From the NCBI GenBank assembly GCA_964640655.1, contig CAZXFT010000005.1:99929-163928 (forward strand): a stretch of DNA of 64,000 nucleotides, given 5' to 3'. Made by a program: the position numbers and the translations under genes. The first letter of the stretch is position 1; each line of letters starts with the position of its first letter. Positions 1 to 64,000 of the stretch are shown here, in pieces. This DNA comes from an uncultured Bifidobacteriaceae bacterium (GTDB lineage Bacteria; Bacteroidota; Bacteroidia; Chitinophagales; UBA10324). Below the pieces are notes generated by a model. That model did not search any database, was not told where the DNA came from, and worked only from the letters and a program-made list of their open reading frames with translations.

Positions 1-174
1 CAGGCTTTCTGCAGCGCTCCGAGAAAGCAGGTGGACTTGGGTTTTATACAGGGTGGCAATCAATTGCGCTACTACTCGCTTCTGTCTGGACAGGCTATTT
101 TTGGCAGCAAAATTTGTTTAAGTACGCCTTTGGTATTTCTGCTCTGGTTGCTTTGTTGTGTTTTTTCCTGTTAG
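1..174 (+). CDS. 3' end of an unidentified ORF entering from the left window edge (partial)
   Basis: Frame 1 is open from base 1 to TAG at 172-174. The C-terminus is hydrophobic and Cys-rich (..LVFLLWLLCCVFSC). No family recognised. Confidence 0.2.
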   Translation, partial: QAFCSAPRKQVDLGFIQGGNQLRYYSLLSGQAIFGSKICLSTPLVFLLWLLCCVFSC

Positions 175-191
175 TCGGAAAGGATAGATTG

Positions 192-806
192 TCAGATGTT
201 GCCAAATAAAGATAGCTGCTCCGATTCGTTAAGTGCAACACGAAACGACTTACGATGAAATGATGTTGCCCCTAACCTCAGAACTGCTTTTCGATGCGCT
301 AGAGTGGGATAGCCTTTATTGGTTAGCCAGTCATATTGAGGATATAATTCGTGTAAACTCACCATATAATCGTCTCGAAATGTTTTAGCAAGTACTGACG
401 CAGCACTGATACTTAAAAATTTCGCATCACCTTTAACAATACACGAAAAAGGTATTCCTTTATAAGGCTTGAATTTATTGCCATCAACAATAATGTGTTG
501 AGGTATAATTTTTAACTTATCCAAAGCCATATGCATAGCATTAATAGATGCATTTAATATATTGATCCTATCTATTTCAGTTTCAGAAACAAAGGAAACT
601 TCATATGCTATCGCATCCTTAATAATGATGTCTCTTAATCGAAAACGTTCAGATTCGCTGAGTTGCTTTGAATCGTTCAGTGCTTTGTTTTTGTATCCTT
701 TTTCAAAAATTACAGCAGCTGCAACCACAGGTCCCGCAAGGCAGCCCCGGCCCGCTTCATCGCAGCCAGCCTCAGGGTAAATTCCGGAATAATTACCTTT
801 TAACAT
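192..806 (-). CDS. rnhB: Ribonuclease HII
   Basis: Contains the RNase HII N-terminal catalytic motif GCDEAGRGCLAGPVVAAAV and the downstream DSK and GYPT motifs. Start moved to the internal ATG (cat at 804-806), giving about 204 aa and removing the overlap with the divergent neighbour. Confidence 0.9.
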   Translation of the reverse strand: MLKGNYSGIYPEAGCDEAGRGCLAGPVVAAAVIFEKGYKNKALNDSKQLSESERFRLRDIIIKDAIAYEVSFVSETEIDRINILNASINAMHMALDKLKIIPQHIIVDGNKFKPYKGIPFSCIVKGDAKFLSISAASVLAKTFRDDYMVSLHELYPQYDWLTNKGYPTLAHRKAVLRLGATSFHRKSFRVALNESEQLSLFGNI

Positions 807-874
807 CAGCCGAAAAGTAATTAATCCAGCGCTATTTGATGCACGCACTATTTTTGCTGTACTTAAATACGCGC

Positions 875-1372
875 ATGGAAATCAGAATTTTTATTACCGG
901 TGGCACCTTCGACAAGGAGTACGATATGATTAACGGGCAACTTTATTTTAATGAAACACACATTCCTGAGATGTTAAAGTTAGGTCGATGTACCATAGAT
1001 GTAGATGTTCGTACATTAATGATGATAGACAGCCTGGAAATGAATGACGCGGACAGACAAATCATCATCAACCAATGTAAAAATTGTGAGGAGGGAAACA
1101 TCATTATCACCCATGGGACAGATACAATGGAAATCACCGCGGCTCAATTGCAGGCAGCAAACATTCCTAAAACAATTGTAATAACCGGTGCTTTAATTCC
1201 ATACAAGTTTGGCAGCTCAGACGGGTTCTTTAATCTGGGTTCGGCACTGGCATTTGTACAAACCCTGCCGCACGGTGTATATGTTACTATGAATGGACGT
1301 TACTTCAGAGCCGGTAATGTACACAAGAATAAAAAGACCGGATACTTCGAAGAGATTAACGAAACAAACTAA
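875..1372 (+). CDS. Short single-domain L-asparaginase-family protein (N-terminal domain only)
   Basis: Contains ITGGTFDKEY (TGGT catalytic-Thr motif) and ITHGTDTM (HGTDT motif). Only about 165 aa when started at ATG 875 (MEIRIFITGGT). Confidence 0.65.
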   Translation: MEIRIFITGGTFDKEYDMINGQLYFNETHIPEMLKLGRCTIDVDVRTLMMIDSLEMNDADRQIIINQCKNCEEGNIIITHGTDTMEITAAQLQAANIPKTIVITGALIPYKFGSSDGFFNLGSALAFVQTLPHGVYVTMNGRYFRAGNVHKNKKTGYFEEINETN

Positions 1373-2345
1373 GCAATCTATTCTGAATTCGAACATGAAC
1401 CGGCGTGTCGGTGATTGCTTCGCTGTTCTCATTCTTTGCTAGAGAGATGTAACTGAGCGGAACAACAATTTTATATTTTTTACCCTGATTAGGTAATTTC
1501 TGACCTACTAACCAAGGATTAAATTGTTTTAACGTGAAATAGTCACAACCCGTTGCTACACAGAAGTCTTCAATATCATTAATACTGGTGTCAATACTGT
1601 GAGTTGAAAATTTGATGGTTTCCGAAGCAAAGCGGACTTTCTTGGTGGTCATAATCTGCTTGATGGAAAGTATCCGGTACAAGTAATTTGAAGTTTCTTT
1701 ATTTAAAGCTAGAGAATAGTAGTCGTCGGTACCACTAAGCGTTACTTTTCTGGATATACCGGCAATACCCATATTGTAAGAAGCTGCTGCCAAAGTCCAA
1801 CTACCCAACTCCTGATAAGCTTGCTTCAAATAACTACAGGCAGCATATGTAGCTTTGATGTAATCATATCGTTCGTCAACGAATTCGTTAACTTCCAGAC
1901 CCAAACCAAGTGCACTTCCAGGCATAATTTGCCAAATTCCGGCAGCACCTTTTGGAGAAACTTTATTGAGTAATTGACTTTCAGCTAAAGCGAGGTAAAT
2001 AAAATCATCAGGTACTCCTTCTTGTTTCAGGATGCCTTTTATGTCACGGAATATTTTTGAACGTACCGGATCTTTAAATATGGAAGGCAGTAACCAGTAT
2101 GCGTTTTTGAGCATTTCACCCGCATAGCGGCCACGGACTTCCATATCGTGCATAGGCACTCCTTCACCTGCAAAGTTCAATTCATTTGGAATGTCCACTC
2201 CGGCATATCGTGTGTCGAAATGATTCACCCAGGTGGAATAATGATTCATTGTATCGCCTGCGCGGGTAATTTTAAAATAACCGCGAATGCAAAATGTCAA
2301 CAGAATTACTGAAGCTAAAAACAGAAAAGCGAATGCCTTCTTCAT
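1356..2345 (-). CDS. Lytic murein transglycosylase (SLT domain, MltD-like)
   Basis: Signal peptide. The SLT core reads LALAESQLLN...GAAGIWQIMPGSA...AASYNMG. Confidence 0.8.
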   Translation of the reverse strand: MKKAFAFLFLASVILLTFCIRGYFKITRAGDTMNHYSTWVNHFDTRYAGVDIPNELNFAGEGVPMHDMEVRGRYAGEMLKNAYWLLPSIFKDPVRSKIFRDIKGILKQEGVPDDFIYLALAESQLLNKVSPKGAAGIWQIMPGSALGLGLEVNEFVDERYDYIKATYAACSYLKQAYQELGSWTLAAASYNMGIAGISRKVTLSGTDDYYSLALNKETSNYLYRILSIKQIMTTKKVRFASETIKFSTHSIDTSINDIEDFCVATGCDYFTLKQFNPWLVGQKLPNQGKKYKIVVPLSYISLAKNENSEAITDTPVHVRIQNRLLSLFR

Positions 2346-2392
2346 GAATCAGGATTTCATTAGTCGGACGTATCCGAATATTGACCCCGAAA

Positions 2393-2920
2393 TTACGATA
2401 TTTTACCCGATTTAACAATAGGCACATTAGAACACGCCTCACCATACATCAAACTGCCCGTGTAAGGCAATAATATGCGCGCTGCTTCTACATATACTTC
2501 CTCTCCAATACCATTGTCCGAACAACCTTTTATTAGTAATTTCTTTCCTCTAAATGCCTCCAAATCTGTCGATTGTAAGTTATCAGATATCAGCTTTGAA
2601 ATCAATTGCCTTTCATTACCAAAGCAATACAGTGTGGAAAAGGGGTGAAGGTATGCTGCTATGAGCAAATAGGCCCAATATGGTACGATTGCATCTGAAC
2701 TACAATAAATATAAATCGCTTTATTTTGATAATCAGTCCATTGTATGTCTTTGAGAGCCTGTCTGAATTCCTGCTCCTTAAGAATTAATTCTTTAAACAG
2801 AAATGGTTTGATATCGAAGGCAACCCGCTGAACCTTTGGAAGAAAATCTTCCAAATCAAGGGTTGCTAATACAGTTGATGATGCTACCTTGTTAACTATC
2901 GGTTTCTCTTCGTTTATCAT
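2393..2920 (-). CDS. DUF2480 family protein
   Basis: Pattern typical of the Bacteroidota DUF2480 family: LDLEDF..FDIKPFL..ILKEQEFR..CSSDAIVPYWAYLLI..IKGCS..MYGEACSNVP. Confidence 0.6.
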   Translation of the reverse strand: MINEEKPIVNKVASSTVLATLDLEDFLPKVQRVAFDIKPFLFKELILKEQEFRQALKDIQWTDYQNKAIYIYCSSDAIVPYWAYLLIAAYLHPFSTLYCFGNERQLISKLISDNLQSTDLEAFRGKKLLIKGCSDNGIGEEVYVEAARILLPYTGSLMYGEACSNVPIVKSGKIS

Positions 2921-2967
2921 AACAATTTGATAAACAGCTTTTTAACAACAAAAGTTTCTGCCTGCTA

Positions 2968-5091
2968 TTAAAAGAAATTATAACGCAGATCTTCTACTTT
3001 GAGTCGTTTTTTCAAAGCGTCTGTTAGTCCGTATTCTACACGAGGTGCAAGATTACGTGCCAAGTCAGATTTTTCGTTGCTATAATCTGCCACAGGTGCT
3101 GGGCTGGTTTTACCAAGCATCTTTACTACAAAAACGTAGTTATTACCAATAATTGGAGCTGAAACCGTATTTTCTTTAATAGCGTTCAGGTTACCAATCA
3201 ATGCATTGTCAACTCCTATACCCATGATGTAAGAATCTGCAAAGTTGGTTTCCGGTACGGGTTTAATTTCTAGACCATACTTTGAAGCTATCGATTCCAA
3301 AGTGGTATTCATTTGTCCGGCTGCTGCCAATTCTGCAGCTATCTGAGCACCTTTTTTGCGGTTGCGCAGAAGTGGCTCAACCTGTGCACGGGCATTATTA
3401 ACCGATTGAGTGCCTTCAGGACGAATTTCAACCAAATGAGCTACTACATAATTGCTTCCTGCACTGAAAACAGGAGAAATTGAACCTGCTTCATTTTTAT
3501 ATGCCCAAGTTACCAACTCGCGCGCACCGTCCAATCCAGAAAGTTGATAATCGCTTTTGCGAACCGCATCTGCTGTACGTTTGATAAACTTTGGATTATC
3601 GGTAAATGCCTGATTAAATGATTCAGGTGTATTGAATTTGGATGCAAACTGATTGGCTTGTTCAAAATATCCTTTATCCGTTTTTGAACTTGGTTCTACT
3701 TTACGAGTAAATGAATAGTAGCGAACAGATGGAGAATTTTTTACCGCTTCTGTGATTTTCACAATATGGTAACCAAACTCGGTCTTGATTAATTTCATAT
3801 CTCCTTGATTGCCGGCAAAGAACAGGAAGTTATTGAATGGCTTCACCGTCATACCTTGTTTGATAAAGCCAAGGTCACCACCCTTTTCAGCGCTGCCTTT
3901 ATCGTCAGAGTATGTTTTAGCCAACTCTTCAAAAGCAGCACCTTTAGCGATCAGATTTAATACACTGTCTGCACGGTATTTAATCTTTAATGTATCGGCA
4001 ATTCCCTGAGTAGAGAATAAAATATGGCTGGCTTTAACCGAATCGGCCAATGTTATACGGTCAACTATTTTGCAAATCACAAAATCGTTACCATCCTGAA
4101 TGGGGCCAATGATGCTGCCAATAGGTTGGCTGAACAGTCCCGGTTTTATAGCAGACTTATCTATAGCTGACTCAGGATAATACATTTCATCCAAAGCGCG
4201 GTCGGCATTCATTTTCACATAGTTAGTATCAAGGTCCGGAGCACTTAATTTTGCTAATGCATCAAAAACAAAAGTTCGAGCAACGTCAGTATCAGAAGAC
4301 GACGGTTGAACGGTGAATACAACAAACTCAAGTTTACGATTCTCTTCCTGCTTAAACTTTTCTTTATTCTTATTGATATACTGTTGAATCTCGTCGTCAC
4401 TGATCTTTATTGTTGAATCAGCAATGTTGCTGTAAGGAATGGCTACGTACTCAAAAGAGAATTTGGTGTTACGCTCGTTGTATGAGTTCTCAGCGTACCA
4501 TTTTGGAATGTAAATACCGTTTTTAAATGCAGTACGTAGTTTGGTGGACAAACGGTCTTCGTTTACAAAGCGTTCAAAGTTTACCCAACGGGTCCGTTTC
4601 TCATTCACGTCTTCGCCATTTACAGAACGATCTAATTGACTAATGTAATTCTTCACCGCATTAGGGTCAAAAATTCCGGTATTTGGGTTAGTAAATGTTT
4701 TTTTGATTTCAGCATTAGGATCATTTCCAAAGAAAAGGTCTTTCATCTCCGCTTCAGAAACTGAGATTCCAAGTTTCTCATACAAATCGCTGTTGATTTT
4801 ATCCTGTATCAACTGAACCCAGGCCTGCTCTCGAATACTATATGTAGTATTATCGTCCATTGGACCAGGATTGTTGAGTTTATAGTTGACCATGAGTTGT
4901 TCTACCTTACTCATATACTCATTGTAATGAATTTTTTCACCGTCTATCACTCCGACTACATCACGGTTTCCGGTTAAAAGATTAGACTGGGAATCAAGTG
5001 CTGCCTGAAGAATGAAGACCACCAAACTGAAGCCAATCAATATCACGAGAATAGGGCCTAATTTGTTTCGGATGTCTATAAATACTGCCAT
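2968..5091 (-). CDS. Periplasmic chaperone / peptidyl-prolyl isomerase, PpiD/SurA-like
   Basis: 707 aa with an N-terminal membrane anchor. Parvulin-type PPIase core reads ASHILF...GGDLGF...FGYHIVK. Confidence 0.8.
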   Translation of the reverse strand: MAVFIDIRNKLGPILVILIGFSLVVFILQAALDSQSNLLTGNRDVVGVIDGEKIHYNEYMSKVEQLMVNYKLNNPGPMDDNTTYSIREQAWVQLIQDKINSDLYEKLGISVSEAEMKDLFFGNDPNAEIKKTFTNPNTGIFDPNAVKNYISQLDRSVNGEDVNEKRTRWVNFERFVNEDRLSTKLRTAFKNGIYIPKWYAENSYNERNTKFSFEYVAIPYSNIADSTIKISDDEIQQYINKNKEKFKQEENRKLEFVVFTVQPSSSDTDVARTFVFDALAKLSAPDLDTNYVKMNADRALDEMYYPESAIDKSAIKPGLFSQPIGSIIGPIQDGNDFVICKIVDRITLADSVKASHILFSTQGIADTLKIKYRADSVLNLIAKGAAFEELAKTYSDDKGSAEKGGDLGFIKQGMTVKPFNNFLFFAGNQGDMKLIKTEFGYHIVKITEAVKNSPSVRYYSFTRKVEPSSKTDKGYFEQANQFASKFNTPESFNQAFTDNPKFIKRTADAVRKSDYQLSGLDGARELVTWAYKNEAGSISPVFSAGSNYVVAHLVEIRPEGTQSVNNARAQVEPLLRNRKKGAQIAAELAAAGQMNTTLESIASKYGLEIKPVPETNFADSYIMGIGVDNALIGNLNAIKENTVSAPIIGNNYVFVVKMLGKTSPAPVADYSNEKSDLARNLAPRVEYGLTDALKKRLKVEDLRYNFF

Positions 5092-5207
5092 TTATAAGGA
5101 TTCGTTTTTAAAAAGGAAGTGCAAAATACGATGTTTGAAATGTAAAAAACAAGTAGGCCTCATATATAGTGTGTATCAGACATTACTTGACTATAGTCTA
5201 ATGAGGA

Positions 5208-5215
5208 TAGTTTTG
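5208..5215 (+). promoter_or_regulatory. Bacteroidota-type -7 promoter box TAGTTTTG (TAnnTTTG)
   Basis: Exact TAnnTTTG match only 7 nt upstream of ATG 5223. This would imply a near-leaderless mRNA. Confidence 0.35.
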
Positions 5216-5222
5216 CAGGCGA

Positions 5223-5762
5223 ATGAAGAAATTGAAATTCTCAAATCTGTTAATCATCATACTTGCGGTTGCCTCCATAACGGGATACTTTATTTACAAA
5301 TCAAGTCTGCAAATCAATCTCTCAAACGGGGAGAAAATGGATGATGTGGTAATGTCAGGACCGAAGGGTGAAGTCCTTTCGCTGTATAGCATAGAAAATA
5401 AATTTGTGTTGGTTCAGTTCTGGGCATCTTGGTGCGGACCTTGTGTGAAGGAAATACCTGAACTCAAAGTACTTTATACTGAATATAAAGACCAAAAAAT
5501 TGGGGTTGCCGATGGATTTGAGATTTATGCCGTGTCGCTCAACTATGATGAAGAACGCTGGAAAAATTCATTGGCGGGGCTGGGCATCAACTGGACTTAT
5601 AATGTCAATGACACATTGGCTTTTAAATCTGATATAGCTCGTAAGTATAACATTGGAGCCATTCCAACCAATGTATTACTAAATCCGCAACATGAGATTG
5701 TTGGTGTTGACCTGTCGCCGGAGCAAATTAAAAAAACGCTCGACCGTTTTATGCGCCAATAA
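5223..5762 (+). CDS. TlpA/ResA-like thiol-disulfide oxidoreductase (thioredoxin fold)
   Basis: N-terminal membrane anchor and the WASWCGPC active site. Confidence 0.85.
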   Translation: MKKLKFSNLLIIILAVASITGYFIYKSSLQINLSNGEKMDDVVMSGPKGEVLSLYSIENKFVLVQFWASWCGPCVKEIPELKVLYTEYKDQKIGVADGFEIYAVSLNYDEERWKNSLAGLGINWTYNVNDTLAFKSDIARKYNIGAIPTNVLLNPQHEIVGVDLSPEQIKKTLDRFMRQ

Positions 5763-6324
5763 ATTCATTGATGTCCGTTGCAATAACTTGTAATGCTGAT
5801 GCTTCAGCGGAGATAATTTCACTGATACAAATCACTTCAAGATTATCTAGCACAAGAATCAGTCTTGCTTTTGTACCGTTGATTCTGACTTCAGCCCTGG
5901 TTACAGACGACAGTGGAGTAGTGTAAATAACCTGCATGTATCCAAGATGCTTATATATGCGGTACATGTTACTATCGTTTTTATCAAAAACCACTTTGCC
6001 GTTTTCAGAGATGTTCCAAACTCTGGAAAAAAGTCCAAATGCTGCTAAACCCAACGGAATAGCAGCCCAAGCCTGATCAATATTGGCTTTTAGAAACATG
6101 CAGGCAGCAAAAAAGACTATGGCAATAATAAACGAGGTGTTCAATACTCTTCTGGGCTTACTGGCAAAAACTAGTTCGTGCTCGTTTCTGAAAACCTGAT
6201 TACTTACATTAACATAGTGCATCCAATAGAACATTTGTTTCAAAGCCGTAACATGAGTTTTTAGAAGCACAAAGCTACTATGCAAGTAGTGATTTACTTT
6301 TACCTCGCTATGAATCAAAGGCAA
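5749..6324 (-). CDS. Hypothetical membrane protein (start uncertain)
   Basis: Two central hydrophobic helices and no recognised motif. The annotated start at 6324 overlaps the divergent aminotransferase start (6310). Internal Met at 6234 is the more likely start. Confidence 0.4.
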   Translation of the reverse strand: MPLIHSEVKVNHYLHSSFVLLKTHVTALKQMFYWMHYVNVSNQVFRNEHELVFASKPRRVLNTSFIIAIVFFAACMFLKANIDQAWAAIPLGLAAFGLFSRVWNISENGKVVFDKNDSNMYRIYKHLGYMQVIYTTPLSSVTRAEVRINGTKARLILVLDNLEVICISEIISAEASALQVIATDINEFIGA

Positions 6325-7494
6325 TTGTTTTTACAGCACAATGCACAAACCAGCAGCACTCCGCTGATGCTTGAGGTAGCGCATGCCGAAGGAGTATACA
6401 TCACTGATACTGCAGGCAAACAATTTATTGATTTGATCTCTGGGATTAGCGTTTGCAACCTTGGCCATGGAAATAAAGCGGTGCTGGATGCCATTAACAA
6501 TCAATGTCGCAGTTATATGCACACTATGGTTTATGGCGAGTTTGTTCAAACACCTCAAACAGACTTTGCTAAAATATTAACTCAGCATTTACCTCCTTCA
6601 CTCGATTGTGTCTACTTCACTAACTCCGGAAGTGAGGCTACCGAAGGAGCTATGAAACTTGCAAAACGATATACCGGTCGCAGCAAGTTTATTTCATTTA
6701 ACAAAAGTTACCACGGAAGTACACAAGGTGCACTGAGTGTGATGGGTGACGAATATTTTCGCAATGCTTTCAGGCCTCTTTTACCTGATATTTTTCGATT
6801 CAACTATAATGACAACGAAGTACTCCACCAAATTGATACCGATACTGCAGCTGTGATAGTTGAAGTAGTGCAGGCAGAGTCAGGAGTTCTACCTGCTGAT
6901 GTACAATGGTTACAATCATTGAAATTGAAATGCTCTGAAAACGGGGCTTTGCTTATTACAGATGAAATCCAAAGTGGTTTGGGTAGAACAGGTTCTCTCT
7001 TTGCATTTGAGCAGTATAATGTGATACCGGACATCTTATTATCAGGCAAAGCACTTGGAGCAGGCCTTCCTCTTGGTGCATTTGTCTCTTCAAGAAAAAT
7101 AATGGGTACACTCAGTCATGATCCTGTGCTTGGTCACATTACCACCTTTGGAGGTAATCCAGTTTGCTGTGCTGCTGGCTTAGCAGGGTTCCTTGAATTA
7201 TTGAAAGGTAACTGTATATCAGAGGTGAAGCATAAAGAGAATCTGTTTCACGAATTATTACACCATAAAGCTATCAAGAGCTTTAGATCTTCGGGTTTAC
7301 TCATGGCTATTGAGTTTGAAAATGAAACCATCAATCAAAAGGTAATTCAACAATGTTTAAAAAGAGGACTAATATCCGATTGGTTTTTATTTGCTCCTCA
7401 CTGCCTGCGCATTGCACCTCCATTAATTATTTCTGAAAAAGAGATCAGAAACGCCTGTTTAATTATTTTAGAATCTATTCAAGAAATTAGTTAG
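6310..7494 (+). CDS. Class III pyridoxal-phosphate aminotransferase (acetylornithine/ornithine aminotransferase-like)
   Basis: Contains SGSEATEGAMKLA, DEIQSGLGRTG and the Lys-bearing segment LSGKALGAG. Start set at ATG 6310 (MNQRQL). Confidence 0.8.
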   Translation: MNQRQLFLQHNAQTSSTPLMLEVAHAEGVYITDTAGKQFIDLISGISVCNLGHGNKAVLDAINNQCRSYMHTMVYGEFVQTPQTDFAKILTQHLPPSLDCVYFTNSGSEATEGAMKLAKRYTGRSKFISFNKSYHGSTQGALSVMGDEYFRNAFRPLLPDIFRFNYNDNEVLHQIDTDTAAVIVEVVQAESGVLPADVQWLQSLKLKCSENGALLITDEIQSGLGRTGSLFAFEQYNVIPDILLSGKALGAGLPLGAFVSSRKIMGTLSHDPVLGHITTFGGNPVCCAAGLAGFLELLKGNCISEVKHKENLFHELLHHKAIKSFRSSGLLMAIEFENETINQKVIQQCLKRGLISDWFLFAPHCLRIAPPLIISEKEIRNACLIILESIQEIS

Positions 7495-8438
7495 TGAGAA
7501 TTATTTACCTGATACTATACTGTTTCATTTTATTCTCGTGCAGTAAAAACGAAAAAATAACTATTATTAATAATGCTATTTCCGATGCAGCACTCTATGC
7601 AGTTATAGAAAAAAGAAGCGGCAGTGATACACTTATTGCATGCGGTGGCTCGCGTTATTTGCGCGGCGATGTCTTTTTCAGTTACGATGGTGGGATAACG
7701 TGGTGGGCTGAAAAGAACATTGCGGAAAAAGCACTGTACGATATCATTGTTGTTAACGACTCTACACTTTGTGCAGTAGGTTATGACGGTAAACTATTGT
7801 TCAGCAAATCTTTTGGCAACTCTTGGTCTTTAATTCAACTCGACTACCTTCCTCTTAAAAGTGTGAAAGTGATTAACAATAAACTTTTCATTTGCGGGGG
7901 TATTGGGTTAAGAACAGGAATCATTTATCAATGCTCTCTCGACGGTGCTGTATTGAAACGCGATACATTTGAGAATGAAATGAGCGACATCATACTTGCA
8001 GCAGACAATACTCTAAAGTGCTGTGGTTATGGAATAGTTTTGAGTAGTAGTGATAACGGACAAACATGGACAGCAGATAATGCTGAAGGAGATTTCTTTA
8101 AATGCTTTGTTGAAACAAACGACGGATTATATGCTGTTGGAATGAGTGGCGTTAACCTGAAATACAGTAATGGCAACTGGAATACAGTTAGTAAGGGAAA
8201 CAGAATAACTAAAAACAATCTGATCATAACAAGCAGTGCTTATAATTTTCAATCAAACAAGTGGATTAGTGCAGGGAAACATAATGTGTTATACGACTTG
8301 AATGAGAGCGGTAAAAAATCAACACTATTGAAAACTACCAATGACCTTCATCTGAATTATAACAACATCAGTTCACGGGGAAGCACGTTTATCGCCTGTA
8401 CCGACGAGGGCACGATAATTACACTGCCTGCTTACTAG
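7494..8438 (+). CDS. Lipoprotein with beta-propeller-like repeats (Ycf48/BNR-like)
   Basis: Lipobox ILFSC. Repeated S.D.G.TW motifs (SYDGGITWW, SKSFGNSW, SSDNGQTW). GTG start overlaps the upstream stop codon. Confidence 0.5.
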   Translation: MRIIYLILYCFILFSCSKNEKITIINNAISDAALYAVIEKRSGSDTLIACGGSRYLRGDVFFSYDGGITWWAEKNIAEKALYDIIVVNDSTLCAVGYDGKLLFSKSFGNSWSLIQLDYLPLKSVKVINNKLFICGGIGLRTGIIYQCSLDGAVLKRDTFENEMSDIILAADNTLKCCGYGIVLSSSDNGQTWTADNAEGDFFKCFVETNDGLYAVGMSGVNLKYSNGNWNTVSKGNRITKNNLIITSSAYNFQSNKWISAGKHNVLYDLNESGKKSTLLKTTNDLHLNYNNISSRGSTFIACTDEGTIITLPAY

Positions 8439-9498
8439 AACGCGCAAAACTTCGATTGCTCACTATACTTTTTACTTCTTTACCAATTAAAATAAACGTG
8501 AGATGATTGAGCGGGAACTCTAAAATTACGTGAGAGAAACTTAGGAAGAACAGCCACTTCAGCCCGACAGCATAGTCATAAGCATAGAGACCTACAGATA
8601 AAATCCAGAGCAGTATGATACCTATAAATCGACTGCGCGGCATATTGTGCCATTGAATGACAGATGTTTTAGAGAACCAGTTGAAATAATGATACATATA
8701 TGCGAATCCAATAAAAGCCATTATGGCAAGCATGGTAGGATTCTTATAAAAATAATTATTAACTGAGTTGATAAATGCCTGCACATCCATCTCCGGTTCA
8801 CCAAACTCGTGCAGTTTAAAAACACTGCGTATGGTTTCGTTTAATGTAATAAACCCTTCACTAAATCGGCCTTCAGGTGTTACATAGCCATAGCTTGTAC
8901 GAACATAATCTGCAATATGATAACTACTGCGATCAGGAGTTATAGTAAGTAATGCAATGGTTATTATGATAAAAACAACCAGGGAAAGAATTCCCGATAA
9001 ATCTCTTCCTTTTAGTGCTCCAACCAAAATGAATAAGCCGGTGAAAACAAATACGTGAATAAGTGTTGGGAGAAATGCCCCGAAAATACTGTCGAACAAT
9101 GAATATTTTGAAAGCAAGAAACTGATCAATATGGCAGCGCCGATGTATAGCAAGCGTTGAAATATTTTGTTCGTTAACACAAAAATCAAGGCTGCCATAA
9201 AAGATAAAAAGGTTACGAAGGTTACTGTCCCGTCCGGTACATTTTTTAACAATCGCAGGTTAAGCAATGTAATAAATACCCCCACAGCCAATAAAAAAAT
9301 GTAGTCGTATTTCCCTTTGGTGTAATAGTTCTTATCGTGCAGCCAACTGATCTCGGTGAGATAGTGCAAGGGACCAAAGAAGGCATATGCAAAAAGAAAT
9401 GTTTCAAATGGTTTGAAGAATGCCGATACTGCAGCAACAATCATTAATCCGATGTTCAAATAATTAACTTGCTGTACAGTCATTTTGTCAGTAATCAT
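8419..9498 (-). CDS. Polytopic inner-membrane protein, unknown function
   Basis: 359 aa, with about 9-10 hydrophobic segments visible in the translation. No family recognised. Confidence 0.5.
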   Translation of the reverse strand: MITDKMTVQQVNYLNIGLMIVAAVSAFFKPFETFLFAYAFFGPLHYLTEISWLHDKNYYTKGKYDYIFLLAVGVFITLLNLRLLKNVPDGTVTFVTFLSFMAALIFVLTNKIFQRLLYIGAAILISFLLSKYSLFDSIFGAFLPTLIHVFVFTGLFILVGALKGRDLSGILSLVVFIIITIALLTITPDRSSYHIADYVRTSYGYVTPEGRFSEGFITLNETIRSVFKLHEFGEPEMDVQAFINSVNNYFYKNPTMLAIMAFIGFAYMYHYFNWFSKTSVIQWHNMPRSRFIGIILLWILSVGLYAYDYAVGLKWLFFLSFSHVILEFPLNHLTFILIGKEVKSIVSNRSFARSSKQAV

Positions 9499-9548
9499 AA
9501 ATGCAGATTAATCAACGAAAATAGATAATAAAAGAAAGCTACGATACA

Positions 9549-10655
9549 TTACCATTCAAAGCCAATACCTGTGGCTACCAACTCTGCATTGGCCCAGTGC
9601 GTTTTAAGATATACTCCACAAAATGCTTTTCGGTTCTGATAATTGATGAAGCGATATTGAGCACCAACTCGCTGATAATTATTACCCCCACTCAAATAAG
9701 GTTGATGTAAGACATAAGCCCAAGCAACTAAAAGACTTACCTGACCAAAAATAAATTCATCCTCCACCATTATCGATGAACCAATTGATTTCATAAATGC
9801 ATTATTTATTGACTCTAATTCCTGATGAACGATGAAATGGTATGCGAAGGAATTATAGTACACATCAGATGCAAGAAACAACTTGTTCCAGCTCGATAAA
9901 TATTTTCCAATAGCAACTTCTGCATTAAACTGAAGATATAAAGGACCATTAGGAAGAAACGACTCAAAACGCGCAGTGCTTGCTTTAACACGTTTTACTA
10001 TATGCTTAGAAGGATAAGATTCCAATTTACCTGTTTTACCGGGTGTTAGAGGCTGATGCGGATTGAAATAATAAACATAACCCATCGACAAAGCTGGGAC
10101 ATTAATACCCAGATTGGGTAAGCGTGCATCGCCGGTTGAATAATGTGTAAATGTGGCTGATGCTGAAAAAGCCCCTCGGCGAAACAATTGTGTTTGATAG
10201 CGCAAGCCAAAATGTGAAATGTTGTTTATCTTACAGGCAATAACATTGTTATCAGGATTTTTTATGACATCATAATGCTTGGAAAGTAATGCCACTCCTG
10301 TAGCTACTCTCAACTGTAACTCACTGTTTTTTGTACGCCATACCGGCAGATGAATAAACGGCATTATGCCATATCCATAACCCAATACATCGTCGTTTCC
10401 AAAACGGCGGGCACTCAAAGCTATACCTCGCTGAGGCAAACGATAGATATGTTGCCAGTGTTTAGAAGTATCCGGTTTGAAAATGAGGTTACACTCTACA
10501 GCCCATGATTTCTTCTCGATATCCGGCTTAAAGCGCTTTGTATGCTTAAATATTTTGCCGTACTGAATATTTACATCCACAGCTTCAGGATTCCATTGAG
10601 CATCAGCACGCTGTATGCTTAACATAAAAAGAAGCAGCAATAATTTATAACGCAT
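9549..10655 (-). CDS. Outer-membrane beta-barrel protein, acyloxyacyl hydrolase (PagL-like) family candidate
   Basis: Signal peptide ending ADAQ, alternating beta-strand pattern, and a C-terminal aromatic residue (..GIGFEW). Family assignment is by resemblance only. Confidence 0.4.
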   Translation of the reverse strand: MRYKLLLLLFMLSIQRADAQWNPEAVDVNIQYGKIFKHTKRFKPDIEKKSWAVECNLIFKPDTSKHWQHIYRLPQRGIALSARRFGNDDVLGYGYGIMPFIHLPVWRTKNSELQLRVATGVALLSKHYDVIKNPDNNVIACKINNISHFGLRYQTQLFRRGAFSASATFTHYSTGDARLPNLGINVPALSMGYVYYFNPHQPLTPGKTGKLESYPSKHIVKRVKASTARFESFLPNGPLYLQFNAEVAIGKYLSSWNKLFLASDVYYNSFAYHFIVHQELESINNAFMKSIGSSIMVEDEFIFGQVSLLVAWAYVLHQPYLSGGNNYQRVGAQYRFINYQNRKAFCGVYLKTHWANAELVATGIGFEW

Positions 10656-10732
10656 TACGACAAACCTACAACAGCCTGTATATAATTGAAAACCCTTTTT
10701 AAGCGTTAGGTGTGATATTTACGCCTGCAAGC

Positions 10733-12187
10733 ATGCTCCGTCATACAACACTTTTGCTCATTTTTTTCACGTGCACTCAATTGCATGCACAAACAATACT
10801 CTATTCCCAACCACAGAGCTTGCCTTATGGCATAAACAATATTGATGTACTGGGATATACCTCGAGCGGTTTGTTGGTTCGCGAGTGGGGAAAAAATGTT
10901 CAGTACATAGAGTGCTTTAAATCCGATATGACTACCCGCTGGAAGAAAGAGCTCATCATCACAGATCGCAACTCAAGGATAGAAGAAGTATTACTGCAGA
11001 ACGATACAATTATTGCCTTATACTCACACTATAGCAAGGGTTATCGGATCCTGAAATTGAATGCATACAGTTCGTCACTGAATATTATTTTAAATGCCCA
11101 AATCATTGATACAATTAATAGTGATTACACTTATGATGATTATGATGTGAAGACCACTACAACCTTTGATCGTGAATATGTAAATACATATTATACCAAA
11201 GCAGACTTCGATCGCAATCAAATTATATATCAAAATGCTTTTACAAATTCATTGAAAATAAAGTCAAAATCATCTACAGCTGTAAACAACATGAAGCAAC
11301 CAGATTTAATAGATGCCGTTGCGCTGGGATTTAATTTTAATGCGTTTGTGATTGGTGAGTTTCAGGCAAAGAACTTTCAGAATGATTTCATCTATAGCTC
11401 ACTGGCTATACTAACCAACAACAATGGTTTGATAGCGCAGCAAAATATTGACGCCAATGGAATGTTATTTGGTGCCCCTTTAATCAAACGCGATGTACTT
11501 AGAAACAAACTCATCATCTGCGGATTATATTCAGATAATCCCGGGGTAAAAGCAACGGGCACATACTATATAAACGTATCAATGGGTGAAGGCTTGATTT
11601 ATCAAATTCAATTTCTTCCCTTTACAGAAGGTTTTATTTCCAATCTTGTTGGTTCACAACAAGTTAAAAAAAATGATGGTGCTACTAATTTTAAACCCAC
11701 TGACTTGCTTGTCAAGAAAGATGGAGGCATCGTATTGATGACCGAGTCACAATGGCGCTCTACAGAATACATTGGTTCTCCAGGAATGGGTGCTTTTGGT
11801 GTGAGTAATTCTATGCTTGTTAATTATTTTCACTACAACGACATCCTGGTTTTTTCTTTGGATTCTACCGGAGCTGCTACATGGCATCAGGTTTTGCGTA
11901 AGCGACAATCCTCTGATAATGATAACGGCTTTTACTTAGGTTTCGGACTGTTTACAGGGGCAAACAACATGTATTTGTTTTACAACGACCGTGTTTTGAA
12001 TCAGCAAACTTTGAGTGCTTACATATTAGAAACCAACGGCACTAACCGTCGTGAAGAAATTTTCGACAACAACAAGAAAAATATTTCACCAATTCCTAAA
12101 ATGTCGAAACAAATCAGTTTGGATGAATTTGTAGTGCCTTCATTCAGGAGAGGTTATTTTCAGTTGATAAAAATTATTCTGTCTTAA
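10733..12187 (+). CDS. Secreted hypothetical protein
   Basis: Start set at ATG 10733, giving signal peptide MLRHTTLLLIFFTCTQLHAQ. No motif recognised. Confidence 0.5.
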   Translation: MLRHTTLLLIFFTCTQLHAQTILYSQPQSLPYGINNIDVLGYTSSGLLVREWGKNVQYIECFKSDMTTRWKKELIITDRNSRIEEVLLQNDTIIALYSHYSKGYRILKLNAYSSSLNIILNAQIIDTINSDYTYDDYDVKTTTTFDREYVNTYYTKADFDRNQIIYQNAFTNSLKIKSKSSTAVNNMKQPDLIDAVALGFNFNAFVIGEFQAKNFQNDFIYSSLAILTNNNGLIAQQNIDANGMLFGAPLIKRDVLRNKLIICGLYSDNPGVKATGTYYINVSMGEGLIYQIQFLPFTEGFISNLVGSQQVKKNDGATNFKPTDLLVKKDGGIVLMTESQWRSTEYIGSPGMGAFGVSNSMLVNYFHYNDILVFSLDSTGAATWHQVLRKRQSSDNDNGFYLGFGLFTGANNMYLFYNDRVLNQQTLSAYILETNGTNRREEIFDNNKKNISPIPKMSKQISLDEFVVPSFRRGYFQLIKIILS

Positions 12188-12190
12188 CCT

Positions 12191-13180
12191 TTGCTAAAGC
12201 TATTCAGAGATAATAATCCTATCTTGTTGCCTGCAACTTTATTGTATGCTGTAATATTAAGATTAGTCATCTTTATTTTCCCTCACGACTCCGATGGCAG
12301 TCAGTGGTTGAATCCATTGAGCGACTTGCTGAATCGATTAATCAGTTTGAGTAATTACCAGCAATTCATTCACGATTTATTATCTGTAATTGTAGTATTT
12401 ACCTCTGGGATAATTATTAACGGTGTAATGAATAGTTTCAAGTTGGTTGAACGTGCAGGTTATATGCCCGCAACCATCTTTATTCTCAGCGCCAGCTTCA
12501 TCAACGAGTTCTGTGAGTTAACACCTGCGTTGTGTGGATTTTTCTTCTTACAGTTTTCTTTCATTACACTCGTAAGAATGTATAAATCAGAAAAAGCAGG
12601 TGGTTACATGTTCAATGGAGGATTTTTTATCGGTGTTGCCTCATTGTTTTATTTGCCTTATCTCTCCTTCATCATTTTTCTTATAGTAGGCCACATACTT
12701 AGTCGACCTTTTGCTATCAGAGAATTGCTTTCGGGCATTCTTGGCATTTTGATACCTCTCTACTTCGCTGGTGTAGTTTACTTCCTTAACGACTCGTTCA
12801 GAGAATATTTATTCAGTCTTGTTGCACTTTACGATATTGAGCAGGTACAACAGGTGCAAGCAACATTAATCCCATTAGGAATTCGATTAGGTTCATTGCT
12901 CCTACTCTTTGGAGTAGCCTCTTTAAGTGTGCGCAGCAACTATAATAAGATGGTGATGCAAAACCGTGTAATCATAACATTGTGTTTTATATTTTTCTTC
13001 AGTGGCGCTTGCAGTACATTGTTCATGCAAGACAATGGAATGTCGCATTTCATCTGGCTTGCGCTTCCATTCACATTCATCGTGTCTATCTTTCTGGCAG
13101 AGTTCCGTAAGCCATGGATGGCTGAGATCCTTCATTTATGCTTACTTTTACTCGTCTTTTACTTTCAATACTTGTATTAA
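12191..13180 (+). CDS. Polytopic membrane protein, unknown function
   Basis: TTG start. 329 aa, almost entirely hydrophobic helices. Confidence 0.45.
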   Translation: MLKLFRDNNPILLPATLLYAVILRLVIFIFPHDSDGSQWLNPLSDLLNRLISLSNYQQFIHDLLSVIVVFTSGIIINGVMNSFKLVERAGYMPATIFILSASFINEFCELTPALCGFFFLQFSFITLVRMYKSEKAGGYMFNGGFFIGVASLFYLPYLSFIIFLIVGHILSRPFAIRELLSGILGILIPLYFAGVVYFLNDSFREYLFSLVALYDIEQVQQVQATLIPLGIRLGSLLLLFGVASLSVRSNYNKMVMQNRVIITLCFIFFFSGACSTLFMQDNGMSHFIWLALPFTFIVSIFLAEFRKPWMAEILHLCLLLLVFYFQYLY

Positions 13181-13184
13181 ACAC

Positions 13185-13901
13185 ATGAAATTTGGCATTG
13201 TAGTTTTCCCCGGGTCCAACTGTGACAGGGATGTTTATCACGTTTTAAAAAATGTATTACACCAGGACACCATTATGCTCTGGCATAATGAAGAATCTTT
13301 GGATAGCTTTTCGAACAATGACTGCATCATTCTTCCGGGAGGTTTTTCTTATGGTGATTACTTACGCAGCGGAGCTATAGCACGTTTTAGTCCCATCATG
13401 AAAGCGATAATTGAATTTGCAAATAATGGTGGTTACGTTTTCGGTATCTGTAATGGCTTTCAAATTTTGTGCGAAGCAGGATTATTACCCGGTGCTTTGT
13501 TGTTAAACAATCATCAAAAGTTTATGTGCAAGAATGTTTGGATTAAACCATCACACCTTAAACATGCCATCACCCAGGATTTAGCCTTTAAACCTTACAA
13601 AATTCCCGTTGCGCATGCTGAGGGCCGCTACTATGCATCTGAAGAGGTATTGGCCGAAATACACAACAACAATCAGATTTTGTTTCAATACTGCAATGAA
13701 CATGCTGAAGTCAATCAAAGCACAAATCCTAATGGCTCTTTAGAAAATATTGCCGGAATTTGTAATCTGCAAGGTAATGTTATTGGTATGATGCCTCATC
13801 CAGAACGCGCCGCTGAATCTATTTTAGGTAATAACGATGGTTTGAACTTTTTTAAGTCATTAATTGCTCATGAAGGTGTTACTGATGTTGCATCTGTTTA
13901 A
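13185..13901 (+). CDS. purQ: Phosphoribosylformylglycinamidine synthase subunit PurQ (glutaminase)
   Basis: Contains MKFGIVVFPGSNCDRD, LPGGFSYGDYLR, the GICNGFQ nucleophile elbow and MPHPER. The track ORF starting at 13002 is an upstream read-through extension. Confidence 0.92.
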   Translation: MKFGIVVFPGSNCDRDVYHVLKNVLHQDTIMLWHNEESLDSFSNNDCIILPGGFSYGDYLRSGAIARFSPIMKAIIEFANNGGYVFGICNGFQILCEAGLLPGALLLNNHQKFMCKNVWIKPSHLKHAITQDLAFKPYKIPVAHAEGRYYASEEVLAEIHNNNQILFQYCNEHAEVNQSTNPNGSLENIAGICNLQGNVIGMMPHPERAAESILGNNDGLNFFKSLIAHEGVTDVASV

Positions 13902-13942
13902 ATTCTAATCCTTAATATTTGCAAAAACTTATTAAATCATAG

Positions 13943-16015
13943 ATGATACAAAGAGCTATTCTGTTATTAATATTTGTTTTGGGTGCTTACTCCGCAAGTG
14001 CACAGATATTAAACCCTGTAAAATGGTCGGTTGAACATAAGCAACTCAGTGGAAATGAATTTGAAATAATTCTCACTGCTAAAATTGACAAGGGATTTCA
14101 CATATTCTCTCAATCATTACCGGAAACTGCCACCCCAATGCCCACGGAGATAGTTTTTGATAAATCAGCTGATTATAAACTGATTGGTAAAACGACTGAG
14201 CATAGCAAACCACACTATATGAAAGATGCCGACGACGTTACGGAACTACGTATGTACGAAGGCAGCGGAGTTTTTAAACAGAAACTATCCTTGAACGGTG
14301 TCTCTGCTAAAGTGAGTGGAACCGTAACCTATATGTGTTGCGACGATCATCAATGCCTTCCGCCGAACGATTACACCTTTGAGGTAACCCTCACGAATTC
14401 CGGAGGCAATAATTCAACGAACAATAACAATGAGGTGAACAACTCTGTGCCTGCAACTGCTCCTGAATCTAATGACTCGGCATCTCAAACCGTTGATAAC
14501 ATTGCTCCTGACACCGCTGTAAATCAAACAGAGACCATAACAACAACTATTAACGACGACCAAAATTTACAAGGCAAAGGACTCTTACAAATTTTTCTCA
14601 TTGGATTCGGCGCGGGACTCATTTCCCTGATTACACCTTGTGTATATTCTATGATACCGCTAACCGTTACATTTTTCACAAAGCAAAGTGGAACACGCAG
14701 CAAAGGAATAACTAATGCTCTGATTTACTCATTCAGCATCATAGCCATATTTGTTTTACTTGGTGTTGCACTTTATGCATTCGGTATTAGTGGCGACAGT
14801 GTCAATGAATTTGCCAGCAATGGCATTTTCAATTTTACATTGTTTCTGTTGTTTGTTGTCTTTGCCATTTCATTTTTTGGTGTGTTTGAAATCACATTAC
14901 CTACATCATGGATTAATAAATCAGAGCAACTTTCAGACAAAGGCGGTTTCATAGGAATATTTTTTATGGCCTTCACCTTAGTATTGGTTTCATTTTCCTG
15001 TACTGCCCCCTTTGTTGGATCGGCATTGGCGCTTATCACACAAGGACATGCCTTAGGACCAATTGTTGGAATGTTTGCATTCTCGTTAGCTCTTGCCTTA
15101 CCTTTTGGCTTGTTTGCTTTCTTTCCGCAAATGCTGCAATCATTACCAAAATCCGGTGGCTGGATGAACGTGGTGAAAGTGACTTTTGCTTTTATTGAGC
15201 TGGCGCTCGCACTAAAGTTTTTATCGAACGTTGACTTGGCCTATCACTGGCATTTATTAGACCGTGAGATTTTCTTGTCACTTTGGATAATCATTTTCGC
15301 ACTTACCGGTATCTATCTGTTGGGCTTTATCCGATTCTCTCATGACTCCGAGGTTAATTATCTCTCTGTGCCCAGATTGTTTTTCTCAATCATAATGCTT
15401 TCGTTTGCTATGTATATGATACCCGGACTTTGGGGTGCTCCATTAAAAGCAATCAGCGCTTTTGCGCCACCTATGGCTACTCAGGATTTTGATTTGAGTC
15501 GCAATCAGTTTTATGGTATCAATGCTTCATCAAAAGTTCAAACGCCTAAGAAATACGACAAGACTTTTCACTGCCCGCATGGACTTGATTGTTATTTCGA
15601 TTATAATGATGCTTTGGAAGCTGCCAAGAAAGAGAACAAACCATTATTTATTGATTTTACAGGTTGGTCTTGTGTAAATTGCCGAAAGATGGAAGCATCT
15701 GTATGGGCTAATGCTGAAGTGTTAAAACGCATGAGAGAAGAATACATTATTGCATCATTATATGTTGACGATAAAACCACTTTACCTGAATCTGAACAGT
15801 ATATATCGTCATTCAGTGGTAAAAAGATAAAAACCTTAGGTAACAAAAACAGTGATTTGCAGGCAAGCAAATACAACTCAAACTCACAGCCTTATTATGT
15901 GCTGCTCGACCACAATGAACAATTATTGAATGTGCCTAGAGGTTATAATGAAGATATCAATGCTTACATAGCCTTTCTCGATAAAGGTCTTGAAGCCTTT
16001 AAGATGGGGAAGTAG
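13943..16015 (+). CDS. dsbD: Thiol:disulfide interchange protein DsbD (DsbD-alpha, membrane core and C-terminal thioredoxin domain)
   Basis: Contains the N-terminal YMCCDDHQCLPP, a membrane core with LITPCVYSMIPL and FSCTAPF, and a C-terminal WSCVNC thioredoxin motif. An Asn/Thr-rich linker joins them. Confidence 0.88.
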   Translation: MIQRAILLLIFVLGAYSASAQILNPVKWSVEHKQLSGNEFEIILTAKIDKGFHIFSQSLPETATPMPTEIVFDKSADYKLIGKTTEHSKPHYMKDADDVTELRMYEGSGVFKQKLSLNGVSAKVSGTVTYMCCDDHQCLPPNDYTFEVTLTNSGGNNSTNNNNEVNNSVPATAPESNDSASQTVDNIAPDTAVNQTETITTTINDDQNLQGKGLLQIFLIGFGAGLISLITPCVYSMIPLTVTFFTKQSGTRSKGITNALIYSFSIIAIFVLLGVALYAFGISGDSVNEFASNGIFNFTLFLLFVVFAISFFGVFEITLPTSWINKSEQLSDKGGFIGIFFMAFTLVLVSFSCTAPFVGSALALITQGHALGPIVGMFAFSLALALPFGLFAFFPQMLQSLPKSGGWMNVVKVTFAFIELALALKFLSNVDLAYHWHLLDREIFLSLWIIIFALTGIYLLGFIRFSHDSEVNYLSVPRLFFSIIMLSFAMYMIPGLWGAPLKAISAFAPPMATQDFDLSRNQFYGINASSKVQTPKKYDKTFHCPHGLDCYFDYNDALEAAKKENKPLFIDFTGWSCVNCRKMEASVWANAEVLKRMREEYIIASLYVDDKTTLPESEQYISSFSGKKIKTLGNKNSDLQASKYNSNSQPYYVLLDHNEQLLNVPRGYNEDINAYIAFLDKGLEAFKMGK

Positions 16016-16083
16016 CCCCTGCTTTTTTCTCGCTCCTATGTAGTAGACAATTCGCTACATTCGCAACTCATTAAATTCAAACA

Positions 16084-18150
16084 ATGAAAAAGATTCTATT
16101 TCCATTAACTCTACTAACCATAATTATGATGAGTGAATCGTGCCAACAACCTGTTCAGGAAACAAAAAAACAGGAACCCATCGATACCTTTAAATATGCC
16201 ACTGAGCAATTTGCCGACTTACGAGTGTTGCGTTATCAGGTTCCAGGATTCGAAGAACTAACCTCAAAACAAAGAGAACTATTATACTATCTGTATGAAG
16301 CAGCACTTTGTGGCCGTGATATGTTCTGGGATCAAAACTGCAAGCACAACCTTACTGTACGTAAGACCTTAGAAACCATTATTGAAACATACAGTGGTGA
16401 TAAAAACAGCGAAGATTATAGTAAATTCATAGTATATGCCAAGCGTGTATTTTTCTCCAGCGGTATTCATCATCATTACTCTACCAACAAAATTCAACCT
16501 GAATTTAGCGCTGAGTTTTTTACTTCATTAATTAAAAACTCAAATGCATCTCTGTTGCCAAAAAGCAATGAAGAAACTATAGATGCGTTTGCACAGCGGG
16601 TTAGTGATATAGTTTGTAATCCTTCAATTGCTCCAAAGCGTGTTAGCCTTGACCCTAAGAACGATTTACTCAAGTCATCTGCGATGAATTATTACGAAGG
16701 GGTTACACAAAAGGAGGCTGAAGGTTTCTACAAATCATTTTTCAAGGAAGATGACAAAACACCGGTGATGTTTGGGTTAAACTCAAAACTGGTAAAAGAG
16801 AATGGTAAGCTGGTTGAGAAAGTTTGGAAAGCAGATGGTATGTACGGTGCTGCCATTACAAAAATTATCGGATGGTTAGAGAAAGCTCAAAATGTAGCCG
16901 AAAACGAACAACAGAAAAAAGTGATAACCGCTTTAATAAAATATTATCAAACAGGCGATTTGGTAGATTTTGATGCTTATAGTATTGAATGGGTAAAGGA
17001 CACTGAATCGCGCATTGATTTTGTCAATGGCTTTATAGAAGTTTATGGCGATCCGCTGGGTAACAAAGCATCATTTGAATCTGTAGTTTCCATTAAGGAC
17101 CTGGAGGCAACCAAACGTATCAAGGCTATTAGTGATAATGCGCAATGGTTTGAAGACAACTCACCTTTAATGCCAGAACACAAAAAGAAGAATGTAAAAG
17201 GTATCTCAGCAAAAGTGATTACAGCTGTTGTTGAAGCCGGCGATGCTGCTCCTTCAACACCCATTGGCGTTAATCTGCCTAATAGCAATTGGATACGCGA
17301 GCAGCATGGTTCCAAGAGTGTGAACATAGGCAACATTGTAAAATCATATAATGAAAGCAGTAAAGGAAGTGGATTACGTGAAGAGTTTTATTTCGATTCA
17401 GTTATGGTGGTACGTGCTGATAAATACGGCTCATTGGCAGCAGACCTTCATACTGATATGCACGAAGTAATCGGTCACGCTTCAGGTCAGTTAAATCCTG
17501 GTATTGCAGATCCGTCAATTACACTAAAAAACTACGCCAGCACTTTAGAAGAAGCCCGAGCTGACCTGGTTGCTTTATATTATGTGTACAATCAAAAATT
17601 GGTTGATATTGGAGTTATGCCTTCGCTCGAAGTTGGTAAAGCAGAGTACGACAACTACATCAACAATGGTTTGATGATTCAACTTACGCGTATTCCCGCT
17701 GAAGAACATCAATTGGAAGAAGCTCATATGCGCAATCGTCAGTTGGTTGCTGCATGGGCTTTTGAAAAAGGATCAAAAGACAATGTGATTGAGAAGAAAG
17801 TAAATAATGGTAAAACATACTTTGTGGTGAATGACTACGATAAGCTGCGTGTGATATTCGGGGATTTGCTTCGCGAGATTCAGCGCATCAAATCGGAAGG
17901 TGATTATCAGTCAGGCCATGATTTGGTTGAAAACTATGGTGTTAAGATTGATGCTGAGCTACACGAAGAAGTATTGGCTCGATTTAAGAAATTGGGATTA
18001 GCTCCATACAAAGGTTTTATACAACCAAAACTAACTCCGGTAATGAACGGTGATAAAATATCAGATGTGAAAATAGAGTATCCTGCAAACTTCCTCGAGC
18101 AGATGCTTTATTATGGTAAGAACTATGCATTCTTACCTGTTAACAATTAA
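16084..18150 (+). CDS. Dipeptidyl-peptidase III (peptidase M49) lipoprotein
   Basis: M49 zinc motifs HEVIGH (HExxGH) and EEARADL (EExRAE/D). Lipoprotein-like signal ending SESC. Confidence 0.85.
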   Translation: MKKILFPLTLLTIIMMSESCQQPVQETKKQEPIDTFKYATEQFADLRVLRYQVPGFEELTSKQRELLYYLYEAALCGRDMFWDQNCKHNLTVRKTLETIIETYSGDKNSEDYSKFIVYAKRVFFSSGIHHHYSTNKIQPEFSAEFFTSLIKNSNASLLPKSNEETIDAFAQRVSDIVCNPSIAPKRVSLDPKNDLLKSSAMNYYEGVTQKEAEGFYKSFFKEDDKTPVMFGLNSKLVKENGKLVEKVWKADGMYGAAITKIIGWLEKAQNVAENEQQKKVITALIKYYQTGDLVDFDAYSIEWVKDTESRIDFVNGFIEVYGDPLGNKASFESVVSIKDLEATKRIKAISDNAQWFEDNSPLMPEHKKKNVKGISAKVITAVVEAGDAAPSTPIGVNLPNSNWIREQHGSKSVNIGNIVKSYNESSKGSGLREEFYFDSVMVVRADKYGSLAADLHTDMHEVIGHASGQLNPGIADPSITLKNYASTLEEARADLVALYYVYNQKLVDIGVMPSLEVGKAEYDNYINNGLMIQLTRIPAEEHQLEEAHMRNRQLVAAWAFEKGSKDNVIEKKVNNGKTYFVVNDYDKLRVIFGDLLREIQRIKSEGDYQSGHDLVENYGVKIDAELHEEVLARFKKLGLAPYKGFIQPKLTPVMNGDKISDVKIEYPANFLEQMLYYGKNYAFLPVNN

Positions 18151-18174
18151 TCATCTCACTATTTATTAGAATAT

Positions 18175-18199
18175 AAAAGCAGGCCTTGGCCTGCTTTTA
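18175..18199. terminator. Bidirectional intrinsic terminator between convergent genes
   Basis: AAAAGCAGGCC..GGCCTGCTTTT GC-rich hairpin flanked by an A-tract and a T-tract, lying between the DPP-III stop and the stop of the minus-strand lipoprotein gene. Confidence 0.7.
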
Positions 18200-18254
18200 T
18201 ATTTAGGCAAATTCAATATCGGATTTTGAATTTGTTCGTTTTTGAGTATCGGTT

Positions 18255-18605
18255 TTATTGAAGTGTATCCACCACCAAAACTGTTCCGCTGATAGGGCAA
18301 TAAGTAGTTTGGTGTTTCAGAGTATCGCCATTTAAAATTATAGCCGCACCAACCCCCTGTGGCGCTCCACTAGTATTCATAACTGCCAACAATACTTCAC
18401 TGTTTTGATTCCCTACAAATGTGTGTGTCCAAGATGAATTGGCGTGTTGCACATTTTTTTCTGTACCGTTTTCATGCCATACCACAAAGCAATCACTACA
18501 AGCAATACGTAAGGTAACATTGCGCTGTGGTTCGGGAGTATCCTCAACTTTCTTCTTACAAGAGAAAAGAATAATCAATACAAAAGCGAAAAGAAAATAT
18601 TTCAT
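18255..18605 (-). CDS. Small lipoprotein, unknown function
   Basis: Lipobox ILFSCKKK. 116 aa. Confidence 0.5.
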   Translation of the reverse strand: MKYFLFAFVLIILFSCKKKVEDTPEPQRNVTLRIACSDCFVVWHENGTEKNVQHANSSWTHTFVGNQNSEVLLAVMNTSGAPQGVGAAIILNGDTLKHQTTYCPISGTVLVVDTLQ

Positions 18606-18653
18606 AAAAAGGAATTTAATTAAAAATACGCTAAAAGAACTCGAATGAGTTAG

Positions 18654-19886
18654 TTATAACTCCAACAGGAGTTTCACCGGATCAGAGCCAACCAGCAACT
18701 GCTCAGGATTTTCGAGCTGTTCTTTTACACGTACAAGAAAACTTACAGACTCACGACCATCAATAATTCTGTGATCGTAGCTCAATGCAAGATACATCAT
18801 AGGTCGAACTACAACTTGACCGTCTATAGCAACAGGACGCTCTTGTATCTTGTGCATTCCCAATATAGCAGACTGCGGAATATTTATAATTGGTGTGGAC
18901 ATCAATGAACCAAAAACACCTCCGTTAGATATTGTAAATGTTCCTCCGCTCATTTCATCAAGAGTTAACTTATTATCACGTCCCTTCTTTGCCAGTTCTG
19001 CCACCTTCATTTCTATCTCTGCCAGAGTCATAGATTCTGCATTCCTAATAACGGGTGTCGTTAATCCTTTGGGTGTAGAAACGGCAATCGAGATATCGCA
19101 ATAGTTATTGTAAACAATTTCCTCGCCGTCTATCATCGCATTTACAGCAGGCCATTCATGTAGAGCATTGCAAACCGCCTTCGCAAAAAAGCCCATAAAA
19201 CCTAAACCAATATTGTGTTTCTTCTGAAAAGATTCTTTGTATTTGGCGCGTATGTCCATGATTGGTTTCATATCCACCTCGTTGAAGGTGGTGAGCATCG
19301 CTGTTTGATTTTTTGCCTGAACTAAATGCTTTGAAATAGTCTTGCGCAATGAAGTCATCTTTTCTCGTTTGGTATCGCGCGTATATGCTTGTGCAGTTTC
19401 TATACTCACTGCTTTATGACCACTCTTAATAGCTTGTATCACATCGGCTTTAGTTACACGACCATCTCGACCGGTGCCATTAACCTGAGTAATGTTTGCT
19501 TCTACCATCATTTTGGTAGCTGAAGGCGACGCAGTACCTGAAGCATAGGTATTTGCAACAGAAACTGTCGCAGCCACTGCAGCAGGTTCAGCTTTTTTCT
19601 CTTCGGCTTTAACCACTTTAACTTCCTTTTGCAGCCCTTCAGGCATTGCTGCATCTGTATCAATTGAGCAAACCACTGTTCCTATTTTAACAACTTCACC
19701 TGCAGGAGTTAATATTTTCAGTCCTCCTGATTTTTCGGCATTTAATTCAAAAGTTGCTTTATCTGATTCTAGCTCGCACAACACTTCATCTTGTTGTACG
19801 TAATCTCCTTCTTTCTTCAGCCATCGGCTCAGTGTTACTTCGTTGATGGATTCTCCTACTGTTGGAACTTTAATTTCAAGTATCAT
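18654..19886 (-). CDS. sucB: 2-oxoglutarate dehydrogenase E2, dihydrolipoyllysine-residue succinyltransferase
   Basis: Lipoyl domain with [13 protein letters not shown]. Catalytic C-terminus reads [14 protein letters not shown]. Sits directly downstream of sucA. Confidence 0.93.
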
Positions 19887-19910
19887 CGTATGGTATTCTG
19901 CTTTATGTTT

Positions 19911-22664
19911 TTAGTTTTCAAATGCTTTATTCACTATTTCTTCCTGCTCACGGGCATGCACTTTCTGGAAACCGCTTGCCGGTGAAGCACTTGACTTGCG
20001 CGATATCATACCCCATTTGATATTCTTATAGCAGCTCAATAAATAAACCCAGGCTCCCATATTTGCCGGTTCTTCCTGCACCCAAACATATTGAGCCAAC
20101 TTATATTTGTTAACAATGGCATCCATTTGTTTGTAAGGCAAAGGATAGAGTTGTTCCAAACGCACGATAGCGACATCGGTGCGATTATCATTTTGCTTTT
20201 TCTCCAAAAGATCATAGTAAATTTTTCCACAACAGAATAGCACGCGCTTTACTTTCAGTGGGTCCTGAATATTTGTATCATCAATAAGTTCCTTGAACCC
20301 ACCCTGTATAAAATCATTCACATGCGACACACATAATGGATGGCGAAGCAAACTCTTTGGCGACATAATAATTAATGGCTTGCGGAAGGGACGATATAAC
20401 TGACGACGCAAAGCATGAAACAAGTTGGCTGGTGCGGTAATGTTGGCAACTGTAATATTGTACTCTGCACAGAGTTGTAAAAAGCGTTCTAATCGGGCAC
20501 TGCTATGCTCAGGCCCTTGACCTTCATAACCATGAGGCAGCAACATGGTTAAACCACTCATACGCTGCCATTTACTTTCTGAAGAAGAAATAAACTGATC
20601 AATAATTGTTTGTGCACCGTTGGCAAAATCTCCAAATTGTGCTTCCCAAATAGTCAGAGACTGAGGTGTGGCGCTACTATAGCCGTATTCAAAACCAAGA
20701 ACAGCAAACTCGCTCAGCAAAGAATTAAATATCCTGAAACGACCTTTCTGTTCCGGATCTAAATTATCGAGTCGGTTATACTCTTTATTTGTTTTCTCAT
20801 CATAGATAACAGCGTGCCTATGCGAGAAAGTGCCCCGCTTCACATCTTGGCCACTGAGTCGAACATCTTTGCCTTCCAGAACTAATGTGCCATATGCGAG
20901 CAATTCGCCTGTTGCCCAATCGGCATAACCATCTTCAAGGAAAATTTTTCGACGGGCTGCTAACATGCTCTCCACTTTTTTCAGCGGCTCAAACCCTTCT
21001 GGATAGGTCATTAATCCCTTCAATACCTTGTCAATAAAATCTTTGGTTACAGAAGTATCGGGACTTTGCTCAAAATCTTCAGGCTTTGATTTACGCAATT
21101 CTTTCCATGCCAGTTCCGGCTCCTGATAATTGTATGGTAATGGATGTTGCTTTACATCATCGAGACGGTCTTGCAGGTCCTTCCAGAACTCCTTATCCAT
21201 TCCCTTTGCCAACTCTGCGTCAATCTCTCCACGAGCTATTAATGCATTGGAATAGACCTCACGTGGATTTGGGTGTTGGGAAATGATGTCGTATAAATAC
21301 GGCTGAGTGTATTTTGGATCATCCCCTTCATTGTGTCCATGTCTGCGATAGCATACCATATCTACAAATACATCACGATTAAATTTTTGACGGAATTCAG
21401 TAGCCAGTTCCACACAAAAAACAACAGCTTCGGGGTCATCGCCATTTACGTGCATTACCGGTATACCTACCATTGCGGCAAGCGAGGTGCAGTAATTAGC
21501 TGATCGTGCATCGTCAAAGTCAGTTGTAAAACCAATTTGATTGTTAATTACAAAATGTATACTGCCACCGGTATAGTAACCTTTCAGGTTACTCATTTGC
21601 AATACTTCATAAACTACACCCTGACCCGCTACTGAAGCATCACCATGAATAATTACAGGAAGTATCTGATTGAAGTTACTTTGATACATGATGTCCGCCT
21701 TGGCTCTTACAAACCCCTCAACTACAGGATTCACGGCCTCAAGGTGCGAAGGATTGGGAGATAATTTTAAATATACCTTTTCTCCACACTCTGATACAAT
21801 CTCTGAAGAATAACCTAAATGATATTTCACATCGCCATCTCCCATAGTAGTATCCGGTACTGCATTTCCTTCGAACTCGTTAAAAATCTGATTGTATGTT
21901 TTGCCTAATGTATTTGCCAATACATTTAAACGGCCACGATGCGCCATTCCTACTACTATTTCTTTGACACCAAGCGAGGCTGATTTATTGATAATGGCAT
22001 CTAAAGCCGGAATGGTGTTTTCTCCCCCCTCAAGTGAAAAGCGTTTCTGGCCTATATATTTTTTATGAAGAAAACTTTCAAAAACCACCGCAGCATTCAG
22101 CTTCGACAAGATGCGCTTTTTCTTTTCGATGGATAAACTATTTTGATTGGCACCACTCTCAAATTTCTCTTCAAACCATTCTCTTATTTCTTTCTCAACG
22201 ATGTAAGTATATTCAACACCAATATTTCCGCAATATATCTGATTCAACTTTTGTAATATAGATTGCAGACTTGCTTTACCCAAACCAATGGCACTACCTG
22301 CGTAAAAAGACGTGTTTAAATCACTATCAGAAAGCCCAAATGACGATAGCTCCAAACCGGCATGGCGGTCTTTACGTTTGCGAATTGGATTTGTATTTGA
22401 AAGCAAATGACCTCGGTCGCGGTACGCACGAATCAGACTCCATACTTTTAATTCGGCAGCAATGTCTGTATCAGTAGCTACTGTAGAAATTGTTGACGAT
22501 TCAACACCGTTGCCATTTTTATAGTTGGAAGAGATAGCGAAATCAAATCCTTCGAAAAATTTCTTCCACTCCACATCTACTGAGGCAGGGTTTTGTTTAA
22601 AATCGTGATATAATGACTCTATGTATTGTGGATGTGCGTTGGAGATATAGGAAAACTTGTCCAT
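19911..22664 (-). CDS. sucA: 2-oxoglutarate dehydrogenase E1 component
   Basis: 917 aa. Contains RAYRDRGH, MAHRGRLNVL, the GDASVAGQGVVYE ThDP motif and CYRRHGHNEGD. Confidence 0.95.
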   Translation of the reverse strand: MDKFSYISNAHPQYIESLYHDFKQNPASVDVEWKKFFEGFDFAISSNYKNGNGVESSTISTVATDTDIAAELKVWSLIRAYRDRGHLLSNTNPIRKRKDRHAGLELSSFGLSDSDLNTSFYAGSAIGLGKASLQSILQKLNQIYCGNIGVEYTYIVEKEIREWFEEKFESGANQNSLSIEKKKRILSKLNAAVVFESFLHKKYIGQKRFSLEGGENTIPALDAIINKSASLGVKEIVVGMAHRGRLNVLANTLGKTYNQIFNEFEGNAVPDTTMGDGDVKYHLGYSSEIVSECGEKVYLKLSPNPSHLEAVNPVVEGFVRAKADIMYQSNFNQILPVIIHGDASVAGQGVVYEVLQMSNLKGYYTGGSIHFVINNQIGFTTDFDDARSANYCTSLAAMVGIPVMHVNGDDPEAVVFCVELATEFRQKFNRDVFVDMVCYRRHGHNEGDDPKYTQPYLYDIISQHPNPREVYSNALIARGEIDAELAKGMDKEFWKDLQDRLDDVKQHPLPYNYQEPELAWKELRKSKPEDFEQSPDTSVTKDFIDKVLKGLMTYPEGFEPLKKVESMLAARRKIFLEDGYADWATGELLAYGTLVLEGKDVRLSGQDVKRGTFSHRHAVIYDEKTNKEYNRLDNLDPEQKGRFRIFNSLLSEFAVLGFEYGYSSATPQSLTIWEAQFGDFANGAQTIIDQFISSSESKWQRMSGLTMLLPHGYEGQGPEHSSARLERFLQLCAEYNITVANITAPANLFHALRRQLYRPFRKPLIIMSPKSLLRHPLCVSHVNDFIQGGFKELIDDTNIQDPLKVKRVLFCCGKIYYDLLEKKQNDNRTDVAIVRLEQLYPLPYKQMDAIVNKYKLAQYVWVQEEPANMGAWVYLLSCYKNIKWGMISRKSSASPASGFQKVHAREQEEIVNKAFEN

Positions 22665-22742
22665 TCAGCAGGGCTATTCTGTTAATTCGCACAAATATCG
22701 TAATTAGAAGTTTATTGGCTTTGAATGCTAATAGGGTATTTT

Positions 22743-22766
22743 ACGATCGATAATATCATTGATCGT
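22743..22766. promoter_or_regulatory. 24-bp imperfect palindrome, candidate operator in the sucA-rpsT divergent region
   Basis: ACGATCGATAATATCATTGATCGT. 10 of 12 positions are self-complementary and the outer ACGATC/GATCGT arms are perfect. Confidence 0.25.
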
Positions 22767-22824
22767 TAAGTCAATAATTCTCAAATAAAATATTGTAACG
22801 ACTTGCGCAAGCAACTAAATAGCA

Positions 22825-22832
22825 TATATTTG
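22825..22832 (+). promoter_or_regulatory. -7 promoter box TATATTTG for rpsT
   Basis: Exact TAnnTTTG match 19 nt before ATG 22852. A TTG at 22803-22805 sits at suitable -33 spacing. Confidence 0.55.
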
Positions 22833-22851
22833 CACCCCTTATAAAATAACA

Positions 22852-23100
22852 ATGGCAAATACCAAAAACGCAAAGAAAGCTCAACGTCAGGCAGCAAAAC
22901 GCCGTTTAGACAATCGTTTGCACGCTAAAACAACACGTAATCTTATCAAAAAATCAGTTGCTGGAGATAAAGACGCACCCGCAGTAAGTGAAGTTCTCGC
23001 TAAAATTGACAAACTTGCAAAAAAGAACGTGATTCATAAGAATAAGGCTGCTAATCTTAAATCTAAACTGATGAAAAAAGCGTCAGCAAAAAAAGCATAA
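22852..23100 (+). CDS. rpsT: 30S ribosomal protein S20
   Basis: 82 aa, highly basic. MANTKNAKKAQRQAAKRRLDN is the typical S20 N-terminus. Confidence 0.92.
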   Translation: MANTKNAKKAQRQAAKRRLDNRLHAKTTRNLIKKSVAGDKDAPAVSEVLAKIDKLAKKNVIHKNKAANLKSKLMKKASAKKA

Positions 23101-23125
23101 GACTACTCACTCAAACTATGTTGAA

Positions 23126-23152
23126 GGGTATCCACAAAGGATACCCTTTTTT
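23126..23152 (+). terminator. Intrinsic terminator of rpsT
   Basis: GGGTATCC-ACAAA-GGATACCC hairpin followed by TTTTTT. Confidence 0.8.
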
Positions 23153-23172
23153 ATTTCATCTAATTTAGACCT

Positions 23173-24171
23173 GTGAAAACTTTTCGTACAGAGATTATCA
23201 TTCCCCGAATTCCATTTCAGATTGAAAATCAGGAAACCATGTTGAGCCTGGGTTCTTGCTTCTCAGAAGAAATAGGTAAGCGCTTTCTAAATGCTAAGTT
23301 TAACATCTATATCAACCCCTTCGGGCAGCAGTACAACCCCTTTTCTATTGCTGATGGATTAATGAGACTGGCTGATACTCATGAATATCGTGATGAAGAA
23401 CTGATATACTTTAATCATCAATATCATTCTTTCGATCATCACGGCAATTATTCTTCTGCAGATAAAGTAAAAACATTACAAAACATCAACGAAACATTAA
23501 GCACAGCAAGCAGTCAGTTGAAAGATGCTTCTATTATATGGATAACTCCAGGAACTGCTCACGTTTTTGAACATTTAAGTAGCAAGAGAATTGTAAATAA
23601 CTGCCATAAAATGCCATCTGCTGAATTTAATCTCAGACTATTGAGTGCTGATGAAATTTATGACAAACTGATATCTGCTATTGAAAAAGTTAGAAATATT
23701 AACCCGAAATGTAAGTTCATATTTACAGTTAGTCCGGTACGATATTTTGCATTAGGGCATTTTGAAAACAGTATTTCAAAAGGTCGTTTGTTCGATGCTG
23801 TTTATCGACTCACAAAACAAGCCAAAGATGTTTTCTATTTCCCATCATACGAATTGGTAATTGATGAGCTGCGCGATTATCGTTTCTATAAAACGGATAT
23901 GTTGCACCCCTCAGAAGAAGCAATTGACTTTGTGTGGAATAAGTTACAGGGATGGATGAGTGCAAAATGTATCAAAGTATTAACTGAAGCTGAAAGCATA
24001 CATCAAATGCTGATTCATAAACCAATGACAGATAACTATTCAGAATTATTGAAGTTCTATGAGCACTTAATTAAGCGCATGCATTTGGCTGAAAATAGTT
24101 TCGGATTGAAATATGTTCGGGAAATTAAGGCTATAAATGATATTGTGAGCATTATGTTGGTGAAGCATTAA
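23173..24171 (+). CDS. GSCFA domain protein
   Basis: Contains the family-defining motif (LGSCFSEEIG). GTG start. Confidence 0.7.
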   Translation: MKTFRTEIIIPRIPFQIENQETMLSLGSCFSEEIGKRFLNAKFNIYINPFGQQYNPFSIADGLMRLADTHEYRDEELIYFNHQYHSFDHHGNYSSADKVKTLQNINETLSTASSQLKDASIIWITPGTAHVFEHLSSKRIVNNCHKMPSAEFNLRLLSADEIYDKLISAIEKVRNINPKCKFIFTVSPVRYFALGHFENSISKGRLFDAVYRLTKQAKDVFYFPSYELVIDELRDYRFYKTDMLHPSEEAIDFVWNKLQGWMSAKCIKVLTEAESIHQMLIHKPMTDNYSELLKFYEHLIKRMHLAENSFGLKYVREIKAINDIVSIMLVKH

Positions 24172-25319
24172 CGCACTAACTTTCGTGTAATCTTATCATT
24201 AGCATCATCAATTAATATGATAAAATAACAACCGTTTGGTTTATTTGAAAGATCAACTGTTGTTGAATTTGTAAATGACCCTTCGTCTAATCTCTTTCCT
24301 AAAACATCTATTAACTCATAATGCATCTTTATAGGGGAAACTATTTGATAAATTCCATCAGATAATTTGATAATAGCTACGGCAGGTTCGTTGTTTCTAA
24401 TAATATTCAATGTCGCACATTGATCACTCTTCTGATAGTATGATGAATTACTCCAAACCTCCTTAATATCATTCACGGCACTTTCACCGGCTGCTTTTAA
24501 ATAAATATCCAACCAAGGTTTAAGGATATTGAATGTGCGTGTATGCTGCTCTGAACGGGTAATAGCTGCAGATGGATTACAGGTGATTTCTCCTAATGAA
24601 CACGTTAAACTGCTGTCGGCAAAGTAACAATGCGAAGCCCCGTTTAAAGTAACTAATACTTTACAAGCAGCACTCAAGGCATCGAATATGGGTTGCTGAT
24701 GATCGGCTATTGGAGTAATACAATCATTGGCCCCTGCAAACATTAGTGTCGGAAATGGAACCCCAGCAGCCGCATTAATAGCAGATGGATTTGTATTGGC
24801 AGCTGCAAAGTTGACAACGGTTTTCACGTGCATATTACCTGACGCCATTTGAGCAGCAAGTATAGAGCATCCACCACCCATGGAGTGTCCACCAATGGCA
24901 GCTAAACTGTTAAACGATTGATACAGTATTGATGAAGACAAAGTGTTTTCGGTTTCTGTTAGATAGTTTACAAGAAAGAGAAGGTCTTTGGCAAACTCCT
25001 GATGATTTGGAATGATACCGCCTTCAGTTTTTGGTAAAGCCACAATATAACCGTCATCAACCAATACATTAACAATATTCATGTATGCATTTGTACTCAT
25101 TACAAAACCATGTCCCCAAACCAAGAGAGGATATTGACCCGGCATAACGGGTACATTATCTCCGTTGCTTGCCGCTGGATAGTAAATCTCTGTTTCTATA
25201 TTACGATTGCGTGAAGCATCGTTAATGGTTGTATTGATATGCCCGATACCGGCATAAGAATGAGAAAAGCATAGCAGAAAAATGATGACAGGGTAACGCA
25301 TGGGTTTAGTTTGGTACAC
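24168..25319 (-). CDS. Secreted alpha/beta hydrolase of the dienelactone-hydrolase/PETase-like cutinase type with a C-terminal T9SS sorting domain
   Basis: GHSMGGG nucleophile elbow, Asp in PTLMFAGANDCITP and His in LNGASHCYF. These have the same order and spacing as polyester-hydrolase-type enzymes. The C-terminal ~80 aa resemble a Por secretion tail (..IDVLGKRL..VDLSNKPNGCYFIIL..). Confidence 0.6.
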   Translation of the reverse strand: MYQTKPMRYPVIIFLLCFSHSYAGIGHINTTINDASRNRNIETEIYYPAASNGDNVPVMPGQYPLLVWGHGFVMSTNAYMNIVNVLVDDGYIVALPKTEGGIIPNHQEFAKDLLFLVNYLTETENTLSSSILYQSFNSLAAIGGHSMGGGCSILAAQMASGNMHVKTVVNFAAANTNPSAINAAAGVPFPTLMFAGANDCITPIADHQQPIFDALSAACKVLVTLNGASHCYFADSSLTCSLGEITCNPSAAITRSEQHTRTFNILKPWLDIYLKAAGESAVNDIKEVWSNSSYYQKSDQCATLNIIRNNEPAVAIIKLSDGIYQIVSPIKMHYELIDVLGKRLDEGSFTNSTTVDLSNKPNGCYFIILIDDANDKITRKLVR

Positions 25320-25350
25320 GCAATATAAAAAACCTTACATTCATAGATTG

Positions 25351-25358
25351 TATTTTTG
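25351..25358 (+). promoter_or_regulatory. -7 promoter box TATTTTTG for the M48 peptidase and cysC genes
   Basis: Exact TAnnTTTG match 25 nt upstream of ATG 25384. Confidence 0.45.
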
Positions 25359-25383
25359 ACCGTTCAAATGCATAAATAATTTC

Positions 25384-26187
25384 ATGATGCTTAAAAGAGT
25401 AACCCTTGCCTTGATTGTGGTATTAATTATTGATGCGTGTTCTCGTGTTCCGGTAACAGGTAGAAAACAACTCAATATGCTTCCTGAGTCGGAGTTAACT
25501 TCTATGTCGCTAACAAGCTACAGGCAATTCTTGCAGAAAAATCAGGTAATCAGTGGCACAACAGAGGCTCAGATGGTTAGTGATGTAGGGTTAAAAATAG
25601 CGACAGCATCACAGCGATATTTAAAATCACACAATCAATCTAAGCGAGTGCACGGTTACAAATGGGAGTTTAATCTGGTGCAATCGAAAGACATTAATGC
25701 ATGGTGTATGCCCGGAGGAAAAGTAGTAGTGTATTCCGGCATTTTGCCTGTTACAAAATCTGAAACCGGACTTGCAGTGGTGATGAGCCACGAAATAGCT
25801 CACGCCATAGCACGACACGGTAACGAGCGTATGAGTCAGGGATTATTGGCTGAAGCCGGCGGCATTGGGTTAAGTTTATACCTGCAACAAAAACCATCGC
25901 AAGCTAATGCCTTATTTGAACAAGCCTATGGAGTTGGTGTAGCTCTGGGTGCTATTCTTCCATTTAGCAGAATGCACGAATCAGAAGCAGATAAAATGGG
26001 GCTGGTTTTTATGGCTATGGCTGGATTCAATCCTAACGAAGCTGTCGAGTTTTGGCAGCGTATGAAAAACGCGTCGAATGGAAATGTTCCGGCATTTTTA
26101 AGTACACACCCCGGCGATGAAAAGCGAATTGAAGAAATTAAAAAATTTTTGCCAACAGCGATGAAATATTACAAAGCAAATTCATAA
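25384..26187 (+). CDS. M48 family zinc metallopeptidase lipoprotein
   Basis: HEIAH zinc motif (VMSHEIAHAIARH), downstream ESEADKMG, and lipobox IIDAC. Confidence 0.8.
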   Translation: MMLKRVTLALIVVLIIDACSRVPVTGRKQLNMLPESELTSMSLTSYRQFLQKNQVISGTTEAQMVSDVGLKIATASQRYLKSHNQSKRVHGYKWEFNLVQSKDINAWCMPGGKVVVYSGILPVTKSETGLAVVMSHEIAHAIARHGNERMSQGLLAEAGGIGLSLYLQQKPSQANALFEQAYGVGVALGAILPFSRMHESEADKMGLVFMAMAGFNPNEAVEFWQRMKNASNGNVPAFLSTHPGDEKRIEEIKKFLPTAMKYYKANS

Positions 26188-26189
26188 GG

Positions 26190-26786
26190 ATGAGTACCAA
26201 CATTTTCAGAGTAGATGATTTATTGCCGCGCAACGAAAGAGAGAAAAAATTAAAACAACGTTCCCGGGTAATTTGGTTAACTGGTTTATCAGGTTCCGGC
26301 AAGACAACATTAGCAAAAGCACTGGAGAAATCTTTAACTGAACAAGGTCATATGGTTTATGTGCTTGACGGAGACAACATTCGCCACGGATTAAACAAAG
26401 GCTTAGGATTTTCGGAAGCTGACCGAATGGAAAATATTCGCCGCATAGCTGAAGTGTCTAAATTGCTAGTAGATGCCGGCATTATCACTATTAATTGTTT
26501 TGTAAGTCCTACAGATGCTATGCGCACCCTTGCGAAAAGTATCATTGGTGATAACGATTTCATTGAAGTTTATGTAGACTGTCCCATTGAAGTTTGTGAG
26601 GAGCGCGATGTAAAAGGACTTTACGCCAAAGCTCGACGAGGTGAAATTCCTGATTTTACAGGCATCACCTCACCATATGAACCACCATCAAATCCAGATA
26701 TTAAGCTGGATACTTCTAACAATGGCATTGAAATTTGTCTGAATCAATTTATATCAATGCTAAAACCTCGAATCACACTATCTTAA
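26190..26786 (+). CDS. cysC: Adenylylsulfate (APS) kinase
   Basis: Contains the LTGLSGSGKTT P-loop, LDGDNIRHGLN and FVSP motifs. Confidence 0.92.
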   Translation: MSTNIFRVDDLLPRNEREKKLKQRSRVIWLTGLSGSGKTTLAKALEKSLTEQGHMVYVLDGDNIRHGLNKGLGFSEADRMENIRRIAEVSKLLVDAGIITINCFVSPTDAMRTLAKSIIGDNDFIEVYVDCPIEVCEERDVKGLYAKARRGEIPDFTGITSPYEPPSNPDIKLDTSNNGIEICLNQFISMLKPRITLS

Positions 26787-26805
26787 ACTTTTAAGGTTCA
26801 AGCAT

Positions 26806-26813
26806 TACATTTG
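26806..26813 (+). promoter_or_regulatory. -7 promoter box TACATTTG upstream of cysD
   Basis: Exact TAnnTTTG match 19 nt upstream of the TTG start at 26833. Confidence 0.45.
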
Positions 26814-26832
26814 CAATCCTTAAAAATTAAAA

Positions 26833-27735
26833 TTGTCATACCAACTCAAACATCTGGATCAACTCGAAGCCGAAGCCATCTATGTGATGCGTGAGGTTGC
26901 GGCTCAGTTTGAGCGTCCTGGTATTTTATTCAGCGGGGGCAAGGATTCTATATGTCTGGTGCATTTAGCACGAAAAGCTTTTTATCCTGGCAAGATTCCA
27001 TTCCCATTGGTACACATTGATACAGGGCACAATTTTCCCGAGACCATCAGCTACCGCGACGAATTAGCAAAGAACATAGGAGCTGAATTAATTGTTGGTT
27101 CTGTTCAGGATTCTATAGATCAGGGTAGGGCTAAGGAAGAGACAGGCTTCAATGCAAGTCGCAATAAACTTCAAACCATTACCCTTCTTGAAACCATTGA
27201 AAAGTACAAGTTTGATGCATTGATGGGCGGAGCGAGACGCGATGAGGAAAAGGCACGAGCCAAAGAACGCTTCTTCTCGCACCGCGACGAGTTCGGTCAA
27301 TGGGACCCCAAAAATCAAAGGCCTGAATTGTGGATGTTGTTGAATGGAAAGAAAAATATTGGTGAGCATTTTCGGGTTTTCCCGATCAGCAACTGGACAG
27401 AGATGGATGTGTGGCAATATATCTTGCGAGAAAATATTCCATTACCTACCCTTTATTATTCTCATAAGCGCAAAGTTTTTAATCGCGACGGTGTGTTGTA
27501 TGCCTACTCAGATTTTATGCCATTGAAACCTACTGAACAAGTGGAAGAAATGGTAGTGCGCTTTAGAACCATAGGAGACATGACATGCACCGGTGCTGTT
27601 ATTTCCAAAGCATCTAAACTCGAAGAAATAGTAGTTGAAGTTGCCGCATTGCGAACTACAGAGCGTGGAACTCGTGCCGACGATAAACGCAGCGAAACAG
27701 CTATGGAAGACCGTAAAAAAGAAGGATACTTTTAA
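26833..27735 (+). CDS. cysD: Sulfate adenylyltransferase subunit 2
   Basis: Contains LKHLDQLEAEAIYVMREV, FSGGKDS (PP-loop) and a C-terminus ending RKKEGYF. TTG start. Confidence 0.92.
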   Translation: MSYQLKHLDQLEAEAIYVMREVAAQFERPGILFSGGKDSICLVHLARKAFYPGKIPFPLVHIDTGHNFPETISYRDELAKNIGAELIVGSVQDSIDQGRAKEETGFNASRNKLQTITLLETIEKYKFDALMGGARRDEEKARAKERFFSHRDEFGQWDPKNQRPELWMLLNGKKNIGEHFRVFPISNWTEMDVWQYILRENIPLPTLYYSHKRKVFNRDGVLYAYSDFMPLKPTEQVEEMVVRFRTIGDMTCTGAVISKASKLEEIVVEVAALRTTERGTRADDKRSETAMEDRKKEGYF

Positions 27736-27745
27736 CTATACCGCT

Positions 27746-29002
27746 ATGAGTTATTTAGATATGGACTTACTTCGATTCACCACTGCCGGCTCGGTGGATG
27801 ATGGCAAGAGTACACTCATTGGTCGTTTGCTATATGATTCCAAATCTATTTTTGAAGATCAGTGGGATGCTATAGAAGATGCCAGTAAACGACGTGGCGA
27901 AGGGTATGTGAATCTTGCATTGTTAACAGACGGATTAAAAGCTGAGCGAGAGCAAGGCATAACCATAGATGTTGCTTACCGCTACTTTGCCACTCCCAAG
28001 CGCAAGTTCATCATAGCCGACACACCCGGCCATATTCAGTACACCCGTAATATGGTAACCGGAGCCAGCACAGCCAACTTAGCTTTAATACTTGTTGATG
28101 CCCGCAAAGGTGTTGTTGAACAAACACGTCGTCATTCTTTCATTGCATCTCTGCTTGGTATACCGCATTTGGTTATTTGTATTAATAAAATGGACTTGGT
28201 GGATTATGCAGAAACTGTTTTTGAGAACATCAAGCAGCAGTTCACCGAGTTTGCGGCTAAATTGAATGTTAAAGACATTCACTTTATACCCATTAGTGCT
28301 TTGCACGGAGATAATGTTGTAAGTCGTTCTGAAAACATGGCTTGGTATAGAGGCAGTACTTTAATGTATCTTCTCGAAACAGTTCATATAGCCGGTGATG
28401 AGAATTTAATTGATGCGCGTTTTTCTGTGCAACATGTCATCAGACCTATGCAACACGAACACCACGACTATCGCGGATATGCCGGTACCATTGCCGGTGG
28501 TGTGCTTCGAGTTGGTGATGATGTTACTGTTTTACCCGGAGGGTTTAGTTCCAAAATTTCTAATATCGAGTTTGCAGGTAAACAATTGCAGGAAGCTTTC
28601 CCACCAATGAGTGTTACACTTCGCTTGCAAGACGAAATAGATATCAGTCGCGGAGACATGGTAGTGCGCAGTGCCAATCAACCTCGTGTTGTACAGGATA
28701 TGGACATTATGTGCTGTTGGTTTAACCCTAAAAGCTTGCAACCCAATTCTAAATATACCGTGCGCCATACCACGCGCGAAACAAAGTGTCTGGTGAAAGA
28801 AATTTATTACAAGGTAGATATCAATTCCATGCATCGCAACACAGAAAATCTGTCTGTGGAGATGAACGATATAGCGAAATTGAAACTTCGTACTGTTCAG
28901 CCTCTTGTTGTGGATGCCTATACCCGCAATCGCCATACCGGCGCTATCATACTTATCGATGAAGCTACCAACGAAACTGTTGGTGCAGGAATGATTTTGT
29001 AA
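27746..29002 (+). CDS. cysN: Sulfate adenylyltransferase subunit 1 (GTPase)
   Basis: Contains LRFTTAGSVDDGKST (G1), DTPGH (G3) and NKMD (G4). Start set at ATG 27746, because the upstream part of the track ORF overlaps cysD. Confidence 0.92.
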   Translation: MSYLDMDLLRFTTAGSVDDGKSTLIGRLLYDSKSIFEDQWDAIEDASKRRGEGYVNLALLTDGLKAEREQGITIDVAYRYFATPKRKFIIADTPGHIQYTRNMVTGASTANLALILVDARKGVVEQTRRHSFIASLLGIPHLVICINKMDLVDYAETVFENIKQQFTEFAAKLNVKDIHFIPISALHGDNVVSRSENMAWYRGSTLMYLLETVHIAGDENLIDARFSVQHVIRPMQHEHHDYRGYAGTIAGGVLRVGDDVTVLPGGFSSKISNIEFAGKQLQEAFPPMSVTLRLQDEIDISRGDMVVRSANQPRVVQDMDIMCCWFNPKSLQPNSKYTVRHTTRETKCLVKEIYYKVDINSMHRNTENLSVEMNDIAKLKLRTVQPLVVDAYTRNRHTGAIILIDEATNETVGAGMIL

Positions 29003-29038
29003 GTCAGGAGTTGTGCGAATCTCATTCGTTTCAAACAT

Positions 29039-29046
29039 TAACTTTG
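29039..29046 (+). promoter_or_regulatory. -7 promoter box TAACTTTG for lpdA
   Basis: Exact TAnnTTTG match 22 nt upstream of ATG 29069. Confidence 0.5.
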
Positions 29047-29068
29047 TCGCGCTTCAAAAAAAATTCAC

Positions 29069-30472
29069 ATGAGTCAATATGATGTTATTGTAATAGGCAG
29101 CGGACCGGGTGGTTATGTTTCTGCTATTCGCTGTGCCCAGCTTGGATTCAAAACAGCAATTATAGAACGATATAAATCCTTAGGCGGTACTTGCCTTAAT
29201 GTGGGTTGTATCCCTTCAAAAGCATTGCTCGATTCTTCTGAACATTATTACAATGCACAGCATCATTTTAAAATGCACGGCATTGATACAGAAAACACAA
29301 AAGTCAACTTTCCGCAAATGATACATCGCAAGTCTGAGGTGGTGCGCCAGACTGCCGAAGGTGTGAAGTATCTGATGAAAAAGAATCAGATAGATACCTA
29401 TTATGGACACGGTACTTTGTTATCGAACACAAAAGTTGCCGTTAAGAAAGATGATGCCACTGTTGTAGAATTAGAGTCAAAGTACTTCATCATTGCTACA
29501 GGCTCCAAACCATCATCACTACCCAATGTGGTGATTGATAAAAAACGTATTATCACCAGTACGGAAGCTTTAAGTTTGAGCGAACTGCCGAAGTCCATGA
29601 TAGTCATTGGCGGTGGAGTAATAGGTTGCGAGTTAGCAAGTGTATATGCACGACTAGGCACCAAGGTTCAGATTATAGAATATATGGAAGGCCTCATTCC
29701 AGGTATGGATAAGGACCTGGCTTTAGAACTGCAAAAAGTAATGAAGAAGCTGAACGTGGAAATGTTCTTTAATCATAAAGTTACAGGAGCTATTGCCGAC
29801 ACTGATGCAGTGATGATAACCGCAAATGACAAGGATGGTAAAGAACAAACCTATAACGCCGACTATTGTTTGGTGTCAGTTGGTCGCCGAGCTTTTACTG
29901 ATAATCTTGGATTAGATGTTGCCGGTGTAAAAACAGATGAGCGAGGTAAAGTGATAGTTGATGATCATCTTAAAACCTCCGCTTCAAATATTTATGCAAT
30001 TGGCGATGTGATACGAGGTGCTATGCTCGCACATAAAGCTGAAGAAGAAGGTGTTTTTGTTGCCGAAGTGATTGCAGGGCAAAAACCACATATCAACTAT
30101 AATCTTATTCCGGGTGTAGTTTACACCTGGCCCGAAGTAGCTGCTGTAGGATACACTGAACATCAACTCAACGAAAAAAATATTCCTTACAAGAAAGGTT
30201 CTTATCCATTTAAGGCATTAGGTCGCGCACGCGCTGCTATGGAAAGCGACGGCTTTGTGAAAGTACTCGCACATAAAGAAACCGATGAAATTCTTGGTGT
30301 GCATATGATTGGACCGCGCGTTGCCGATGTCATTGCCGAAGCTGTGGTGGCTATGGAATTCCGCGCCAGCGCCGAGGATTTATTCCGCATTAGTCACGCG
30401 CACCCTACTTTTGCCGAGGCGGTGAAAGAGGCTGCCATTTTGGCTTCCGAGGGAAGAGGAATTAATATATAA
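29069..30472 (+). CDS. lpdA: Dihydrolipoyl dehydrogenase (E3)
   Basis: Contains the GSGPGGY FAD motif, the redox disulfide GGTCLNVGCIPSK and C-terminal HAHPTFAE. Confidence 0.95.
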   Translation: MSQYDVIVIGSGPGGYVSAIRCAQLGFKTAIIERYKSLGGTCLNVGCIPSKALLDSSEHYYNAQHHFKMHGIDTENTKVNFPQMIHRKSEVVRQTAEGVKYLMKKNQIDTYYGHGTLLSNTKVAVKKDDATVVELESKYFIIATGSKPSSLPNVVIDKKRIITSTEALSLSELPKSMIVIGGGVIGCELASVYARLGTKVQIIEYMEGLIPGMDKDLALELQKVMKKLNVEMFFNHKVTGAIADTDAVMITANDKDGKEQTYNADYCLVSVGRRAFTDNLGLDVAGVKTDERGKVIVDDHLKTSASNIYAIGDVIRGAMLAHKAEEEGVFVAEVIAGQKPHINYNLIPGVVYTWPEVAAVGYTEHQLNEKNIPYKKGSYPFKALGRARAAMESDGFVKVLAHKETDEILGVHMIGPRVADVIAEAVVAMEFRASAEDLFRISHAHPTFAEAVKEAAILASEGRGINI

Positions 30473-30474
30473 TT

Positions 30475-31212
30475 ATGGAACTTTCTTCAGAAGTATTTAT
30501 ATCACTATTTACACTAACCATTCTTGAAATTATTTTGGGGATAGACAATGTCATCTTCATTTCGATACTATCCGATAAGGTAGAAGCACCACGTCAATCA
30601 ACTACCAGAAAATTGGGTTTGCTCATCGGAATGGGTATTCGCATATTACTACTTCTGGTAATCAGTTGGATACTCAAATTGGATCAAACATTATTTAGTG
30701 TGATGCAAGAAGACATATCTGCAAAGGACCTGGTTTTAATATTAGGCGGGCTGTTTTTACTGGCACAAAGCACCAAAGAGATTCACGACAAATTAGAAGG
30801 TGTAGAAGGGCATCTAAATCCAAAAAGTAATGATAGTTATTCGTGGATTATTATACAGATGGCATTACTCAATATTGTTTTCTCGCTTGACTCTGTCATT
30901 ACAGCAATCGGTATGGCACGTATACTATGGGTCATGGTTATGGCGGTTATTTTTTCCATAGCTGTGATGTTTTTTGCTGCCGACCTGATTTCATCATTTG
31001 TCTCTAAACACCCTACCATAAAAATTTTGGCATTAAGTTTTTTATTCCTCATTGGTGTTTCATTGATTGCAGAAGGGTTTCATCAGCACCTACCCAAAGG
31101 GTATATCTACTTTGCAATGGCTTTCTCTTTTACCATTGAACTTCTGAATATGCGTTTGCGTAAAAAATCTGATAAGCCGGTTCAATTGCGTGATCGTATT
31201 TCCGACAAATAA
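30475..31212 (+). CDS. TerC family integral membrane protein
   Basis: Contains EIILGIDNVIFI and SLDSVITAIGM, the paired TerC repeat motifs. Starts 2 nt after the lpdA stop codon. Confidence 0.8.
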   Translation: MELSSEVFISLFTLTILEIILGIDNVIFISILSDKVEAPRQSTTRKLGLLIGMGIRILLLLVISWILKLDQTLFSVMQEDISAKDLVLILGGLFLLAQSTKEIHDKLEGVEGHLNPKSNDSYSWIIIQMALLNIVFSLDSVITAIGMARILWVMVMAVIFSIAVMFFAADLISSFVSKHPTIKILALSFLFLIGVSLIAEGFHQHLPKGYIYFAMAFSFTIELLNMRLRKKSDKPVQLRDRISDK

Positions 31213-31262
31213 TCATCTTGTCATCTTACTTTTGGTTTGATTTTCGTTATTCGAAAAACATT

Positions 31263-33230
31263 ATGTTACAGCGCTTCTTCTCATATATAACTATTTTTCT
31301 TATTACATCATCAAATATGTTGTATGGGCAAAACAGTGAGAATGGATATTGGTTGCCCAATAAGGGTACTCTGCGTGTGCTTCTCGTCTATGCTGAGGTA
31401 ATCGGTGACCCCAACTACACCAACGTAAATGAAAGTAGTTGGCCTGCCGGAGACTTGCCACAGAATCCTGATTTATACTTTAACAATGGCACGAATGAAG
31501 AAGGAATGCTTACCAGATACTTTCGAGAAGCCAGTTTTGGCACTTACAATCTTGAAGGTGATTACTTTCCATATCTAATTCAGATTGATGCACAGGACGC
31601 AGGTTACGGTAGTATGAAATCTGTTCTGAAGAAACTCGATGAGATAAAAGTGAAAAAGCTGCGCACAGCAAATGGATACTTACTCAATAAAGATTTTGAT
31701 TCCTGGACTACCACAAGTTTTGGCACTCAAAAAGTTAATGTACCTGACAGTTTGTTAGATGTAATTATGGTAGTATGGAGAGTGAACTCAAAATTATCCC
31801 CTTCAACTAACTCAGGCTATTGCGCTACCGGAAATATGAAGCAAAATTTTCGTGAGTTTAACGGGGTGAATTGCTACAGTGAGTTTGTCAGTCATGCCAA
31901 CGATGCCTATACCATCATGCGTCATGAATTTTCGCATACACTATATGGTGGCAATAATTTTCATACGGCAGGTTGCGGTGCAGGAAAGCGAACATTTATG
32001 CCAAGCATTACCGGTTACAGCAATATGAGCAGTTGGGACAATATTGGGCAAGCTTTTAACGGCTGGGATCGCTGGCGTATGGGATGGAAAAACGAAAACA
32101 AAGAATTTGATATCAGCTCATGGACTAAGGATGGTATCTATTATAAGGAGTTCGACTTCGAAAATTTCAGCATCAAATCTCAAGGTGGCGACAGTATTTT
32201 TTATATCCGCGATTTCCGAACTACCGGAGATGCCATTCGTATTCAACTGCCCGGCCCGGACTCACCACAACTAAAACAATACTTATGGTTAGAGTACAGA
32301 ACGGATAGCTCCTTATTCGATATAGCTTTTCAAAAAAGGAGCGGATTGTATGCTTACATTCAGGTTGGTAAAGACAATAAGGCAGATATGTTTATGAACA
32401 GCAACAACTCTCCGGGTAATTATTTGTACTTCCATACTGCAGTGGGTCGCTTCGACTTCACATATAGCAAAGACAAAAACAATAAATACACACTGGTACA
32501 CGACGATAAGTTTCCAAACCCACTTACTGGGAATCATTATCTGATGAGACCCATAGACGATTTAAATCTGGACGGAAACCTTACCGACAGCGAATTGATA
32601 TTACCTGAATTTATTGAACGCAAGTATGAAAAGATAAATGCATACCCAGCCTTTGGAAGTGAAAACGATGCTTTCAGATATAGCAATAAAAACATCATCA
32701 GTATTCAAAGTAACCCATCGGCATTTAATGTTACAACTTACAATTTTCCGAATCACAGTAAAACACCATTTGATACCGATACCATATATATCAGCGGTTT
32801 AAGCATTCAGGTAGTTGACTCTACTTACAATGTCATCAAGGGAAAAACCAGTCCTACTCTTTCCATCAAAATAAAGTGGAACGATTACGACATCAGTAAA
32901 GCTGTTCGTTGGTGTGGTAATATTGTGCTGAGATCATTCAGTGAAAACACAGTACTCAACATTAAGAACGGAGGAGAGCTTTTGTTAGACCGGGGATTGT
33001 CCCCTACTCAGCACAACATCAATAAAACTGACCCTTATGATGGCAAATTATTTTTCACACAACCTACAGTGATGGTTTGCGAAGCAGGAACTACACTGCG
33101 AATAGAAAGCGGAGCTAAACTTACTTTAATAAATAAATCGAAGCTGATCATTAAAAAAGGAGCTGAGCTGATTATGGAGCGCGGCGCGTTGCTGAATGTG
33201 GAAGATGGCAGTGAGGTGATTTATGAATAA
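31263..33230 (+). CDS. Secreted putative zinc metalloprotease (HExxH)
   Basis: Signal peptide when started at ATG 31263 (MLQRFFSYITIFLITSSNMLYGQ). A single HExxH site reads MRHEFSHTLYGGNNFH. The family (M6-like?) is not certain. Confidence 0.45.
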   Translation: MLQRFFSYITIFLITSSNMLYGQNSENGYWLPNKGTLRVLLVYAEVIGDPNYTNVNESSWPAGDLPQNPDLYFNNGTNEEGMLTRYFREASFGTYNLEGDYFPYLIQIDAQDAGYGSMKSVLKKLDEIKVKKLRTANGYLLNKDFDSWTTTSFGTQKVNVPDSLLDVIMVVWRVNSKLSPSTNSGYCATGNMKQNFREFNGVNCYSEFVSHANDAYTIMRHEFSHTLYGGNNFHTAGCGAGKRTFMPSITGYSNMSSWDNIGQAFNGWDRWRMGWKNENKEFDISSWTKDGIYYKEFDFENFSIKSQGGDSIFYIRDFRTTGDAIRIQLPGPDSPQLKQYLWLEYRTDSSLFDIAFQKRSGLYAYIQVGKDNKADMFMNSNNSPGNYLYFHTAVGRFDFTYSKDKNNKYTLVHDDKFPNPLTGNHYLMRPIDDLNLDGNLTDSELILPEFIERKYEKINAYPAFGSENDAFRYSNKNIISIQSNPSAFNVTTYNFPNHSKTPFDTDTIYISGLSIQVVDSTYNVIKGKTSPTLSIKIKWNDYDISKAVRWCGNIVLRSFSENTVLNIKNGGELLLDRGLSPTQHNINKTDPYDGKLFFTQPTVMVCEAGTTLRIESGAKLTLINKSKLIIKKGAELIMERGALLNVEDGSEVIYE

Positions 33231-33368
33231 TGTCACTTTACTGAAGCAGGAACAAAATTAAGAGTAAGGTTTATTTTGACTATGCAGGATTGCAGTAAAA
33301 TTTTCTTTACTTTACTAGTCAAAATAACTTGCGCTATGAATCAATGTAATAATAACATACATACAATT

Positions 33369-35648
33369 ATGCAAATTCTTAGCCGAACATACTCCAAATG
33401 TTATTTTATCCTAGCATTACTGCCCGGGTTATCAATCCTTTTTACACTGCCCGAACACTCTAAGGCAGCATGTGCTCAAAACGTAACACTAAGCAGTAAT
33501 CCATCACCCATAGCCAATCAATATCCTGCGGATACTTATATTACATTTACGATTACAATAGGTGGATATACCCAAATTGCATCTAATTGGCTTCACTCTA
33601 TAGTATTGAACCTTGATAATAATTGGGATGCTACAACTATTACACCTGTCAGTATACCTAATTCAGTCAGTGGTAATGGCAATTGGGGTTATTATCCAAC
33701 TGTTTTATCGACCGGAAGTGGTATTACTTATGGACCTGGTTTTTATTTTGATTATAATACAACTATCAATCTTAATGACGGAAATCCGGGTAATAACTTT
33801 GGTGACCAAAATATTAATAATCAGGGTGTATGGGTATTTGTATTTAAGATTAAAACGGCAACAAGTGCTTCATCCATTCCACTAAACATTACTTTCTGTG
33901 TAAATGGCGATGGTACAACTGGTTCTTGGAATTCAGGCGGACTAACATGCTCTTGCGACGCATTCAATTTTTCTTCTTTAATCAGCAACAATCCTTGTCA
34001 GGCTTCCTTTAGCATTTCTGGATGGCAATATGCAGGATGGCCTATCAATTTTTCGGGTAATGGCAGTCCTTCTTCGGCTACATCTCAGTGGTGGATGAGT
34101 GATGGATTAACTTCATCTAACCAATCCCTTAGTCATACTTTCTTTTCTCCGGATACTTATACTATTTGTTATGCAGTAGTTGAAAATGGATTCTGTGCCG
34201 ACACACTGTGTATGCCGCTTACCATAGTAGAACCGGTACTCAGTTATTTAAATTACTATCCGTTTCATGTAATCGGGAATATATTTTACGATACGAACCA
34301 AGATGGTATTCATCAACCCTATGAAAATTGGATAAACAACTTAGCTATAAGCACATCTTGCGCCGGTGCTACGTATTATACAAATAATGACGGATCGTTT
34401 AACCTTGGTATTCTTGCGGGCAACTGTTCGATTAGCCCACAAATAAACACTGCCTACAGCATAACAAGCGGGCAAGATTTGCAAAATATTATTATTGATA
34501 CTTCTGTAATTAACTTAGGAAACATAGGCATCTATGCTCCAGATGAATATTGGAATCCTGAAATAACACTTACTCAAAGCTTAATACAGTGTAATATAGA
34601 TGCTATCTACATTTTGCAAGTTAAAAACCAAAGCAATCAAAATGCAAATACAGTCGTTACACTGAGCGGCAGTGATGATTTCTTATCGCACGTATCCTTG
34701 TACGAACCGGTTGATACTGTGGGATTATCCAGCATTTTAATCTCAACTGCAATTAATCCAAGTTTGCTGATAACACCAACTAACAGCGGAGCTGGATTTA
34801 TAACTTATGACTTGGCGACAATGACTCCCTTTCAAACAAACAACTATCTAATACTCTATGACTATCCGGTTGTTGCTTTTGATACCGTAGCTTTTGAAGC
34901 CTCATGCATATTTAATAATATAACAAATTCTACATCAATCGTTGATAGTTTATTCCATATAGTTGCTTGCTCTTATGACCCAAATAGCAAAGAATCATTG
35001 CCTAATAAAGGTGGTCTCTATACAGCGGTGCAGCAAGGCGAAGAAATTGTTTATACTATCAATTTTCAGAATACGGGCAACGCACCTGCTCATGTGGTGG
35101 TGATTAAAGACACATTATCTGAATATATAGATGCATCAAGTTTCGTATTTTTATATGGATTGCACCCTGTTGAGGTATTAAGGAATGGATTCCTTCTGGA
35201 ATTTATACATCTGAATATAATGCTACCAGATAGCAGCAGTAACGAAGAAGAGAGTAAAGGATTTGTAAAATTTAAAGTACGTCTAAAGAATAATTTACCG
35301 GAAAGCACTTCAATCTTGAACAATGCTGCTATATACTTTGATCTTAACGAACCTATTATTACCAACACTACGCAACATCACATACCACTAATTATAAATG
35401 ATAATAAATCTATTAGTAACAACAACGACATAAATGTGTATCCAAACCCTACGTCGCTGGTGTTGTACATAAGCAGCGGTGCGGCATTGGGGGATGTAGT
35501 TCTGTATGATTTACCTGGTAGAGTGTTGCTGGAGATGAACAAGGTGAATAAGCATCAGGTTAGCATAGATATGGGAGCACTGGCTGATGGCGTATACTTC
35601 TTAAAGGCAGGAAGGCATAAGATGGTGAAGGTGATTAAGGGGAAATGA
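33369..35648 (+). CDS. Large secreted surface protein with a T9SS C-terminal sorting domain
   Basis: C-terminus NVYPNPTSLVLYISS...LADGVYFLKAGRHKMVKVIKGK matches the Por secretion tail pattern. An internal CSYDPNSKE conserved-repeat region is present. Start set at ATG 33369 to give a signal peptide. Confidence 0.65.
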   Translation: MQILSRTYSKCYFILALLPGLSILFTLPEHSKAACAQNVTLSSNPSPIANQYPADTYITFTITIGGYTQIASNWLHSIVLNLDNNWDATTITPVSIPNSVSGNGNWGYYPTVLSTGSGITYGPGFYFDYNTTINLNDGNPGNNFGDQNINNQGVWVFVFKIKTATSASSIPLNITFCVNGDGTTGSWNSGGLTCSCDAFNFSSLISNNPCQASFSISGWQYAGWPINFSGNGSPSSATSQWWMSDGLTSSNQSLSHTFFSPDTYTICYAVVENGFCADTLCMPLTIVEPVLSYLNYYPFHVIGNIFYDTNQDGIHQPYENWINNLAISTSCAGATYYTNNDGSFNLGILAGNCSISPQINTAYSITSGQDLQNIIIDTSVINLGNIGIYAPDEYWNPEITLTQSLIQCNIDAIYILQVKNQSNQNANTVVTLSGSDDFLSHVSLYEPVDTVGLSSILISTAINPSLLITPTNSGAGFITYDLATMTPFQTNNYLILYDYPVVAFDTVAFEASCIFNNITNSTSIVDSLFHIVACSYDPNSKESLPNKGGLYTAVQQGEEIVYTINFQNTGNAPAHVVVIKDTLSEYIDASSFVFLYGLHPVEVLRNGFLLEFIHLNIMLPDSSSNEEESKGFVKFKVRLKNNLPESTSILNNAAIYFDLNEPIITNTTQHHIPLIINDNKSISNNNDINVYPNPTSLVLYISSGAALGDVVLYDLPGRVLLEMNKVNKHQVSIDMGALADGVYFLKAGRHKMVKVIKGK

Positions 35649-35751
35649 TGCAGTTGAACACACTAATCTATTGCTCTTAATAGCTTCTCCATACAAGAGA
35701 GATTTGGTATTACAAACGAAGAACTACGAATAACAGAAACAACGGGGCTTT

Positions 35752-36234
35752 TTATTTGCGAATCTGCAAGTCGAGTGCTCTGTCGAAACTTTCTTCTAAG
35801 GATAATAGAGTTTCGGTGCGTTGTATGCCTTTGATGCGCTGAATCTTATCGTGCAGTACTTCACGCAGGTGCTGCGTGTCTCTGCAAATAATTTTAAGAA
35901 ACATACTATAAGCTCCGGTAGTGTAATGCAGGTTAACAACTTCAGGTATCTGCGCCAGTGCCTTGGCTACTTCGTCGTACAAAGAATTTTTTTCCAGATA
36001 TATTCCAAGAAAGGCAGTGATATCGAAGCCCAGTTTTGTATAGTCCACTATAGTTTGATAGCGCTTGGGTACTTTCAGTTTTTCCAACTTGCGCATACGT
36101 ACATGCACCGTACCCGGAGACACAAACAACTTCTTAGCAATGTCAGTATAAGACATACGTGCATCTTTAATTAGCATCTGCAGTATTTGCAAATCCACAT
36201 TGTCAAAATCGTAATTTGTGGTTCGTTTTTGCAT
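35752..36234 (-). CDS. Lrp/AsnC family transcriptional regulator
   Basis: N-terminal HTH (LDNVDLQILQMLIKDARMSYTDIAKKLFVSPGTVHVRMRKLE) plus a C-terminal RAM/AsnC_trans_reg domain. Confidence 0.88.
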   Translation of the reverse strand: MQKRTTNYDFDNVDLQILQMLIKDARMSYTDIAKKLFVSPGTVHVRMRKLEKLKVPKRYQTIVDYTKLGFDITAFLGIYLEKNSLYDEVAKALAQIPEVVNLHYTTGAYSMFLKIICRDTQHLREVLHDKIQRIKGIQRTETLLSLEESFDRALDLQIRK

Positions 36235-36359
36235 ATTATTTTACCGTTTATTCAATATTAGTGCATTATTATTAATGTTTCTGTAATTTTTTGTATGTTT
36301 CTTTACATTTAGTTCATATAATTAGAATAATCTTTCACATTTGCATCAGTTCTTTAATA

Positions 36360-36505
36360 CTGTAGGGTGTTGAAACCGGCAGACAAGCCCTCTCGTCTCG
36401 GGGGTAGTGACAAGGGGATAAACACAGGTTAATGGGTTGACCACTAATCAAATTTTTGACCTGCGGCTAACCGCACTTTGAAGGTTCGAGTCCTTCCCCT
36501 ACAGC
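36360..36505 (+). ncRNA. Atypical, oversized tRNA-like RNA (not a canonical decoding tRNA)
   Basis: Acceptor helix TGTAGGG (36361-67) / CCCTACA (36497-503). T arm GAAGG-TTCGAGT-CCTTC (36480-96). U8, A14, G18G19 (36378-79), A21 and G26 equivalents are present. A 5-bp stem 36388-92/36400-04 closes the 7-nt loop TCGTCTC. A 75-nt extra region spans 36405-36479 and includes hairpin TGCGG-CTAA-CCGCA (36462-75). A terminator follows. Confidence 0.6.
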
Positions 36506-36534
36506 AAACGGAGTAATAATGTTTTTTTGGTGTA

Positions 36535-36567
36535 CCCACTGATGCAATTGTATCAGTGGGTTTTTTT
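36535..36567 (+). terminator. Intrinsic terminator downstream of the tRNA-like RNA
   Basis: CCCACTGAT-GCAATTGT-ATCAGTGGG hairpin followed by TTTTTTT. Confidence 0.8.
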
Positions 36568-36622
36568 GTCGCGTCATCCCTTCCACATTACTGCTTATTT
36601 TCGTGGCGATTCATTGTTAACT

Positions 36623-38755
36623 ATGAAATCTCTACCCCTCATCATTTTGGCTGCTATGGCAGCATTCAGCATCAGTTCTATACTCCTTCAACACGAAAAC
36701 CCTGTTATTAAAGTGAGTTATCCTAAAACTAAAAAAGAAAATATTCAGGAAAATTTGTTTGGCAATAAAATAAGTGACCCCTACCGCTGGCTCGAAAATG
36801 ATACAGCCAAAGAAGTAACTGACTGGGTAGATGCTCAAATAGCGACTACAGAGAATTATTTGCAAAAGGTTCCCTATCGTACTCAAATCAAAAACAGATT
36901 AACAGATATTTTCAACTACCCCAAGTATGGATTGTGGATGAAGAAAGGCTCTTATTACTTCTTCAGTAAAAATGATGGCTTGCAAAATCTGAGTGTTACC
37001 TACTTTCAAAATGGTCGAAATGGTAATCCTGATGTTTTTTTTGATCCAAATACTTTATCTAAAGACGGCACCATCACAGCAGGATTGGGTTCTTTCTCGC
37101 ACGACAATCAATTGGTTACTCTGTTTATAAACAAGGCAGGCAGCGACTGGCAACAAATTCAGGTAATGGAAGTGGCCACCAAAAGAAATCTTGGCGACAC
37201 GTTGGATTGGGTAAAATTTTCCGGTGCCGCCTGGCATGGCAATGGCTTTTATTACAGTCGCTATGATAAGCCTCAAGGCAGTATGCTTTCGAAATCCAAT
37301 GAGTATCATAAAGTGTATTATCACAAGTTGGGCACACAGCAAAAAGAAGATGAGTTGGTATTTGAAGAAAAAGAATATGCGAAGCGTTACTACAGCGCAC
37401 AGATAACCGATGATGAACGCTTTCTGATCATCTCATCGGCTCAAGGAACCGATGGCAACGAAATATGGGTAAAGAACCTGATGAATGGCGAAAAGGAATT
37501 CCGTAAAATTTTACCGGGCTTCAAGTATAACTATGATGTGATCGACAACGATGGAGAAAATCTCTTGGTTCTGACGAATCACGGCGCCGATAATCAGCGT
37601 GTGGTGCTGATAGACCCCAACAACCCATCATCAGAAGCATGGGTAAGCATCATTCCTGAAAAAAATATGTTATTGCAATCGGTTAGCACAGGCGGCGGAA
37701 AATTGTTTACCTTTTACTTGAAGGATGCTATCACACGTGTGCATCAGTATCGCTACGACGGCACACTCGAATCAGAATTAGAATTGCCCGGAATTGGCTC
37801 TGTTAGCGGATTTTCAGGAAGTCGTAAAGACAAGAGCCTGTTTTACGGATTTACTTCTTTCAATACACCCTATGAAGTGTATGAATACGACATTGCCAAA
37901 CTAATGCACACGATTGTACAGCGCACCGAATTGAAATTTGATGCCACACAATTTGAAACTGTTCAAAAATTTTATATGAGTAAGGACGGCACTCAAGTGC
38001 CTATGTTCATCACTTATAAAAAAGGTGTTCAACTCAATGGTAATAATCCATGTCTGCTATATGGTTATGGTGGATTTAATATTGCATTAACACCATCTTT
38101 CAGCGCGTCTAATATTTTGTTTTTGGAAAATGGTGGTATCTATGTGGTAGCTAATCTGAGAGGAGGCAATGAGTATGGCGAGGTTTGGCATCGTGGCGGT
38201 ATGTTATTAAACAAGCAAAATGTTTTTGATGATTTTATTTCGGCTGCCGAATACCTAATCAAAGAGAAATACACCTCTAATGATAATCTGGCTGTTTATG
38301 GCCGCTCAAATGGAGGCTTACTAGTTGGTGCAGTAATGACTCAAAGACCTGATTTATTTCAGGTGGCACTGCCAACAGTAGGTGTGTTGGATATGTTGCG
38401 TTATCATAAATTCACTGTTGGATGGGGTTGGGCTGTAGAGTATGGCAATCCTGATGATGAAAAGTATTTTAATTATTTGTTGAGGTACTCTCCATTGCAC
38501 AACTTAAAATCGAAAGTTGATTATCCTGCAACGATGATCATCACTGCCGATCACGACGATCGTGTGGTGCCTGCACACTCATTTAAGTTTGGTGCTACAC
38601 TGCAGGAGTTATATAAGGGGGATAAGCCTATGTTGTTGCGCATCGAAAAAAACGCAGGACATGGTTCGGGTGGCGCAGGTTCGCTGAGCAAAATTCTGGA
38701 GCAGGAAACAGACCGATGGAGCTTTGTATTCTATAATTTGGGTATGATGTATTAA
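36623..38755 (+). CDS. Prolyl oligopeptidase (S9A)
   Basis: Contains DPYRWLEND near the N-terminus, the catalytic GRSNGGLLVGA, ADHDDRV and GHGSG. Start set at ATG 36623 (MKSLPLIILAAMAAF signal). The track ORF start at 36527 runs through the terminator. Confidence 0.9.
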   Translation: MKSLPLIILAAMAAFSISSILLQHENPVIKVSYPKTKKENIQENLFGNKISDPYRWLENDTAKEVTDWVDAQIATTENYLQKVPYRTQIKNRLTDIFNYPKYGLWMKKGSYYFFSKNDGLQNLSVTYFQNGRNGNPDVFFDPNTLSKDGTITAGLGSFSHDNQLVTLFINKAGSDWQQIQVMEVATKRNLGDTLDWVKFSGAAWHGNGFYYSRYDKPQGSMLSKSNEYHKVYYHKLGTQQKEDELVFEEKEYAKRYYSAQITDDERFLIISSAQGTDGNEIWVKNLMNGEKEFRKILPGFKYNYDVIDNDGENLLVLTNHGADNQRVVLIDPNNPSSEAWVSIIPEKNMLLQSVSTGGGKLFTFYLKDAITRVHQYRYDGTLESELELPGIGSVSGFSGSRKDKSLFYGFTSFNTPYEVYEYDIAKLMHTIVQRTELKFDATQFETVQKFYMSKDGTQVPMFITYKKGVQLNGNNPCLLYGYGGFNIALTPSFSASNILFLENGGIYVVANLRGGNEYGEVWHRGGMLLNKQNVFDDFISAAEYLIKEKYTSNDNLAVYGRSNGGLLVGAVMTQRPDLFQVALPTVGVLDMLRYHKFTVGWGWAVEYGNPDDEKYFNYLLRYSPLHNLKSKVDYPATMIITADHDDRVVPAHSFKFGATLQELYKGDKPMLLRIEKNAGHGSGGAGSLSKILEQETDRWSFVFYNLGMMY

Positions 38756-38764
38756 ACATATCGT

Positions 38765-39823
38765 ATGGATTTTGAAATAGACATATATAAGCCTGAGTAT
38801 CATGAACAAGTGATTCAGGTATTAAAAAGTGAGTTGTGGGCTGCGCGCAGCGAAGAGGAATGTCGCAAATTGTTTCAATGGAAATATTTAGAGAATCCAT
38901 TTACTCAAACAGCAGCAGGTTGTGTTGCCAAATATGAAGGCCGTGTGATTTCATTTTTCGGATTATTTATACAGGAATATCAATTCAACGGAGAGCGCTT
39001 TCTGTGTGCCGTTCGATCCGATGCCAGCACCCTACCTGAGTATCAGGGGAAAGGGATATTCAAGAAGCTCACGAATTTTTCGTTGGATTACTTTCATCAC
39101 CAAAGCAAACCCACAGTGCGGTATATATTGGCATTGTCGTCGAATGAAGCCTCATCGGCGGTATATCAAAAAATGGGGTGGCAGGAATTGGGTAATAAAA
39201 GAATGAGGCACAAAATTTCAGTATCGGGCATGTTGGAATACATGCTGAACCGAACGAATGTGTTACAATTACCGCAAACCATTCAGCACAAAGATTACAT
39301 TATACAAATTGGCAATGATTGTATTTCCTATGCATCGGTAAAACATCTGATGCCTTCAGCTACCCATTGTATAGTGAGGAACATGACGGAGGCTGGCTGG
39401 AAATGGCGTTACGCGCATCCCCTGCAACGCAACATATTTTGTACGGTAATGCATCAAGGTCAGATTAAAGCACTGACGGTATTTCAACAGGTGGTTAAAA
39501 ACCGTTATGTTATGTCGGATTATTTCTTCGCCGATTTGAAGACATTGAAAAAGTCAATAAAGACATTTTCCGATATAGCAAGACCATCAGATATACAAGT
39601 TTGGGTATTGGGAAAGCATGAAGAAGAAGTACTTGCTTTGCGTAAATGCGGCTTCTATAATCTGGAATTCATCACCCGACATATCAAGCGATTAAATTCG
39701 CCGCCGGCTTTAATCAGGCCATGTAATCCACAGATACAGGATACAGACTGGTTAATGGATAACAAAGATGTGAGGCATTCAACTATCTGGTATCTAAATG
39801 CTATAGACTCCGATATTTATTAA
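38765..39823 (+). CDS. GNAT-like acetyltransferase family protein (long form), function unknown
   Basis: Contains YQGKGIFKKL, resembling the acetyl-CoA binding motif A (Q/RxxGxG/A). 352 aa. Confidence 0.45.
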   Translation: MDFEIDIYKPEYHEQVIQVLKSELWAARSEEECRKLFQWKYLENPFTQTAAGCVAKYEGRVISFFGLFIQEYQFNGERFLCAVRSDASTLPEYQGKGIFKKLTNFSLDYFHHQSKPTVRYILALSSNEASSAVYQKMGWQELGNKRMRHKISVSGMLEYMLNRTNVLQLPQTIQHKDYIIQIGNDCISYASVKHLMPSATHCIVRNMTEAGWKWRYAHPLQRNIFCTVMHQGQIKALTVFQQVVKNRYVMSDYFFADLKTLKKSIKTFSDIARPSDIQVWVLGKHEEEVLALRKCGFYNLEFITRHIKRLNSPPALIRPCNPQIQDTDWLMDNKDVRHSTIWYLNAIDSDIY

Positions 39824-40008
39824 TAATTAGTACGCATAAAAACATAACCCACTATCAGTACAAGTATTACCACTATGACAATCAGAATAACTTTATAAAA
39901 GTTGTTATACTGCGACTCGTGACAGTATGGACAGACCATAGCACTTTTTTTAATCTCTGAGCCGCAATGGCGACAAGGCTTGTAATTCTGATTATTTCTC
40001 AAGCTCAT
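39820..40008 (-). CDS. Small zinc-ribbon membrane protein
   Basis: CRHCGSEI...CPYCHE is a CxxC...CxxC ribbon, followed by one TM helix. 62 aa. Confidence 0.45.
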   Translation of the reverse strand: MSLRNNQNYKPCRHCGSEIKKSAMVCPYCHESQYNNFYKVILIVIVVILVLIVGYVFMRTNY

Positions 40009-40093
40009 TTTTCAGTCTCTACTTATGCAAAGTTGACATTAATCTCGGGCTTTGCAATAGATCATCCGTTAATAATTCAATAAATTAATCCAA

Positions 40094-42481
40094 CTAAAAT
40101 TCTATTCGGTAACCCCCATATGGAAATCTGCCCAATTGATAATCGGTACGCACTTGTCCGGTATTGGGCTGATAGAAGCGTTGTAGAATGTTTTTATGAT
40201 TTGTGATATTTTCAACAGTAATGAAAAGTGAGTGAGTAACTGATTTCGTATTAATCTTAAACGCAACTTTTAAATCTGCTCTGAAATAGGCCGGATACTG
40301 TTTTGAGAAAGCTTCATTGTCAATAAGTACTTCTCGCTTTTGAAATAGCGATTGTTCCATATCAATAGGAGTATATCTGATGCCTCCGGCATAACCAACA
40401 CGTCCGTCGAAAGTAAGTGCGTTTTTATTTTGCTTACCGAAATTAATTTCATATCCACTCAATATATTGGCAACATAGTGATTGCTAAACTTGGTAAAAC
40501 GCCAAACCTGATCACTTCCTCTATATGTGGCATTAAACAGAGATAGTGTCCCTAACAAATAGTAATGTTTTGAAAATGTTTTTTCGATGGTCGCTTCTAT
40601 ACCATAGTTACGGCCGGTTCCCCTGTTACTGAGGCTATCAAGATTTGGAAAGCCAACATCTCCACCCAAATTCAATACACTTAATGAATTGATGTAGTAA
40701 CCATGTACTGGCACTTGAAACAAATACTGAAAATATGCTTCTGATTTAAAAATCCAGTTACGTGCAAAAGACCATTGATAACCGGCGACTATGTGATGCG
40801 CTTTAGTAAATCCAAGCTGTGTATTAGTTTCAATGTAATTATCTGTTGAAGGGATGTAAGACTTAAAGAAATAAACCACCAAAGGCTGCATTTGACTATG
40901 CAAACCATAACCAAGCCTGTATGTATGTTGCCTATATGAATAAACTAGTCCGGCACGCGGTTCCAAAGAATTGCTTTGGTTGAGTAAAAACTGCTGCGCA
41001 TATAAACCGCTATTCAACTTCAGTGAATTATTAAACCTGTGCTGCCACTGCACCGAAGCATTTAACAAAGAAGCATTCCCATCAAAATCGGCAAGTGTTA
41101 AAGTTTGTGCGAATTGATTTTCATAGTATTTCTCCAGATAATTGAACTCATATAATGTATATCGTGCCTGAACACGCACAGTATTTTTATCATTAAACTT
41201 CTTTGACCATAGGTATTGAACAGCATTCGTGTACTCATTGGTTTTATTCAAATAATTTTCTCTGGTTGCTGTGGCATTTATCAATGTATCCACTTTAATG
41301 CGCAAACGGCTGAATGCTCTTGAGACTGTGAGTTTGCTGTAAGTTTTTGCGGAAATAAACCATGTATGTGAAATCCCCATTGCATACATAGCACTTCCGT
41401 AACGAATATCTTGCCTGCCGGAAGTAAACTGCCAGTCGGCACTATCGCGCTTGTTATCCAGTACATCAACATTGCTGTAACCGCCAATTCCAAATAATGA
41501 AATAGTGTGTTTACTGTTGAGTGGTACGTTTATTTTAATAGTACCATCCTGGTATGTTGGAACCCCACTGACACCAAACTGCAATCCCAATGCATCGAAT
41601 ATGGCAAACGTAGAATAGCGATAGTTGATTAAAAATGATGCATCGCTTTTTTTACTGAATGGGCCTTCGAAACCTGCTTCCAAACCGTTGATGCCCATTG
41701 CTGAGGTAAACTCATATTTTTTATTGTTGCCATTGCGCAATCGCAAATCAAAAGCTGCGGCTATTTTATTTCCATAGTCTGCTGGGAAAGCACCCGTTAA
41801 AAAATCGGATGCTGAGAGTAAGTTGTTATTTAAGATACTCAACGCACCACCACTGGCACCTTGACCGGTAAAGTGATTCGGATTCGGAATATCAACTCCT
41901 TCCAATCGCCATAACACGCCGAGTGGCGAATTGCCGCGAACAATGACTTCGTTGCGAGAATCGTTACCGGAAAAAACTCCGGCAAAATTGGCCACCATTC
42001 TGCTGGGGTCTATACGACTGCCGGCATAACGATTGGTTTCTTCAGGAGAAAAAGTTTGAGCACTGATACTAATCATGCTATTAATATTTTCTCGCTTCAT
42101 CAAAAGAGATGAATCCTTGATCACCACATTTTTGATGGTCGCTATCTTAGGTTCAAGTTCTATGTTCAGAAATAGTTCTTTTCCACTACTGATGATAATA
42201 TTATTTAGTACCACCGGATTGTACCCTATGCACTGCACCTGAAGGCTATGCCTGCCCACAGGAACATTTTTTATTAAAAATTCCCCTGTAGGGGTGGTGT
42301 ATTCCCCCAGAAGGGGGGTAGTGGTGGTAAGTACCACCGAGGCACTGATAATGGGCAATTTTGAGTCTTTATCCAGAACTTTTCCGCGTAGATACTGGGT
42401 ATAATTTTGAGCATAAACCACTGAATAACACCCTGTTAGAACAAATAATGATGCAATTATGAATAAGTTACTTTTACTCAT
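40094..42481 (-). CDS. TonB-dependent outer-membrane receptor with an N-terminal CarboxypepD_reg domain
   Basis: The N-terminus (RGKVLDKDSKLPIISASVVL..PTGEFLIKNVPVGRHSLQVQCIGY) is followed by a plug-like region and a long beta-barrel ending ..GGYRIEF. Start taken at ATG 42481. TTG at 42490 is also possible. Confidence 0.85.
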   Translation of the reverse strand: MSKSNLFIIASLFVLTGCYSVVYAQNYTQYLRGKVLDKDSKLPIISASVVLTTTTPLLGEYTTPTGEFLIKNVPVGRHSLQVQCIGYNPVVLNNIIISSGKELFLNIELEPKIATIKNVVIKDSSLLMKRENINSMISISAQTFSPEETNRYAGSRIDPSRMVANFAGVFSGNDSRNEVIVRGNSPLGVLWRLEGVDIPNPNHFTGQGASGGALSILNNNLLSASDFLTGAFPADYGNKIAAAFDLRLRNGNNKKYEFTSAMGINGLEAGFEGPFSKKSDASFLINYRYSTFAIFDALGLQFGVSGVPTYQDGTIKINVPLNSKHTISLFGIGGYSNVDVLDNKRDSADWQFTSGRQDIRYGSAMYAMGISHTWFISAKTYSKLTVSRAFSRLRIKVDTLINATATRENYLNKTNEYTNAVQYLWSKKFNDKNTVRVQARYTLYEFNYLEKYYENQFAQTLTLADFDGNASLLNASVQWQHRFNNSLKLNSGLYAQQFLLNQSNSLEPRAGLVYSYRQHTYRLGYGLHSQMQPLVVYFFKSYIPSTDNYIETNTQLGFTKAHHIVAGYQWSFARNWIFKSEAYFQYLFQVPVHGYYINSLSVLNLGGDVGFPNLDSLSNRGTGRNYGIEATIEKTFSKHYYLLGTLSLFNATYRGSDQVWRFTKFSNHYVANILSGYEINFGKQNKNALTFDGRVGYAGGIRYTPIDMEQSLFQKREVLIDNEAFSKQYPAYFRADLKVAFKINTKSVTHSLFITVENITNHKNILQRFYQPNTGQVRTDYQLGRFPYGGYRIEF

Positions 42482-42556
42482 AAGGCTCAATTCTTAGTCC
42501 TTAACTTTCCGGTAAAAATTCCCCCGTGGGGGTATAAATATACCCCTACAGGGGTA
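42283..42556. repeat. Four short GC-only palindromic hairpins (CCCC-N4-GGGG type)
   Basis: CCCCTGTAGGGG (42283-94), CCCCCAGAAGGGGGG (42304-18), CCCCCGTGGGGG (42521-32) and TACCCCTACAGGGGTA (42541-56). Two lie in the receptor CDS and two in its leader. AAAAATTCCCC precedes two of them. Confidence 0.6.
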
Positions 42557-42579
42557 TTGTCGGAGTACATGTGCCAAGG

Positions 42580-42587
42580 TACTTTTG
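42580..42587 (+). promoter_or_regulatory. -7 promoter box TACTTTTG on the plus strand (candidate sRNA or kynA leader promoter)
   Basis: Exact TAnnTTTG match about 35 nt upstream of the plus-strand terminator hairpin and 188 nt upstream of the kynA ATG. Confidence 0.35.
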
Positions 42588-42622
42588 GAATCGAAAATAT
42601 TTGGTTTTCATTCGGTTTCAAT

Positions 42623-42662
42623 AATCCCTCAGAGGTAATTCCAAAGAGGGATTGTTTTTTTA
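42623..42662 (+). terminator. Plus-strand intrinsic terminator inside the divergent intergenic region
   Basis: AATCCCTC (42623-30) pairs with GAGGGATT (42646-53), followed by GTTTTTTT. On the minus strand no U-tract follows, so it is orientation-specific. Confidence 0.6.
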
Positions 42663-42677
42663 CAGCCATTCCTTTAG

Positions 42678-42685
42678 CAAATATA
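42678..42685 (-). promoter_or_regulatory. -7 promoter box TATATTTG (minus strand) for the TonB-dependent receptor
   Basis: The plus strand reads CAAATATA, which is TATATTTG on the minus strand. This implies a 5' UTR of roughly 180 nt for the receptor mRNA. Confidence 0.4.
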
Positions 42686-42774
42686 TCACTACTGCACATA
42701 CAAAAACTTGATGTAAGTCATCGGGCTATTATTTCTTTAGTGATTACATTGCGTGCCACACAACAGAATACTAT

Positions 42775-43797
42775 ATGCCTTACCCTGTTTACTATCACGA
42801 TTATCTTCAGTTGGATAAATTATTAAATGCACAACAACTAGAATCGGATTTAGCCGGCGATCATGCTCACGATGAAATGTTGTTTATTGTCATTCATCAG
42901 GCATATGAAATCTGGTTTAAGCAGGTGCTGTTTGAAACAGCATCGGTTATCGACATATTTAATACAGAACGTATCAGCGATAACAGCAATCATTTGCAAT
43001 TAGCTACACATCGCTTAAACCGTGTCGTAGAGATATTAAAAGTATTGGTCCATCAAATAGATATTCTCGAAACCATGACCCCAATGGAGTTTATGGAGTT
43101 CCGCGATTATTTAAGACCGGCAAGTGGTTTTCAGAGTTTGCAATTCAAGGTATTGGAAGCAAGGCTGGGACTACCATTCAGCGAGCGACATGGGCAAGAG
43201 TATTATCTGTCTCAACTCAAACCCGAGCATGTGACCTACATTAAGGAAATGGAAAAATTGCCAACATTGATAAATGGCATTAATCAGTGGTTGGAACGCT
43301 TTCCTTTTTTAAATGATGCATACTGGCATCATCTGAAAAATAATAACTCTAACAATAATTTATTCTGGAATGAATACCGCAAACAATATGCATCAACTTT
43401 AGATGAACGTGAGAAAGGGAACCTCTCAGCATTCGATAGCGTCCTGTTTGGAGATGAAAATAAATTCTCATTATCGTCAGGTGCTATGCGTAGTGCACTG
43501 TTCATTATGCTATATCGCGGTGAACCATTAATGCATTTACCTTTCAGATTACTTCATGCCTTACTTGACATTGATGAACAATTATCTACGTGGCGCTTCA
43601 GACACATTAATATGGTGCATCGTATGATTGGTTCCCGAATTGGTACCGGAGGCAGCACAGGCAAAGAATATTTGCAAGGTGCTTTGAACAAGCATTATAT
43701 TTTTAAAGATTTGGCCACGTTGACTTCATTTATGATGAATACCAAAAAACTACCCGCTTTATCAGAGGAACTCAAACAGTTGATGGGCTATAAGTAG
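42775..43797 (+). CDS. kynA: Tryptophan 2,3-dioxygenase
   Basis: Contains [46 protein letters not shown] and [21 protein letters not shown]. Confidence 0.9.
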
Positions 43798-43822
43798 TCC
43801 CCTTCATACACTCATTCTTAGC

Positions 43823-43830
43823 TACTTTTG
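43823..43830 (+). promoter_or_regulatory. -7 promoter box TACTTTTG for glyA
   Basis: Exact TAnnTTTG match 17 nt upstream of ATG 43848. Confidence 0.5.
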
Positions 43831-43847
43831 AAGGGTTAATAGAAAAT

Positions 43848-45143
43848 ATGCAACGCGATACTGTTTTATTCAACCTGATTCAAAAAGAATTGCAACGTCA
43901 GCGCCACGGAGTGGAGTTGATTGCCTCCGAAAATTTTGTAACCAAACAAGTGATGGAAGCTATGGGCTCCTGTCTCACAAATAAATATGCCGAGGGTTAT
44001 CCTGGTCGCCGTTACTATGGCGGCTGCGAGGTAGTTGACGAAGTGGAGCAATTAGCTATTGACCGCATCAAACAACTTTTTGGTGCAGAATACGCCAATG
44101 TTCAGCCCCACAGTGGTGCACAAGCCAATGCTGCGGTAATGCTGGCCCTATTGCAACCCGGGGAAACGATACTAGGCCTAGACTTGGCTCACGGTGGTCA
44201 TCTTACCCATGGCAGTCCGGCAAATTTTTCCGGTAAGATTTATAGACCTGTGTTCTATGGTGTAGAAGAAAACACAGGAATGATTGACTACAATAAGGTG
44301 GAAGAAATTGCGCTGCGCGAAAAACCTAAGATGATTATCTGCGGTGCATCGGCATACTCTCGTGAATGGGATTATGCTCGTTTCCGACAGATAGCCGACA
44401 AAGTGGGTGCATTTTTATTATGCGATATGGCACACCCTGCTGGTTTAATTGCAAAAGGTTTTCTAAACAATCCACTTCCTCATTGTCACATAATTACATC
44501 CACTACACACAAAACTCTTCGCGGACCTCGTGGTGGTATCATACTTATCGGTAAAGATTTTGAAAATCCTTTTGGACTAAAAACTCCCAAAGGAGAAATA
44601 AGAATGATGAGTTCACTCATTGATGGAGCAGTATTTCCAGGCACTCAAGGCGGACCACTTGAGCATATCATAGCAGCCAAAGCTGTGGCATTTGGGGAAG
44701 CACTCACTGACGAATTTAAATTATATGGCGCACAGGTTATTAAGAATGCCCAGGCTATGGCCAACGCAATGGTGAGTCGCGGTTATAAAATTATTTCCGG
44801 CGGCACCGACAATCATCTTATGCTAATTGATCTTCGTTCTAAGACACAAACTTCTGGTAAGAAAGCAGAAAACACATTAGTGCGCGCAGATATCACCATC
44901 AATAAAAACATGGTACCCTTCGATGATAAATCGCCATTCGTTACATCTGGAATTCGAGTAGGGACCGCTGCTGTTACTTCACGAGGAATGAAAGAGCAGC
45001 ATATGGAACAAATTGCAGACTGGATGGATCGCATCATTATGAATATTGACAATGAAACACTCATAACACAAACACGAAAAGAAGTTAATGAGATGATGGA
45101 GCAGTTTCCATTATATGCCGAATTGAATGTAGCCGTAAGTTAA
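43848..45143 (+). CDS. glyA: Serine hydroxymethyltransferase
   Basis: Contains [22 protein letters not shown] and the [15 protein letters not shown]-lysine motif. Confidence 0.96.
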
Positions 45144-45151
45144 AACACGCT

Positions 45152-45799
45152 ATGGAACCCACATCTAAAGAACGTATACTTAAGAAAATAAGGAAGGCAT
45201 TAACAAATTCAACTCCTCTTCCCTTTCCAAATGTTGAGAACAGTTCATCTGTATATCAGCCACAGCGCGATGATTTAGAAATTATTTTTGCCGAAGAGTT
45301 CACCAAAATTCAGGGCAACTTTATTTACTGCGAAAATGAATCGGAGTTTATTACTCTGCTCAAACAACTGGTTAATGAAAAAAAATGGACTTCAGCTTTT
45401 TGTTGGGAATACGATCTGCAACAACTATTAACCAAACATCAATTTAGTAATATCAAAATCGGCAAAGGAATTGAGCGCGCTGAAGCAGGTATTACGCTTG
45501 TGGAATGCCTGATAGCACGCACAGGTACATTTTTATTATCGAGCAAAATGGCTGCGGGTCGCAGTCTTTCCGTATTTCCACCATCACATATTGCCGTAGC
45601 ATATACGTCACAACTGGTTTACGACATTAAAGATGCACTCCATTTTCTGGGGCAGAAATACGATAACGACATACCTTCTATGATCACTTTTGCTACCGGT
45701 CCGAGCAGAACTGCCGATATTGAAAAAACATTGGTTCTTGGTGCACACGGCCCTAAAGAAGTTTTTCTTTTTTTGATTGATGACAGCAACATTGCGTAA
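45152..45799 (+). CDS. LUD domain protein (LutC/YkgG-like)
   Basis: About 215 aa. The pattern ..ITLVECLIARTGTFLLSS..HIAV...GPSRTADIE is typical of LutC-family proteins. Confidence 0.55.
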   Translation: MEPTSKERILKKIRKALTNSTPLPFPNVENSSSVYQPQRDDLEIIFAEEFTKIQGNFIYCENESEFITLLKQLVNEKKWTSAFCWEYDLQQLLTKHQFSNIKIGKGIERAEAGITLVECLIARTGTFLLSSKMAAGRSLSVFPPSHIAVAYTSQLVYDIKDALHFLGQKYDNDIPSMITFATGPSRTADIEKTLVLGAHGPKEVFLFLIDDSNIA

Positions 45800-46560
45800 T
45801 GCAAATAGAAGTTCCTGCAGGTAAAAAAGCTTATTTCGTTTCTGATTTACATCTTGGTTTACCTGATGCCGAAACTTCACTGCGACGCGAAAAACGTTTT
45901 TGTCAATGGCTCGATACAATCAGCAGCGATGCATCACACTTATTTATCGTTGGCGATTTGTTCGACTTTTGGTACGAATATAAATATGTTGTGCCGCGTG
46001 GTTTTGTTCGCACACTGGGCAAGCTGGCTGAATTGAGTGATAAAGGGTTACCCATCTTCTTTTTCACCGGCAATCACGATCAATGGATGCTCGATTATTT
46101 TGAAGTTGAGTTGGGCATTAAAGTCTTTCGAGATGTTCAGCGATTTACCTTCAACGATAAAAAAATTATTATTGGTCACGGCGATGGTCTCGGCCCAGGC
46201 GATTACTCATATAAAAGACTAAAGAAAATATTTACCAGCCCGATTGCACGATGGCTCTTCAGCAGACTGCATCCCAACTTTGCGCTGTGGCTTGGCAATA
46301 AATGGTCTAAGAATAACCGTTTGCTGAATGGTATACACGAAGAACAATTTCTTGGTGAAGAAAAAGAATGGCTGATAGGATACAGCAGAGAAGCATTAAC
46401 CAAAGAACACACGGACTATTTTATTTTTGGCCATCGTCACCTGGCACTTGACTATACATTGAGTAATACAAGTAAATATATTAATCTCGGCGACTGGCTT
46501 ACTTTTTACAGTTACGCTTCATTCGACGGCAACAAAGTTGAACTGCTTTATTTCAAATAG
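45799..46560 (+). CDS. lpxH: UDP-2,3-diacylglucosamine diphosphatase
   Basis: Calcineurin-like metallophosphoesterase motifs SDLHLG, VGDLFDFW, GNHD and GHRH. Its length and context fit LpxH. Confidence 0.8.
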   Translation: MQIEVPAGKKAYFVSDLHLGLPDAETSLRREKRFCQWLDTISSDASHLFIVGDLFDFWYEYKYVVPRGFVRTLGKLAELSDKGLPIFFFTGNHDQWMLDYFEVELGIKVFRDVQRFTFNDKKIIIGHGDGLGPGDYSYKRLKKIFTSPIARWLFSRLHPNFALWLGNKWSKNNRLLNGIHEEQFLGEEKEWLIGYSREALTKEHTDYFIFGHRHLALDYTLSNTSKYINLGDWLTFYSYASFDGNKVELLYFK

Positions 46561-46654
46561 TGTGTTTAATATATTAAATGCCTTACACACACTGTGTTAG
46601 GAAATTTCACCAATGCAATTTGAATCTGTCAGCAATCCCAATCATTTTTAAAAA

Positions 46655-47866
46655 GTGAAAAAATTTATAGTCTTTGGACTGGCAACGTTGATTGGTGTTG
46701 TTGTTATTGTACGCAGTTGCAATAATCAAAAAACTAAAGCTAGTGAAATATTTAAATCTATAGATACTACTTATGAAATAACAAGCGACCCACAGTTGGC
46801 TCCTTTAGCCCTACGTATTGATGAGTTGCTACACAGTTATCAAAGGAGGAATGGTTACAACTGTGCCGTACTAATAGCACACAACAATAAAATACTCTTG
46901 CAAAAAGGTTACGGTGTATCAGACTATAAGACCAAAGAACCTCTGAACATGCACACCAGCTTTCAACTGGCCTCTGTTTCAAAACCTATCACTGCAACTG
47001 CTGTACTTATGCTTTGGGAGCGGAATCAACTTGATATTAAAGACAAGGTAAGCGAGCACATTGAAGGGTTTCCATATGATGAAATTACCATTGAAATGTT
47101 GTTAAGTCATCGTTCAGGTTTGTCTAACTATATGTACTTCTGCGATGAATATGTTTCAGACAAGACGAGTCGACTCACCAATAATGATGACATCATTGAA
47201 TTACTTATTAAATATAAGCCTTCACTGAGATTTAATCCAGGTAAAAGATTTATGTACAGCAACACCAACTATTGTTTGCTGGCTAGTATTGTTGAGAAAG
47301 TGACTGGTAAAAGTTTTTCTGAGTACGTGAAGCAGGAAATATTTACTCCCCTTCAAATGAACGACAGCTATGTAATTACAGACAAACCACAGCGCGATAA
47401 TATTGCAAAGGCATATACCCACGGTTTTGCGACTTTACCTGAAGATTACTTAGATGGTGTGATCGGCGATAAAGGCATATGTGCATCGGTTAATGATTTA
47501 TACAAATTCCATGTGGGGCTGGAGCAAGGGTTATTGTTGAAAAAAGAAACACTGGCTGAAGCATACTCTCCACGAAGCTTTGAAAAGAAAGGAGAAAAAA
47601 ATTACGGCTATGGCTGGAGAATGAAGAAACAAACAGCCGGTGATTATATCATATACCATAATGGCTGGTGGCGAGGATTTAATACTTTGTTCTTCAGACG
47701 ATTGAGTGATAATACAGTTGTCATTATACTCAACAACAAACTCAATAAAGGAATTTATCGCATCACACCTATCCTGGAAATTCTTGATGGAATGAAATCC
47801 GAGTTTGATACAGAAGATGAACGCGTAAATATTACAATGAATAACATAAAAAATACTAAGGTGTAA
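46655..47866 (+). CDS. Serine hydrolase of the beta-lactamase/PBP4* family
   Basis: Contains the SxxK motif in FQLASVSKPITA and YSNTNY (YxN). GTG start with a signal/anchor. Confidence 0.8.
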   Translation: MKKFIVFGLATLIGVVVIVRSCNNQKTKASEIFKSIDTTYEITSDPQLAPLALRIDELLHSYQRRNGYNCAVLIAHNNKILLQKGYGVSDYKTKEPLNMHTSFQLASVSKPITATAVLMLWERNQLDIKDKVSEHIEGFPYDEITIEMLLSHRSGLSNYMYFCDEYVSDKTSRLTNNDDIIELLIKYKPSLRFNPGKRFMYSNTNYCLLASIVEKVTGKSFSEYVKQEIFTPLQMNDSYVITDKPQRDNIAKAYTHGFATLPEDYLDGVIGDKGICASVNDLYKFHVGLEQGLLLKKETLAEAYSPRSFEKKGEKNYGYGWRMKKQTAGDYIIYHNGWWRGFNTLFFRRLSDNTVVIILNNKLNKGIYRITPILEILDGMKSEFDTEDERVNITMNNIKNTKV

Positions 47867-48944
47867 CAACCACCTTATCGTCGAAGTAAAATTTATACGC
47901 GTTAAACCCGATCTTCACTTTTAATACATCAAAGTCTAACTCAACAAGTTCGATGTTATCGTTGGCTACTTCCACAGTTTTGTTTTTGGTGACAAATTGA
48001 ACACGATTCAGGTTATCGATGTAAGCAATTGAGTTAGGTCCTAGTTTAATACCACTTGGCGTAAAGTTTTCGAGACGGCGTTGCTTGCCCATATAAAAAA
48101 TGTTAAGGCCATTTGTGGCATCAGAGAAAGCCAGCATGTTATCACGAGACTCTAAATATGTGGGTGTAAAAAATGCAATATCAAATATCTCACCATCATA
48201 AAATATCTTAAACTGATTGGTATTATCAACAAACGCTACAATGTCGTTGGCTACTACAAACTTCTTTGGAGGGAAAGGTGACACTTCATACACATCACCT
48301 TTATGAAATATTTTGAAGTTATTGGTGAAATCAACATAAGCAACTGTGTTTACGGCAGCTTTAAATTGTTGCGCCTTGGTACTCTCTAGATCAATCAACT
48401 CACCTCGATAGATTACCCGAAAATTATTGAAAGTATTGTTGTAAGCAATCACATTACCTCCGGCTACCATAGTCACCACAGGGTCAAACCCTATTCCTTC
48501 TTCCATTTTCTTCACTTCCCCGTTCCAGTAGTAATTATAGAGGTAGCGTTGCTGATCATAAAATGCAAGAATACTGTCTCCATAGATATACTTTTCGCAC
48601 ACCGGTGCTAGTTGCTTGAAATTTCCTCTGTCATATACAAACAACATGCGGTTCGGACTTATAGCCATAATATTGCGAGTGAGAAAATAATCGCTTATAA
48701 AGCCTTCAGCTAATTTTATAGTTTCTCCATTTTCATAAACGTAAAAGTTTTGGTTGTTGTCGAGATATGCAAACAATGAAGCTCCAGCTTTATATGATTG
48801 GGGGAAATAGAAGTCAATTTGTTTAAGCGACTCACCATCTAATAAAAAAAACAGCCCTATATCATTCACATATGCTGAGTATGGTTGTGCTTCGGCACGA
48901 AACGACAACAATAACATAAGCAGTAACAAATATTTTTTTATCAT
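47856..48944 (-). CDS. Secreted protein built from ~8 tandem ~35-aa repeats, unknown function
   Basis: Signal peptide ending AEAQ. A recurring unit [IV]A[FY].D..N.F.[IV]F..G... appears (e.g. VAYVDFTNNFKIFHKGDVYEV and VAFVDNTNQFKIFYDGEIFDI). Confidence 0.5.
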   Translation of the reverse strand: MIKKYLLLLMLLLSFRAEAQPYSAYVNDIGLFFLLDGESLKQIDFYFPQSYKAGASLFAYLDNNQNFYVYENGETIKLAEGFISDYFLTRNIMAISPNRMLFVYDRGNFKQLAPVCEKYIYGDSILAFYDQQRYLYNYYWNGEVKKMEEGIGFDPVVTMVAGGNVIAYNNTFNNFRVIYRGELIDLESTKAQQFKAAVNTVAYVDFTNNFKIFHKGDVYEVSPFPPKKFVVANDIVAFVDNTNQFKIFYDGEIFDIAFFTPTYLESRDNMLAFSDATNGLNIFYMGKQRRLENFTPSGIKLGPNSIAYIDNLNRVQFVTKNKTVEVANDNIELVELDFDVLKVKIGFNAYKFYFDDKVVVTP

Positions 48945-49945
48945 ACAGTCATTTTATCAGGCACTAAATAATAATATTCTATCATTTCTGCAAATACGGC
49001 ATCCACACCTTGAAGTGTGTCTGTAGTAACTAAACGCTCTCGGAAAGGTTTCACGTGATGATATCCATGAAAATAATTGGCATAATGGCGACGCATTTCG
49101 AGTATGCCAAGTCGATCACCTTTCCATTCCATACTTTTTACCAAATGCAATCTGCAAACAGCTATTCTTTCTTCTAATGTAGGTGGTGCCATATGTTCCC
49201 CGGTTTTGAGATAATGTTTTACCTGATTAAAAAACCATGGGTTGCCAATCGCAGCGCGACCAATCATAACACCATCAACACCATATTGCTCTCGCACCAG
49301 TTTAGCTTTTTCCGGTGTGTCCACATCACCATTCAGAAATACGGGAATCTTCATACGCGGATTGCTTTTTACTGCACCAATCAAGGTCCAGTCGGCAATG
49401 CCTTTATACATCTGCACGCGGGTACGACCATGTATTGTAAGAGCAGCTATACCAATATCCTGTAATCTTTCAGCAACTTCAACAATGTTCTTGGAACTGT
49501 CGTCCCAGCCAAGTCGTGTTTTGATAGTAACCGGCAGCTTCGATTTTTTTACAATCTCAGCAGTCATTTTGACCATCTTGGGTACATCTTTTAAAATACC
49601 TGCACCTGCACCACGACAAGCTACTTTTTTAACAGGGCAACCAAAGTTAATGTCGATCAAATCAGGTTTTGCTTCTTCTATAATTTCTACACAGCCCACC
49701 ATAGTATCTATCTCACCACCAAAAAACTGAATGCCAACAGGGCGTTCCTCATCATAAATATCGAGCTTCATTACACTTTTAGTTGCATGCCTGATCAGAC
49801 CTTCGCTCGAAATAAATTCTGTATACATCATATCGGCTCCCTGCTGCTTACATACCACACGAAACGGAGGATCAGAAACATCCTCCATTGGTGCCAAAAG
49901 CAGCGGATATTCTCCTAAATCTATATTACCGATTATTACTGTCAT
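48941..49945 (-). CDS. dusB: tRNA-dihydrouridine synthase
   Basis: Contains LAPMEDVSDPPFR, DINFGCP and TIHGRTR motifs of the Dus family. Confidence 0.9.
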   Translation of the reverse strand: MTVIIGNIDLGEYPLLLAPMEDVSDPPFRVVCKQQGADMMYTEFISSEGLIRHATKSVMKLDIYDEERPVGIQFFGGEIDTMVGCVEIIEEAKPDLIDINFGCPVKKVACRGAGAGILKDVPKMVKMTAEIVKKSKLPVTIKTRLGWDDSSKNIVEVAERLQDIGIAALTIHGRTRVQMYKGIADWTLIGAVKSNPRMKIPVFLNGDVDTPEKAKLVREQYGVDGVMIGRAAIGNPWFFNQVKHYLKTGEHMAPPTLEERIAVCRLHLVKSMEWKGDRLGILEMRRHYANYFHGYHHVKPFRERLVTTDTLQGVDAVFAEMIEYYYLVPDKMTV

Positions 49946-49982
49946 TTATATGTAATCAAGGCTCAAAAGACCTTGTTTGCTG

Positions 49983-50972
49983 ATGTTTCCAAAAGTACGA
50001 CTTTTACCGTGCATGACTTCTTCCCGCAGTATAGTAGCTCGATGGCCTTTTGTATTACAACTCCTGTTTCTCATCGTCATTATGTTATCATTCAGTTCGG
50101 TGTTTACCTTGCTGGCTATGGCATTAATCAAGCCAATGTATGGCGTGCTGGGTGCTGATGTACTTATTGCACAGGCAGCCTCCAATGCCGAGGAACTCAT
50201 GAAGGAGCCCAATAAGGTGAACGCATTGAAATTCATTCAACTCTTTACTACTATAGGCACTTTTCTTTTTCCGGCTTTCATCTTTTCTTTTATTGCCGAC
50301 CCTTTGGATGATTTTTTAAAATTGAAAAAAAGTGCCGGCTTTATCTTTTATCTGATTGGTACTGCAACTATAATTGTGTCGGCACCTATGATAGGCATGT
50401 TCTACGAATGGAATCAATTAATTCAATTGCCCGCAGAACTCATGAAACAGGTAACACAAGCCGAGGAACAAGCCGCATCATTAACACAACTGTTTTTGCA
50501 TATGCCTTTCGTATCCGATTTAGTATTTAATATTTTACTTATCGGGTTATTACCGGCAATAGCTGAGGAATTTTTATTCCGCGGTGTTCTACAACGCCTA
50601 TTGCACGACCGAATAAACAATATGCATATTGCTGTTTGGCTGGCAGCTGCCATTTTCAGTTTGGTACATTTTCAGTTTTTGGGATTTATACCAAGAATGT
50701 TGTTAGGCGGCATTTTAGGTTATGCCTTTTATGCAAGTGGCTCCATCTGGGTCCCGGTAGTGGCGCACGCTTTCAATAATACTGCCCAGGTTATTATGGC
50801 TTATTTGTTCCAGCACAGAATAATTAATTACAATATAGAAAACAACGACCACACACCCTTGTACTTAGGCCTCTTGTCCTTATTAAGTTGTGTGTTTATT
50901 ATTGTGCTGATGTTGCGTAAAAAGAAACTGCAACACACAACATCATTACCTACCGATACTAACTCTGTTTGA
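49983..50972 (+). CDS. CPBP family intramembrane glutamic endopeptidase (CAAX protease-like)
   Basis: Contains AIAEEFLFRGVL (the EExxxR motif), FSLVH and HAFNN motifs. The start is uncertain (49977 TTG or 49983 ATG). Confidence 0.75.
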   Translation: MFPKVRLLPCMTSSRSIVARWPFVLQLLFLIVIMLSFSSVFTLLAMALIKPMYGVLGADVLIAQAASNAEELMKEPNKVNALKFIQLFTTIGTFLFPAFIFSFIADPLDDFLKLKKSAGFIFYLIGTATIIVSAPMIGMFYEWNQLIQLPAELMKQVTQAEEQAASLTQLFLHMPFVSDLVFNILLIGLLPAIAEEFLFRGVLQRLLHDRINNMHIAVWLAAAIFSLVHFQFLGFIPRMLLGGILGYAFYASGSIWVPVVAHAFNNTAQVIMAYLFQHRIINYNIENNDHTPLYLGLLSLLSCVFIIVLMLRKKKLQHTTSLPTDTNSV

Positions 50973-51823
50973 TGAACACATTTGTAAAACGTACATTGAC
51001 GGCTGCTGTTTTTGCAGTAGTGATGCTGGGTGGCATGCTTTGGAGCTATGAAACTTTCACACTTCTTTTCTTCGTCATTAATGCCGGTGCGGCCTGGGAG
51101 TACGATAGACTTATTGGTCGTTTTAGAATTTACAACCGCATAGGGGTACTTGCTTACCGATGGATGTTCACTTTGCTATCGAGCCTGATGTATATTTCCT
51201 TTTACCTCACTGTAGTAACAGGTACTATCATCTGGGTTGCGGCATTGCCTGCTTGTTTTTTTATATTCATAGCCATAGAGCTATACTCCATTACCGAACG
51301 AGGCATTCAAAACATTGCTCTGAATATTTTTGGTGTTCTATATATTGCGTTGCCAATTGGCCTGCTCCATTTTATAGTTGATGTGCAGCAGTCTGTTACC
51401 GATCAATGGTTTCCGGGGCAAGTCAATATCATCTTGTCATTATTGTTGTTGATTTGGGCAAACGACACTTTTGCTTATTTAGGTGGGTCTTTGATGGGCA
51501 AACACAAACTCTTTCCTACACATTCTCCCAAAAAATCGTGGGAAGGTTTTTTTATCGGAATGGCAGGCGCAATCTTGAGTGCGTATTTCATTCATCTGTG
51601 GTTATTGAACGATCATGATTTGATATTGCCCTTAATTATGGCAGTGATTGCAGCTGTTATAGGTACTGCCGGCGATTTATTTGAATCTATGATTAAACGC
51701 AATGCTGATGTTAAAGACAGTGGTAGTATTATGCCCGGGCACGGTGGCTTTTTAGATCGCTTTGACGCCTTTCTTTTTGCAATTCCTTTCGTCTTTATTT
51801 TATTGTTAATTATTAATTATTAA
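50969..51823 (+). CDS. cdsA: Phosphatidate cytidylyltransferase
   Basis: Contains the C-terminal signature SMIKRNADVKDSGSIMPGHGGFLDRFD. Confidence 0.9.
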   Translation: MMNTFVKRTLTAAVFAVVMLGGMLWSYETFTLLFFVINAGAAWEYDRLIGRFRIYNRIGVLAYRWMFTLLSSLMYISFYLTVVTGTIIWVAALPACFFIFIAIELYSITERGIQNIALNIFGVLYIALPIGLLHFIVDVQQSVTDQWFPGQVNIILSLLLLIWANDTFAYLGGSLMGKHKLFPTHSPKKSWEGFFIGMAGAILSAYFIHLWLLNDHDLILPLIMAVIAAVIGTAGDLFESMIKRNADVKDSGSIMPGHGGFLDRFDAFLFAIPFVFILLLIINY

Positions 51824-51857
51824 CCTTGCAGCACATACGGCATTAATCCCGGAAACA

Positions 51858-51865
51858 TACATTTG
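51858..51865 (+). promoter_or_regulatory. -7 promoter box TACATTTG for psd
   Basis: Exact TAnnTTTG match 14 nt upstream of ATG 51880. Confidence 0.45.
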
Positions 51866-51879
51866 CCAACAATCTGATT

Positions 51880-52533
51880 ATGACAATACACAAAGAAGGT
51901 TTCGCTACACTAATCATTATCGGTTTTTTGGTTGTTGTTGCCAATGCGTTAGCTTATGAATTTCTGCCACAAATTTTGTTTTACTTCATTTTAGTTTTGA
52001 GCATCGGGTTCTATTTTTTCCTGTTGTCGTTTTTCAGAAATCCAAAACGCACTTTTGTTCTTGAAGAAAATGCAATCATAGCTCCTGCTGATGGCAAGGT
52101 GGTGGTGATAGAAAAAACTTTTGAGCATGAATACCTGAAAGATGAGCGCATTCAGGTTTCCATATTTATGTCACCACTGAATGTACACATCAACCGCAAC
52201 CCGGTGAGTGGTATAGTGAAGTATGTAAAATACCATCACGGATTATATCTTGTGGCTTGGCATCCAAAATCATCTACTGAAAACGAACGCAACACAGTGG
52301 TTTACGAAACCGCCAAAGATCTGATTCTTATTCGACAGATTGCCGGTAAGCTTGCGCGAAAAATTTCTTGTTACCTCTCTCCTAATAAAGTTGTTCGTCA
52401 AAATGATGAAATGGGCTTTATCAAGTTTGGCTCGCGCGTGGATATTTTTCTTCCTCTCGATGCTAAAATAGAAGTGAATATGAATCAGGTGGTTCAAGGC
52501 GGTCAAACGGTTATTGCGCGTTTAGTCAGATAG
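51880..52533 (+). CDS. psd: Phosphatidylserine decarboxylase (short archaeal/Bacteroidota type)
   Basis: N-terminal TM helices and the self-cleavage region GFIKFGSRVDIFLP (GS site). Confidence 0.85.
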   Translation: MTIHKEGFATLIIIGFLVVVANALAYEFLPQILFYFILVLSIGFYFFLLSFFRNPKRTFVLEENAIIAPADGKVVVIEKTFEHEYLKDERIQVSIFMSPLNVHINRNPVSGIVKYVKYHHGLYLVAWHPKSSTENERNTVVYETAKDLILIRQIAGKLARKISCYLSPNKVVRQNDEMGFIKFGSRVDIFLPLDAKIEVNMNQVVQGGQTVIARLVR

Positions 52534-52601
52534 AAATTGTTCTTGTGGGAACTATGATCAGTTCAATGTAGTCTCTACACTTAGTTTCGGTATCCATTCT
52601 T

Positions 52602-52609
52602 TAATTTTG
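52602..52609 (+). promoter_or_regulatory. -7 promoter box TAATTTTG for the WbqC-led operon
   Basis: Exact TAnnTTTG match 27 nt upstream of ATG 52637. Confidence 0.5.
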
Positions 52610-52636
52610 TACAAAGTGTGAACATCAGTATTATTA

Positions 52637-53338
52637 ATGTCAGAAAATAAAGTAATTATCACCCAGTCTAATTATATACCTTGGAAAGGGTATTTTGATA
52701 ATATTCAGCAGGCAGACATATTTGTAGTATATGATGATATGCAATACACAAGGAGGGATTGGCGAAACAGAAACTACATTAAGACTCCACAAGGATTAAA
52801 ATGGATAACAATACCGGTTAAGGTGAGTGGCAAATACTATCAAAAGATTAATGAGACAGTTATTTCAGATCAAAATTGGGTTAATGATCATTTGAATCAG
52901 TTAAGACAAAACTATAATAAGTCTGCATGCTATAATGAAACAATTTCTTGGATAGAAAATCTTTATCACGAGGTATTAAAGAAAGAATACCTCACAGATA
53001 TAAATACTTACTTACTTCAGGAAATTTGCAGGTTTTTAAATATTAAAACAAGGATAATTGATAGTAGACAATTTATAATGCAAACAGACAAAACTGATCG
53101 ATTGGTAGAAATATGTAAGTCGTTAAATGCAACCGAATACCTTACGGGGCCAGCAGCTAAAAGCTATATGGATGAAAGCAAGTTTGAAAAAGAAAATATT
53201 AAACTCACCTACTTTAACTATGAAGGCTACCCTGAATACCCACAGTTATATCCTCCATTTGAACACGGAGTTACAATCTTAGATGTAATTTTTAATTGTG
53301 GCACAAGTAGTCGTAACTATATAAATAGAATCAAATGA
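52637..53338 (+). CDS. WbqC family protein (function unassigned)
   Basis: The N-terminus ITQSNYIPWKGYFDNIQQADIFVVYDDMQYTRRDWRNRNYIK matches the WbqC-like family pattern. Confidence 0.75.
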   Translation: MSENKVIITQSNYIPWKGYFDNIQQADIFVVYDDMQYTRRDWRNRNYIKTPQGLKWITIPVKVSGKYYQKINETVISDQNWVNDHLNQLRQNYNKSACYNETISWIENLYHEVLKKEYLTDINTYLLQEICRFLNIKTRIIDSRQFIMQTDKTDRLVEICKSLNATEYLTGPAAKSYMDESKFEKENIKLTYFNYEGYPEYPQLYPPFEHGVTILDVIFNCGTSSRNYINRIK

Positions 53339-54105
53339 TTGTATTACCTCCTGGCAATATCCTTCAATATTTGTACATTAAAGAACGAGTACAAAAAAAC
53401 AAACCAAAGAATTTTCTCGAGATAGGTTCCGGAAACGGATATATAAGTAACTTCTTACTAAAATCAGGAATTACTGGTCTTGGATATGATTTAAACGCGT
53501 CAGCATGCGATAACAATCGCATGCTGAATAAAGAATATATTAATTCTGGTTATTACACTGTTTTCAATGATGATTTCTTAAATTTAAATACTAACACAAA
53601 ATACGATCTGATTATTAGTTCAATGGTTATTGAGCATTTACGCGATGATGTTCTTAAAAAACTCATCACGAAATGCATAGACCTGTTAAGCGACAACGGA
53701 ACAATTACATTTCTGGTTCCAGCCTCAATGAAACATTGGGGTATTGAAGATGAAATAGCAGGGCATATAAAACGCTATGAAAGAGGAGATTTAATTGAGC
53801 TTAGTAAAATGTTCAATCTTAGAATAAACAAACTCACAGGCTTGAATTTCCCAATCAGTAATTGGTTATTTCACATTTCTAATTACTTGGTTAAGAAATC
53901 AGAGTCATCTAAATTATCTCTTTCCCAGAAAGAAAAGACTGTATATACAGGCAACCGAAATGTTTCATATAAAACCACATTCCCGATATTTTTTGGCATA
54001 ATACTCAATGAAATTGTGATGTACCCTTTTCACATAATTCAAAAAATATTTTCCACCAATAAAAATTGCCTTATTTTATATTGTGAATTAAAATTCAACA
54101 AATGA
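53335..54105 (+). CDS. Class I SAM-dependent methyltransferase
   Basis: Motif I reads LEIGSGNGYIS. The post-I acidic residue and motif II read LIISSMVIEHL. The start overlaps the WbqC stop by 4 nt. Confidence 0.7.
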   Translation: MIVLPPGNILQYLYIKERVQKNKPKNFLEIGSGNGYISNFLLKSGITGLGYDLNASACDNNRMLNKEYINSGYYTVFNDDFLNLNTNTKYDLIISSMVIEHLRDDVLKKLITKCIDLLSDNGTITFLVPASMKHWGIEDEIAGHIKRYERGDLIELSKMFNLRINKLTGLNFPISNWLFHISNYLVKKSESSKLSLSQKEKTVYTGNRNVSYKTTFPIFFGIILNEIVMYPFHIIQKIFSTNKNCLILYCELKFNK

Positions 54106-54914
54106 AAAACTACGGAATAACAAAAAAGAACGAAGATCTAAGCAATATAGATTATCACATTGAGAATATTAGAATTAAAGGATATACAGTAGAAGAGAAT
54201 GTTATAGACGTAGAATCCTGTCAATTGTTTGCTAGTAGATTGGAAGATATTTATTTAAAACAAGAAGCTGAATTTGGCAGAGAAAATCTAGATAGTATAA
54301 ACGAATTAGATATTGCAAGAAGTCCATTTGTATATGATAAAAGCTTCTGCAAGCTATTCATGCTTCCTTTGGTTTTAGAATTAACTTCAAAGATTATTGG
54401 TAATAATTTCCATCTTCATCTTCAAAACGGGATTATCAATAGACCTCAAAAAGAGCATCATCAAACTTCGTGGCACAGAGATTTACCCTATCAGGATTGG
54501 ACAATAAGCAAACCACTGGCATTTAATGCCTTTTTTTGTTTATCTGATTTCAATACTCGAAATGGCGCAACTTTCGTGTTGCCATTTTCACAAAATATAG
54601 ATTTCTTCCCCAGTGAAAAATATGTTAAAGAAAATGAAACACAGCTAGTAGCTAAAAAAGGTTCTGTAATTTTTTTCAATAGCATGTTATATCATCGAGC
54701 TGGCATTAACATTTCAAATGATACGAGATATGGGCTAAACAATGTGTTTGTGGTACCAATCCTCAAACAACAAATCATATTCAGCAATTGCATCAATAAA
54801 GACGATTTTTCTCAAGAAGAAATTAAAATTATTGGAAGCAGATTTGATGTCCCTTCAAGTGTCATTGAATTCAGAAGGAATAGAATCAGTAAAAAAAGAA
54901 ATGACAATAAATAA
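54102..54914 (+). CDS. Phytanoyl-CoA dioxygenase (PhyH) family Fe(II)/2-oxoglutarate oxygenase
   Basis: HxD iron ligand in WHRDLPY, plus the distal His/Arg in LYHRAGIN. 4-nt start/stop overlap with the upstream gene. Confidence 0.65.
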   Translation: MKNYGITKKNEDLSNIDYHIENIRIKGYTVEENVIDVESCQLFASRLEDIYLKQEAEFGRENLDSINELDIARSPFVYDKSFCKLFMLPLVLELTSKIIGNNFHLHLQNGIINRPQKEHHQTSWHRDLPYQDWTISKPLAFNAFFCLSDFNTRNGATFVLPFSQNIDFFPSEKYVKENETQLVAKKGSVIFFNSMLYHRAGINISNDTRYGLNNVFVVPILKQQIIFSNCINKDDFSQEEIKIIGSRFDVPSSVIEFRRNRISKKRNDNK

Positions 54915-54963
54915 ACTTAAAAAATAAATCGGTCTTTCAAATAGCAACAGGCCACATTAAAAA

Positions 54964-55599
54964 ATGGATACTATGAAGAAAGAAATCATTAAACAAGTTG
55001 AAGAATATTATACGAATAAAATAAAACAACACGGGGCAACTCCTCAGGGTGTTGATTGGAACGGAACAGATTCGCAATATTTACGATTTCAACAATTAAT
55101 GAAAATAGTTAATGACGACTCTAATAATGCTTCATTCAGTTTATTAGATTATGGATGTGGCTATGGGGCTATGTTAGATTATTTAATGCCTATTTACGGA
55201 AATAGAATTAAGTTTTCGGGATATGATATTTCAGAAGAGATGATCACGAAAGCTAAATCATTATATGGCAATAAGGCAGAATTTTCTTCCTCCTTGAATT
55301 CTGATTCCACTTTTGATTATATAGTTGCCAGTGGGATTTTTAATGTCAAACAGGACTGCCAAGATTCAGTGTGGCAAGAATATATTCATCAAATTCTTGT
55401 TGACATGAACACGAGATGCTTAAAAGGATTTGCATTTAATATATTAACCTCTTATTCTGATAAGGAGTATATCCGAGATTACTTGTATTATGCCTCTCCT
55501 GAGGATTACTTTTCATACTGCAAAGTGCATTTTTCAAAACGTGTAGCTTTGTTGCACGATTATCCATTATACGAGTTTACGATTCTGGTTAAAAAATAA
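54964..55599 (+). CDS. SAM-dependent methyltransferase
   Basis: Motif I reads LLDYGCGYGAM. Length and pattern fit small-molecule or sugar methyltransferases. Confidence 0.6.
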   Translation: MDTMKKEIIKQVEEYYTNKIKQHGATPQGVDWNGTDSQYLRFQQLMKIVNDDSNNASFSLLDYGCGYGAMLDYLMPIYGNRIKFSGYDISEEMITKAKSLYGNKAEFSSSLNSDSTFDYIVASGIFNVKQDCQDSVWQEYIHQILVDMNTRCLKGFAFNILTSYSDKEYIRDYLYYASPEDYFSYCKVHFSKRVALLHDYPLYEFTILVKK

Positions 55600-55608
55600 T
55601 CACTTCAG

Positions 55609-56274
55609 ATGAATAAAAAACCGCTGGTCATATTTGGCACTGGTGACATTGCACAAATAGCTGCATATTACTTTTCGTTTGACACCGACCGCGAAGTGGC
55701 TGCATTCACAGTTGACAATGCATACAAAACCACCGACACTTTTGAGCAAAAACCAATAGTTGCATTTGAGGAAATCACTTCACAATACCCTCCTGAAAAT
55801 TATGATATGTTTATTGCTCTTAGTTATTCAAAATTGAATAGAATCAGAGAAGCAAAATACCAGTCAGCCAAACAAAAAGGATACACATTGGCTTCATACA
55901 TATCATCAAGATGCAGTTACATGAGCCAATATCCTTCAGGAGATAACTGTTTTATTTTTGAAGATAATACCATTCAACCGTTCGTAAGAATTGGCAATAA
56001 TGTAACACTGTGGAGCGGAAATCACATTGGTCACCATTCGATCATACACGATCACAATTTCATCAGCTCCCATGTGGTTATCTCAGGTCACTGTGAAATT
56101 ATGAGCTATTGTTTCATAGGCGTAAATGCCACACTTCACAACAATGTCATCATTGAAAGAGAAAACCTCATAGGAGCTGGAGCGATCATTACCAAGAACA
56201 CCGAGTATAAGGGTGTTTATTTGCCCCCTGCTTCGGTCAAGATCAAGAAAAACAGCGATGAACTCAACTTTTAA
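55609..56274 (+). CDS. Sugar N-acetyltransferase of the NeuD/PglD/WlbB left-handed beta-helix family
   Basis: N-terminal Rossmann-like LVIFGTGDIAQ. C-terminal hexapeptide repeats read IGNNVTLWSGNHIGHHSIIHDHNFISSHVVISGHCEI..IGVNATL. Confidence 0.75.
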   Translation: MNKKPLVIFGTGDIAQIAAYYFSFDTDREVAAFTVDNAYKTTDTFEQKPIVAFEEITSQYPPENYDMFIALSYSKLNRIREAKYQSAKQKGYTLASYISSRCSYMSQYPSGDNCFIFEDNTIQPFVRIGNNVTLWSGNHIGHHSIIHDHNFISSHVVISGHCEIMSYCFIGVNATLHNNVIIERENLIGAGAIITKNTEYKGVYLPPASVKIKKNSDELNF

Positions 56275-56280
56275 TCTTCT

Positions 56281-57231
56281 ATGCCGGGTCCTGTATTATC
56301 TATAGTAAGTCCTGTTTATAATTCTGAAAGAATAATTGACGAATTAATTAAGCGAATCAGAGAAGAAGCTGTTAAGATTACTCCAAATTATGAGATTATA
56401 CTCGTTGAAGATTGCGGACCCGACAACTCATGGAAAAAGATAATAGAAAACTGTGAGAAGCACCCAGAAGTTATAGGCATCAAACTGAGTCGGAATTTCG
56501 GTCAACATTTTGCAATTACATGTGGTCTGGACCAGGCCAAAGGAGATTATGTAATTGTAATGGATTGCGATTTACAGGATAATCCCAAATATTTTACAGA
56601 TCTGATTTCCAAAGCAGAAAACGGTTATGACATAGTTTTTACTTTAAAAAAAAGCAGAAAACATTCATTTCTTAAGGATCTATTTGCACACTTTTTCAAT
56701 GTAATATTCAATTATTTAATAGAATATGATTTCGCTAAAGGAAATGCTCTCGTAGGTTCATATAGTCTTTTAAGTCGTAAAGCAGTTAATGCCTACCGTC
56801 AATTTGGAGATTATCAACGCCACTATCTTATGGTGCTTCGATGGATTGGTTTCAGACATACATATCTTGTTATCGAGCATGAAAAACGTTACGAAGGAAA
56901 AAGCAGCTATAATTTTTCAAAATTGATTAAACATGCTTTAAATGGAATTACATCAAATTCTGACAAACTCTTAAGAATAAATATCGGAATAGGGCTAACA
57001 CTATCCCTATTATCTTTTCTGGGGATAGCCGTCATTATTGTGATGTATTTTATCAAAGGTCTTTTATCCGGTTGGGCAAGTTTAATAGTTACCATTTTAT
57101 TCTCTACAGGAGTATTACTAACAAGTATTGGAATTCTTGGATTGTACTTAGGAAAAACTTTTGAACAAACCAAGAATCGTCCAAAATATATTATAGATAA
57201 AATAATTAATAAATCAAGTAGTCCAAAGTAG
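56281..57231 (+). CDS. GT2 polyprenyl-phosphate glycosyltransferase (ArnC/GtrB/DPM1-like)
   Basis: Contains SIVSPVYNSE, ILVEDCGPDNS and MDCDLQD (DxD), plus two C-terminal TM helices as in ArnC/GtrB. Confidence 0.8.
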   Translation: MPGPVLSIVSPVYNSERIIDELIKRIREEAVKITPNYEIILVEDCGPDNSWKKIIENCEKHPEVIGIKLSRNFGQHFAITCGLDQAKGDYVIVMDCDLQDNPKYFTDLISKAENGYDIVFTLKKSRKHSFLKDLFAHFFNVIFNYLIEYDFAKGNALVGSYSLLSRKAVNAYRQFGDYQRHYLMVLRWIGFRHTYLVIEHEKRYEGKSSYNFSKLIKHALNGITSNSDKLLRINIGIGLTLSLLSFLGIAVIIVMYFIKGLLSGWASLIVTILFSTGVLLTSIGILGLYLGKTFEQTKNRPKYIIDKIINKSSSPK

Positions 57232-57452
57232 TTAACTATGCTCCAGAAATTTAGCTATTTCTATACCTGCTACTATTTATCAATAAGCTCAAAAGGGCAC
57301 ACACTTATTTACATATCGAACTAATTTAATTGTTTCTTCATTTTCATCATTCGACGGTGATGTTGTTAACTTGAAGTAGCTTTATGATAACAAAACAAAA
57401 ACCTTGTATTTACTACATTTAACATTTCATTCTAAGATCACCTTTAATACTT

Positions 57453-58361
57453 ATGTGGGTTAAAAAGAAACTGCTCTTCTGTCCAAACAATGAATACCCA
57501 TGGATGAACAGTCATGCAGCTAATCCTTTTGCTATCAGAATAAGCTCAAAAGTTTATAGAATATTCTTTACAGTACGAGATTCACAATCAAGATCACACA
57601 TAACCTATGGAGATTTCGATGCATCAGATGATTTTCGCTTAATAGGATTATCTCAACATCCGGTACTAGAACCCGGCCAACCTGGTTTATTTGATGATTC
57701 GGGTGTTGCGGTAGGTTATATTATCGAAATTAATGGTATTCTCAATCTGTATTACTTAGGCTGGAATCTAAAAGTAACAGTACCATGGCTGAATACTATA
57801 GGCAGAGCCGTATGGTCTGAGAATGAAAACCGATTTATAAAATGTGGAAAAGTTCCGATTATGGACCGAAGTGAGGAAGATCCTTATTCAATTTCATACC
57901 CCTCAATATTATTTGAGGATGGTGTGTATCGAATGTGGTATGGCTCCAATTTAGGTTGGGGAAAAACACAAGAAGATATGCAACACGTAATTAAATATGC
58001 CGAGTCTAAGGATGGGATTCAATGGATCAGATATAATGAGATTTCTGTGAATCTAAAGTACCCGGGTGAATATGCTTTATCAAAACCTTTCGTGATAAAA
58101 CATGAGGGGATATACAAAATGTGGTATTCTTATCGTGCTAATGCAAATATTTTAACTTACAGAATTGGATATGCTGAATCAGTTGATGGTAGAAAATGGA
58201 ATAGATTGGACGAACGCGCAGGTATAGATGTATCAAATTCCGGATGGGATTCAGAAATGATTTCCTACCCATTCGTATTTGAACACGATAATAAATTAAT
58301 GATGCTTTACAACGGTAACGGCTATGGTAGAACCGGGTTCGGGTTAGCGGTGTTAGAATAA
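57453..58361 (+). CDS. Uncharacterised protein, predicted beta-propeller (GH32/43/130-superfamily-like fold)
   Basis: Recurrent blades with aromatic Y(R/K)MWY motifs (GVYRMWYGS, GIYKMWYSY, LMMLYNGN). The fold call is by resemblance only. Confidence 0.35.
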   Translation: MWVKKKLLFCPNNEYPWMNSHAANPFAIRISSKVYRIFFTVRDSQSRSHITYGDFDASDDFRLIGLSQHPVLEPGQPGLFDDSGVAVGYIIEINGILNLYYLGWNLKVTVPWLNTIGRAVWSENENRFIKCGKVPIMDRSEEDPYSISYPSILFEDGVYRMWYGSNLGWGKTQEDMQHVIKYAESKDGIQWIRYNEISVNLKYPGEYALSKPFVIKHEGIYKMWYSYRANANILTYRIGYAESVDGRKWNRLDERAGIDVSNSGWDSEMISYPFVFEHDNKLMMLYNGNGYGRTGFGLAVLE

Positions 58362-58451
58362 TTATTTTTTTTCAATTTTTGCTACGAAATACAGCCTATT
58401 AATTTACCTTCCAAATAAAAATTCATCTTAGCAAAATAATAATTCGATTAT

Positions 58452-59591
58452 ATGCAGTCAATAGGATTCAATAAACCATACATGTCCGGTAATGAGCTTG
58501 AGTATATCAAACAATCATTAGCTAATATGAAGATTAGTGGAGATGGTGAGTTCACAAAAAAGTGTCATACATTTTTTAAAGACAGATTTGGATTTCAAAA
58601 AGTTCTCCTAACCACATCCTGTACCGATGCATTGGAAATGGCAGCCATACTTGCAGATATAAAACCAGGCGATGAAGTTATTGCGCCGTCATACACTTTT
58701 GTATCTACAGTGAATGCCTTTATTCTCAGAGGTGCTAAAATAATTTTTACCGACAGTTCTGAGACATCTCCAAATATGGATGTTAACGCTATTGAAACTT
58801 TAATAACCCCAAAAACCAAAGTTATTGTTCCAGTACATTATGCCGGTATAGCCGTTGATATGGATCCTCTCGTATCTCTTGCTCAAAAGCACGATATTAT
58901 TATTATCGAAGATGCTGCGCAAGCTATTGACTCCTATTACAAGGGAAAACCGCTCGGAAGTATAGGTCAGCTATCTGCCTTTTCATTTCATGAAACAAAA
59001 AATATTATCTCTGGAGAAGGAGGAATGCTGGCAATAAACGATTCGCAATTTAACAGCAGAGCAGAGATTATTCGCGAAAAAGGCACCAATCGCTCTGCTT
59101 TTTTCAGAGGAGAAGTTGATAAATATAATTGGGTGGATATCGGCTCATCGTTTCTGCCATCAGATATGATAGCTGCATTTCTTTTTGCACAGCTCGAGTC
59201 TTTAGAAAAAATCCAGAAACAAAGAAAACATATCTGGAGTTTGTACTACGAAGGGTTATTAAACCTACAGAATAAAGGCTTACTAAACTTACCTCAGATT
59301 CCGAACTATGCATCTAACAATGCTCATATGTTCTACATTGTATGTAATAGCCTTTCTGACAGAGAGGCATTGATAGCATATTTAAAAGAGCAAAAAATTC
59401 AAGCTGTTTTCCACTACTTAAGTCTACACAAAAGCTCTTTTTATAAAGACAAACACGATGGTCGAGAACTACCGTGGAGTGATCACTATACCGACTGCCT
59501 TCTGCGACTTCCTTTATTTTATGAATTAGATGATGATTCAGTTAATCGAGTAGTTGATGCTATTAATCAGTACTTTCATTCAAAAAAGTAA
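58452..59591 (+). CDS. wecE: dTDP-4-amino-4,6-dideoxygalactose transaminase (DegT/WecE family)
   Basis: From memory, long stretches match E. coli WecE: PSYTFVSTVNAFILRGAKI, VIVPVHYAG, FSFHETKN (PLP Lys), EIIREKGTNRS, FFRGEVDKY.W.DIGSS, NAHMFYI and LRLPLFYEL. Confidence 0.85.
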   Translation: MQSIGFNKPYMSGNELEYIKQSLANMKISGDGEFTKKCHTFFKDRFGFQKVLLTTSCTDALEMAAILADIKPGDEVIAPSYTFVSTVNAFILRGAKIIFTDSSETSPNMDVNAIETLITPKTKVIVPVHYAGIAVDMDPLVSLAQKHDIIIIEDAAQAIDSYYKGKPLGSIGQLSAFSFHETKNIISGEGGMLAINDSQFNSRAEIIREKGTNRSAFFRGEVDKYNWVDIGSSFLPSDMIAAFLFAQLESLEKIQKQRKHIWSLYYEGLLNLQNKGLLNLPQIPNYASNNAHMFYIVCNSLSDREALIAYLKEQKIQAVFHYLSLHKSSFYKDKHDGRELPWSDHYTDCLLRLPLFYELDDDSVNRVVDAINQYFHSKK

Positions 59592-59649
59592 TAATAATCA
59601 TTTAGACATCTTGACCTATTATAACTATTATATAGAAATAACATATCCC

Positions 59650-59668
59650 ATTTGAGCCGGATTTGAGC
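59650..59668 (+). promoter_or_regulatory. Direct repeat ATTTGAGC-N3-ATTTGAGC, candidate activator site
   Basis: Two identical 8-mers are phased 11 bp apart, about 65-80 nt upstream of the -7 box of the Cys-rich protein gene. Confidence 0.2.
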
Positions 59669-59731
59669 TTAAATAACCCTGAATAATCAAATCTGTGCTC
59701 TCATTTTTCATTTTTTGGCAGGATTTTGGAC

Positions 59732-59739
59732 TATATTTG
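59732..59739 (+). promoter_or_regulatory. -7 promoter box TATATTTG for the Cys-rich protein gene
   Basis: Exact TAnnTTTG match 22 nt upstream of ATG 59762. Confidence 0.5.
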
Positions 59740-59761
59740 CTTTAAATAATTCACAGACAAT

Positions 59762-60160
59762 ATGAAAAAATTTCTATTAACTGTATCGTTCTTTGCTTTT
59801 GCAGGACTTACAGCATCTTATGCACAAACCACTACTACTAAAAAAGAAGAAGTAAAAGTGGAAACTACAGCACCTAAAACCTGCTCAGGTTCTTCAACAG
59901 CACCTAAAACTTGTTCCGGAGGCAGCACCGTTAATAACACCGAAGCACCTAAAACTTGTTGCAGTTCAAGCAACAAAACTTCTTGCAGCGGCAGTACAAC
60001 AATGACAAGCACTGACGGTGGCAAAACCACTTGCGATCCTAAGACTTGTGACAAAAAAGACGATGCAAAGAGTAATAAAAAGAATCCTAAGTCTAAATCA
60101 AATGCATCAAGTTGCACCACTTCTCCCAATTCAAATAAACCTTGCTGCAGCGGTCACTAA
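59762..60160 (+). CDS. Small secreted Cys/Ser/Thr/Lys-rich repeat protein, unknown function
   Basis: Signal peptide ..LTASYAQ. The mature ~110 aa carry 10 Cys in (A)PKTC(S/C) repeats and end in KPCCSGH. It has its own promoter box and a strong terminator. Confidence 0.65.
   Translation: MKKFLLTVSFFAFAGLTASYAQTTTTKKEEVKVETTAPKTCSGSSTAPKTCSGGSTVNNTEAPKTCCSSSNKTSCSGSTTMTSTDGGKTTCDPKTCDKKDDAKSNKKNPKSKSNASSCTTSPNSNKPCCSGH
59867..59971 (+). repeat. Tandem 30-nt coding repeats (ACAGCACCTAAAAC[CT]TG..), two full copies plus a third degenerate copy
   Basis: Units at 59867-59896 and 59897-59926 encode TAPKTCSGSS and TAPKTCSGGS. A related copy at about 59942-59971 encodes EAPKTCCSSS. Confidence 0.75.
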
Positions 60161-60180
60161 AGATTAATAATAACATTATA

Positions 60181-60208
60181 AAAAAAAGCCGGAGATCCCG
60201 GCTTTTTT
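60181..60208. terminator. Bidirectional intrinsic terminator between convergent genes
   Basis: AAAAAAA-GCCGG-AGATC-CCGGC-TTTTTT. The A-tract and T-tract allow termination in both directions. Confidence 0.85.
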
Positions 60209-60210
60209 AT

Positions 60211-60933
60211 TTACAGTAAATCATACAACTCAATTAGCTCGCTAATCTGATGCATCACCGGATGCTTATTATCTAATTGTAGAGGATTAAAGAAAATATG
60301 ATCGAGTCCTGCATTCTGGGCACCAATGATGTCTGCTTCGATGCTATCACCAATAACAATACTATTCAACCGACTAGCACCTGCCGTTTCTAGCGCATAC
60401 CTGAAAATGAGGGAATGAGGCTTTTGATAACCTGCGACTTCAGATGTAATGATATGGCTGAAAAATGGTCTGATTCCACTTACCTCCAACTTTTTATGCT
60501 GCACTTCGTCGAAACCATTGGTGATAATATGCAATTTGTATTTCGACTGCAAGTACTGCAAAACTTCTTTGGCATCCTTAAACAAATGTTCTTTAAGTGG
60601 CAAACGTGAAAGATAAAACTCCGACATCTGATGCGGCCAAAATTGGTTTTCAATTCCTAGTTCTTCTATGGTTTTATGAAATCGGATGTATCGTAGCGTT
60701 TCCCTGTTTATTTCATTTCGGCGAAATAGATCCCAGTAGTGGTAATTGTGCTTGGAATACACTTCATAAAATGAAGAAGCGTCCATATCTGTATGTTCGT
60801 GAAGTTTAAAGTTCTCGTACAATTCTTCGATGGTCAAAAAAGAATTCTTTTCAAAATCCCATAACGTATGATCTAAGTCGAAGAAAATATGCTCGTAAGA
60901 GCGGTGTAGTTTTTTTATCGAATCTCCTGACAT
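60211..60933 (-). CDS. HAD-superfamily hydrolase (YjjG-like nucleotidase subfamily)
   Basis: Motif I reads FFDLDHTLWDF. Also contains IITNG and GDSIEADIIGAQNAG. Confidence 0.75.
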   Translation of the reverse strand: MSGDSIKKLHRSYEHIFFDLDHTLWDFEKNSFLTIEELYENFKLHEHTDMDASSFYEVYSKHNYHYWDLFRRNEINRETLRYIRFHKTIEELGIENQFWPHQMSEFYLSRLPLKEHLFKDAKEVLQYLQSKYKLHIITNGFDEVQHKKLEVSGIRPFFSHIITSEVAGYQKPHSLIFRYALETAGASRLNSIVIGDSIEADIIGAQNAGLDHIFFNPLQLDNKHPVMHQISELIELYDLL

Positions 60934-61316
60934 AACTCTACCAACACACCGTTGGCCGATTTAGGGTGTACAAAACAAATTAACTTATTATCAGCACCGC
61001 GCTTGGGCACTTCGTTTAACAATGTGTATCCTTCACTTTTTAGTCTTTCCATCTCTAAGAGTATATCCTCCACTTCAAATGCCACGTGATGTATACCTTC
61101 ACCTTTGCGCTCTATGAATTTGGCAATTGCGCTTTGCGAATCAGAAGCTTCAAGCAGTTCCACTTTGTTTTCACCCACTTGAAAGAATGAGGTAGTAACC
61201 ATTTCGCTTTCCACTCTTTCGCGCTTGTATGATGCCGTGCCTAGCAGTCCTTCATATATTTTTTCTGCTTCTTTTAAATTTTTTACTGCTATGCCGAGAT
61301 GCTCAATTCGAATCAT
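60915..61316 (-). CDS. Methylmalonyl-CoA epimerase (VOC/glyoxalase fold)
   Basis: Contains IEHLGIAVKNL, GIHHVAFEVEDI and LVEL. 133 aa. Confidence 0.8.
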   Translation of the reverse strand: MIRIEHLGIAVKNLKEAEKIYEGLLGTASYKRERVESEMVTTSFFQVGENKVELLEASDSQSAIAKFIERKGEGIHHVAFEVEDILLEMERLKSEGYTLLNEVPKRGADNKLICFVHPKSANGVLVELCQEIR

Positions 61317-61371
61317 AGATTTATTTTTTACAAACCTAATGGAAACAAGCTATACACTGTCAACAGCTTAT

Positions 61372-61379
61372 TACCTTTG
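61372..61379 (+). promoter_or_regulatory. -7 promoter box TACCTTTG for the cysteine desulfurase gene
   Basis: Exact TAnnTTTG match 8 nt upstream of ATG 61388. Confidence 0.4.
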
Positions 61380-61387
61380 AATGCACC

Positions 61388-62518
61388 ATGAGCGATATCA
61401 TTTACTGCGACTATAATGCCACTACACCAATCGATAAACGGGTGCTGGATGCTATGATGCCCTGGCTTACTACGCAGTATGGCAATGCTTCAGCACGTAT
61501 TTATCCTCAAGGACGTTTAGCATTTGATACCGTTGAACGCAGCAGAAAAATATTAGCCGGTTTTTTGAATGCGGACAAAGAAGAAATCTATTTTACTTCA
61601 GGTGCTACTGAAGCCATCAATCTGGCAATGCGAGGCGTGTTTGAGGTATATCAAAAGCGGGGAAAGCATATTCTTATTTCCCCAACAGAACATAAGGCAG
61701 TGATAGAAACAGCGCAAGCGCTTGCAAAACAAGGTGCAGAGGTGGAGTATATCCCATTAACCTCAACAGGTTTGGTGGATTTATCGGAGTTACAAAAAAG
61801 AATACGGAGCAACACCATATTGGTGTGCGTGATGCTTGTAAATAATGAAACAGGAATTGTACAGCCAATTGAAGATATAGGCAAGATAGTGCATCATCAA
61901 CAAGCGTTCTTATTATGCGATGCAACTCAAACCCCCGGAAAGGTTCCATTCCCTATACTAAATCATTATGCCGATTTAATTACACTTTCTGCACACAAGA
62001 TTTATGGCCCTAAGGGTGTTGGTTTGCTATATGCCAAGCGAAAAAATCCACGCGTACAACTTGTGCCTCAGATTACCGGAGGCGGACAAGAGCATAACAT
62101 ACGCGCAGGCACACTCAATGTGCCAGGGATAGTTGGATTAGCAAAAGCAATTGAACTGATTAACAATGAAGAGATTCAGAGTCTAAAAGCGCTTCGAAAT
62201 TTATTTGAAGACAAACTGAACAGAAGCAATAATATAAAGATTAATGGCTTTGGTGTGGCACGAGCTGCTAATGTGAGCAGTATCACCTTTCAAGGACACA
62301 CTGCTCGCGAATTGATTTTAGCCTTGCAGGATGTTGCAGCAGTATCTACCGGTTCAGCTTGTTCCAGTGAGAGTAATGAGCCTTCGCATGTTTTAAAGGC
62401 CCTGGGTATGAGCGATGGGGAGGCTCTCAACACTTTACGGTTTAGTTTTGGCCGGTTTACAACTGTAGATGATGTTTTTGTGTTAACAGAAAAAATTATA
62501 ACCCTGCTGAAGGGCTGA
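61388..62518 (+). CDS. Cysteine desulfurase (NifS/IscS-like class V aminotransferase)
   Basis: Contains YCDYNATTP, TSGATEAINLA, SAHKIYGPKGVG (PLP Lys) and the active-site loop GSACSS. Confidence 0.88.
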   Translation: MSDIIYCDYNATTPIDKRVLDAMMPWLTTQYGNASARIYPQGRLAFDTVERSRKILAGFLNADKEEIYFTSGATEAINLAMRGVFEVYQKRGKHILISPTEHKAVIETAQALAKQGAEVEYIPLTSTGLVDLSELQKRIRSNTILVCVMLVNNETGIVQPIEDIGKIVHHQQAFLLCDATQTPGKVPFPILNHYADLITLSAHKIYGPKGVGLLYAKRKNPRVQLVPQITGGGQEHNIRAGTLNVPGIVGLAKAIELINNEEIQSLKALRNLFEDKLNRSNNIKINGFGVARAANVSSITFQGHTARELILALQDVAAVSTGSACSSESNEPSHVLKALGMSDGEALNTLRFSFGRFTTVDDVFVLTEKIITLLKG

Positions 62519-62585
62519 ACTTAATACCCTATTGCTTCGTTAGTAGGGTTAATTCACTTAATTTTACCATCAAAATCATAAATTT

Positions 62586-62912
62586 ATGATTACCATTTCA
62601 GAAAAGGCAGCACAAAAAGTAAACGAGATTTTACAATCGGAGCATAAAGATGATTCTTACTTTGTTCGTGTGAGTGTGATAGGCGGAGGCTGCTCTGGGT
62701 TGAGCTATAAAATGGATTTCGATAATCAATCGAAAGAAAAAGATCAGGTATTTGAAGATAAAGGAATTAAACTAGTTACCGACCTGAAAAGCTTTTTATA
62801 CCTATGCGGCACTGAGCTTGATTTCAGCGACGGACTCAATGGTAAGGGATTTCAATTCATCAATCCCAACGCATCCCGCACCTGTGCCTGCGGCGAAAGT
62901 TTTGCTGTATAA
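62586..62912 (+). CDS. Iron-sulfur cluster insertion/assembly protein (HesB/IscA/ErpA family)
   Basis: Contains GGGCSGLSY and the C-terminal CACGESF signature. Confidence 0.9.
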   Translation: MITISEKAAQKVNEILQSEHKDDSYFVRVSVIGGGCSGLSYKMDFDNQSKEKDQVFEDKGIKLVTDLKSFLYLCGTELDFSDGLNGKGFQFINPNASRTCACGESFAV

Positions 62913-62927
62913 TCCAAATACTACACG

Positions 62928-63587
62928 ATGAAAATTTGTATAGCCGGCGCCACAGGGTTGACCGGCTCTTTTGTTTTAAAACATGCGCTGAGTCAGGATG
63001 CAGTATCACAAATAGTGCTGCCGGTTCGCCGAAAAATTGATGTGGCAAACAAAAAAGTGCACCAAGTTATTTGCGACTATTCCGATGAGTCGTTATTGAA
63101 AGAAATATTGTCAGATGTCGAGGCCATCATTTGTTGCATTGGCACTACAATAAAGAAAGCCGGTTCTCAAGAGGCCTTCAGAAAAGTGGACTATGAAATT
63201 CCTTTGAAACTTGCGCGAAATGCCGGAGCACAATCAAAAACATATGTGCTGATGTCGTCGGTTGGCGCGGATAAAAACTCCACTAACTTTTATTTAAAAA
63301 CCAAAGGTGAAACTGAAGAGGCATTACATAGAAACTTTACCGGGAAGTTATTGATTGCACGGCCATCATTATTACTTGGCAACAGAAATGAATCCAGACC
63401 GACAGAACGTATTTCGATATTATTAAGTCCCGCCTTTAATTTATTAATGCTCGGCTCCTTTAAACGCTACAAAGCCATTGCGGCAGAAAATGTTGCAAAA
63501 GCAATGCTGCACATGGCTTTGCAACCGGAAAATAAAAATCAGATTGCTCATTACTCCGAGCTTATCTCAGCAGCAACAAAGCTTTAA
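62928..63587 (+). CDS. NAD(P)H-binding atypical SDR oxidoreductase
   Basis: Contains the N-terminal IAGATGLTGS Rossmann motif. 219 aa. Confidence 0.7.
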   Translation: MKICIAGATGLTGSFVLKHALSQDAVSQIVLPVRRKIDVANKKVHQVICDYSDESLLKEILSDVEAIICCIGTTIKKAGSQEAFRKVDYEIPLKLARNAGAQSKTYVLMSSVGADKNSTNFYLKTKGETEEALHRNFTGKLLIARPSLLLGNRNESRPTERISILLSPAFNLLMLGSFKRYKAIAAENVAKAMLHMALQPENKNQIAHYSELISAATKL

Positions 63588-63636
63588 TCAAAGAAGCATT
63601 GCATTTTATACCTTTACACTCAAACGGATTTAGTGT

Positions 63637-63987
63637 ATGCAAGAAAGTATCAGACAGAAAAAAATAGCCGGCGTGGTGCAGGAAGCATTAAACGAAATAT
63701 TTCAGAAACTTGGGTTGAATATAATTGACGGTGGCATGGTCAGCATCAGCAATGTATCAATAACTCCCGATTTGCTTATAGCCCGTGTGTCGTTGAGTTT
63801 TTATAATATCGAAGAGCCGCAGAAAGCTCTGGATAAGATGCATATCAGCTTGAGTGAGATACGCTATCAGTTGGGCAATAAAATTAAAAATCAAGTACGC
63901 CGAGTACCTGAGTTAGAATTTTTTATAGACGAATCTTTAGATCAGGCATTTAAGATTGAGGAACTGTTACGGAAAATTAAAAAATAA
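63637..63987 (+). CDS. rbfA: Ribosome-binding factor A
   Basis: 116 aa with VSITPDLLIARV and RRVPELEFFIDES, typical RbfA segments. Confidence 0.88.
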   Translation: MQESIRQKKIAGVVQEALNEIFQKLGLNIIDGGMVSISNVSITPDLLIARVSLSFYNIEEPQKALDKMHISLSEIRYQLGNKIKNQVRRVPELEFFIDESLDQAFKIEELLRKIKK

Positions 63988-64000
63988 TAGTGGCACTCTC

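Follow-up and report, generated by a model that had tools for sequence, protein, structure and literature searches.

A tRNA-shaped RNA family with an aspartate-type anticodon loop and an asparagine-type acceptor end, encoded beside AsnC orthologues and in phage tRNA arrays

RESULTS

Layout of the RNA gene

The window, by which we mean the whole 64-kb stretch of DNA analyzed here, carries on its forward strand at 36361-36505 the gene for a ~145-nt tRNA-shaped RNA of an unannotated family. The acceptor stem has 7 pairs, with U1 G2 U3 A4 G5 G6 G7 (36361-36367) as its 5′ strand and 36497-503 as its 3′ strand. Discriminator G73 (36504) and C74 (36505) end the gene; no CCA is encoded, as the first-pass annotation had stated. 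U8, G9, the D arm, and G26 occupy 36368-36387; the D arm consists of a 3-bp stem (36370-72/36384-86) and an 11-nt loop, AAACCGGCAGA, with G18 G19 at 36378-79, which is a tRNA-Leu-like class II pattern. In the anticodon-like arm (36388-36404), a CCCUC/GGGGG stem (36388-92/36400-04) closes the loop U32 C33 G34 U35 C36 U37 C38, which places GUC (36395-36397) in the anticodon position of the loop UCGUCUC. The T arm, GAAGG-UUCGAGU-CCUUC, lies at 36480-36496.

Between the anticodon-like arm and the T arm lies a 75-nt variable-arm domain (36405-36479) built of three helices. V1 (36406-09/36474-77) is followed by a 4-nt bulge; V2 (36415-16/36471-72) has a third pair, G36414/G36473, that is mismatched in the window; and V3 spans 36425-32/36456-63. 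Three further blocks of this domain are conserved, namely, the junctions GAUAAAC (36417-23) and GCUAA (36466-70) and the module GGGUUGACCAC (36434-44), which is followed by an AU-rich tip (36445-55). The class-II-like hairpin TGCGG-CTAA-CCGCA that was previously drawn here clashes with the family fold, in which GCUAA forms a junction and the bases on either side are part of V1, V2, and V3.

Downstream of the gene lies an intrinsic terminator with a 12-bp stem, a 4-nt loop, and a T run (36534-36568, forward strand), and many bacterial homologues have comparable terminators 3′ of the RNA. The Bacteroidota -7 promoter consensus is TAnnTTTG, and a candidate box of this kind, CACATTTG, is found on the same strand at 36336-36343, 17 nt 5′ of the mature end; NAnnTTTG boxes precede the RNA by 11 to 140 nt at 28 of the 56 distinct bacterial loci. 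Directly 5′ of the mature end is the leader motif GTTCTTTAA (36347-36355, forward strand). The core GTTCTT lies ≤45 nt upstream in 17 of the 56 bacterial loci and also precedes each copy of tandem pairs. The promoter-like box and the terminator mark the RNA gene as a putative separate transcription unit. The sequence features listed at first pass lie where they had been placed, and the description of the locus as a gene for an oversized tRNA-like RNA followed by a terminator is supported.

Detection, homologues, and covariation

ARAGORN called no tRNA gene in the window, and Rfam 15 gave no hit there at the gathering threshold and only noise at an E value of ≤10. On 10 phage and 5 bacterial loci, Rfam likewise found no match on the RNA, even at an E value of ≤1, and ARAGORN called no family member in the loci examined; yet both programs find true tmRNAs in neighboring phage DNA. 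These negative searches, together with the 7/5 stems, the GUC, and the lack of a tag frame, uphold the earlier judgment that the RNA is neither a tRNA of canonical type nor a tRNA-Sec or tmRNA; it matches no family known to these resources. A blastn search against 50,697 phage records returned no family member and at most T-arm fragments of mycobacteriophage tRNA-Asn. Our literature search found no description of the family; the IMG/VR candidate DNAVirus_1850, which has one tRNA-Asp overlap (Fremin et al. 2023, PMC10690425), may be the same family.

Pattern scans recovered at least 130 distinct homologues in phage contigs and at least 95 in metagenome contigs, and the architecture recurs in several hundred loci. 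The family ranges over Chitinophagales and Cytophagales chromosomes and many phages, with Rhodocytophaga rosea, Fibrella aestuarina, and Sporocytophaga myxococcoides as cultured carriers. Members are 142 to 185 nt long, with variable domains of 70 to 100 nt. In 110-nt paralogues, the distal module GGGUUGACCAC is exchanged for a plain GNRA hairpin (CCC-GAAA-GGG), and one further locus also lacks the module; a ligand pocket at this site, as the tRNA-scaffolded aptamer suggested at first pass might have, would therefore not be universal. The nearest recognizable relative is an 89-nt class-II-shaped phage tRNA-Asn(GUU) with the same frame and U37, which scores 66 bits with the family model and is called a tRNA by ARAGORN. 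The two closest metagenome-assembled genomes lack the entire 3.3-kb segment that holds the RNA locus, as judged by synteny via prolyl oligopeptidase.

Across 58 distinct phage sequences, 97.2% of cells in the pairing table were paired and 23 of the 33 pairs showed compensatory changes; when partners were slid as a control on the same set, ~50% were paired. The corresponding values for 84 distinct sequences, drawn mostly from AsnC-linked chromosomal loci plus three isolates, were 96.6% and 20 of 33. All seven helices covary; V1, V2, and V3 each carry compensatory changes, and the anticodon-like stem covaries in sets not selected on that stem. Acceptor pairs are 100% paired across all members, and pairs 3 to 7 covary. 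The D stem, previously judged weak, proved to be real, occurring as UUG/CAA, ACG/CGU, GUG/CAC, AUG/CAU, and others; the T stem covaries around a conserved UUCGANU loop. U8 and G9 are invariant (135/135), as is the 3′-terminal CAGC in sequence sets chosen without selecting on it. An eighth acceptor pair, C36360:G36504, had also been proposed, but the family does not conserve it, and any of the four bases can stand at position -1. With covariance model R1, members score 76 to 160 bits and ordinary tRNAs ≤52 bits; the window RNA reaches 140.3 bits (E ~1e-36). The 75-nt segment is a conserved structured three-helix domain, not damage.

An AsnC orthologue is the constant chromosomal neighbor

On the reverse strand at 35752-36234, divergent from the RNA gene across a 126-nt spacer, lies a gene for an AsnC-orthologue transcription regulator with the Pfam HTH_AsnC-type and AsnC_trans_reg domains. 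Among NCBIfam models, the AsnC equivalog NF008384 fits it best (150 bits, against ≤83 bits for other Lrp-family models). The top PDB match is E. coli AsnC (2CG4, E 2.8e-29), and the two proteins are 40% identical in a gapless alignment across 148 amino acids. A divergent Lrp/AsnC neighbor had been noted at first pass, and this neighbor turned out to be the most informative clue: in at least 61 loci, including the window, a divergent AsnC orthologue lies ~125 to 150 nt from the RNA, and the RNA is alongside in 3 of 3 isolate asnC orthologues tested. These loci span at least four different wider contexts. The divergent AsnC orthologue is the only constant neighbor of the chromosomal RNA.

E. coli AsnC controls the divergently transcribed asnA in response to asparagine. 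The E. coli asnC and asnA genes are separated by 151 nt, and the RNA occupies the place that asnA holds beside asnC. Orthology, divergence, and a spacer of roughly 150 nt, the marks of an AsnC-controlled divergent unit, are all found here; the difference is that the presumed target is an RNA gene rather than asparagine synthetase A. In 25 metagenome loci, and in Rhodocytophaga and Sporocytophaga, the AsnC-like gene additionally stands first in the sufBCDS cluster, which raises the possibility that the regulator acts on a different regulon.

Identity nucleotides combine tRNA-Asp and tRNA-Asn features

The strictest conservation falls on synthetase-identity positions and not on the variable domain. 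The aspartate identity set consists of G73, G34, U35, C36, and C38 (PMC9976931); in our 135 sequences, the first four are invariant (135/135 each) and C38 is found in 132. At the acceptor end, U1-A72 is present in 134 of 134 sequences, and G2-C71 and G73-C74 are invariant. GatCAB amidation is promoted by U1-A72 and blocked by G1-C72 and U20A (PMC1635274; PMC9976931). In the same loci, the anticodon loop of true tRNA-Asp genes reads YUGUCAC and their acceptor end carries G1-C72 and G73; among the ordinary tRNAs of these loci, U1-A72 with G73 is confined to tRNA-Asn plus a single tRNA-Ala. Thus, the family has the bacterial tRNA-Asp identity set without the G1-C72 that is strictly conserved in bacterial tRNA-Asp and without its A37 and class I size, and it has the U1-A72 and G73 of bacterial tRNA-Asn with GUC in all members instead of the anticodon GUU.

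Compared with canonical tRNAs, the RNA retains the 7-bp acceptor, U8, G18 G19, and a UUCRANY T arm; it lacks the combination of U33 and a purine at 37 and the ~70- to 95-nt cloverleaf that detectors recognize. Position 37 is U in 127 loops, C in 7, and A in 1 (a pyrimidine in 134/135), and position 33 is U in 96, C in 32, A in 6, and G in 1. The first-pass annotation considered the window loop abnormal because of C33 and U37. Both are indeed present, while C33 is a recurrent variant (32/135) and not a lesion. U33 is retained in 41 of 42 loops from AsnC-linked chromosomal copies and varies in phage copies. Among the identities suggested at first pass, a non-decoding tRNA mimic fits best with the pyrimidine at 37, the variable position 33, and the retained aspartate identity. 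An acceptor end of tRNA-Asn type combined with the anticodon loop of tRNA-Asp suggests a function outside decoding, in the metabolism of aspartate and asparagine.

Other assignments were considered as well. Leucyl identity is excluded by G73, and seryl identity is partly excluded, position 72 being A and not C. A unifying role as a TGT/queuosine substrate is unlikely given that U33 is not conserved in phage copies. Pairing of the GUC loop with the invariant GAC of GGGUUGACCAC was rejected as a general feature, because the flanks do not covary and the module is missing from the paralogues and the further locus mentioned above.

Phage copies

Phage tRNA arrays are the family's commonest home. 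There the RNA follows tRNA-Ser by 3 to 4 nt, and the ordinary tRNAs of the same arrays also end in N73-C, followed mostly by A. Tips are palindromic in 95 of 105 distinct phage tips, with 34 different self-complementary sequences, and may serve dimerization; the palindrome is mostly absent from chromosomal copies. Together with the variation at position 33, the palindromic tips hint at a role in phages that differs in part from the chromosomal one. Neighbor clustering for a dedicated phage protein partner yielded only ordinary genes (terminase, PhoH, ThyX, and exonucleases). In one phage lineage, the RNA adjoins a gene for a 275-aa class IIb catalytic core of AsnRS/AspRS type that has no anticodon-binding domain; this adjacency is lineage specific, with 3 of 4 other lineages showing no related RNA within 3 kb. 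GOLLD RNA adjoins the family RNA in 2 loci.

DISCUSSION

We propose, with a probability of about 0.35, that the RNA serves the GatCAB-dependent formation of asparagine as a cofactor that is under AsnC control, processed like a tRNA, chargeable by AspRS, and not used in decoding. The AsnC-like regulator would control transcription of the RNA in response to asparagine, as E. coli AsnC does with asnA. The transcript would be matured in tRNA style: RNase P would generate its 5′ end, and its 3′ end would be trimmed and completed with CCA; the closeness of phage copies to tRNA-Ser and a gene end of N73-C-A like that of true tRNAs support such maturation. AspRS would aspartylate the RNA because it carries the aspartate identity set, and GatCAB could then amidate the bound Asp to Asn because the acceptor stem starts with U1-A72, the determinant that GatCAB recognizes in tRNA-Asn, where tRNA-Asp has G1-C72. 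The pyrimidine at 37, the nonconserved position 33, and the bulky variable domain would exclude the RNA from decoding, and it would therefore act as a cofactor of asparagine biosynthesis or homeostasis rather than as an adaptor. Phages would have captured it into their own tRNA arrays.

The distribution of GatCAB bears on this proposal. Chitinophaga, Niastella, Spirosoma, and Runella have gatCAB beside asnS and glnS; in Pedobacter and Solitalea, asnA and asnB are missing as well; Bacteroides and Flavobacterium do not have gatCAB (Table S1 of PMC4206432). A stoichiometric cofactor looks inefficient for bulk asparagine synthesis, and AspRS efficiency could drop since G1-C72 and G10, which bacterial tRNA-Asp has, are missing or not constant in the family.

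A doubtful but tenable alternative is that the RNA mimics tRNA-Asp without decoding and works as a decoy or regulator, not as a biosynthetic cofactor. In bacteria it could titrate AspRS or uncharged-tRNA sensing, or report on either; in phages it could absorb a host factor directed at tRNAs with a GUC/QUC anticodon, for instance an anticodon nuclease or a modification enzyme. The fixed GUC and G73 and nearly fixed C38 alongside noncanonical decoding positions 33 and 37, the preference for phage tRNA arrays, and palindromic tips whose dimerization could match dimeric class II synthetases all agree with such a mimic. It leaves the invariant asparagine-type U1-A72 end and the AsnC neighbor unexplained; moreover, a nuclease decoy should copy the full target loop, whereas positions 33 and 37 differ from those of real tRNA-Asp, and no defense or toxin genes were consistently adjacent among the neighbors examined. 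We regard it as rather unlikely that the tRNA shape serves only processing and stability of a structural RNA or ribonucleoprotein scaffold, with the real function in the variable domain (for example, protein or ligand binding or homo-oligomers like those of GOLLD and ROOL). Conservation of both junctions and of the GGGUUGACCAC module, the diversity of self-complementary phage tips, the two GOLLD-adjacent loci, and the precedent of T4 rnaC, a 139-nt stable RNA within a tRNA cluster, would fit a scaffold, but the short paralogues replace the distal module, chromosomal copies mostly lack the palindrome, and the synthetase-identity positions are conserved more strictly than the domain.

Decoding functions appear improbable. 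A specialized tRNA resembling tRNA-Sec would be loaded with Asp, which might then be converted while bound, and a factor that recognizes the large variable domain would bring the tRNA to GAY codons in special contexts. Such a tRNA would account for the class II body with determinants of on-tRNA conversion, for U33 in nearly all AsnC-linked chromosomal loops, and for the related phage tRNA-Asn(GUU) that carries U37 and is recognized by ARAGORN. Against it stand the pyrimidine at 37 in nearly every member and the variation of position 33 among phage copies; the neighbors examined include neither an elongation factor nor a conversion enzyme dedicated to the RNA, and insertion of Asn at Asp codons would be harmful. 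Still less probable, in our estimation, is that the RNA works, much like tRNA-Sec, as the adaptor in a system of recoding or on-tRNA conversion yet to be discovered. AspRS would load it, GatCAB or another enzyme would transform the aspartyl group on it, and a factor that reads the variable domain would take it to selected GAY codons; phages would carry their own versions. A decaying tRNA pseudogene or an insertion-broken tRNA, both raised at first pass, and likewise a DNA-level integration-site remnant, we reject as next to impossible in view of the covariation. The G-G mismatch in the window V2 helix and the position of the locus within a segment missing from its closest relatives are set against hundreds of full-length homologues whose covariation extends through the 75-nt segment, compensatory changes in every helix, conserved asnC synteny, and the gene's own terminator; no integrase or repeats were found.

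The asparagine cofactor reading can also be placed against known systems. With the tRNA-Asn and tRNA-Asp of the indirect AspRS and GatCAB pathway, the family shares the L-shape core, G73, and a GUN-type anticodon loop, resembling tRNA-Asn in U1-A72 and tRNA-Asp in G34 U35 C36 C38, and its N73-C74 gene end is that of neighboring tRNAs. It differs from them in U37 instead of A37, a class II D arm, and the 70- to 100-nt variable domain, is missed by ARAGORN and RF00005, and is probably not used in decoding. Like tRNA-Sec, it combines a long variable arm and G73 with noncanonical features that set it off from bulk tRNAs, and charging with a single amino acid followed by conversion on the RNA is what we propose for it. 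Unlike tRNA-Sec, it has 7/5 rather than 8/5 (or 9/4) acceptor/T stems, GUC rather than UCA, a D stem of 3 rather than 6 bp, no linked SelA/SelB-like partners, and three variable-region helices instead of one hairpin. Phage T4 species 1 RNA (rnaC) is likewise a stable RNA of ~140 nt whose gene sits among phage tRNA genes, and it too has a T arm and pairs at its ends, but it lacks a GUC arm and the conserved junctions; homology was rejected, since model R1 had no match at rnaC (4909-5047 of the T4 locus) and matched only T4 tRNA-Leu and tRNA-Gln in the region. The tRNA-like domain of tmRNA, YrlA, and plant-virus tRNA-like structures also borrow the tRNA acceptor/T shape for non-decoding ends, and plant-virus tRNA-like structures are aminoacylated. 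The family differs from tmRNA in lacking a tag open reading frame and G3-U70 (3-70 is U-A) and in being below 300 nt, from YrlA in having no Ro-binding stem, and from the plant-virus structures in not being a 3′ UTR; Rfam gave no match of the RNA to any of them.

The family is a widespread structured RNA, missing from Rfam 15 and missed by ARAGORN, in cultured Cytophagales and large phages. The retention of GatCAB despite AsnRS and GlnRS in Chitinophagales, Cytophagales, and some Sphingobacteriales is an old puzzle (PMC4206432), for which the chimeric identity and the AsnC partnership offer a testable explanation. Should the model fail, a well-defined new noncoding RNA family would remain, with culturable hosts, a covariance model at hand, and variants in phages for which the palindromic tips suggest dimerization of the RNA. 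If the model is true, the family would be the first case of a tRNA-like RNA devoted to amino acid biosynthesis or homeostasis instead of decoding and, in phages, a new kind of auxiliary metabolic gene.

A tRNA-like RNA gene outside the known families

The RNA gene at positions 36361-36505 (+) of the window has the architecture that the first-pass annotation described. A 7-bp acceptor helix without mismatches (36361-67 with 36497-503, +) lies directly against a T arm (36480-96, +), U8 and G9 precede a D stem of 3 bp whose 11-nt loop contains GG, and a 5-bp stem within 36360-36505 closes the loop UCGUCUC. Between this anticodon-like arm and the T arm are 75 nt; CCA is not encoded, and an intrinsic terminator (12-bp hairpin and T run, 36534-68, +) lies 3′ of the RNA. 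Two of the searches proposed in that annotation did not assign the RNA to a known family: ARAGORN found no tRNA or tmRNA across the whole 64 kb, and Rfam 15 had no match to the RNA above its gathering thresholds, with the cutoff relaxed to an E value of ≤10 yielding only noise. Canonical tRNA, tRNA-Asp, tRNA-Asn, tRNA-Sec, tmRNA, and T4 rnaC were each considered and failed on the defining features tested. Since the single-sequence fold of the window RNA was unremarkable (z = -1.6), the case depends on relatives.

Relatives in bacterial and phage DNA

The adjacent prolyl oligopeptidase, used as a probe, identified two Chitinophagales MAGs (L001 and L002; L numbers denote retrieved loci) at 81 to 82% identity. 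In both, its gene comes straight after the gene orthologous to window 31218-33230. Missing between these orthologous flanks is the 3.3-kb segment 33231-36570 of the window, which holds the gene for a DUF7619/T9SS-tail protein, the asnC-like regulator gene (35752..36234, -), the RNA, and the terminator; in close relatives, therefore, the asnC-RNA pair has been relocated or lost. Three same-strain contigs were identical. An exact-match search with a 21-mer taken from the T arm and acceptor recovered one IMG/VR contig with a full-length homologue carrying compensatory changes. Conserved-block patterns then yielded 82 viral contigs, a second pattern at least 120 viral contigs, and a third at least 120 metagenome contigs. 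Many of the metagenome matches are contigs of 0.1 to 1.4 Mb, well above most phage genomes, and are therefore presumably bacterial chromosomes. After deduplication, at least 131 viral and at least 95 metagenomic sequences were distinct. The search patterns fix some bases; invariance was taken from sets not selected on the positions concerned.

A covarying seven-helix fold

A structure of seven helices (acceptor, D, anticodon-like, V1, V2, V3, and T, with V1 to V3 in the variable domain) was drawn by hand for 58 distinct sequences. In this set, 97.2% of cells were paired, and in 23 of 33 pairs both sides had changed. Covariation scored 0.56, compared to 0.07 to 0.12 when partners were slid by 1 to 3 columns, and the observed value was reached by none of 500 shuffles; RNAalifold concurred for most helices. 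A second alignment, this one model fitted, covered 84 distinct sequences from three isolates and from loci that were mostly chromosomal and AsnC linked; it was 96.6% paired, with 20 of 33 pairs compensatory and slid partners 51 to 61% paired. Covariation, the test suggested in the first-pass annotation, was thus found in both sets. The anticodon-like stem seemed invariant in the first set because the pattern had fixed it; it covaries in the others (CCCUC/GGGGG, CCCAC/GUGGG, CCGUC/GACGG, CCGUA/UACGG, and UCCGG/CCGGA).

The 5′ part of the variable domain consists of V1 (4 bp), a 4-nt bulge, V2 (3 bp, with one G-G mismatch in the window), and a purine-rich junction, GAUAAAC or AAAUAG. The distal part comprises V3 (6 to 9 bp), a module (GGGUUGACCAC or GGGGUAGACCACC), the tip, and then GCUAA or UGAAU as the 3′ junction. 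The hairpin TGCGG-CUAA-CCGCA, earlier proposed for this region, cannot coexist with V1, V2, and V3. For the window RNA, the family fold has a free energy of -30.1 kcal/mol versus an MFE of -47.0.

R1, a covariance model built on the family, scored members at 76 to 160 bits (window, 140.3) and ordinary tRNAs at ≤52; below the member range are a few incomplete matches and, at 66 bits, one tRNA-Asn relative. Each phage locus carries one full-length copy according to R1. The window thus contains a tRNA-like RNA gene that is conserved, structured, and terminated independently, and we put the probability that the family is real at about 97%.

The RNA is paired with an AsnC-like regulator

A regulator of ~157 amino acids is encoded ~150 nt upstream on the opposite strand in 61 loci among the matches listed, the window included. 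The wider neighborhood varies (among the matches listed, sufBC in 25 loci, AMP-ligase in 21, trmB in 8, and peroxiredoxin in 5; DUF7619 and prolyl oligopeptidase in the window), which leaves the regulator-RNA pair as the conserved unit. Judged by its sequence, the regulator is AsnC-like and not generically Lrp-like. Its best NCBIfam model was the AsnC equivalog at 150 to 177 bits, below the 227-bit equivalog cutoff, and the Lrp, LrpA, LysM, and ChrS models scored ≤83 bits. Among solved structures, E. coli AsnC is the best match (2CG4; E value, 2.8e-29), with 40% identity over 148 residues without gaps, and JGI labels homologues "regulator for asnA, asnC and gidA." In E. coli, asnC and asnA diverge across a 151-nt spacer; in the window, the regulator and RNA diverge across 126 nt, so that the RNA stands in place of asnA. 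Three named isolates with a ~65%-identical regulator were examined, and the RNA lies divergently upstream in each: Rhodocytophaga rosea (CP048222; R1, 132.9 bits), Fibrella aestuarina BUZ 2 (HE796683; 113.3 bits), and Sporocytophaga myxococcoides (BBLT01000004; two copies in tandem, scoring 142.7 and 140.5 bits).

Bacterial copies have candidate -7-type boxes, their own terminators, and short leaders, often with GTTCTT. The motif GTTCTT(T/A)AA directly 5′ of the mature end (window 36347-36355, many bacterial copies, and each tandem copy) is a possible leader or processing signal. In ~20 loci among the matches listed, a 110-nt paralogue lies in tandem 5′ of the 144-nt form (L206 2372-2481 and 2504-2648; also L201, L202, L217, L236, L246, and others); a CCC-GAAA-GGG hairpin replaces its distal module, while the GUC loop, V1, V2, and junctions are kept. 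Two full-length tandem copies occur in Sporocytophaga (L319 3514-3660 and 3712-3858), L200, and L275. In the Cytophagales loci L316 (4001-8489) and L319 (4001-8465), sufB-sufC-sufD-sufS follow the asnC-like gene on the same strand, as does a suf cluster in 25 metagenome loci among the matches listed, and the regulator might also control Fe-S cluster assembly.

Phage copies reside in tRNA arrays

The IMG/VR loci are genuine phage DNA, encoding terminase large subunit, PhoH, ThyX, and exonucleases; the RNA was absent from the cultured phages in INPHARED. tRNA genes occur in 111 of 164 loci. A tRNA-Ser gene is often 3 to 4 nt upstream of the RNA (within 20 nt in 32 loci), and the gene end N73-C, then mostly A, is common to the RNA and the true tRNAs of the arrays, which argues for cotranscription and tRNA-type maturation. 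Among distinct phage tips, 95 of 105 contain a perfect 6- to 12-nt palindrome that includes the would-be loop (e.g., L034 211-354, L022 4874-5022, and L028 3622-3773). The palindromes have 34 different sequences, GCUUGCAAGC, GCCGGCCGGC, and AAGCGCGCA among them, and the last of these is identical to the HIV-1 dimerization loop. Many D-loop insert hairpins also seem palindromic by eye (uncounted). These features suggest possible RNA-RNA dimerization of phage copies. Of the AsnC-linked chromosomal tips, 12 of 40 have a palindrome, the window tip having only AAAUUU.

In one phage subfamily (L026, L028, L031, L033, L058, and others), a U bulges from the 5′ strand of the T stem, and another subgroup has an additional hairpin within the D loop. 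GOLLD RNA (RF02032) lies ~1 kb or less from the RNA in two large lake-phage contigs (L151 1007-1411 and L033 1-301; 316 and 203 bits), and phage tmRNA genes occur near the arrays of L028, L035, L063, L072, L084, and L101. A second kind of oversize, ARAGORN-negative tRNA-like gene (L038, L099, L135, L136, L139, L164, L185, and others; e.g., L136 10651-10807 and L135 9979-10113) has the constant frame AGUCAGG-UG-GCGGAAUUGGUAGACGC...ACAGGUUCGAAUCCUGU-CCUGACU-A73-C around a hypervariable middle of 40 to 100 nt, with 24 copies of 73 to 157 nt in 10 loci and at most 6 per locus. L185 994-1108 resembles tRNA-Leu(UAA) with a normal long variable arm and a ~26-nt insertion in the anticodon loop. The gene immediately downstream of the family RNA in L022 (4695-4792, -) is likewise tRNA-like and ARAGORN negative, with the acceptor GCUCAAG/CUUGAGC and the T arm GGUGG-UUCGAAU-CCACC.

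Aspartate identity elements on a tRNA-Asn-type acceptor

Invariance was counted over 135 to 136 distinct sequences. U1-A72 and G2-C71 were each found in 134/134, and U8 and G9, G73 and C74, and G34-U35-C36 in 135/135; C38 was found in 132/135. Position 37 was U in 127, C in 7, and A in 1, and position 33 was U in 96, C in 32, A in 6, and G in 1. The positions on which decoding depends (U33 and purine 37) are precisely those unconserved. The window loop UCGUCUC, earlier called abnormal, does have C33 and U37, but given these counts it is a common family variant.

The conserved positions match the five strong determinants of aspartate identity, namely, G73, G34, U35, C36, and C38 (PMC9976931). 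Genuine tRNA-Asp in the same loci has G1-C72, G73, and the loop YUGUCAC; U1-A72 with G73 occurs among the ordinary tRNAs there in tRNA-Asn and a single tRNA-Ala. Read together, these elements make the RNA a chimera of a tRNA-Asp anticodon loop (A37 to U), a tRNA-Asn-type acceptor end, and a tRNA-Leu-like class II body. U1-A72 enables bacterial GatCAB to amidate Asp on tRNA-Asn, and amidation is blocked by G1-C72 and U20A of tRNA-Asp (PMC1635274). We think it reasonably probable that the RNA can be aminoacylated with Asp identity and is nondecoding.

A possible asparagine cofactor

Established here are the RNA gene, its identity-element pattern, its AsnC partnership, and its residence in phage tRNA arrays. 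Beyond these, we propose a model in which the AsnC-type regulator would make transcription of the RNA asparagine responsive. RNase P, 3′ processing, and completion of CCA would mature the transcript; AspRS would aspartylate it via G73, GUC, and C38; and GatCAB would amidate the Asp via U1-A72. Three features would bar it from decoding: U37, the variability of position 33, and the bulk of the variable domain. With a tRNA-Asn body and an Asp anticodon, even a discriminating AspRS could feed GatCAB. The model draws in part on a survey of gatCAB, asnS, glnS, asnA, and asnB (PMC4206432, Table S1). In that survey, Chitinophaga, Niastella, Spirosoma, and Runella have gatCAB, asnS, glnS, and asnB and lack asnA; Pedobacter and Solitalea have gatCAB, asnS, and glnS and lack both asnA and asnB. 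Bacteroides lacks gatCAB and has the other four, and Flavobacterium has asnS, glnS, and asnB and lacks gatCAB and asnA.

Weaker support comes from two phage observations. In one lineage, a 275-amino-acid AsnRS/AspRS-type catalytic core of class IIb (Asp/Asn/Lys type), without the anticodon-binding domain, is encoded 6 to 500 nt upstream of the RNA (L069 7086-7913, L210 289-1116, L214 2673-3500, and L297 1510-2337). Members of the core family abound in marine phage contigs (at least 8,000 matches), and in the family's other lineages this adjacency was not seen, usually with no related RNA within 3 kb. The nearest ARAGORN-recognizable relative is an 89-nt class II-shaped phage tRNA-Asn(GUU) (L325 4872-4960; the same in L326) with U1-A72, G73-C74, a family-like D arm, and U37, scoring 66 bits with R1; it lies 1 kb from a synthetase-core gene and right before a SufE gene. 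One weak point is that the suf cluster of several Cytophagales also has the regulator gene at its head. We hold the full model tentatively, at rather less than even odds.

No description of the RNA was found in the literature searched; the IMG/VR candidate DNAVirus_1850 may overlap it (PMC10690425). Like tRNA in shape and probably in its maturation, the family represents a tRNA-like noncoding RNA with a possibly new function.
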